Below, in pieces: positions 1 to 34,130 of a stretch of DNA of 34,130 nucleotides. Under the pieces are notes generated by a model. It saw only the letters and a list, made by a program, of their open reading frames with translations, was not told the DNA's origin and searched no databases. Location of the stretch: sequence record DRR723986_7992. One strand, 5' to 3'. Both the position numbers and the translations under genes were made by a program. Within the stretch, counting starts at the first letter, position 1, and every line of letters starts with the position of its first letter.

Positions 1-44
1 AGCCAGCCAGCCAGCCAGCCAGCCAGCCAGACAGACAGACAGAC
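1..44. repeat. Compound tetranucleotide microsatellite (AGCC)7(AGAC)4, truncated by the window edge
   Basis: Read directly: AGCC x7 (1-28) followed by AGAC x4 (29-44). Confidence 0.95.
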
Positions 45-210
45 AAGCAGCCACGCCGCGGTGTGGGAGATAATCAGAAGGGGGAAAGAGCGGGGTGTTC
101 TTCTTGGGAAGACGCGCCTTCTGAAGGACAGCCGTCCGCAAGAGGGCCTACACGCCTGATTGCGAGTTGTTCGCTTCGTTTGAAAAGGTGCTGTAGATCG
201 CTTCCGGGGA

Positions 211-789
211 TCAGGATCCGGGCAGGGCCTTCTCGATCGCGGCGGTCACGTCCGATGCAGTCGGCGGCACAGGCGTCGGGAACCAGGCAAGGATGCTGCC
301 GTCTGGCCCGACGAGATACTTGTGGAAGTTCCAGTAGGGGCGTGCCGTGGGGCCAAGCTCGCTTGCTGCCCATCGATAAAAAGGATGGGCCTTTTCGCCT
401 TTCACGACCGTCTTGGCGGCAAGTGGAAATTCGGCACCGTACTTGGCTTCGCAGAACTTTGCGATGTCGCCGTCGGCGCGCGGTTCCTGGCCGCCGAAAT
501 CGTTGGACGGAACCCCGAGCACAAGCAAGCCGCGGTCCGAATAGGTTTCATGCAGCTTCTGCAAGCCGGCCAGTTGCCCGCTGAAGCCGCATTCCGTTGC
601 CGTGTTGACGATCAGAATGGCCTTGCCGGCATAATCCTTGAGCGCAATCGGTTCGCCATAGGGCATTTCGAAGGTGAAGGCATGGGCCGACTGAGCTGCT
701 TCGCTTTGGCCCTCAAGGTCCTTGGCTTGAGCAACGGCACAAAGGCACGTTGCCGCCAGACACCAGACGAAAGAAAGAAGCCGGTACAT
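211..789 (-). CDS. gpx: Glutathione peroxidase (Cys-type) with N-terminal signal peptide
   Basis: Motifs VNTATECGF, VPSNDFGGQEP and WNFHKYLV; start moved to ATG 789 (MYRLL..., GAGGG RBS), followed by a hydrophobic leader ending AQA. Confidence 0.93.
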   Translation of the reverse strand: MYRLLSFVWCLAATCLCAVAQAKDLEGQSEAAQSAHAFTFEMPYGEPIALKDYAGKAILIVNTATECGFSGQLAGLQKLHETYSDRGLLVLGVPSNDFGGQEPRADGDIAKFCEAKYGAEFPLAAKTVVKGEKAHPFYRWAASELGPTARPYWNFHKYLVGPDGSILAWFPTPVPPTASDVTAAIEKALPGS

Positions 790-890
790 TTCAACACCCT
801 CACGCTTTGGCAATGATACGCGCCGGGGCTGGCAACAGATCACCGCGTGTGTGCCGCAGTACCTGAATGCCGGTTGCCTTCTGTCGGCCG

Positions 891-1457
891 TTACCCGCCG
901 CGGAACCCGGAACTCGACCGACTGCCGAACCCGCCACGTGAAGCGACGGAAGTCCTTGTCTGGACTTTTGCCGGCTTGGGTGGCGTCTTCACCGCATCGT
1001 CATAGGTACGCCAGCTGCCGCCGCCATAACTGCCGACGTAATAGCCGCCGGATGTGTAGTAGCGTTTGCTGCCGCGTTCCGGATAGACCGGGCGGACGTT
1101 GCTCTGGATCAGTTGGTTGGTAACGGCACCGGTCAGTGCCCCTGCCAGGAAATAACCTGCCGGAAATGGCGTGTAGTAGGAAGAGCCGTCGGTGGCACTG
1201 TCGTAGGCGCAAACGTTGTTGCCGTGTTGCTCGTTACACAGGTTGACGGTGTCATAGCGTGGTCCGGAGGCCTTGTGGATTGACTTGCCGGCGGTAATTG
1301 CCTCGACACAAACCTCGTCCGGGACGTAGCTGTCGGCGACACATTCCGCCTCGGTCTTGTAGACCCGGCCATCCAGCGTCGGTTCGTCCGAGCAGCCTGC
1401 AATGGTCACGGTCGTCGTTGCCATGACCACCAGCTTGATCGACTTGGAGCGTTTCAT
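891..1457 (-). CDS. yjfM: DUF1190 family lipoprotein (YjfM/YgiB-like)
   Basis: MKRSK.. start, IAGC lipobox, four further Cys, C-terminal SRGGFG..SSSG tail; yjf gene context. Confidence 0.85.
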   Translation of the reverse strand: MKRSKSIKLVVMATTTVTIAGCSDEPTLDGRVYKTEAECVADSYVPDEVCVEAITAGKSIHKASGPRYDTVNLCNEQHGNNVCAYDSATDGSSYYTPFPAGYFLAGALTGAVTNQLIQSNVRPVYPERGSKRYYTSGGYYVGSYGGGSWRTYDDAVKTPPKPAKVQTRTSVASRGGFGSRSSSGFRGG

Positions 1458-1547
1458 GAATTTTCTCCCGACCTTCAAACGGTCTGATGAAATGCTTTGC
1501 GTGATACGGTTCGGGGCATCAGCGCAGGGCGGCCCGTACTGCCTCGG

Positions 1548-1970
1548 TCAGTAGGTGATGCAGGCGGCGTTCAGCAGGCCGACCGTCAATGAAATGGCAG
1601 CAAGATTGGTGCTGATCGCCATTTCACCACCCTTGATCCGGTCCGTGACCTTCGGGAAGAACCTGCGGAAGACCTGGTAGACCACAAGCTGTGCGGCACA
1701 GGCGATGATGCCCCAGATGATGAAGTCGATGATACTCACGGAATTCGCCGCGGCGCTGGCCAGAGGCAACGAAAAGCCGAGGAAGGCCGCGCTGAAGACC
1801 ACCGAAGCGGCAACGTTGTTTTCCTTGATCAACGCCATTTCGTCATGCGGGGTCATGACGGTATAGATTTTCATGAAAATCAGCAGCATGACGATGGCTG
1901 TAATGAAATAGGCAATAAAAGGAACGATGCCTGAAAGGGACGCCTGAAGGTCTGCCATATTGGTCTCCAC
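1548..1970 (-). CDS. yjfL: DUF350 family membrane protein (YjfL-like)
   Basis: Four hydrophobic segments, TPHDEMALIKENNVAAS motif, C-terminal GLLNAACITY. Confidence 0.88.
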   Translation of the reverse strand: METNMADLQASLSGIVPFIAYFITAIVMLLIFMKIYTVMTPHDEMALIKENNVAASVVFSAAFLGFSLPLASAAANSVSIIDFIIWGIIACAAQLVVYQVFRRFFPKVTDRIKGGEMAISTNLAAISLTVGLLNAACITY

Positions 1971-1978
1971 TATTCAGT

Positions 1979-2626
1979 TCAGACAGAAAAATTGTGCCGC
2001 TCAAGCGGGAAGCCTAGCATGAACGCGACGCTGCGTTCCGCATTTTCCGGCTCTTCCATGTTGACGAGCAGCATTTCGTCCCGGCCGTCCTGCAGGGGGC
2101 GGGCAAAAAGCATGGCGGTCTGGAAGATCTTGCGCCTTCCGCGGCCTTCGCGGTCGTCGCACACTTCCTCCCAGTAGGTCATCGGATCTTCCGGCGCAGT
2201 CGACGTATCGAACCAGGCCCGCTCGAAACGGTAGTCGCGATCTTCGCCCGGCAGTGAAAAGCTCGTCTGGCGGATTGCGGATTTCACCCGGTTCCACTCG
2301 GTGTCGCCGGTCGGGTACTGCACGTCATAGAAGTACCACAGCATGATCTCGTCAACCCGCTCGTCGTTCTTGCCGTCGCCGCCCTGAAACTGGATCAGGA
2401 AGCGGTCGTCGTCAGGATAGAAACGATGCATGTGCGATTGTTCGCCAAGGTCGCAATGCCCCTGGGCGGTGATCATCAGCGTGGTGTCGGGACGTTCGAT
2501 CAGACTGTCGGCAGGCAGCAGGCGAAGCGCGATCGGATCGAAGGAAATGCCTCTGCCGATGGTCAGACCGAGAACTTCCGGCGGCTGCCAGCCTTTGTCC
2601 TTCTTGTTAAACAGTGATCCGAACAT
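1979..2626 (-). CDS. yjfK: DUF2491 family protein (YjfK-like)
   Basis: MFGSLFNKK start, GHCDLG..HRFY.DDD.FLIQ and QTAMLFAR motifs; lies directly upstream of the DUF350 gene. Confidence 0.8.
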   Translation of the reverse strand: MFGSLFNKKDKGWQPPEVLGLTIGRGISFDPIALRLLPADSLIERPDTTLMITAQGHCDLGEQSHMHRFYPDDDRFLIQFQGGDGKNDERVDEIMLWYFYDVQYPTGDTEWNRVKSAIRQTSFSLPGEDRDYRFERAWFDTSTAPEDPMTYWEEVCDDREGRGRRKIFQTAMLFARPLQDGRDEMLLVNMEEPENAERSVAFMLGFPLERHNFSV

Positions 2627-3662
2627 CAGCTCCCCCCAGACCGGCCGTGATCTCGCCCGCCGCGAGACGTTTGTTGGCGAGATAATAGATCGAGCCGCCT
2701 GTCTTTAACGTCTTGGGGAAAGGTCTGAACAGGAAATCCGGATCGTCCGGCTGGGAAACCGCAATCAGCGTACCTTCGGCGCCTGAAAGGGCCTGTTCCA
2801 GTTTGTCGGTTTCGGTGCCGCCCCCGCTTTGGACGATGGCCGAATAAATGGTTGCGCCGAGGCCCGCTGTGGAAAGGGCCATCAGGATCTGACCCGCGCC
2901 GGGGTCCTGCGCGGCGCGTACCAGTGCTTCGCAGGCGTTCGACACCACCGGTTCGATTCGCGCAAGGTTGCCTGCGCGCCGGGCGGTGTCACGGTCCTCG
3001 AAATAGGCCGCAATGTGAACGGTCTCGTTAAGTTCGCGAATGGCAAGGCAGGTGTTGAAGGTTTCTGCATCCGAGCCGGCGTAGACCAGCACTTTCTGCG
3101 CGCCTGGAATGGCCGCACGGCGCAGTGACTGCAGGGCGTCCATGCGTTCTGCCCGGATCAGCCGTACGCCCTCCGGCACTTCCACGTTCTTGGAGTCCGC
3201 AAGCAGAATAATCTTGTCGTCTCCGTCCTGGCCGGCAACCAGGTTCTCCACCATCAAGGGTGTCTTGTCCCGGTGATAGCCGACAATCACCGTGGCGTTC
3301 TGCACGCGCTCATAGTTTCCGTTGCCGTCAGCCATACGCCTCACTCCTTCCACAAGGACACCCGTCAACCGGCCCAGGACGGCCGAGAAAATCAGCAACG
3401 CACCCGGAAAGAACCAGAAGGCGGCCACCATCCGGCCTGCTTCCGTCGACGGAGACAGGTCGCCGTAACCGACCGTCGAGGCGGTTGTCGCGGCAAAATA
3501 GATGAAGGTCAGCGGATTGCCCGTCAGGCCTGTTTCACCAGCCAGGAAAAACAGGATCCACGAGATCACCATATAGGCGCATATCAGCGTCGCAAGCAGC
3601 CAGAGCTTGAGCTCGAGGACGTGTTGGTAGAGCCGAGAAATGATGAGTTGCAGGATTGGCAC
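2607..3662 (-). CDS. Potassium channel family protein (2-TM pore plus RCK/TrkA-N-like domain)
   Basis: Selectivity filter TASTVGYGD between two TM helices, Rossmann-like VIVGY segment; likely GTG start at 3662; overlaps the yjfK-like start. Confidence 0.88.
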   Translation of the reverse strand: MPILQLIISRLYQHVLELKLWLLATLICAYMVISWILFFLAGETGLTGNPLTFIYFAATTASTVGYGDLSPSTEAGRMVAAFWFFPGALLIFSAVLGRLTGVLVEGVRRMADGNGNYERVQNATVIVGYHRDKTPLMVENLVAGQDGDDKIILLADSKNVEVPEGVRLIRAERMDALQSLRRAAIPGAQKVLVYAGSDAETFNTCLAIRELNETVHIAAYFEDRDTARRAGNLARIEPVVSNACEALVRAAQDPGAGQILMALSTAGLGATIYSAIVQSGGGTETDKLEQALSGAEGTLIAVSQPDDPDFLFRPFPKTLKTGGSIYYLANKRLAAGEITAGLGGADVRITV

Positions 3663-3696
3663 CGCTGAAATTTGCCCCCTGTTTCGGTCGCCGGCT

Positions 3697-3779
3697 ACTC
3701 TGACCAGAGCCCGCCCTATTGTCAATTCGGCATAGCTTTCCGAATAATCGCTTGAAACGGCTAGACGGGGCTTCTACTT
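3697..3779. promoter_or_regulatory. Back-to-back divergent promoters with a central palindrome
   Basis: Minus-strand TTGACA (3725-3720)-N17-CAGAGT; plus-strand CTTGAA (3751-3756)-N16-TCTACTT; inverted repeat ATTCGG-N9-CCGAAT at 3725-3745. Confidence 0.45.
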
Positions 3780-3825
3780 GTTCGAGGCCGGATCCCGGCA
3801 CCGTATTTGAAATGGAGGGCTTTGG

Positions 3826-4266
3826 ATGAGTACGCGGCAATCTCCCTGGACACTTGCGGAGCTGAAGGAAGCTCTGGAGCAATCGGATTCCTTCGCGGCA
3901 GGTGAAATCAGCTGCACGGTGAGTTCCGATCAGGCCGGCGTGCTGGAAGTCCAGCTTCACTCGGCCGGTGAAATCACACTGTTCATGGTTGTCGGCGAAA
4001 CCCAGATCCTGACGTCCACGGTTCTGTGGCCTTGCGATGCTCAGGAGGACCCGGCCTCCTTCGAGGCGATGATGCTGCGCAATCACAAGAAGCTGCTGCC
4101 GCTCTGCGCCCTGTCCATCGATATGATCGACGGACGCGAATATTACGAGCTCTTCGGCGCCATGTCCGTGCGCTCGACACTGGATTCGGTCGAGACGGAA
4201 TTGCGCACCATCGCCAACAGCGCTCTGGAGCTGGCCGCCGACGTCGGTCCCAAGGCCGCTGCCTGA
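3826..4266 (+). CDS. yjfI: YjfI family protein (DUF2170)
   Basis: HKKLLPLCAL and YYELFGAMS..S motifs; GGAGG RBS; directly upstream of the PspA homolog. Confidence 0.85.
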   Translation: MSTRQSPWTLAELKEALEQSDSFAAGEISCTVSSDQAGVLEVQLHSAGEITLFMVVGETQILTSTVLWPCDAQEDPASFEAMMLRNHKKLLPLCALSIDMIDGREYYELFGAMSVRSTLDSVETELRTIANSALELAADVGPKAAA

Positions 4267-4299
4267 TCCCGCCGCCAATTTGAAGAAGGACATTTGAAA

Positions 4300-4971
4300 A
4301 TGAGTGTTTGGGGCAAATTGATTACGGCGTTCAAGGGCCACGCCCACAATGCCGCGGAATCCGTTCAGGACGCCAACCTGATGACGATCCTTGAACAGGA
4401 AATCCGCGAAGCAAAACAGGCGATCGGTGCAGCCAAGGACGAAAAGGCGCGCATGGCAGCCAACCGCAAGCTGAAGGAAAAATCCGTCGCCGAACTGATG
4501 ACCGAAATCGAGCGGCGTACGGAAGCGGCCCGCAGTGCCAAGGCACAGGGCGACGAGCCGCTGGCCATCGAGATCATCGAGAGCGTGCTGAAACTGCGCG
4601 ACAAGGCGGAAGCCGATCAGGCTCTGTTCGATCAGTACAAGTCCACCGAAGAGCGCATGGACAGCACCATTCGGCAGTCGATGAACAAGATCGAGACCCT
4701 GCAGCGCAAGATGGAAAGCGCAAAGGCCAACGAAGCGTTGATCAAGGCCCAGAAGGCGGCCTCCACCAACACCACGGCTTCCGACGGCCGACTGGCCAGT
4801 GCGGTCGACAGCCTCGCACGCCTGGAACAGCGCCAGGCGGAACAGCAGGCCATGCTGGAAGCGGCTGAGGAAGACGCTCGCCTGGAAAGCGGCGCCGATC
4901 TGGAAGCCAAGATCAAGGCCCTGGAAAATCCGGCCCGCAACGACGTGCAGGCTCTTCTGGCGAAACTCTGA
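4300..4971 (+). CDS. yjfJ: PspA/IM30 family protein (YjfJ-like)
   Basis: MSVWGKLITAFKG amphipathic N-terminus, ILEQEIREA, long coiled coil, DLEAKIKAL..LLAKL C-terminus. Confidence 0.92.
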   Translation: MSVWGKLITAFKGHAHNAAESVQDANLMTILEQEIREAKQAIGAAKDEKARMAANRKLKEKSVAELMTEIERRTEAARSAKAQGDEPLAIEIIESVLKLRDKAEADQALFDQYKSTEERMDSTIRQSMNKIETLQRKMESAKANEALIKAQKAASTNTTASDGRLASAVDSLARLEQRQAEQQAMLEAAEEDARLESGADLEAKIKALENPARNDVQALLAKL

Positions 4972-4986
4972 CGCCCCGCCTGCACC

Positions 4987-6153
4987 ATGAAGCGGATCGC
5001 AGTTCCTGAAAGACCGGGGTGGAAGGAAGAAGCCGAGCGCCTCGGCTTCGGCTTTCACACCATGTACGGCGCACCGTACTGGGACGAGACTCACGCCTAT
5101 CAGTTCACTCTGCGCGAGATCGAGGACGACCTCGAGGATCCCTCGCAGGAGCTCTACGGCATGTGCCTCGATCTGGTTGATCGGGCTGTCCGTGACGACA
5201 GTCTCATGGACATGATGGCGATCCCGGAAAAATACCGCTCCTGGATCCGCAATTCCTGGGAGCAGCAACATCCCTCGCTTTATGGCCGCTTCGATTTCTT
5301 CTACGACGGCAGCGGGCCTGCGAAGCTCCTCGAATTCAATGCCGACACGCCAACGGCGCTTTACGAAACCGGCTTCTTTCAGTGGATCTGGCTGGAGCAG
5401 CAGATGGCGGCTGGCGTTCTGCCGACCGACAGCGATCAGTTCAACTCCGTTCAGGATCGCCTGATCGAGCGGTTCGCCGCCATGTTCGCGCCCGGCTATC
5501 ACATCCACTTCGCCTCATCGAAGGATCACGATGAAGATCGTGCAACCGTGCGCTATCTGGAAGACTGCGCGCGGCAGGCGGGGCTGATACCGCATTTTGT
5601 TGCTGTGGAAGAGATCGGGCTCGACGGCGAGGGCCGGTTTGCCGACGCCGACAGTTTCGTGATCGACGCCCTGTTCAAGCTGTATCCCTACGAAGACATG
5701 CTGCGCGAGGATTACGGCCCCTATCTGCCCGATGCGCCGATACAGTTGCTTGAGCCGCCCTGGAAGGCCGTGCTTTCGAACAAGGCAATCCTGCCGCTGC
5801 TCTGGCAGATGTTTCCGGGCCATCCGAACCTGCTGCCGTCCTATTTCGAGGGAGAGGCGGATGAGGCATTCCTGAAGGCCCCGCATGTGCGCAAGCCTTT
5901 CTTCAGTCGGGAGGGCGCCAACATCACGGTGCGTGGTCTCGGATCTGAAGAACTCAGCACACCCGGCGGGTATGGCGCGGAAGGCCACATCCTGCAGGCC
6001 TATGCGGAACCGCCGAAATTCGGCGACGACTACGTCATGATCGGTTCATGGATCATTGGCGGTCAGGCATCAGGCATCTGCCTGCGCGAGGACAAGGCAC
6101 CGGTGACGCAAGACCTGTCGCGGTTTGTGCCTCATGTCATTCTGGAAAGCTGA
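4987..6153 (+). CDS. yjfC: Glutathionylspermidine synthase family ATP-grasp ligase (YjfC/YgiC-like)
   Basis: YGRFDF, LLEFNADTPT, FKLYPYE, EPPWKAVLSNK, KPFFSREGANI and SRFVPH motifs. Confidence 0.95.
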   Translation: MKRIAVPERPGWKEEAERLGFGFHTMYGAPYWDETHAYQFTLREIEDDLEDPSQELYGMCLDLVDRAVRDDSLMDMMAIPEKYRSWIRNSWEQQHPSLYGRFDFFYDGSGPAKLLEFNADTPTALYETGFFQWIWLEQQMAAGVLPTDSDQFNSVQDRLIERFAAMFAPGYHIHFASSKDHDEDRATVRYLEDCARQAGLIPHFVAVEEIGLDGEGRFADADSFVIDALFKLYPYEDMLREDYGPYLPDAPIQLLEPPWKAVLSNKAILPLLWQMFPGHPNLLPSYFEGEADEAFLKAPHVRKPFFSREGANITVRGLGSEELSTPGGYGAEGHILQAYAEPPKFGDDYVMIGSWIIGGQASGICLREDKAPVTQDLSRFVPHVILES

Positions 6154-6190
6154 TTGCCGAAAACGCGCTGGTTGACGGGGTATGCTTGGA

Positions 6191-6276
6191 TGTGAAACCG
6201 ACCCGGCGGCCGGGCGCGACCGTTATTATGGGTCGTTCTTGTTTTCGTGCGCCTCACGGCCGCCGGTCGGTTCACA
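6191..6276. repeat. Long imperfect inverted repeat (86-nt stem-loop) between convergent genes
   Basis: TGTGAAACCGACCCGGCGGCCG (6191-6212) pairs with CGGCCGCCGGTCGGTTCACA (6257-6276) with two single-base bulges; inner GGCGC/GCGCC and CGACC/GGTCG stems. Confidence 0.8.
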
Positions 6277-6315
6277 GGCAGGCTGTGTCAGCCCGCCCTG
6301 AAGTGAAACCCGGTA

Positions 6316-6498
6316 TCAGGAACGGCCGGCTGCAACTGATCTCGGCGGTGCCATGCCGTCATCTTGTTCCTGTCCGAAAAACGTTCCACCAAGCTGTCCG
6401 CCGGCGTTGGACTTGTCAGCGACCCGCTTGATCTTTTCTGCCTCCCGTTCGGCTTCCTTGCGAAGCTTCGGGCTGAGGTCATTCATGGAAAGGTCCAT
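6316..6498 (-). CDS. Small hypothetical protein (60 aa)
   Basis: Perfect AGGAGG RBS 5 nt before ATG; charged helical N-terminal half; host-like codons. Confidence 0.6.
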   Translation of the reverse strand: MDLSMNDLSPKLRKEAEREAEKIKRVADKSNAGGQLGGTFFGQEQDDGMAPPRSVAAGRS

Positions 6499-6695
6499 CT
6501 GGTCCTCCTGTGTTAGTTATGGGTCCATGGAATAAACGGAGCGCACACAGGATGGTTCCTTCTCCAGCCTGGAGAGGGGGACGGCGGAACGGATTTCTGG
6601 ACGGACAGAAACTCTATAAATCGCGAAAAAGCGGGCTGTCTGGACGGTTCGTGTTCGAGGCAAATTTTTTTGCGTAAAATTTAAGTCGCGGGATG

Positions 6696-6729
6696 GAGAG
6701 ACGCAGCTCCTCAAGAAGCTGCGTCTCTC
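6696..6729 (-). terminator. Perfect 13-bp hairpin downstream of the flavin reductase gene
   Basis: GAGAGACGCAGCT-N8-AGCTGCGTCTCTC, 13 nt after the stop codon; no clear U-tract. Confidence 0.55.
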
Positions 6730-6742
6730 GGCAAAAGGCCGT

Positions 6743-7231
6743 TTACAACGGGTGGAACGTTCCGTTCCAGTAAACCAGCGCGCCCGATGACTGGCTTTGC
6801 CGGATTGCACGCACCTTGCCGATGACAATCGAATGGGTCGCCCGGTCGATCATCTCCTCGACCTCGCAATCGAAAGCGGCCGGAGCATCTTCCAGGAGAA
6901 GTGCCCCGGTTTCCGCCGTGTGCCATTTGGCTCCGGCATAACGTTCCGCTCCCTTGACGCCGCTGAACCCCGAAAAGTTTTCGGCAACCTTGCGGTGCTC
7001 GGGCCCAAGCGAAGACCAGCCGAATTTCGGATACTTCTTCAGCAAGGGCCAACTGGAGGAAGCCTTGTTGACGCAGGCAAGCACCAGCGGCGGATCGGCG
7101 CTGAGAGACATTGCCGATGTGACGAGGAGGCCTGAAATGTCCTCTCCCTCACCGACCGTGATGACGGAACAATTGCCCACCAACGCCCGCATGGCGTTGG
7201 TGAATTCTCTGGACGGTATGGGGTCCATCAC
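6743..7231 (-). CDS. Flavin reductase family protein
   Basis: SLSADPPLVLACV and THSIVIGKV..LVYWNG motifs; 4-nt overlap with the LLM gene. Confidence 0.92.
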   Translation of the reverse strand: MMDPIPSREFTNAMRALVGNCSVITVGEGEDISGLLVTSAMSLSADPPLVLACVNKASSSWPLLKKYPKFGWSSLGPEHRKVAENFSGFSGVKGAERYAGAKWHTAETGALLLEDAPAAFDCEVEEMIDRATHSIVIGKVRAIRQSQSSGALVYWNGTFHPL

Positions 7232-8319
7232 CGGATACCGGCTTCCGCAAGCAGCGGCAGAACATTGTCACGGAAATACGGGAACTCCTCGACATAGTCG
7301 ACAAAGGAGAGCGTCGTTCCGGCAAAGCCTGTTTCGTGCAGTTTGAGGATGCCGTCGGCAACCTGCCGCGGAGTTCCAACCAGCGGGAACCCGCCGTGGC
7401 CCATGGCGAACAGGTTCTTGATCTGGGCCAGCAGGTCGTGCGGAAACGACTGCGCATGCGCGAACTGCAGATTGACAAGATTGTCCACCGCTTCCCAGTC
7501 TGCCAGATCGCCCATCAGCCGGTCTCGGAGGGCGGTCGCCTCTTCCTCAGTTTCCCGGCAGATGACGTGGCTGAAGGTCAGAACACCCACATCGCGCCCC
7601 TTCTCCGCCGCCTGCGCTTTCAGTTCCTTGATTTCGTCGACGGACCGGTTGAGATCGATGGCCGGCGTGAACAGGTAGTCGGCATTGTTGGTGGCAAAGG
7701 TCCGTCCGGTTGCCGAACCTGCCGCGTTCAGGATCGGTGGCCGGCCATTGACGGGCTTGGGGTCGCCGGCAACGTGCTTCAGGTTGAAGTACTTGCCCTC
7801 CCAGTCGAAATACTCCTTAGAGGTCCAGAGCTTCTCGACCACATCGAACCATTCCTGGGCGTAGCCGTAACGGGTCTCGTGATCGTCGGGCAGGGTCAGG
7901 CCAAGGGCTTCGTATTCCGGTTTGTTCCAGCCCGCGACAATGTTCAGGCCCGCGCGGCCATTGCCCACCTGGTCCATCGTGGCGATCTGCTTGGCCACGA
8001 CCACCGGATTGTTTGCAGCTGTATGCACCGTGGCGAACACAGTTATGTTTTTCGTTGAGGCCAGCAGCGCGGTTGCCCAGGTGACCGTTTCCAGCACGCT
8101 GCCGTGAAAGTCCGTCTCGCCGCCGTAACCGATCCAGCGGGCAATCGGCAGCATGAAGTCGATGCCGGCATCGTCCAGCATCTGGCCGAGTTTCAGGTTG
8201 TTTTCCCAGCTATTGACCCATCTGGACGGCGATTTGGTGACCGTCATCCCGGACGAGCAATTGGACGAAAACGTCCCGAGTTTGAAGCCGTTCTTGTCTT
8301 TCATCATGTTGGTAGGCAT
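7228..8319 (-). CDS. LLM-class (luciferase-like) flavin-dependent monooxygenase
   Basis: FMLPIARWIGYGG, TVH....PVVVAKQIATMD, GRAGLNIVAGW, NAAGS..GR.FA; start ATG 8319 with GGAGG RBS. Confidence 0.93.
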   Translation of the reverse strand: MPTNMMKDKNGFKLGTFSSNCSSGMTVTKSPSRWVNSWENNLKLGQMLDDAGIDFMLPIARWIGYGGETDFHGSVLETVTWATALLASTKNITVFATVHTAANNPVVVAKQIATMDQVGNGRAGLNIVAGWNKPEYEALGLTLPDDHETRYGYAQEWFDVVEKLWTSKEYFDWEGKYFNLKHVAGDPKPVNGRPPILNAAGSATGRTFATNNADYLFTPAIDLNRSVDEIKELKAQAAEKGRDVGVLTFSHVICRETEEEATALRDRLMGDLADWEAVDNLVNLQFAHAQSFPHDLLAQIKNLFAMGHGGFPLVGTPRQVADGILKLHETGFAGTTLSFVDYVEEFPYFRDNVLPLLAEAGIR

Positions 8320-8440
8320 GGATCCCCTCCATTTAGGATAGATTTTCAATTGTATTTTTTATTTAAAACTATGTGCAAAAACGCCCTTACGTCAAACTGA
8401 ATCGCAGCTATATTCGATCTGAAAAAACGAAGAGGGACCG

Positions 8441-8971
8441 ATGACCGGCAAGTCGGACGATCAGAAACTCAACTATCACTGGCACCTTTCGGAGAACGAT
8501 GCGGAGGTCGTCTGCACCGAGCTGGAATTCGCGTTGATGCGCTGTTTCGAGGCGTTCGGGCGATGGCAGACAGAATGCCTGGCGTCTGTCAGCGACGTTG
8601 GGGCGACCGGCCCGGAAAACGCACTGCTGCATATCGTGCGCATGAACGACCGGGCAAAAAGCATCAAGGAACTGGCCCGGCTTACCAACCGCGACGACAT
8701 TCCGAACATCCAGTATTCGATGCGAAAACTCGTGGCGGCGGGGCTGATTGAAAAGCAGGGCTCGGGCCGCACGGGTGTGACCTATCAGGCGACACCGGAA
8801 GGCAAGAAGATCACCGATGATTACGGCGCTGTGCGCAAACGGCTGCTGATTGAGCAGATCTCAAGTCTGCCCGAATTTGACAAGCGCCTGAAAGAAGCAG
8901 GTCAAAGCCTCAACATCCTGGCGGGCATCTACGAAGAGATATCCCGCATCGCCGCGACCTACCGCCGGTAA
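8441..8971 (+). CDS. Winged-helix (MarR-like) DNA-binding regulator
   Basis: ELEFALMR..EAF.RW and NRDDIPNIQYSMRKL...GLIEK wHTH; divergent from the LLM operon. Confidence 0.85.
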   Translation: MTGKSDDQKLNYHWHLSENDAEVVCTELEFALMRCFEAFGRWQTECLASVSDVGATGPENALLHIVRMNDRAKSIKELARLTNRDDIPNIQYSMRKLVAAGLIEKQGSGRTGVTYQATPEGKKITDDYGAVRKRLLIEQISSLPEFDKRLKEAGQSLNILAGIYEEISRIAATYRR

Positions 8972-9008
8972 CGGCGATCCTTGCGCGACGACGAGTAGTG
9001 TTCGTTTG

Positions 9009-9917
9009 TCAGCCGCTTTTGCTGCATGCCTGCAACGCCCGCACTAGGTCTTCGGCGAGCATCGTTGCTGCCAGGCTGTGGCTGGGTTTGTCGCGCTGAA
9101 CCAGCGACAGCACATTCTTGCCGAAGGTCTGCTCGCGAATGGGCACGAAGGTCAGTGACCCATTGCGCTGCTCCTCGGCTATGTCGAACCGGCTCAGAAA
9201 CGCAATGCCGTCACCGGTTCCGGCCAGGCATTTCATGGCCTCTATGGAATTGGCGAGGTAGGCAGGTTCCACTTCCAGGCCTGCGGCGACAAAGGCATCC
9301 GCGACAATCCCGTGAATGAGCATCGAGCGGTCTGCGAAGATCAGCGGATAGGGCTGGCAAGCGGTCAATGAAATGCTGTCCTGCCGGGCCAGGGGGTGCT
9401 CGGGTGAGAGCACGGCTCCCAGACGCGTGTTCATCGTCCAAAGCGTTTCAAGTTGCGCCACCGGCGGCAGGTTGAAGGCAAGCCCGATGTCTGCCTGACC
9501 GTCCAGCACGGCGTTAGCGATGTCATGGGCAAACATCACCCGGACTGTGATCTTGAGGCGCGGGTGACGGGCGCCGAGGCTTGCGGCTGTTTTGGGAACG
9601 ATACCCCCGGCAAGGCCGCTCATGGTCGCAATGATGACTTCGCCGCTCTGCAGGGCCTTCATGCCGCGAATGTCCGCCTCGACCTGGCTGTATTCGCGGA
9701 TCGTCTTTCGCACATGCGCAACCAGCACCTCTCCAGCCGGTGTCAGCCGAAGGCCTCGTGGCAGGCGTTCGAACAAAGGTTCGCCGATGTCTTCCTCAAG
9801 TTGCAGGATGTGCTTGTTGATGGCGGACGGGGCAACGTTCAGCCGGTCGCCTGCGGCACGGATCGAACCGCGACGGGCGACCTCGTCGATATACCGCAAG
9901 ACCCGCGAATGCAGCAT
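9009..9917 (-). CDS. LysR family transcriptional regulator
   Basis: LRYIDEVARRGSIRAAGDRLNVAPSAINKHI..LE..LFERLPRGLRLTPAG HTH; start moved to ATG 9917. Confidence 0.95.
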   Translation of the reverse strand: MLHSRVLRYIDEVARRGSIRAAGDRLNVAPSAINKHILQLEEDIGEPLFERLPRGLRLTPAGEVLVAHVRKTIREYSQVEADIRGMKALQSGEVIIATMSGLAGGIVPKTAASLGARHPRLKITVRVMFAHDIANAVLDGQADIGLAFNLPPVAQLETLWTMNTRLGAVLSPEHPLARQDSISLTACQPYPLIFADRSMLIHGIVADAFVAAGLEVEPAYLANSIEAMKCLAGTGDGIAFLSRFDIAEEQRNGSLTFVPIREQTFGKNVLSLVQRDKPSHSLAATMLAEDLVRALQACSKSG

Positions 9918-10071
9918 CAATACCCCTTTTTGCGTTCTCGAAAAGTGCACGCTCCGCGCGGAAAATACTGCTTTTCGGAAGCGGTTCAATCCCTTTTTAT
10001 CTTCCTCGGCACTGGCGCAGGCCCCATCGCGGACCGCCAGCGAAATGCCAATCATGATGAGGAGGAACGAC

Positions 10072-11799
10072 TTGAACGCTTCGGAAGCAGCGCATTATGA
10101 CAAGGTGCGTGCGATATTTGATATTCTGGAAGGCCGGCGCGAGGCCGATCTTCTTCTGAAGAACCTCAACATCCTCGATGTGCATGGCGAGACCGTCTAC
10201 CAGGGTTCCATTCTCGTCTATGACAAGCGCATCGTCGCACTCAATCCGGACGAGGAGGTGCTGAAGGTCCGGGAGGTGTTTGACGGCCAGGGGCTTTATG
10301 CAATTCCCGGCCTCATCGATGCCCACATCCATTTCGAATCCCAGCTCGCACATCCCGTTGCCCTTGGCGAGGCAATGGTTCCTTGCGGCACCACGACGAT
10401 ATTTTCCGAATGTCTCGATCTGCTGAGCGCGGCCGGTGCGGAAGGTGTCGAGGCGGCGGAGAACCTTTTCCGAGACCACGACAAGTTGCCTTACCGTCTG
10501 TTCGCTTTCGCGCCAGGCAAGAAGACGGATGCGCGTGTCACCGAAGCGGTTCTGAAAATGGATCCCGTCATCGGCCTCGGTGAGTTCGAACATTTCACCT
10601 ACAGCTCCGGCAACGACGACGATTTCCGCAAGGCTGCCTGGGTGCGCGCTCGTGGTGGTTTCATGAACGGCCACTGGGGCGTGACCGCTCTTTCAGACAT
10701 GATCCTGAACTATCTTCCGGCAATTGGAGTGTCGAACAACCACGATGTCTGGAACGAACAGGATATCGAAAAAAGCATCCGCTACGGCTTTCCGACCCAT
10801 ATCAAGTTCGGTGTCGGCAGCGCCGAGGTCATCAAGGTGCTTCTGCGCGCCATCGTCGACCGGAAATGGCCGACGGACAATTTCATGCTGTGTACCGACA
10901 ACATCTCGGTGGAGCGTCTGCTGCACCAGGGCCATATGGACTGGATCATCTCGCTGTGCGCGGAGATGGGCATCAACCCGATCCATGCAATCAAGATGGC
11001 GACGCTCAACACCGCGCGTTCCTTTCATATGGAAGACCGCATCGGTTCTCTTGCTCCGGGGCGGTTTGCCGACATCGTTCTGACACCAAGCCTGTCAGCC
11101 ATCGAACCACTCTACGTTTTCAAGGACGGCGCGCTGGTGGCCGAGCGAGGCAAGTTGCTGACCAACGCGGACAACGACTATTCGCTCATGTGCAAGAAAG
11201 GCGTTCCGGGCCTGGACGACCTGACGGCGGATCAACTCGACATCGAACCGCTGGAAGTGTCCGAAGATGGTACCAAAGCCAAGGTCTATCTGTTCGACGT
11301 TTACGGCCGGGGTCACGCGAAATTCTACCGCGAGGTCTGGGTGCCGTTGAAAGACGGCAAGGTTGTTCCGGAACTGGATGGCGAGAAGCTTAGCCGGCTT
11401 TCGGTTGTGCAGCGCTACGCCAACGGCGACCGGCACATCGTCAACGGCCTGTTCACTGGCGTTCACTTGGAAAGAGGTGCGGTTGCGACCTTCTGGCCAG
11501 CACCAAAACCCTATTTCGTCGCTGTCGGCCAGGACAGCGTCGAAATGTGTAGTTGCCTCAAACGGGTCGATGCCCATGCCGGGGCCTGCATCGTTACGGA
11601 GAATGGTTCGGAAAAGGCTGCAATGCCGCTCGAGATCTATGGCGTTATGGCGAACATGAGCGTTGCTGAGTTGACGGCTGCAGCTGGTGCAATCGATGCC
11701 GCGCTGGAGGATCTTGGCAACCGCAACGAAGGTGAGCCGGTGGTGAACAAGCTGCTGAGCCTGTTCATCTCGCTGCACCGCTTCCGCTTCATGGCCTGA
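10072..11799 (+). CDS. Adenine deaminase-like amidohydrolase with a divergent active site
   Basis: PGLIDAHIHFES, AIKMATLNTA, GSLAPGRFADIV and an Ade-like C-terminal domain; TTG start after GAGGAGG. Confidence 0.85.
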   Translation: MNASEAAHYDKVRAIFDILEGRREADLLLKNLNILDVHGETVYQGSILVYDKRIVALNPDEEVLKVREVFDGQGLYAIPGLIDAHIHFESQLAHPVALGEAMVPCGTTTIFSECLDLLSAAGAEGVEAAENLFRDHDKLPYRLFAFAPGKKTDARVTEAVLKMDPVIGLGEFEHFTYSSGNDDDFRKAAWVRARGGFMNGHWGVTALSDMILNYLPAIGVSNNHDVWNEQDIEKSIRYGFPTHIKFGVGSAEVIKVLLRAIVDRKWPTDNFMLCTDNISVERLLHQGHMDWIISLCAEMGINPIHAIKMATLNTARSFHMEDRIGSLAPGRFADIVLTPSLSAIEPLYVFKDGALVAERGKLLTNADNDYSLMCKKGVPGLDDLTADQLDIEPLEVSEDGTKAKVYLFDVYGRGHAKFYREVWVPLKDGKVVPELDGEKLSRLSVVQRYANGDRHIVNGLFTGVHLERGAVATFWPAPKPYFVAVGQDSVEMCSCLKRVDAHAGACIVTENGSEKAAMPLEIYGVMANMSVAELTAAAGAIDAALEDLGNRNEGEPVVNKLLSLFISLHRFRFMA

Positions 11800-11969
11800 A
11801 GCTTCACGACGAAGACGACCCGGCAGGCGTGATTGTCTGCCGGCAAGGGGAGGGCATGGACCAGAGACGTTGGGAAGCGGCTTTACATCCATGCAGAACA
11901 CATGCGACAGCGCGGTTGGCTGCAAGGCCGGTTAAGGCCAGGCCCCGCGCGACACTTCTGGAGGAAAGC

Positions 11970-12659
11970 ATGGCGCATAACGCAGCCGAAGCGGAGATCA
12001 TCGATACCGGTAGCCTTGTCCGACGCTGGATCATGTACATAGCCGGAATTTACATCCTGACCTTCGGGGTCAGCCTGGCAATTCGGGCGGGCATCGGGAT
12101 CTCACCGCAGAGCAGCCTGACACGCACGATGACCTTGGTGTTTCCACCACTCAGCCAGGGCACCTACAACTTCATTCTCGAACTGGTCATGCTTTTCCTG
12201 ACGTTTCTGGTGTTGCCCAAGGAGTTCAAGCTTAGGAACTTCGCCTCGCTCATTCCTGCCTTCGTGTTGGCTGTGTGCCTGGATCTCAATCTAAAGCTGA
12301 CCGGCTTCATTCAGCTTGATGACTATGCCCTGAAGGTCGCTCTGCTGGCGTTCGGCGATGCCGCTCTTGCCTTCGGACTGTTTCTGATGATCCGCGCCAA
12401 TCTGGTGCTGATGCCGGTCGATATGTTCGTCAACACGATCTTCCAGCGCACTGGATGGAAGTGGGGTAACATCAAGACCGCTTTTGACCTGACATTACTG
12501 CTGACCTCCGCGCTCGTCGGATTGGCGTTCCTGGGGGAAGTGAAGTTCATCCGCGAGGGAACGATCCTCAACGCGATCTTCGTTGGTCAATACATCCGGC
12601 TCTATTTTTTCCTGTACAAGAGGATGAAACCGAAGGATGAGGCCTCCGCCCCAGCTTGA
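11970..12659 (+). CDS. YczE/YyaS/YitT family membrane protein
   Basis: Six hydrophobic segments, AGIGISP, IKTAFD and IREGTIL motifs; GGAGG RBS before ATG 11970. Confidence 0.85.
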   Translation: MAHNAAEAEIIDTGSLVRRWIMYIAGIYILTFGVSLAIRAGIGISPQSSLTRTMTLVFPPLSQGTYNFILELVMLFLTFLVLPKEFKLRNFASLIPAFVLAVCLDLNLKLTGFIQLDDYALKVALLAFGDAALAFGLFLMIRANLVLMPVDMFVNTIFQRTGWKWGNIKTAFDLTLLLTSALVGLAFLGEVKFIREGTILNAIFVGQYIRLYFFLYKRMKPKDEASAPA

Positions 12660-12684
12660 GCCGTAACCAGGTGATGACATACGT

Positions 12685-12708
12685 ACAGGCGGCTTTCGGG
12701 TCGCCTGT
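12685..12708 (+). terminator. Hairpin with TTCG loop downstream of the YitT-like gene
   Basis: ACAGGCGGCT-TTCG-GGTCGCCTGT (10-bp stem with G-U pairs); weak U-tract. Confidence 0.55.
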
Positions 12709-12807
12709 TGCGTTGCGGCTCTGGCAAGCGGGAGGAACTGTGATATGAGCGGGCCAGACGGCCTGGCCGAGACGGGCCACACCTTCAGCGCGGGTTAATT
12801 TTCAAAA

Positions 12808-13200
12808 ATGTTGTCAGGGGTTTGTATCGGCGCCAACGATCTTTCGGCTGCCGGCCGGTTTTACGACGAAGTGCTTGCGACAATTGGCATGAAGCGGGTT
12901 TTTTCCGATCCCCGCGAGCTTGGCTATGCAGGTGCCGATGGCCGAATATCGTTGTTTGTCTTGTTGCCGTTTGACGGGCGGGCAGCCACATCGGGCAATG
13001 GTACGCAGGTCATGTTCTATGCGCCGGATGCCGAGGCCGTCAGGGCGTTTCATGCTGCCGCACTGCGGTGTGGTGGACGTGATGAAGGCGCACCCGGCCC
13101 TCGTTCCTATCACCCGGATTATTTCGGCGCTTATGTGCGTGATCTCGACGGTAACAAGCTGAATGTCTCCGTCAGCCTGGAAAACGGCACCACCGCCTGA
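12808..13200 (+). CDS. VOC (glyoxalase/bleomycin resistance) family protein
   Basis: RFYDEVL, GNGTQV.F.A, GG.DEGAPGPR and YFGAYVRDLDGNKL motifs. Confidence 0.92.
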   Translation: MLSGVCIGANDLSAAGRFYDEVLATIGMKRVFSDPRELGYAGADGRISLFVLLPFDGRAATSGNGTQVMFYAPDAEAVRAFHAAALRCGGRDEGAPGPRSYHPDYFGAYVRDLDGNKLNVSVSLENGTTA

Positions 13201-13296
13201 ACACGCAGTGTTGATCATCGGGCAAAGGAGTTGTCTTGATCGGGCCGGCCATTTTGGGTGCAAGAGGCGCTGGCCAGTTTCAGGAGATGCCAGCCC

Positions 13297-13812
13297 ATGC
13301 CCAGATCAAGTCAGCCGATAATCGAGTTTGTGCGCTTGCCGGACATTCCGCTGGAAGAGCTGGTCGCGCATATGTCCGACCCGCGTGTCGGCACCCACAT
13401 GCCGCTTCTGACCTTCTCATGGGATCTCGAGATGGCTGCGAAGTTCGTCGCGGCCAAGGAAGCTTGCTGGCAACGCGACGGGCTTGGCCACTGGGCCTTT
13501 CTGGCAGACGGCCGCTATGTCGGCTGGGGTGGTTTTCAGAAAGAAGGCGAGGAGTGGGATTTCGGGCTGGTGCTGCACCCGGCAGCCTTTGGCCTCGGCA
13601 TGCCGATCACCAGAAAGGCGCTGGCCTTTGCCAGTGAAGACCCTCGCATTCCATTCGTCACCTTCCTGCTGCCGCCGTCCCGACGGAACCTCGGTGCACT
13701 GCGTCGGATGGGGGCACGTTTCATCGGCGAGACCGATTATGACGGCACGCGTTTCCTGAAATACCGGCTGGAAACATCAGGCCCCGTTGGCGCGGTCAGC
13801 CGGACAGCTTGA
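13297..13812 (+). CDS. GNAT family N-acetyltransferase (RimJ/RimL-like)
   Basis: W..DGLGHWAF...YVGWGGFQ, FGLVLHP..FGLG, L.RMGA motifs; AGGAG RBS. Confidence 0.8.
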   Translation: MPRSSQPIIEFVRLPDIPLEELVAHMSDPRVGTHMPLLTFSWDLEMAAKFVAAKEACWQRDGLGHWAFLADGRYVGWGGFQKEGEEWDFGLVLHPAAFGLGMPITRKALAFASEDPRIPFVTFLLPPSRRNLGALRRMGARFIGETDYDGTRFLKYRLETSGPVGAVSRTA

Positions 13813-15076
13813 CCGTCTCCACATTGACGTGACTTGCCTTTCCGGCGAACCAGCCGTTGATGGCGGCGCCAAGTCCAAGCGCCACGAACAGCACCGCACT
13901 CCAGGCAAAGCTTCCCGTCCAGCTTCGGATGAGCCCGACAATCAGTGGGCCGATGGCGGCAAGCGTATAGCCAACGCATTGGGCCATGCCCGAAAGCTGC
14001 GCAGCCGAATGGGAATCCTGTGTCCGCAACACGATGACCGTAAGTGCTACCGCAATCAGTCCGCCCTGGCCGATGCCCTGCAGCACCGCCCAGATCCAGA
14101 CCGTGGACAGCGGCGCGAATTGCAGGCCGAGCAGGGCTATAACCGCTATGGCGCAAAGTGCGACGTTGATCAGCCGCTGGTCCTTGCCGCGAACGGCAAG
14201 ATGCGGTGCTATCAGGCAGGCGGCAGCCTGCACCATCACCGACACCGACACGATTGCGCCGGCAGTGACACCGTCCAGCCCGCGGGCGCGAAGGATCGGT
14301 ACCAGCCAGCCGAAGACGCAATAGGCAAGTGCGGATTGCAGACCCATGAACAGGGTCACGTGCCAGGCCAGCCTGTCACCCCACATGCCCTTCACCACAT
14401 AAGTCGGACCCTTGGGACGTTTGCGCGTCGCCATGACCTGCGGAAACCACAGGACGGCCACCACAAGAGCCGGCACGGCCCAGATCGCAAGCGCGCCCTC
14501 TATCGAACCACCGAGGGCCGCTTCAAACGGAATGGTCAATCCCGCACCGGCGGCAGCGCCCGCGCAAAGTGCCATGGTGTACCACCCGGTCACCAGTGCG
14601 GCCTTGTCGGGGAAATCGCGCTTGACGAGCCCTGGCAGCAGTACGTTGCCAACCGCGATACAGGCACCCGCCAACGCTGTTCCAAGAAACAGCAACGGCA
14701 CGGAGGACGTTCCTCGTGCTGCCGTTCCAATGGCCAGCAAAACCACGACTGCAAGCAATGTGCGTTCCGTGCCGATGCGGCGGGCAAGTCGTGGAGCCAG
14801 CGGCGAGAACAGGCCGAGACACACAACGGGCAATGTCGTCAGAAGGCTTGCGCCCGTTGGCGACAGGCCAAAATTTTCGCGGATTTCCAGAAGCAGCGCC
14901 GACGCGCTGGAAAAGACCGGACGCAGGTTGAAGGCGATCAGTACCAGACTTGCGCCCAGCAGAAACCGTACCAGTCCGCTCTGCGTCGCCGGCTGGGATT
15001 GCTCAGCGGAAACGTCAATGTCTTCGGCATCGATCAGTTCGATCGAGCCGGGATCGATTTCAGATGCCTGTGTCAT
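13796..15076 (-). CDS. CynX/NimT family MFS transporter
   Basis: AFNLRP, LLTTLPVVCLGLFSP, GNVLLPGLVKRDFP, LSGMAQ.VGY; about 12 TM segments. Confidence 0.92.
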   Translation of the reverse strand: MTQASEIDPGSIELIDAEDIDVSAEQSQPATQSGLVRFLLGASLVLIAFNLRPVFSSASALLLEIRENFGLSPTGASLLTTLPVVCLGLFSPLAPRLARRIGTERTLLAVVVLLAIGTAARGTSSVPLLFLGTALAGACIAVGNVLLPGLVKRDFPDKAALVTGWYTMALCAGAAAGAGLTIPFEAALGGSIEGALAIWAVPALVVAVLWFPQVMATRKRPKGPTYVVKGMWGDRLAWHVTLFMGLQSALAYCVFGWLVPILRARGLDGVTAGAIVSVSVMVQAAACLIAPHLAVRGKDQRLINVALCAIAVIALLGLQFAPLSTVWIWAVLQGIGQGGLIAVALTVIVLRTQDSHSAAQLSGMAQCVGYTLAAIGPLIVGLIRSWTGSFAWSAVLFVALGLGAAINGWFAGKASHVNVETVKLSG

Positions 15077-15750
15077 GAGCCGAGCAGTCGCTCCAGGTCT
15101 CTCAGGACAGGGGCCATGAACCGGCGGACAGCGGCCTCGGCCAGTTCCGGGTCGCCTGTCTCGATGGCATCGACAATGGCCGCGTGGGCCGCCATATCGG
15201 GTTCCTGCAGGTCTTTTCCAAGCGTAGCCTCGATGGTCTCGCCGATCAGACTGGAGAAGAATTCGTACATGTTGACCAGAACGAAGTTTTGCGAGGCCGC
15301 AACAACAGCCCGGTGAAAGGCAAGGTCGCGCTCCACGAAACCGGCCTTGTCGTGACCATCATAGTTTCCGCGCTCCGTGAGCAAGCGGCGCAGCTCCGAA
15401 ATCACCTCTGGTGTCTGGCGATGAGCGGCCAGCCTGGCGGCCTCCGCATCCAGCGCCAGTCTGGCCTCGAACTGGTCACGCAGGGTTGCGCGACGCGCCA
15501 TGGTCAATGGTCCGATGGCATCAACGACCGACAGCACATAGGTGCCCGAGCCCTGCCGGGTTTCCAGGTAGCCTTGCGAAACAAGCACGCGCACGGCTTC
15601 GCGCACGGTGCCGCGGCTGATGGAAAGCTGCGCCGATAGCTGAGCCTCGTTGGGCAGCTTTTCCCCCACGGACCAGCGATTGCCCACGATTTCCGCCCGG
15701 ATCGCCTCGGCTGCGCTGTCAACCAGGCTCGTTTTTGCCAGAGATTGCAT
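15073..15750 (-). CDS. GntR/FadR family transcriptional regulator
   Basis: GEKLPNE..L...L.ISRGTVREA..L...G.LETRQGSGTYV plus FCD domain (D..FH..V..AS.N). Confidence 0.95.
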   Translation of the reverse strand: MQSLAKTSLVDSAAEAIRAEIVGNRWSVGEKLPNEAQLSAQLSISRGTVREAVRVLVSQGYLETRQGSGTYVLSVVDAIGPLTMARRATLRDQFEARLALDAEAARLAAHRQTPEVISELRRLLTERGNYDGHDKAGFVERDLAFHRAVVAASQNFVLVNMYEFFSSLIGETIEATLGKDLQEPDMAAHAAIVDAIETGDPELAEAAVRRFMAPVLRDLERLLGS

Positions 15751-15760
15751 TTAAAGTCAC

Positions 15761-15779
15761 CAAATCATCAGATGACTTG
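15761..15779. promoter_or_regulatory. Palindromic operator, probable GntR autoregulatory site
   Basis: CAAATCATC-A-GATGACTTG, 8 of 9 pairs symmetric, 10 nt upstream of the GntR start. Confidence 0.65.
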
Positions 15780-16123
15780 ATCATAAGGGTGATGACACGG
15801 CTTGTCTATCGACGAAATCGCGTGAGGGAAAGACGCCTTTTCAGGTGTTGTCCCTGTCGAACAGCTCATGTGCGGGGTCTCGGGGTTGTCAGGGCATCAG
15901 TCGCCTCGCACAAGGCGCATTGCCTTGATCGCATCTTGCTGGCCGAGATCCCTCAAAAGGTGTGATGCTGCGCATTGCAACAATGACAAATAATGTGACG
16001 TGGAAGACAGACGCATTCGTCGGGGACGTGGCTATTTGGCTGCACCGGCAAGCCTACGAAAGACGCCGACTACGCATACAGCTTCAGGGGCCATTGAGGG
16101 GGCCTAACCAAGGGAGAGTGAAT

Positions 16124-16957
16124 GTGGCCGAGTCTTTTTTTCTGCCTTACGAATACGTCGACGTTCTGACAAATCCTGGCCTGCAGACCAGCGCTGGCCG
16201 GGTCAAGCTTACGCAGTATCTTTGCAAGGACCGTGGTAACGGCGGCAACGACAGCGCAACCAGTTTTTTCAAGAATTTCCGTTGGATCAAGGATCCCCAC
16301 GGCATCACGCTGAACCAGCATGTCGGCGGCCGCGAGATCGACCTCGCGCTGAAAGGCCAGGGAAACGACAAGACATTCGTCAAGATCTGGAACTTCATGC
16401 TGAAGAACAAGGATCTTTTGGACAAGTACAAGGTTGAGGTCTGCGGCCGCGCGAACAAGGACGGCTCCAAGGATGTCGAGCAGACCGGCAAGATCAAGAA
16501 ACTCTACTTCGACAAGATGTCCGATCAGGCGGCACTGCAGCAGATGGTGCAAGACCGCTTTTTCGGTATGGACTGCATAGGCTTTATCGCCAATTTCCTG
16601 ATATTCACGGGTGAGTGGGACAAGTATTACGGTGTTTCACCCCGGCGGTATCCGGATCATGTCGCCAAGACCAACATCGACGACATCAACGAGGTCAAGC
16701 CACTCGATTTCATGGTCTGGAACGGACATGTGGCGATGATCGACTGGGTCTGGGAAGTTCTGGACGAGAAACGCGCGCGTATCGACATGTGCCAGAGCTC
16801 CAGTGGTGGTCCGCAATGCAACGAATACGTGATCCTGCGCCGCACCGGTGGCAAGGGTCTCAAGGGCGGTTGCGAATTCACGATCGACGGCGGCACCCCG
16901 GCCCCACCTGTGCGTGGCCATTTCACCATCTGGCGGCGGGAAGGGTTCTGGTATTGA
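16124..16957 (+). CDS. Hypothetical protein, putative NlpC/P60-like (papain-fold) cysteine hydrolase
   Basis: GMDCIGFI and KPLDFMVWNGHVAMI resemble the NlpC/P60 DCSG and PGD...GHVG motifs; GTG start after AGGGAG. Confidence 0.65.
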   Translation: MAESFFLPYEYVDVLTNPGLQTSAGRVKLTQYLCKDRGNGGNDSATSFFKNFRWIKDPHGITLNQHVGGREIDLALKGQGNDKTFVKIWNFMLKNKDLLDKYKVEVCGRANKDGSKDVEQTGKIKKLYFDKMSDQAALQQMVQDRFFGMDCIGFIANFLIFTGEWDKYYGVSPRRYPDHVAKTNIDDINEVKPLDFMVWNGHVAMIDWVWEVLDEKRARIDMCQSSSGGPQCNEYVILRRTGGKGLKGGCEFTIDGGTPAPPVRGHFTIWRREGFWY

Positions 16958-17021
16958 GCACCAAGGTCCATTGGCGCGACAGGTTCATGCTGTCACCTGC
17001 CGCGCCGTTCAGGCTTGCCCG

Positions 17022-18056
17022 TCAGACCAGGGTTGGGTTGAGCTGTGCGAAAGCGTCCTGCCGCTGATAGGGAAAATGCGGATAGGGAGCAGTCCGCGCG
17101 CTCGAAGCATCAAGACGGGCAATCTGCTCGTCCGTCAGCGCCCAGCCCGTTGCTCCCAGATTGTCGCGAAGTTGCGCCTCATTACGAGCCCCGATGATGA
17201 CCGACGCGACAGTGGGGCGTTGAAGCAGCCAGTTGATGGCCACTTGCGGGACTGTCTTGCCGGTTTCTTCGGCAATCGCATCCAGGACGTCGACGACCGA
17301 ATAGAGCAGATCGTCCTCCACGGGAGGTCCGAAACTTGCGGTCTCATGCAGTCGGCTGCCCTCGGGGATTGGATTGTTCCTGCGGATCTTGCCGGTAAGC
17401 CGACCCCAGCCAAGCGGGCTCCACACCATGGCGCCCAGACCCTGGTCTGCGCCGAGAGGCATCAGGTCCCACTCGTAGTCCCGTCCGACGAGAGAATAAT
17501 AGACCTGGTTTGCGACATAGCGCGGCCAGCCGTGTTTCTCCGCAACGGCCAGCGATTTCATGATCTGCCATCCGGAGAAGTTGGAAACGCCGATATAGCG
17601 GATTTTCCCGTCGCGGACGAGCTGGTCGAGCGTGGACAGCACCTCTTCCACCGGGGTGAAGGCGTCGAATGCGTGCAGTTGCAGAAGATCGATATGGTCT
17701 GTTCCAAGGCGCTTGAGTGCAGCCTCGACACCCCTGATCAGCCTGAAGCGTGAAGACCCTGCCTCATTGGGGCCATCCGCCAGCGGGAGGCTCATTTTCG
17801 TGGAGAGCAGCACCGCGTCGCGGCGGCCCTTGATTGCTTCACCGAGCACTTCTTCCGAAGCGCCTTCGGAGTAGTTGTCCGCGGTGTCGAACAGGTTGAC
17901 GCCGGCCTCAAGGCAGATGTCGACAAGGCGGCGCGCTTCTGCGACGTCCGTTGTGCCCCAATGACTGAAGAGTGGGCCGGAGCCGCCGAATGTGCCGGCA
18001 CCGAAGCTGAGGGCGGGAACCTTGAGCCCGGAGTTTCCAAGATAGCGATAGTCCAT
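17022..18056 (-). CDS. Aldo/keto reductase
   Basis: MDYRYLGNSGLKV, FDTADNYS.G.SE, LGTDHIDLLQLH, GKIRYIGVSN, WSPLGWG. Confidence 0.95.
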   Translation of the reverse strand: MDYRYLGNSGLKVPALSFGAGTFGGSGPLFSHWGTTDVAEARRLVDICLEAGVNLFDTADNYSEGASEEVLGEAIKGRRDAVLLSTKMSLPLADGPNEAGSSRFRLIRGVEAALKRLGTDHIDLLQLHAFDAFTPVEEVLSTLDQLVRDGKIRYIGVSNFSGWQIMKSLAVAEKHGWPRYVANQVYYSLVGRDYEWDLMPLGADQGLGAMVWSPLGWGRLTGKIRRNNPIPEGSRLHETASFGPPVEDDLLYSVVDVLDAIAEETGKTVPQVAINWLLQRPTVASVIIGARNEAQLRDNLGATGWALTDEQIARLDASSARTAPYPHFPYQRQDAFAQLNPTLV

Positions 18057-18072
18057 GTCGGTGATGCCCTTT

Positions 18073-19260
18073 CTAGCTGGCAGTCTGGTGAGTGGAGATC
18101 GGGGAGGGCGCGCGCCGCCGCTCAATCGCGAAGGAGGCAAGTGCGACCACGATGGCGAGGAGGGGGAAGCCCGCGGCGACCAGAGGCAGGTTTTCAAGTC
18201 CGGGCCCACGGGAGATGGCCAGGCCGCCGGCCCAGGCTCCAAGTGCGTTGCCGAGATTGAAGGCGGCAATGTTCAGGCTGGACGCAAGGCTTTCTCCGGC
18301 GCCTACTGCCTTCGACAGAACCCAGGACTGAAGCGGAGGAACCGTTGCGAAACCCGCCACGCCGAGCAGTCCCGTCAGCACCACGGCCGCGGTCTGGTTT
18401 CCAAAGGCGGCGGACATGACCGCCAGCACGAGTGCAAGGGCTGCCATGCTGCCGATGAGCGCGGTCTTCAGTCTGATGTCGGCAAGTTTTCCGCCCAGGA
18501 GATTTCCGGCGACCAGCCCCCCACCGAAGATCAACAGGATCGGGGATACCGCCGTGTCGGCAAATCCACTGACCTGCGTCAGCAACGGGGCGATGTAGGT
18601 GAACAGAGTGAAGACGCCTGCAAACCCCAGGACCGTGGTCAGGAAACCGAGAAGGACGGAGGCGCGCGACACGGCCTTCAGATCGGCCCGCCAGCCGGAT
18701 TGTGCGGCGCGCGAACGATCCGTCGGAACGAGCAGAATGAGCACGGCCAGTGCGGCCAGGCCGATCAGCGTCACGGCCCAGAAGGTCATGCGCCAGCTGA
18801 ATTGCTGGCCAAGCCAGGTTCCGGCAGGCACGCCGAGGATGTTGGCAAGCGTCAGCCCTGTAAACATGATGGCAATTGCGGACGCCTGCTTGTCCTTGCC
18901 GACCATGGAGGCGGCAAAGACCGAGCCGACACCGAAGTAGGTTCCATGAGCGAGGGCTGTGAGGATACGGGCTGCCATCAGCAGGTCGTAGCTGGGCGCA
19001 AGCGCGCAAGCGGCGTTCCCGATGATGAAGATCACCATCAGGCCGATCAGCACGCGCTTCCTGTTCCATGTCGCGGTGAAGACGGTCAGGATGGGCGCAC
19101 CGACTACGACCCCGAGGGCGTAGCCGGAGATGAGCATTCCTGCTGCAGCGACCGAGACACCAAGATCGCGGCTGACCTCTAGCAGAAGGCCCATGATGAC
19201 GAATTCTGTGACGCCGATGCCGAAGGCTCCGGCCGCCAGTGCATAAAGAGCAAGGGGCAT
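18073..19260 (-). CDS. MFS efflux transporter (DHA1/AraJ-like)
   Basis: FGIGVTEFVIMGLL, GLTLANILGVP.G, AFNLGNALGA; about 12 TM segments. Confidence 0.93.
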   Translation of the reverse strand: MPLALYALAAGAFGIGVTEFVIMGLLLEVSRDLGVSVAAAGMLISGYALGVVVGAPILTVFTATWNRKRVLIGLMVIFIIGNAACALAPSYDLLMAARILTALAHGTYFGVGSVFAASMVGKDKQASAIAIMFTGLTLANILGVPAGTWLGQQFSWRMTFWAVTLIGLAALAVLILLVPTDRSRAAQSGWRADLKAVSRASVLLGFLTTVLGFAGVFTLFTYIAPLLTQVSGFADTAVSPILLIFGGGLVAGNLLGGKLADIRLKTALIGSMAALALVLAVMSAAFGNQTAAVVLTGLLGVAGFATVPPLQSWVLSKAVGAGESLASSLNIAAFNLGNALGAWAGGLAISRGPGLENLPLVAAGFPLLAIVVALASFAIERRRAPSPISTHQTAS

Positions 19261-19337
19261 TTTGGATCCGGTCCATGAAATTTCGATGGACGGAACCTAG
19301 GCAGTGCTCATATCATGAACTATACGCCCGAAATGAA

Positions 19338-19359
19338 TATAATAAGTGAATTGAAGTCA
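19338..19359 (+). promoter_or_regulatory. -10 box and LysR T-N11-A operator
   Basis: TATAAT at 19338-19343; TGA-N7-TCA at 19347-19359, just before the LysR ATG. Confidence 0.55.
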
Positions 19360-19360
19360 T

Positions 19361-20266
19361 ATGTCGCGCGCCAGCATAAACCGCAGCGGTGAGATGGAGG
19401 TCTTTGTTCAGGTTGTTGAACTGGGCGGGTTTTCCCACGCAGCCAGGAACCTGGGGATGACCCAGTCTGCAGTCAGCAAGCTTATTTCCCGGCTCGAAAC
19501 ACGGCTTGGTGCACGGCTCTTCAACCGGTCCACCCGGCGTCTGGATCTGACGGCCGAAGGATGTGTCTTTTACGAGCGTGCGCGAGAAATTCTCTCAAGC
19601 ATCGATGAAGCGGAACGGCAGGCAGGGTTGGGCGAGCAGCCGGTCGGCCGCATTCGGCTGAACACCAGCGCCTCCTATGCGACCCACATTCTTGAGCCCG
19701 TCCTGCCTGTGTTCCTCCAGCAGTACCCCGACATCTCTCTCGAAATCGTTCTGACCGACGCCTTGATCGACCTTCTCGCGGAGCGGACGGATGTTGTGGT
19801 GCGGGCAGGGCCGCTCAAGGACTCCAGCCTGGTAGCACGCAAGCTCGGCGAAACACCGATGCTGATCGTCGCCTCGCCTGACTATCTTCAGCGTGTCGGG
19901 GAACCTGCCTGTGTCGCGGATCTGGAGGGGCACAGGAAAATCGGGTTCAACTATCCGCGGGAAGTCGATACCTGGCGCTTTCTGCGAGACGACGAACCGA
20001 TAGCAGTCTGCCCGCCCGGGCGCGTTCAGGCGAGCGACGGCGAGGCCATCCGCCGACTGGCGATCAACGGCCTTGGGCTGGCGCGTCTGGCCGCCTTTAC
20101 AGTACGTGCTGACATCGCCGCGGGACGTCTGAAGCCGGTTCTTGAAAAGTGTTATGCAGACGACAGCGAAGCCTTCCACGCGGTCTACACCGGCCAGGGC
20201 GGCCCTTTGCCGGCGCGTGTCCGCGTGCTGCTGAACTTTCTCGCTGAACATGGCGCCGTGTCCTGA
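19361..20266 (+). CDS. LysR family transcriptional regulator (CrgA-like)
   Basis: FVQVVELGGFSHAAR.LG.TQSAVSKLISRLE.RLGARLFNRSTR; divergent from the MFS-AKR operon. Confidence 0.95.
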   Translation: MSRASINRSGEMEVFVQVVELGGFSHAARNLGMTQSAVSKLISRLETRLGARLFNRSTRRLDLTAEGCVFYERAREILSSIDEAERQAGLGEQPVGRIRLNTSASYATHILEPVLPVFLQQYPDISLEIVLTDALIDLLAERTDVVVRAGPLKDSSLVARKLGETPMLIVASPDYLQRVGEPACVADLEGHRKIGFNYPREVDTWRFLRDDEPIAVCPPGRVQASDGEAIRRLAINGLGLARLAAFTVRADIAAGRLKPVLEKCYADDSEAFHAVYTGQGGPLPARVRVLLNFLAEHGAVS

Positions 20267-20286
20267 CGCGCGGCTTACGAACCGCC

Positions 20287-21834
20287 TTACTTGAAACACC
20301 CCAGATGAACGCCTTCGAAATCGCTTGAGCAGGCCACCAGGCTCATGAGCGATTTCTGGGCGTTGGTGAGGCCTGCTGCCGGAACGGGCGCTTCAACGCG
20401 AATGGTGGCGGCCCGGTTGCCGGAGCGAAGGGCGAGCCAGTAGTAGGAGGTGCCGGTTTCGGTGTCCTCGCCGGACCGTACCAGAGCGTCCGGCTTGTCC
20501 TGGCTATAGAGAATGCTGGTTCCTTCCGCCTGCTCGGCCAGCTCTTCAAAGAGCTTTGCCGGGCCGGTCTGTTCGACAATCGTCAGCCTTTCGCCGAGGT
20601 AGCTGCGCGACCATTGTGTGGCAGCCAGGGTTTCCACGGGCCAGGGGCGGCTGTGGCTCGGCAGGTGCGGGTTGGCGACCCGGCCTTTGGCGGCCTCTAT
20701 TTCTTCCCAAACCGCGCGTGGCATGTCGTTCAGCTTTTCATCCGGAGCCATCAGCACATGGTTGAGCGGCCCCAGCTTGATGAAAGCGTCCGTTGCCCGT
20801 CCTCCCCGATAACCAAGCGACGACCAGCCGCCGTCTTTCGAATTGTGAAACGACAACAGCGGCTCGAAGATTTCGCCGTCGCTGACCAGCCGGTAGAGAG
20901 ACATGGTATCGATGGTGCCGGACTGCTTGTCACGCGGAACGCCGCAGCCAGCAACGTTGAGCGGCCGGTCGGCAAGGTCGTAGAGCCTGATCCTGTCGCC
21001 CTCCGGTGTGCGGCCGTCGTTGGTATCTTCCAGCAGTGACGCATCAAGCAGGCCCAGGGGTTGTTCGTAGTGCAGCGCGGCCAGGCGGCTGCACACGTTC
21101 AGGATCTGGTTCTCGAACGGGATGTTCAGAAGGGCCGGGTCGAAGCTGGGCAATTGCGCCCTGATTGCAAAGAGCGCGGCGGGCGTATCGACTTCATAAA
21201 ATCCTTCCGGCCCCATGCTGATGATCCGGTCCAGCACATGCTGACTGACCGAATAGCGTGTCAGGTTCTTGACGATGTCGGCAATCGCAAGCCGGGTCAG
21301 CTCGAGCAGCTGACCCAATTGACCGCTGCGGACGGCGGCAACCGCAGTCTCTTCGGTAAAATAGGGCGAGTGGAAACCGATCCTTGCACCCGGTTCAATG
21401 GTGCGGTCGATGAAGGTGCCGATGCCGCCGGTCGGCCAGAAGGACGAGCCGCCCAGAAACGCCATGGCACAGGCCGAGACGCAGCTGTCTCCGGCTTCGA
21501 CCACTGTTGCGATGGTGTTGTTTCTGAAGAAGTCCGCCAGCTTTACCCCGGCTGAATAGGAACCGCCGGGGCTCGACAGCGAGACGACGGCACGCGGCCC
21601 GCCAAAATCGTTGTTGCAGGCCGCACCCGAACAGCGCGCCAGCTGCGCGAAGGCCTCCTCCACGCGCTCGCCGTCCTCCGCCCGTATTTCCCCTTCCAGC
21701 CGCAGATGCACCACCGGTGCGGCATCACTGTAGCGGAAGGAGACAAGCGTCAACTCAGCGGATGAGGCGCTCTGGGCGCACAGCAGCAGTGTGGCAAGAA
21801 AGAAAAAGGGCCGGGTAGGAAAACGGAAGGGCAT
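20287..21834 (-). CDS. Exported protein with COG3904-like (ClpP/crotonase-fold) N-terminal domain
   Basis: Signal peptide; LSSPGG, CVSACAMAFLGG and IGFHSP motifs. Confidence 0.75.
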   Translation of the reverse strand: MPFRFPTRPFFFLATLLLCAQSASSAELTLVSFRYSDAAPVVHLRLEGEIRAEDGERVEEAFAQLARCSGAACNNDFGGPRAVVSLSSPGGSYSAGVKLADFFRNNTIATVVEAGDSCVSACAMAFLGGSSFWPTGGIGTFIDRTIEPGARIGFHSPYFTEETAVAAVRSGQLGQLLELTRLAIADIVKNLTRYSVSQHVLDRIISMGPEGFYEVDTPAALFAIRAQLPSFDPALLNIPFENQILNVCSRLAALHYEQPLGLLDASLLEDTNDGRTPEGDRIRLYDLADRPLNVAGCGVPRDKQSGTIDTMSLYRLVSDGEIFEPLLSFHNSKDGGWSSLGYRGGRATDAFIKLGPLNHVLMAPDEKLNDMPRAVWEEIEAAKGRVANPHLPSHSRPWPVETLAATQWSRSYLGERLTIVEQTGPAKLFEELAEQAEGTSILYSQDKPDALVRSGEDTETGTSYYWLALRSGNRAATIRVEAPVPAAGLTNAQKSLMSLVACSSDFEGVHLGCFK

Positions 21835-22075
21835 GGCAAATCAGGCTTTCGAAATGTCACCAGGCTGCACCTGCCACCACGAGAGAAGTTCGGATTTCCC
21901 GAACAGTCAAAACCTGGAAAATTCCGCAGTGGAGGCAAAAGAGGTGCCGCCATATGGCGTGAACAGAAATCGGAAAAACCATAGCATGGGTTCTTCCGCG
22001 CTCACATCGCAAGATATGAAACCTGCCCTTTTAAGGCAGTTCTGTGCTGCGGCTGCCTGAAGCGCTGCAGGGCGA

Positions 22076-22708
22076 TCAGGAGCCAGTCTTCTTCTGGCGT
22101 GAACGCCTCGCCCAGATCTTCAGGTCAAAAATCACTTTCACCGTCGCGGCGACTGCCAAAGCACAAAGCGCGGCCTTGGACAGTGTCTCCATCGTGCCTT
22201 TGATCAACAGCGCATGAACCACGCTGCCGGCGACGATCACCATGGCCAGCAGGGTGTGCAGCCGGCGCCAGAGGCGGGGAGAAAGAGCAAGGCTTCGCCG
22301 GAACGCGGCAAGAAAGGCTGCGGCAAAGACGGCCCACATGGCGATAACACCCCAGACAGAAAAGGGTGTCGGTGATCTGAAGAGAAGGGCGTCGATCACA
22401 TCCGGCGGGCTGGTGAGCCAGAGCCCTCCGACGTGGAGAATGATCGCAGCTACCAGCAAAAGACCGGTCCAGCGGTGGACGCGCCGTCCGCGCAGGCCTT
22501 CAGCGCCAGGGAGATAACCTCCAGCCAGCAAGGGCTGCAACAAGAGCAGCGCCATCGCTGTGATGCCTGCAAAGCCTGCCGCGATATAGACCGGCTGGCG
22601 CCATTGCAGCAGCGGGCTTGCCGCCGCTGCGAGCATGGGCACAGCAAGGATCGTTGCCAGGATGGCCCATATCAGAAGAGCGCGAGGGCGGATCATGCCG
22701 TCGGGCAA
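22076..22708 (-). CDS. Ferric reductase-like transmembrane domain protein
   Basis: Six TM segments with heme-ligand-like His pairs (VHRWTG..LH; WRRLH..VH). Confidence 0.85.
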   Translation of the reverse strand: MPDGMIRPRALLIWAILATILAVPMLAAAASPLLQWRQPVYIAAGFAGITAMALLLLQPLLAGGYLPGAEGLRGRRVHRWTGLLLVAAIILHVGGLWLTSPPDVIDALLFRSPTPFSVWGVIAMWAVFAAAFLAAFRRSLALSPRLWRRLHTLLAMVIVAGSVVHALLIKGTMETLSKAALCALAVAATVKVIFDLKIWARRSRQKKTGS

Positions 22709-22715
22709 GTCCGGA

Positions 22716-23204
22716 TCAAGCAGGCTGCAGCACGAAATGTGCTTCCAGGCTGGTATCGGCCGAGCTTCTCATCACCGGCCGCAGAAAGACGGTTTCGAAC
22801 TCTCCGCTGTCATAGGCCAGATGCCCGTGGGGCTGGCCGAAGGCCGGAACGATCTGCGGCATTTCCAGGCGAAAGACGCCGTTGGCATCGGTGAGCGTCG
22901 CGCCATGGCTGCGCTGGTCGCGTTCGTTCCCCTCGGTCGTATGTGCCCAGATCTGAATGCGCTGGCCTGCCAGAGGGGCACCGTCCCCTGCGCGTCGCAC
23001 GGTTCCGCTCATCCAGAAACCGCCACCGCCAATCCTGTCGACAATGGGCGCACCGGGCCGATAGTTGTTGGACCCGCCCCGCATCGACGCTGTCGGCGCC
23101 ACGCCTTTGGCCTGTGCGGGAACACTCAAACCGGATGCACCCGACACCAGCAGGGCGGTTCCGGTGACAAGCAGGTTTCGGCGGGTAATGAGACCGGATG
23201 TCAT
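22716..23204 (-). CDS. Tat-exported intradiol ring-cleavage dioxygenase-like protein
   Basis: TRRNLL twin-arginine leader; G.V...DGAPLAG.RI.IW, TDANG.FRL and PHGH motifs. Confidence 0.78.
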   Translation of the reverse strand: MTSGLITRRNLLVTGTALLVSGASGLSVPAQAKGVAPTASMRGGSNNYRPGAPIVDRIGGGGFWMSGTVRRAGDGAPLAGQRIQIWAHTTEGNERDQRSHGATLTDANGVFRLEMPQIVPAFGQPHGHLAYDSGEFETVFLRPVMRSSADTSLEAHFVLQPA

Positions 23205-23638
23205 GAGTAATCTCCTGTCGGGCGTTTGGGCCCGGCTCCTTGTGGGCACCGGGCGCGTCCGATGTTCAAGTATAGGGTGTTTCCGGGCATTTCCGAGGCA
23301 TCGGGACGTTTCATTCAGCGGATCGTGCTCACACCTGCGTGAGCAATCGGCATCGCATTCGGGCGGTTGGACTGTTGCAATTTTTCAATCGCTTGAAATT
23401 TTCTCGGGATTTCGCGTCTGCATGGGATTTTTCCGGATTTTCTTCGCCGGCAATGTGACGTAACGTTCGGTGCAGATGCAAGAAGCCGGGAGTTGCCTTG
23501 GTGTTGGCTCTTGGGTGCAGGCCTGAGGGCCTTCGCAAGGCGCGGTAAAGCTGCCGCATTGTAAACTGATCCAGGACGCGGCCTTGGCGTTACGGTCAGC
23601 AGTCTTACCCGACCCTTGAACGACCAAAGAGTGAGACA

Positions 23639-24412
23639 TTGAAGACCGGCTTCATTTTCCTCATCGCTGCAATTGTGACTTTTTGTTCATTGGTTCCTTC
23701 ACTGGCAGGCAACGCCGCAGGTTTTGCCCCGCTCAAGCTGGAAGGACATCTCGTGAAATGGGGAAAGACGGAGCTCGGCACGCCGGCTCACGTCACCTAT
23801 GCCTTCGTGCAGCAGCCCATCGTGCAGGAGAAAGCGCGAAATTGCGGGGCGATGGACAGTCTGGCGCGCCTTGCGCGCTTGAGTTCCCTGGGCCTTGAGG
23901 ACGTGCGGCGCCAGGCGTCGCTCGCTTTCCAGCTTTGGCAAAATGTCAGCGGGCTCACCTTCGAAGAGATCGCGGACGTGAACGCGGCAGATATTCTGCT
24001 GGGCGTGCAGTCCATTCCAAGGGGGTTTGCGTTCACCAACGTCAGGTTTCAGTCCGAATTTGCAGATCGTCCTAAGTCGAATGTGACCGACGTTTCGGAC
24101 CGTGGTCTCGGAAAACCCGGCCGGCAACCGGAAGCACGGTCAGGTGCCACGGCGGCCGCCAAGCTTGCGCGGATCACCCGGTCTGCCGTTTGTCTCAATC
24201 CGGTTCACAAATGGAAAATCGGCTTCGACGGCGATTTGAAGACCTATGATTTGCAGTACACCTTTGCCCATGAAATCGGTCATGCGATCGGCCTTGATCA
24301 CTACCTTCGCAAGAGCTCGATCATGCACTTCAAGTACCGGGAAACCTTCGAGGGTCTGCAGCCGAGCGATATCGAGGGAGTGCGGTGGCTATACGGTGCC
24401 CGTATAGATTGA
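23639..24412 (+). CDS. Matrixin family (M10) zinc metalloprotease, exported
   Basis: HEIGHAIGLDH zinc motif plus SIM Met-turn; signal peptide. Confidence 0.9.
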   Translation: MKTGFIFLIAAIVTFCSLVPSLAGNAAGFAPLKLEGHLVKWGKTELGTPAHVTYAFVQQPIVQEKARNCGAMDSLARLARLSSLGLEDVRRQASLAFQLWQNVSGLTFEEIADVNAADILLGVQSIPRGFAFTNVRFQSEFADRPKSNVTDVSDRGLGKPGRQPEARSGATAAAKLARITRSAVCLNPVHKWKIGFDGDLKTYDLQYTFAHEIGHAIGLDHYLRKSSIMHFKYRETFEGLQPSDIEGVRWLYGARID

Positions 24413-24424
24413 ATCGATCATCAA

Positions 24425-24463
24425 ATTGACACGTTTTGCGGGTATGTCCCGTCACGTGTCAAT
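24425..24463. repeat. Perfect 10-bp inverted repeat / hairpin
   Basis: ATTGACACGT (24425-24434) and ACGTGTCAAT (24454-24463), inner GCGGG/CCCGT stem. Confidence 0.75.
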
Positions 24464-24605
24464 AAGTAACCTGCTGATATTTAATAGCTAATTTTATCAA
24501 GTCTTTGCCCGAAAAGGTCAATTTTGCTTCCTATCTGTTTGTCTACGCATCGGTGAGGGCGAACGGGTTGTCTGCTCTGCCGGCGCGGCAACAAGGGAGT
24601 GAATC

Positions 24606-25154
24606 ATGAAGTGCAACATCGTTCCGGCCACAATCGCCGCCCTGGCGCTGTCGCTCAGTCCCGCGCTGGCGCAGGAGACCTCTCAACCCCGCGAAGCAGA
24701 CCCGATGATCCAGGAAACAATGCCCGAGGGCGATGCGCCTGAGATCGCGTTCGAAGGCGTGACCCCGTTTCTTGCCCAGCAGGAATCCGGCCATTGGCTT
24801 TCCAGCAACCTGATCGGGCAGGAAGTTACCAATCCGGCTGGCGACACGATTGGCGAGGTGGCAGCGCTTGAAATCGATGGCGAAGGCAGGGTCGTTGGTG
24901 TCGTGATCGAGGCAGGAGGCTTTCTGGGCCTCGGCACCAAACTGATAGGCGTTCCCTATGATGCGGTCGAGCACAGCAAGGTGGAGCCGGGTGACCAGAC
25001 GCTGGTGATCAAGGCCTCTCTGGACGAGGTTGATGCAGCTCCTGCGTTTCTGACGTCACTGCAGATACGCCAGGCGGAAGAAGCTGCAAAGGCACGGCAG
25101 GAGGCCGAGCAGCTGAATGCCCCCGCAGTGGGCGAACCTCAGACGGCGCAGTAA
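24606..25154 (+). CDS. PRC-barrel domain protein, exported
   Basis: Signal peptide; SNLIGQEV.N..GDTIGEV..L.ID..G....VVI..GGFLGLG.K. Confidence 0.9.
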   Translation: MKCNIVPATIAALALSLSPALAQETSQPREADPMIQETMPEGDAPEIAFEGVTPFLAQQESGHWLSSNLIGQEVTNPAGDTIGEVAALEIDGEGRVVGVVIEAGGFLGLGTKLIGVPYDAVEHSKVEPGDQTLVIKASLDEVDAAPAFLTSLQIRQAEEAAKARQEAEQLNAPAVGEPQTAQ

Positions 25155-25194
25155 CCATGGCCGCCTGCGTTCTCATCTGGAACGCGCAAGGACG

Positions 25195-25232
25195 GATCGG
25201 ACCGGGTCACGCAATGTGGTCCGGTCTTTTTT
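25195..25232 (+). terminator. Rho-independent terminator
   Basis: GATCGGACCG/TGGTCCGGTC stem followed by TTTTTT. Confidence 0.7.
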
Positions 25233-25351
25233 GAAAGTGTCGGCTTCCGGCTCCGTCCCTGAAACGCCAAAGCGGATCTATTCCTTGGATTTCGCCCGGC
25301 AACCCCGGCCGGATTATTGCCCGCCCGAGGCTTCGCACGTAGGATGCCGCG

Positions 25352-26026
25352 ATGGGGCGCATTCTGGAAACCGAGCTCTATCCGCCGGTCAAAGCTTTTC
25401 TTGTTGAGCAGGGATATGAGGTGAAGGCCGAAGTCGGTTCGGCCGATATCGTCGCGTGCCGCGAGGGTGCGGATCCGGTGATTGTCGAACTCAAGACCGG
25501 GTTCACTTTGAGCCTGTTTCATCAGGCGGTCGTGCGCCAGTCGGTGACCGACGCAGTCTATGTCGCGGTTGCCCGAGGCAAGGGTCGGCAGTTTCTCCAG
25601 TCCCTGAAGAAGAACCTGCAGCTTGCCCGAAGGCTGGGCCTTGGCGTGATCACGGTCAGGCTGCCGGATGGCGTTGTCGAGGTGCACCTGGACCCGGCGC
25701 CTTTCACCCCGCGCAAGTCCAAGGCGCGCAAGGATCGGCTTCTGCGGGAGTTTGCCCGCCGGGTCGGCGACCCGAACACCGGCGGTTCGACGCGCACCAC
25801 GCTCGTGACGGCCTACCGGCAGGACGCGATCCGCTGCGCGGAACATCTTTCCACCAACGGCCCCAGCCGCGGCGCGGATGTCGCCAGGGCAACCGGCGTT
25901 GCCACCGCAACCCGCATGATGGCCGACGATCACTACGGCTGGTTCGAGCGGGTGGAAAGAGGCATCTATGCCCTGACGCCCAAGGGGGCAGCGTCTCTGA
26001 GCACGCCGGACGAGGCAGCCGGATAG
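25352..26026 (+). CDS. DUF2161 family putative PD-(D/E)XK nuclease-fold protein
   Basis: ETELYPPVK.FL..QGYEVK.EV..ADIVA, IVELK, GDPNTGG, TAYRQDA, YGWFERVERGIY. Confidence 0.88.
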   Translation: MGRILETELYPPVKAFLVEQGYEVKAEVGSADIVACREGADPVIVELKTGFTLSLFHQAVVRQSVTDAVYVAVARGKGRQFLQSLKKNLQLARRLGLGVITVRLPDGVVEVHLDPAPFTPRKSKARKDRLLREFARRVGDPNTGGSTRTTLVTAYRQDAIRCAEHLSTNGPSRGADVARATGVATATRMMADDHYGWFERVERGIYALTPKGAASLSTPDEAAG

Positions 26027-26031
26027 CAGTT

Positions 26032-26517
26032 CTAAAGCCCGTCGATCGGCGTGTTGAGCGCATAATATTCGAGGATGTTGCCATCCGGATCGGTGACCTT
26101 GAACAGACTGATCGGTCCTTCGCTGATCAGGCCGGGGGCCTTCAGCGCATCGGGGGCGACTGTCTCGACATGCTGCAGGGTCGCCTGAATGTCGTCGACC
26201 TTCAGATAGGGGACTGCGTTGCCGCCGAGCTTGGCGTCCGGCGCAAAGGCCTGTTTTGAAATGACGGCGAAGAGGCCCCCCGCCACATCAAAACCGATGA
26301 AGACGTCCGTCTCCACCGTGGGGGCTGCGCTGAAGAGGTCCTGGTAGAACTCACGTGAACGGCTCAGGTCGCTGGACAGCACATAGACGCCAAGTCGTTG
26401 GAAGGCTGCCGCTTGTGAATTTGTCATGTCTGTCTCCTGCGCGCGAAGCGCTGTTCCGCTGGTCAGAAAAAGGATCGCAAGGATCCACAAAAGGTGTTTT
26501 GTCAGGTTTCGGGTCAT
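26032..26517 (-). CDS. VOC family protein with possible signal peptide
   Basis: DL..SREFYQDLF, YLKVDDI and DPDGNILE motifs; alternative internal start at 26427. Confidence 0.85.
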   Translation of the reverse strand: MTRNLTKHLLWILAILFLTSGTALRAQETDMTNSQAAAFQRLGVYVLSSDLSRSREFYQDLFSAAPTVETDVFIGFDVAGGLFAVISKQAFAPDAKLGGNAVPYLKVDDIQATLQHVETVAPDALKAPGLISEGPISLFKVTDPDGNILEYYALNTPIDGL

Positions 26518-26568
26518 GGTCTTCCGGACGCTTTTCAACTCTGGTGTCCGGGTCCTATAAAGGCCCCC

Positions 26569-26590
26569 TGCTGACACCGTGTTGGCAGCA
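26569..26590. promoter_or_regulatory. Palindromic operator between the VOC gene and the WYL regulator
   Basis: TGCTGACA-N6-TGGCAGCA (7 of 8 symmetric). Confidence 0.65.
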
Positions 26591-26610
26591 TCGTGCCGGG
26601 GAGACGGGCC

Positions 26611-27318
26611 ATGCGGCGCGCGGACAGACTGTTTGAAATCATCCAGATCCTGCGCCGGGTGCGCCGGCCGGTGTCGGCGCAGGCGATCGCGGACGAGCTG
26701 GAGGTTTCCAGGCGCTCGGTCTATCGCGACATCGCCACCTTGACGGCGCAGCGCGTGCCGATCCGGGGGGAAGCCGGTGTCGGCTATGTCCTGGAAGAGG
26801 GCTTCGACATGCCGCCCCTGATGCTGACAGCCGAGGAAATAGATGCGGCGGTTCTGGGGGCCCTGTGGGTTTCCACCCGCGCCGAGCCGGAACTTGCCAG
26901 GGCAGCGGAAAACCTGATCGCCAAGATAGAGGCCATCACGCCCGGGCCCCTGCGCCGCCATATCGCGGCAGCCGCGATGAGCGTGCGGCCCGTCGGCCCG
27001 GCATCAGAGGACAAGGTCGATGCGGCCATGCTGCGGCAGGCCATTCTGGAAGGCAGGAAGGTGTCGCTGGGGTACCGCGACGGCGATGGCAGGGAGAGTA
27101 AGCGCGTGGTCTGGCCCGTGTTGCTGGGCTACCGGGACGAAGGCCGCATCCTTGCGGCATGGTGCGAGCTGCGCCAGGGCTTCCGCTATTTCCGCACCGA
27201 CCGCATGACCTTCGCCGAAGCTCTGGATCAACGCTATCCGGAAAGCCGCGGCTCTTTAAAAGAACGCTGGCGGAAGGCCATGGATGCCGAGCGGGAAAGC
27301 TATTTCCCGCGCGCCTGA
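26611..27318 (+). CDS. YafY family HTH-WYL transcriptional regulator
   Basis: MRRADRLFEIIQIL, LEVS.RSVYRDI, GEAGVGY, AWCELRQGFRYFRTDRM. Confidence 0.94.
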   Translation: MRRADRLFEIIQILRRVRRPVSAQAIADELEVSRRSVYRDIATLTAQRVPIRGEAGVGYVLEEGFDMPPLMLTAEEIDAAVLGALWVSTRAEPELARAAENLIAKIEAITPGPLRRHIAAAAMSVRPVGPASEDKVDAAMLRQAILEGRKVSLGYRDGDGRESKRVVWPVLLGYRDEGRILAAWCELRQGFRYFRTDRMTFAEALDQRYPESRGSLKERWRKAMDAERESYFPRA

Positions 27319-27329
27319 GCGCAAGCCAC

Positions 27330-28049
27330 TCACCCCTTGCGCCCCAGATAGACGGCCTGGGTCACCTCGCGCCCGTCCTGTAAGGGGTTTGCGAACACCA
27401 CCGGTTCGGCCCAGGCCGCGTCAAACGCCTGGCCAAGCAGGGCCGTGATGGCCTCGTCCGGGGCCTCGTCCGACCACAGCCCGACGATCCCGCCCGGCTT
27501 CACGAACCGCTGGACCGCGCGCAGGCCCTCGGGCGTGTAAAAGCCTTTGGATCCGCCATGCAGCAGCCGCTCCGGCGTGTGGTCGATGTCGATCAGCAGG
27601 GCGTCATACTGGCGGCCGGGCTGGTCTCTATCAAAGCCCACTTCCGAGGCTGCCATGGCGAAGAAATCGCCCTGCACCAGCCGGCAGCGCGGGTTGTCGG
27701 CAAGCTCGGTTTTCATCGGCACGAGACCTTCCTCATGCCAGCGGATGACTGGCTCCAGAAGGTCAACCACGGTGAGGTCAGCAACGCTCTCATGGGCCAG
27801 AACGGCCTGCGCGGTGTAACCAAGCCCAAGTCCGCCCACCAGCACGTCCAGCTTGTCGCCGCCGAGGGCCGCAAGCCCCTTGTCCGCCAGCGCGATTTCC
27901 GAGGCAGTGAACAGGCTCGACATCAGGTGCTCCTCGCCAAGGAGGATTTCGAAGACGTCGGTCTTCAGCGCCAGGATATGCCGGCGGCGCAGGGAAATCG
28001 CGCCGATCGGTGTCGGCGCGTAGTCCAGTTCTTCAAACAGCCTGCTCAT
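27330..28049 (-). CDS. Spermidine synthase-like SAM-dependent methyltransferase-fold protein
   Basis: VLVGGLGLGYTA SAM motif, LMSSLFTASE, YDALLIDIDH. Confidence 0.85.
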   Translation of the reverse strand: MSRLFEELDYAPTPIGAISLRRRHILALKTDVFEILLGEEHLMSSLFTASEIALADKGLAALGGDKLDVLVGGLGLGYTAQAVLAHESVADLTVVDLLEPVIRWHEEGLVPMKTELADNPRCRLVQGDFFAMAASEVGFDRDQPGRQYDALLIDIDHTPERLLHGGSKGFYTPEGLRAVQRFVKPGGIVGLWSDEAPDEAITALLGQAFDAAWAEPVVFANPLQDGREVTQAVYLGRKG

Positions 28050-28050
28050 C

Positions 28051-29049
28051 TCAGCAATAGCGCTCCGGCCCGATGCTTTGCACGTCCGAGTAGCGGTCGC
28101 CGTGGGCCCAGCCGACAGGCAGCACGGCCTCGATACGCTCCAGATCCGCTGCCGTCAGGGTCAGCGCCGCGCCCGAGATGCATTCCCGCAGGTGCTCCAC
28201 GGAGCGCGTTCCCGGGATCGGGATCACATGCGGCCCGCGGGTCAGCAACCAGGCATTCGCCAGCCCCGCCGCCGTCGTGCCCATCTCCGCCGCAAGCTTG
28301 CGGAAGCCCTCCATGATGCGCAGGTTCTCCGTCAGGTTCGGCTCCATGAACCGCGGGTTGGTGCTGAGGAACGGCAGCTCGGCGATCCGCTCACGCGGGA
28401 TCGGATGGTCCGTCAGCAGCGAGCGGCCCACGGGCGAGAACGCCACCATGGCAACACCAAGCTCGGCGCAGGCCTGCACCAGCCCGAGATCGGGCGCGCG
28501 CGTGGAGAGCGAATATTCCGATTGAACGGCCGCGACAGGAAACACCTTCATGGCGCGGCGCAGGGTCGACGGCGCGATTTCCGACAGGCCGATGGCGCGG
28601 GTCTTGCCCTTTTCAACCAGCCGGCCGAGATTGGCCGCCGTTTCTTCCGGCGTAAAGCGCGGGTCGCGGCGATGGGCGTAGAACAGGTCCACGCACTCCA
28701 CGCCAAGCCGCTGCAGAGACTTGTCCAGCTCGGCTTCAAGGTGCTCCGCCGAATTGTCGAAGCTGCGGTTGCCGTCCGCATCGGTGGTGATCGTGGCCTT
28801 GGTCGCGATCACGAATTCGTCCCGCGCACCGGGATTGGCTTTCAGATAGGTGCCGAGGGCGCTTTCCGATTTGCCCATGCCGTAGACATTGGCCGTGTCC
28901 AGATGCGTGACCCCCAGATCGCGGCAGGCATTCAAAATGGCGTGGCTTTCCGTTTCGTTTGTCGGCCCGTACATGTCGGAGAAGGACATCGCCCCATAGC
29001 CGATGGCACCCACTTCCGGCCCGTTGGCACCCAATCTGCGTTGTTCCAT
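28051..29049 (-). CDS. Aldo/keto reductase
   Basis: LDTANVYG, VIATK, DLFYAHRRDP, IGLSE, VQSEYSL, PIPGTR. Confidence 0.95.
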   Translation of the reverse strand: MEQRRLGANGPEVGAIGYGAMSFSDMYGPTNETESHAILNACRDLGVTHLDTANVYGMGKSESALGTYLKANPGARDEFVIATKATITTDADGNRSFDNSAEHLEAELDKSLQRLGVECVDLFYAHRRDPRFTPEETAANLGRLVEKGKTRAIGLSEIAPSTLRRAMKVFPVAAVQSEYSLSTRAPDLGLVQACAELGVAMVAFSPVGRSLLTDHPIPRERIAELPFLSTNPRFMEPNLTENLRIMEGFRKLAAEMGTTAAGLANAWLLTRGPHVIPIPGTRSVEHLRECISGAALTLTAADLERIEAVLPVGWAHGDRYSDVQSIGPERYC

Positions 29050-29229
29050 GTGTCCCCTCTATGCGCTGGAAAAGCTGAAGAGCTCTTTTCTTAAGCCATT
29101 GTCCCGGGCGCTGAAAGGGCGGACGTGGCAGCGCAGCCGGTGTTGTAAATATCGTGCCACACCCGTGCTGATCACGATCTTGTTTTTCAAGCTCTAGCAG
29201 GTTGCGGAAAGGGGGAGGCGATGAGCGTG

Positions 29230-30342
29230 CTAACAGCCTTCTGGCTTGTCCCAAGACTTTTTTTCTAAGTAAGCAGGACGCAATGAAGGTTCGCAGAGAG
29301 GTGGCGGGCGCAATTTTCGACCAAACATATCCGTTCCAAGTATTGGAGGCCGATCTGCCCATGCCCAAGCCTGATCGAGCTGTTCCTGCTTGAGATACGG
29401 CGCGCATACCTTCTCGCCGTCAATGATGACTGAACAAAAGTCGGCTCCCGAAAGATTTATTCCGTGCAGTGTGTGATTTGCGAGATTTGCAGCACCTAAT
29501 TTTGCACCTTCAAACCTAACATTACTTAAAAAGGCGTTTGTGAAGTCTGCATAACGAAGATCGGCTCCCGTAAAATCTGTAAATCCGAAATTGGCACCGC
29601 TGAAATCAGCGAATTTGAGATCAGCTTGCGAAAGATTAGCCCACCCCAACAACGCTCTGGAGAAATTTGCACTAACAAGTTCAGCACCAATAAGTTTGGC
29701 CTTATGAAGATCGACACCAGAGAAATCTACGTCAGCCATCTTTGCTCGCGGTGCGGTTTTAAGGGGTGTAACTCCATCAAGAAAAACGCCCGTTTCACAC
29801 TTGTCTTTCTCGGCGTTCCATCCACCCATCGTTTTGCACGACAAATCCAACCCCTCCAATTCAACGCCGAGATTTATCAACGTCTCAAGGGCTTCTTTTT
29901 TTCCCGAATTGCCCCGCGCTTTGGTGGTGAGAACACTCCACGCAGAAACAATTCGTCCGCGTTCAGCCTCTTGTTGGGCAAATTCAAGTTGTCTTTTTGT
30001 GACCTCGTTAGCTTCAAGCGCCAAGGTTGTCTGTCGTTGGGTTTCTTTGAGAGCCTCAAGAGTAGCCTGATTGGCCTCTCGTGCGAGTTGCGTTTGGTGT
30101 TGGGTTTCCACAAGCGCATCACGTGTCCAAAGCGCAGAATAGATCGAAACCACAAAAGCGGCGGCAGCTATCAAGAGCGCTGCCATCTCGATCATCTTCC
30201 AAGTTCTCCAAAAACGCCGCTTTGGCCGGTTAACTGTAGCAAGATCACCTATGGGCACTTGGCCTGCTGTACCTGCTCGGAACCTAAATGGTTTTCCAGT
30301 CCGCTTAACGGTCTGTCTTTGAACCTTTTTCCAATTCCTCAT
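29230..30342 (-). CDS. Membrane-anchored pentapeptide-repeat protein with coiled-coil stalk
   Basis: Basic N-terminus, one TM (ALLIAAAAFVVSIYSALW), heptad repeats, a run of A(D/N)(L/F)xx pentapeptides; start uncertain (ATG 30342). Confidence 0.85.
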   Translation of the reverse strand: MRNWKKVQRQTVKRTGKPFRFRAGTAGQVPIGDLATVNRPKRRFWRTWKMIEMAALLIAAAAFVVSIYSALWTRDALVETQHQTQLAREANQATLEALKETQRQTTLALEANEVTKRQLEFAQQEAERGRIVSAWSVLTTKARGNSGKKEALETLINLGVELEGLDLSCKTMGGWNAEKDKCETGVFLDGVTPLKTAPRAKMADVDFSGVDLHKAKLIGAELVSANFSRALLGWANLSQADLKFADFSGANFGFTDFTGADLRYADFTNAFLSNVRFEGAKLGAANLANHTLHGINLSGADFCSVIIDGEKVCAPYLKQEQLDQAWAWADRPPILGTDMFGRKLRPPPLCEPSLRPAYLEKKSWDKPEGC

Positions 30343-30811
30343 CCCAGCCCTACAACCCAAAATTCTAGCAACTTGGAGAAAATTTCCAGCGTGAAAGTCT
30401 ATTTAAAAACAAGGACTTCGATGTCGCCAAAAGCGCTGATTGGCAAGCGCATCTCAAAGTCTCCCCCAGCATGCGCAATTGATCGGACCATACCTTCTCG
30501 AAGCCCGACCAGCTGATCTTAGTAAAGTTCAAGGCGCTCGGAAAGAAGCTAACTCGGTTTTCGCCGATGTCGATGCATGGATTGTCGTCAGTACTGTGGC
30601 TGTCAGCTCAGCTTGAGGCTTTGGTTCTGTTTGCAGGTAGCAAGAATGGCTGCTTCTTCAAGGCTCGCGTCGGGCCATTGCTGCAGTGGTGGAGAAGTCG
30701 GGAGATAATAGCTTCGAGCCTTTTGCAATGCTTTACAATATTTGGCGAATTAGATCACTATGAACGTAGTGTTCAAATTGATGGTGCTTGGACTAAATAA
30801 TTGGGATTTCA

Positions 30812-32551
30812 TTGAGCAACCTTTCAGCAATCATACAACGCGCCTTACTTTCCAAAGGCTTTTTCCCGAGGGAACTCCCGCCTGTTTTCACGACAGTTGA
30901 CTTTGGCGAACACGCCACGCCGATTTTGGCTGATTGGGAAAGCGGGAATGTGTTCAAGACAAAGAACGCTAAGGATTTCGCCAAGGTTGGTGGCAAGAAG
31001 TTCAGGGGAAAGTTAGGTTTCTCGAAAATTCCAAACGCTGAACCGGAAACAATATCAAAGCCGAAAAAGCTCTATGAGCGGCGCAATATCCACATCACTC
31101 ATCCGGTGCCGCAAGCGCTGCTGGTTCGGGAGATCGCTGAAAACTGGAAAACCATACAGAAATGGCTTTCTCGCCAGACATTCTCTGAAGATGAGATCGT
31201 GGTTTCCAGTACCAATGAGGGCGCTATCAAAGGCATAAATTTTCCACTCCACCGCGCCAAGACCGGCTTTATAGAAGCAACCGCAGATTGGCTGGTGAAA
31301 ACGGATATCACACGGTTTTATCCGAGCCTCTACACTCATTCGATTTCATGGGCCGCATATGGCAAGGATTCTGTAAAAGGTAGTCTGAAAACCTATGACG
31401 GCTCCCTCGCAGACCGACTCGATGTTCTGGTCAGAAGCTGCAATCGGAATCAGACGGTTGGAATTCCCATCGGTCCCGAGACATCCCGCATTTTGGCAGA
31501 GATCGTTTCTTCTCGCATTGACCATGATTTCAGCGCCCATTTTCTGAACGCCTCGAAAGATGGAAAGGGCATAAATCCCAAGACAGTGGATCGTCTGCAA
31601 GACGACTGGACAGTTGGCACTTCGTCGCTAGAACAGGCCGAGAACATCCTTAGTGTAATCACCAAGTGCTATCGAGAATACGGATTAGAGATCAACGGAG
31701 CGAAGACCAGTGTCACACACCTGATGAAATCCGAGAGGTTGAATTGGAAATCGGAAATAGCCTCATTTCTGTCTCATCGTCGCGGTGCATTGCATGGGGC
31801 GCGGCTTGTCGAGTTCCTGACGCTTTGCCTCAGGTTGCAACTGGACGTGCCTAGCGATCCAGTTCTCAATTATGCGCTTTCGATCATCGAAGGTCACATT
31901 TTCAGAATAGAAGATTTGGAAGCGGTGGAAACTTTTCTCCTGAAGGCCGCTGCAATTGCGCCGATTTCTCTTGATCGGATCTGCCGCATCATCCTGAACA
32001 TCGACCACGAGACCGGAAAACTTTCGAAGCGTCGTCTAGCTGGACGTTTTGTTGAATTAGCAGAGCGTCACATCGAGAACGGTTCGCTCTACGAAGTAAT
32101 CTGGTTGCTATTTACCGTCAGAGGCCTCAGGCAACCGTTCCTTTCAAAGCGCATAATTGAATTATCGGAAACTGCTCAATCTAGCGCACTTCGACTGTTG
32201 CTTTTGGATATGGATCAGCTCGGACTTTGCATTAAATCTCTGCCGAAGAGCACATGGGAGGCGGAAATCTCGGCGGACAGATGTCTATCGGATTGGACGT
32301 GGCTCTATGCTTACGAGGCTGTCCGAAAAGGCTGGTTAAGCGCAACTCCTGCGTTTTTGGGTTCTCCTTTCCTGAAGCCGATGCATTCGCGAAATGTTGT
32401 TTTCTACGATCCGAAGCGCAATGTTGCACGCTCAAGGAAAGTCAAAAAAGAGCGTGCTCAGGCGCGCAAAGCAGACAACCTCCAAGTTACGAATTTGATC
32501 CGTCTCCTAAGAGGTGTTGACCGCTTTTTCGAATTTGAAGCTGAATACTGA
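30812..32551 (+). CDS. Abi/UG-type (defence-associated, DRT-like) reverse transcriptase with helical C-terminal domain
   Basis: GFFPRELPP N-terminus, KTDITRFYPSLYTHSISW, GIPIGPETSRILAE, catalytic RLQDDW, GLEINGAKT, then a ~280-aa Leu-rich helical region; TTG start. Confidence 0.88.
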   Translation: MSNLSAIIQRALLSKGFFPRELPPVFTTVDFGEHATPILADWESGNVFKTKNAKDFAKVGGKKFRGKLGFSKIPNAEPETISKPKKLYERRNIHITHPVPQALLVREIAENWKTIQKWLSRQTFSEDEIVVSSTNEGAIKGINFPLHRAKTGFIEATADWLVKTDITRFYPSLYTHSISWAAYGKDSVKGSLKTYDGSLADRLDVLVRSCNRNQTVGIPIGPETSRILAEIVSSRIDHDFSAHFLNASKDGKGINPKTVDRLQDDWTVGTSSLEQAENILSVITKCYREYGLEINGAKTSVTHLMKSERLNWKSEIASFLSHRRGALHGARLVEFLTLCLRLQLDVPSDPVLNYALSIIEGHIFRIEDLEAVETFLLKAAAIAPISLDRICRIILNIDHETGKLSKRRLAGRFVELAERHIENGSLYEVIWLLFTVRGLRQPFLSKRIIELSETAQSSALRLLLLDMDQLGLCIKSLPKSTWEAEISADRCLSDWTWLYAYEAVRKGWLSATPAFLGSPFLKPMHSRNVVFYDPKRNVARSRKVKKERAQARKADNLQVTNLIRLLRGVDRFFEFEAEY

Positions 32552-32641
32552 ATGATAGTAGACGTCCACGAAGTTTTTATTGCTGCTATTCGAGGACGCC
32601 GCAGCAAACGGCCTCTCCCCACCCATCCTAGACACCACCCC

Positions 32642-34130
32642 TCAATGAAAATCCCGGCTCGGGAACAGCCGCTTGGCCTGTTCGCGCGGGTGTATGGCGC
32701 GGGTGCGTTGTGCGTCTGATTTCAGATGCACCGGCACGTCGTCGGTCTTGGTGGTCGTCTGGCCCAGAACGTCGTCGTTCGGGTGGCCGAGAAGCGACAG
32801 GTCGCGGGAGCGGTCTTCGATGTGGTCGGCGATCAGGTGAACGACCATGCCTTCGCGCTCCAGCCGCCCGGTGACCTTGAGGAGCCGTCCGCCGAGAACG
32901 GCGGGCCGGAATTTTTCGTACATCTTCGGCCAGACAACCACGTTGGAAACGCCGGTCTCGTCCTCCAGCGTCAGGAAGATCACGCCCGAGGCCGTGCCCG
33001 GGCGCTGGCGGGTGATCACCAGCCCGCAGACGGAAACGCGGCGCGCCTCGCGCGGGGTCAGCGCCGCCAGCCGGTCATGCGGGGTCAGATGCGGGATATG
33101 CGGGCGCAGCAGTTCCATCGGGTGGGCGCGCAAGGTCAGCCGGGTAGACAGGTAATCCTCCACCACTTCCTGCCCCAGATGCATGGTGGGCAGGAGGACA
33201 TCCGGCTCGAAGATCGCCTCGCCGTCGATGGGGTCGTTGAAGAGCGGCAGCGGTTTGGGGCTGCGGATGGTCTTCACCTGCCACAGCGCGGCCCGGCGGC
33301 TGAGCCCCATGCCGGCAAAGGCATCGGCTTCGGCCAGCCGCTCCAGCGTGGCCGGCATGACGCCGGTGCGCAGCCACAGGGTTTCCGTGTCCGGATAGCC
33401 GTTGCCGCGGGCAGCGACGATCCAGGCCGCGTCCTCCTCGCGCAGGCCCTTGATCTGGCGAAACCCCAGGCGCAGCGCCAGCGCGCCGTCGCTGCGCCGT
33501 TCCAGGGTGTTGTCCCACAGGCTGGTGTTGACGCACACGGGACGCACCTCCACCTGGTGCTCGCGGGCATCGCGCACGATCTGCGCCGGAGCATAGAAGC
33601 CCATCGGCTGGGCATTCAGCAGCGCGCAGGCGAACTCGGCCGGGAAGTGGCACTTCAGATAGGCCGAGACATAGGCCAGCATGGCAAAGGCGGCGGCATG
33701 GCTTTCCGGAAAGCCGTATTCGCCGAACCCCTCGATCTGGCCGAAGCAGTTCTGGGCGAATTCCAGCTCGTAGCCGCGCTCCAGCATGCCGGAGATGAAC
33801 TTGTCCTTCAGCTGCCCGATGGTGCCCATGCGCCGGAAGGTGGCCATGGAGCGGCGCAGCTTGTCGGCTTCCGACGGCGTGAACCCGGCGGCGACCACGG
33901 CGATCTGCATGGCCTGTTCCTGGAACAGCGGCACGCCAAGCGTCTTGCCCAGCACCTCCTCCAGCGCCTTGGAGGGGAAGGTGACCTTCTCCCGGCCCTG
34001 GCGGCGGTTGATGTAAGGGTGCACCATGCCGCCCTGGATCGGGCCGGGGCGCACGATCGCCACCTCGATGACGAGGTCGTAGAACTGGCGCGGGCGCATG
34101 CGCGGCAGGAAATTCATCTGCGCCCGGCTT
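32642..34130 (-). CDS. dnaE2: Error-prone DNA polymerase DnaE2 (ImuC), 5' end outside the window
   Basis: SRAQMNFLPR, VAIVRPGPIQGGMVHPY, TLGVPLFQEQAM, YGFPESHAA, LLNAQPMGFY, RQRPGTASGVIFLTLEDETG, terminal SRDFH. Confidence 0.97.
   Translation of the reverse strand, partial: SRAQMNFLPRMRPRQFYDLVIEVAIVRPGPIQGGMVHPYINRRQGREKVTFPSKALEEVLGKTLGVPLFQEQAMQIAVVAAGFTPSEADKLRRSMATFRRMGTIGQLKDKFISGMLERGYELEFAQNCFGQIEGFGEYGFPESHAAAFAMLAYVSAYLKCHFPAEFACALLNAQPMGFYAPAQIVRDAREHQVEVRPVCVNTSLWDNTLERRSDGALALRLGFRQIKGLREEDAAWIVAARGNGYPDTETLWLRTGVMPATLERLAEADAFAGMGLSRRAALWQVKTIRSPKPLPLFNDPIDGEAIFEPDVLLPTMHLGQEVVEDYLSTRLTLRAHPMELLRPHIPHLTPHDRLAALTPREARRVSVCGLVITRQRPGTASGVIFLTLEDETGVSNVVVWPKMYEKFRPAVLGGRLLKVTGRLEREGMVVHLIADHIEDRSRDLSLLGHPNDDVLGQTTTKTDDVPVHLKSDAQRTRAIHPREQAKRLFPSRDFH

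Follow-up and report, generated by a model that had tools for sequence, protein, structure and literature searches.

Class 1 UG/Abi reverse transcriptases (RTs) write DNA without a template, and how nucleotides are selected in such active sites is a subject of current research. One lineage of these enzymes, UG12, was named DRT6; in E. coli, it protects against T5 and ZL-19, and the RT motif is required (PMC9226505). The DRT6 of Sphingopyxis is oligomeric and makes template-independent DNA that is covalently bound to the protein (PMC12783706). It acts by abortive infection, its trigger is the T5 DNA-binding protein ORF55, and it is toxic without sbcB (PMC12783706). With the double exchange D223A/D224A, the growth inhibition that depends on ORF55 was lost or attenuated (PMC12783706). 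For DRT4, the 3'-terminal nucleotides were found stacked on Tyr238, the Tyr of its YIDD motif, and on Tyr337; Asn124 touches the bases at -1 and -2, and priming starts from Tyr125 (PMC12783706; bioRxiv 10.64898/2026.10.21.760695). Tyr125 is absolutely conserved across 174 DRT4 systems (PMC12783706). DRT4 also carries an effector RNase with the pair H160/D192, which is licensed by the ssDNA product together with phage SSB and dNTPs; in the two preprints, this activity is demonstrated in DRT4 alone (bioRxiv 10.64898/2026.10.21.760695; bioRxiv 10.64898/2026.10.27.754916). Nucleotide choice in DRT4 is set by the side chains Q23/D29 (bioRxiv 10.64898/2026.10.21.760695). The reported products are purine-rich DNA for DRT4 and poly(AC) for Drt3b.

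The window analyzed here is a stretch of 34,130 nucleotides (sequence record DRR723986_7992). Between positions 30812 and 32551 of its plus strand, 579 codons are open from a TTG start. The N-terminus of the encoded protein, called the window RT below, coincides with the N-termini of its homologues in a 31-sequence clade alignment. The gene and its parts are as follows.

30812..32551, plus strand: gene for a DRT6 (UG12)-type class 1 UG/Abi RT of the LQDD branch, 579 aa, TTG start (ORF; PADLOC Drt6, 476 bits; AlphaFold2 model nearest to the DRT6 structure 9wy8)
31220..31222, plus strand: private substitution R137G, codon GGC (comparison with the clade consensus)
31304..31306, plus strand: catalytic Asp of motif A, D165, within KTDITRFY, which begins at residue 163 (clade-invariant; 115/115 wider relatives)
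31331..31351, plus strand: YTHSISW, residues 174-180; the codon of H176 (31337-31339) corresponds to DRT4 H160, the His of the RNase His/Asp pair (alignment to the DRT4 chain; His in 115/115 relatives)
31421..31423, plus strand: D204, corresponding to DRT4 D192, the Asp of the same RNase pair (alignment; Asp in 115/115)
31460..31477, plus strand: GIPIGP, region of RT motif B, from residue 217 (translation, clade alignment)
31592..31609, plus strand: motif C, R-L-Q-D-D-W, residues 261-266, a clade hallmark in place of R-Y-V/I-D-D-aromatic (translation, homologue alignments)
31685..31708, plus strand: LEINGAKT, region of motif D, from residue 292, with the conserved K298 (Lys in 115/115 relatives)
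31742..32512, plus strand: C-terminal all-helical (alpha-Rep-like) domain, residues ~311-567, with a long basic helix (541-567) at its end (AlphaFold2 secondary structure; whole-length fold match to 9wy8, DRT4 and AbiK)
32513..32548, plus strand: flexible C-terminal tail, last residues Glu-Tyr (pLDDT <50 at residues 571-579)

The initial annotation had described an intact ORF of 579 aa with the motifs KTDITRFY, YTHSISW, GIPIGP, RLQDDW (nt 31592-31609) and LEINGAKT, and with all three catalytic Asp residues retained. The frame is indeed open throughout, each motif lies where it had been placed, and D165, D264 and D265 are present. No member of the 31-sequence clade alignment departs from this triad, and its conservation across 115 wider relatives is 99-100%; K298 and R90/R91 are likewise conserved in both sets. 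F169/Y170, which follow D165, presumably occupy the site of the steric gate for dNTPs. At the other end of the protein, Tyr is the last residue in 98 of the 110 full-length homologues. Pfam RVT_1 is matched only weakly (35.1 bits, cut-off 29.6), so that the window RT looks anonymous in ordinary annotation. Database homologues at E<=1e-3 number 367, and together with the RVT_1 score and the PADLOC Drt6 match (E 2.7e-143) they place the RT identity of the ORF far above chance.

The family was assigned by profile and by fold. The top PADLOC profile is Drt6 (PDLC03748; 476.5 bits at the E value above), matched over RT residues 9-555 and profile positions 4-500 of 511. Ranked below it are Drt4 models (~322 bits), RT_UG30 (171), AbiK (108) and Abi-P2 (104); as these last two scores are far from the 476 bits of Drt6, an assignment to AbiK or Abi-P2 was rejected. 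So was one to DRT4 (UG15): the NCBIfam Drt4 equivalog NF041749 gives 172.7 bits, below its cut-off of 450, and the priming Tyr125 is replaced by F144. NCBIfam itself holds no DRT6 model. An AlphaFold2 model built on the 31-sequence clade alignment (pLDDT 87.3, pTM 0.88) has an RT core followed by helices over ~311-567. Thumb-less RT fingers and palm are joined to C-terminal alpha-helical repeats, the architecture of the DRT6 type. Foldseek ranks 9wy8, a cryo-EM structure of hexameric DRT6, first for this model (E 8e-26, TM 0.77/0.90, rmsd 2.9, 26% identity), followed by DRT4/UG15 of E. coli (PDB 9vdo, 9l9s and 21ou; TM 0.66-0.79) and by AbiK and Abi-P2 (TM 0.51-0.62).

Other members of the same branch behave alike. 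For four deep LQDD-branch proteins, the best PADLOC profile was also Drt6, at 431-482 bits. Six YxDD-type representatives score higher on it (524-596 bits), which makes the LQDD branch a peripheral part of DRT6 but still a part of it; in two of these six, PADLOC models named Drt4 rank slightly above Drt6. Profile and fold thus identify the window RT as a DRT6 (UG12) enzyme. The initial reading of a stand-alone class 1 UG/Abi RT with a helical C-terminal domain agrees with PADLOC, AlphaFold2 and Foldseek, and the UG number, for which an assignment by eye had not been possible, is UG12. The accompanying suggestion of an undescribed DRT subfamily has to be given up in favor of this characterized family. 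Within DRT6, LQDDW is a conserved variant that defines a clade.

The conservation of the motif was examined in several sets of homologues. In the window RT and its 120 best homologues (54-95% identity), RLQDDW is found in 120/121, RRQDDW in 1/121 and QDDW in 121/121. R[LMV]QDDW is present in 18 of 150 representatives of 50%-identity clusters; all motif-covering representatives at 35% identity or more have this form, whereas a different x-x-DD is found in every one at 34% or less. Among 83 fetched genome and metagenome loci, 42 carry R[LQ]QDDW (RLQDDW 41, RQQDDW 1), and identity to the window RT is bimodal in this set, with values of 42-77% versus 25-34%. In all, the branch comprises over 120 protein clusters, and it accounts for 42 of the fetched loci. 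In a FastTree phylogeny of 123 sequences of at least 480 aa, from which 28 shorter representatives were left out, the LQDD-type sequences are monophyletic: 8/8 of the full-length ones group together with support 1.0, and their stem measures 0.79 substitutions per site. In this tree, which was midpoint-rooted and had no outgroup, they nest beside FVDD and NIDD sequences. Named carriers are chiefly Alphaproteobacteria (Devosia, Rhizobium, Paracoccus, Sulfitobacter and sphingomonads), with a few Beta- and Gammaproteobacteria. The motif, for which a private mutation had been a possible explanation, is therefore shared by one clade, and the sequences describe a deep, monophyletic and mostly alphaproteobacterial branch with motif C in the form R-[L/M/V]-Q-D-D-W. 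Selection is taken to maintain the LQDDW hairpin.

Outside this branch, motif C was compared in the 115 other DRT6-like representatives. Its first position, the Tyr of YxDD, is Y in 52, F in 23, H in 19, N in 7, L in 4, V in 3 and another residue in 7. At x, V is found in 59, I in 26 and Q in none, while the residue after DD is Y in 58, F in 26 and W in 3. The window RT has L-Q-D-D in place of the canonical Y-x-D-D with hydrophobic x, and V or I occupies x in 85/115 relatives. The aromatic position varies (Y 52/115, L 4/115), so Leu alone is unremarkable. To our knowledge, membership in UG12 is not formally defined by Tyr in any source. By these counts, what distinguishes the branch is the combination of Gln263 and Trp266, and not Leu262. 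The initial annotation had stated that relatives normally carry Y(V/R)DD. This is borne out by the solved structures, which read RYVDDF in DRT6 9wy8, RYIDDY in DRT4 and RYVDDV in Drt3b; it does not hold for the representatives at large, of which only the 52 have Tyr in the first position. Further residues are clade-only against the same 115 representatives, namely E89, H97, D127, Y183, V188, N211, G291 and G296.

These features could mean that the LQDD branch is a functionally separate DRT type, in which an altered active site, lacking the stacking Tyr and with a polar Gln beside the primer end or the incoming nucleotide, gives DNA that differs in composition or length from that of canonical DRT6/DRT4, perhaps from another priming residue. 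Within the branch, neither the Gln at x nor the Trp that follows DD varies, and outside it they occur in 0/115 and 3/115; the clade-only residues accompany them, and the stem branch is long. The Tyr of the DRT4 motif stacks on the 3'-terminal bases, and side chains set nucleotide choice in both DRT4 (Q23/D29) and Drt3b. Among the papers searched, none links LQDD with reverse transcriptase, and the 15 best-ranked of the 74 that contain the string are unrelated to RTs. Profile and fold, however, lie inside DRT6. The aromatic position is naturally variable among DRT6-like representatives, so loss of the Tyr need not alter the product. We consider a separate type unlikely and retain the assignment to DRT6.

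The state of this particular copy was assessed against the clade consensus. It differs at 2 of 202 positions of at least 90% conservation (Y17F and R137G). Arg is found at position 137 in 99% of clade homologues, in 98/115 wider relatives and in 9/9 of the closest homologues, and the window copy may be weakened through R137G. Decayed or truncated copies exist elsewhere in the clade: one (L047) has a frameshift, and three others (L048, L051 and L079) match N-terminal parts only. Both observations would suit a copy that is impaired or beginning to decay, or a branch that has given up polymerization and acts through its other conserved sites alone. Against this, the frame is intact, just those two conserved positions are changed, and the polymerase catalytic residues are invariant in the clade down to 33% identity, a sign that polymerase activity is still under selection. 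Impairment or loss of polymerization is thus very unlikely, and an active DRT6 polymerase is preferred.

The gene lies in an islet that differs in GC content from its surroundings, with only one other gene.

29146..32599, strand not assigned: low-GC islet of 3,454 bp, GC ~0.46-0.51 versus 0.60-0.70 in the flanks (GC profile; comparison with genome G001)
29230..30360, minus strand: pentapeptide-repeat protein, divergent, the sole other gene of the islet (Pfam Pentapeptide, 86.7 bits)

On one flank is an aldo/keto reductase gene and on the other a DNA polymerase III alpha-type gene. In the nearest genome compared (G001), the islet flanks are found at 96% and 98% identity, with 4.3 kb of different DNA between them, whose ORFs include a Schlafen AlbA_2-domain protein. 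Searching for flanking repeats or a tRNA as signs of an integration site at the islet found none, and a promoter and terminator scan gave counts not above those of shuffled sequence. Across 41 related genomes, the Drt6 profile found a full-length gene in one. From this distribution, the low-GC islet, the varying neighbors and the different cargo of G001, the RT gene appears patchy, solitary and horizontally moving.

Possible partners were considered as well. The pentapeptide-repeat neighbor was rejected, as it has no relative in 91 loci, in 3 further loci or in a metagenome scan, and no PADLOC hit; the NCBIfam Qnr, HetL and PipB models all score far under their cut-offs for it. The most widely common neighbor family of 33 LQDD loci is ThiC, a housekeeping protein found in 6/33 and shared by sphingomonad loci, and no neighbor family exceeds that count. 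For an ncRNA, an Rfam scan gave one sub-threshold chance match, inside the ORF, and the 451-nt upstream spacer has no conserved DNA in common with the other loci (best E 1.2). The gene thus stands alone as DRT6 genes do, with no conserved partner protein or ncRNA in the 33 and 91 loci, the Rfam scan or the upstream comparison, and the earlier claim that it is stand-alone holds in both respects. This solitary context is shown by the data, as are family, fold, conservation and clade structure by the preceding comparisons. A domesticated RT with a non-defense cellular role is barely conceivable: the housekeeping neighbors (aldo/keto reductase, DNA polymerase III alpha-type) would suit it and nothing else specific does, while the full-length Drt6 match in 1/41 relatives, the low-GC islet, the different G001 cargo at the site, the lineage-dependent neighbors and the demonstrated anti-phage activity of DRT6 (PMC9226505) all speak against it.

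Taken as a whole, the locus is best explained, with a probability of about 0.78, as a single-gene anti-phage RT of the DRT6 (UG12) family, horizontally acquired, belonging to a deep, mostly alphaproteobacterial LQDD branch, and making protein-primed, untemplated ssDNA in the course of abortive infection. That synthesis and that outcome are the most likely ones by analogy with DRT6 and DRT4, the systems from which we infer all of the biochemical steps as well as any effect of the motif. Horizontal transfer would have brought the RT gene, on a small islet, into a variable chromosomal site. The protein would assemble as a hexamer, and a hydroxyl of the protein itself would prime template-independent ssDNA that stays on the window RT. 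A host 3'-5' exonuclease would probably hold this product short. Upon infection, a phage ssDNA-binding protein engaging the product would stop the growth of the infected cell or kill it. The trigger of DRT4 turns on an RNase site, whose His/Asp pair is conserved in the window RT (H176/D204). The YxDD Tyr of DRT4 is stacked against the 3'-terminal base of the growing strand, so the LQDD branch would have to hold the primer end in another way. Ser125 is clade-invariant and lies in a coil segment of the AlphaFold2 model, on a surface loop; as a guess, it could be the priming residue.

Several observations are counterpoints to the overall explanation. Identity to the characterized DRT6 is 26-30%, and the position of the branch within the family is marginal. 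F144 takes the place of Tyr125, no Tyr occurs over 88-170, and this copy bears R137G.

Within DRT6, the R-L-Q-D-D-W branch could be a functionally distinct offshoot, with other primer positioning, another product, another priming residue and a tail that mimics SSB; we regard this combination as doubtful. In such an offshoot, which lacks the stacking Tyr, the invariant Gln and Trp that frame the catalytic hairpin would give both the primer end and the incoming nucleotide another position. The protein-primed DNA would then be of another base composition or length, and a distinct DNA product from the LQDD branch is to be understood as inference from these residues. The DRT4-type Tyr would not serve for priming; one candidate in its place is Ser125, which is invariant. 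The conserved flexible [Asp/Glu]-Tyr tail, for its part, may mimic the C-terminal tip of SSB and either recruit a host exonuclease or be read by the phage SSB.

The LQDD branch is a natural and strongly conserved active-site variant in a family with a solved structure. The Tyr on the primer end is replaced and a polar Gln adjoins it, which sets up a direct comparison of LQDDW with YVDD. If the products are the same, the DRT6 family tolerates the change of motif, and annotation pipelines may keep the DRT6 label.

Many features of the window RT are shared with the characterized relatives. The hexameric DRT6 of Sphingopyxis sp. (9wy8) is the nearest by profile and fold; it is likewise a single-gene system with an RT and a helical C-terminal domain, and the motifs FYPxxYTHxxxW, QTxGxPxGP, xNxxKT and FYD are aligned in both. 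Identity is nevertheless only ~26-30%, and R-Y-V-D-D-F in that protein corresponds to R-L-Q-D-D-W in the window RT. Proteins of the LQDD branch are also ~40-50 residues longer, with extra Lys-rich stretches at ~45-80 and 240-258.

AbiK and Abi-P2, from Lactococcus and P2-like prophages (PDB 7r06-7r08), are protein-primed, template-independent class 1 enzymes with which the window RT shares YTHS and the helical domain at the C-terminus, but the similarity is far weaker, as the profile scores and TM values above indicate. For Drt3b (UG8) of DRT3 (PDB 9z6y), the palm can be aligned over residues 158-300 (E 2.3e-17). Drt3b polymerizes without a template, its side chains dictating which nucleotides are used; it differs in its motif, RYVDDV, and in working within a 6:6:6 assembly that also contains Drt3a and an ncRNA, partners that were not found at the window locus.

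A natural RT with Leu before x-D-D is human telomerase TERT, whose motif C reads L-V-D-D. TERT belongs to an unrelated lineage, is RNA-templated and has Val, not Gln, at x.

A residue-by-residue comparison was made with DRT4 (UG15), which has the same class 1 fold. In a phmmer alignment, D149, a metal-B ligand in DRT4, corresponds to D165, the DD pair is common to both, R75 corresponds to R91 and N124 to N143. The RNase pair H160/D192 corresponds to H176/D204, and conservation of these two is 100% both within the clade and among the 115 relatives. At other aligned positions, the proteins differ. Tyr238 of YIDD lies on the primer end in DRT4, whereas the window RT has Leu262, and the priming Tyr125 is matched by Phe144, with Phe in 8/8 clade representatives and no Tyr in the window RT between residues 88 and 170. 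Since D165, H176, D204 and N143 align with their DRT4 counterparts while Leu262 and Phe144 replace Tyr, the window RT has kept the polymerase residues and the putative RNase residues, but neither the primer-end platform nor the priming site of DRT4.

The chromosomal site of the islet, the 3.45-kb low-GC segment that holds the reverse transcriptase (RT) gene, is occupied by a 4.3-kb cargo unlike the window's in the nearest genome compared (L011, G001:C1:1808800-1813600). This cargo encodes one Schlafen AlbA_2-domain protein and three ORFs without a Pfam match.

L011, 490-1296, minus strand: ORF
L011, 1445-2026, minus strand: ORF
L011, 2051-3220, minus strand: ORF
L011, 3699-4394, plus strand: ORF

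Because the two cargoes differ at the same site, the site acts as a small variable hotspot, possibly one that serves defence genes. A DNA polymerase III alpha-type gene lies directly to the right of the islet and extends past the window end. Within the islet, the RT is accompanied by a pentapeptide-repeat ORF with a hydrophobic N-terminal segment, the start codon of which is provisional.

Window, 32642-34129, minus strand: DNA polymerase III alpha-type protein, C-terminal part (finger, HHH_6 and OB domains)
Window, 29230-30360, minus strand: pentapeptide-repeat ORF, 376 aa (Pfam, 86.7 bits)

This ORF had no PADLOC match, its NCBIfam matches to Qnr, HetL and PipB were all well under the cut-offs, and no relatives were detected across the fetched loci and the metagenome scan.

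In two other LQDD loci, from a Paracoccaceae genome and Nitratireductor (L014, 2679-5955, and L016, arranged alike), two genes come before the RT, one of them helicase-like (DEAD/ResIII) and the other with a T5orf172/MUG113 domain; this suggests a local defence island. Four further clade copies are probably decayed genes: L047 is frameshifted, and the matches of L048, L051 and L079 are confined to N-terminal parts of the RT protein. The window copy itself carries a private substitution, R137G (codon GGC, 31220-31222), at a position where Arg is found in 99% of clade homologues and 98/115 wider relatives; the change could weaken this copy.

The RT ends in a tail that is predicted to be flexible.

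Window, 32513-32548, plus strand: RT C-terminal tail (residues 568-579), last residues Glu-Tyr

A terminal Tyr was found in 98 of the 110 full-length homologues among the 120 best (EY in 63, DY in 23), and Tyr or Phe comes last in 54/115 YxDD-type DRT6-like representatives. One of the latter ends in EIPF, similar to bacterial SSB's C-terminal tip. The RT tail may thus serve for docking or sensing, as a peptide of the SSB-tip-like kind. Phage SSB binding is reported for the DRT4 C-terminal subdomain (bioRxiv 10.64898/2026.10.21.760695).
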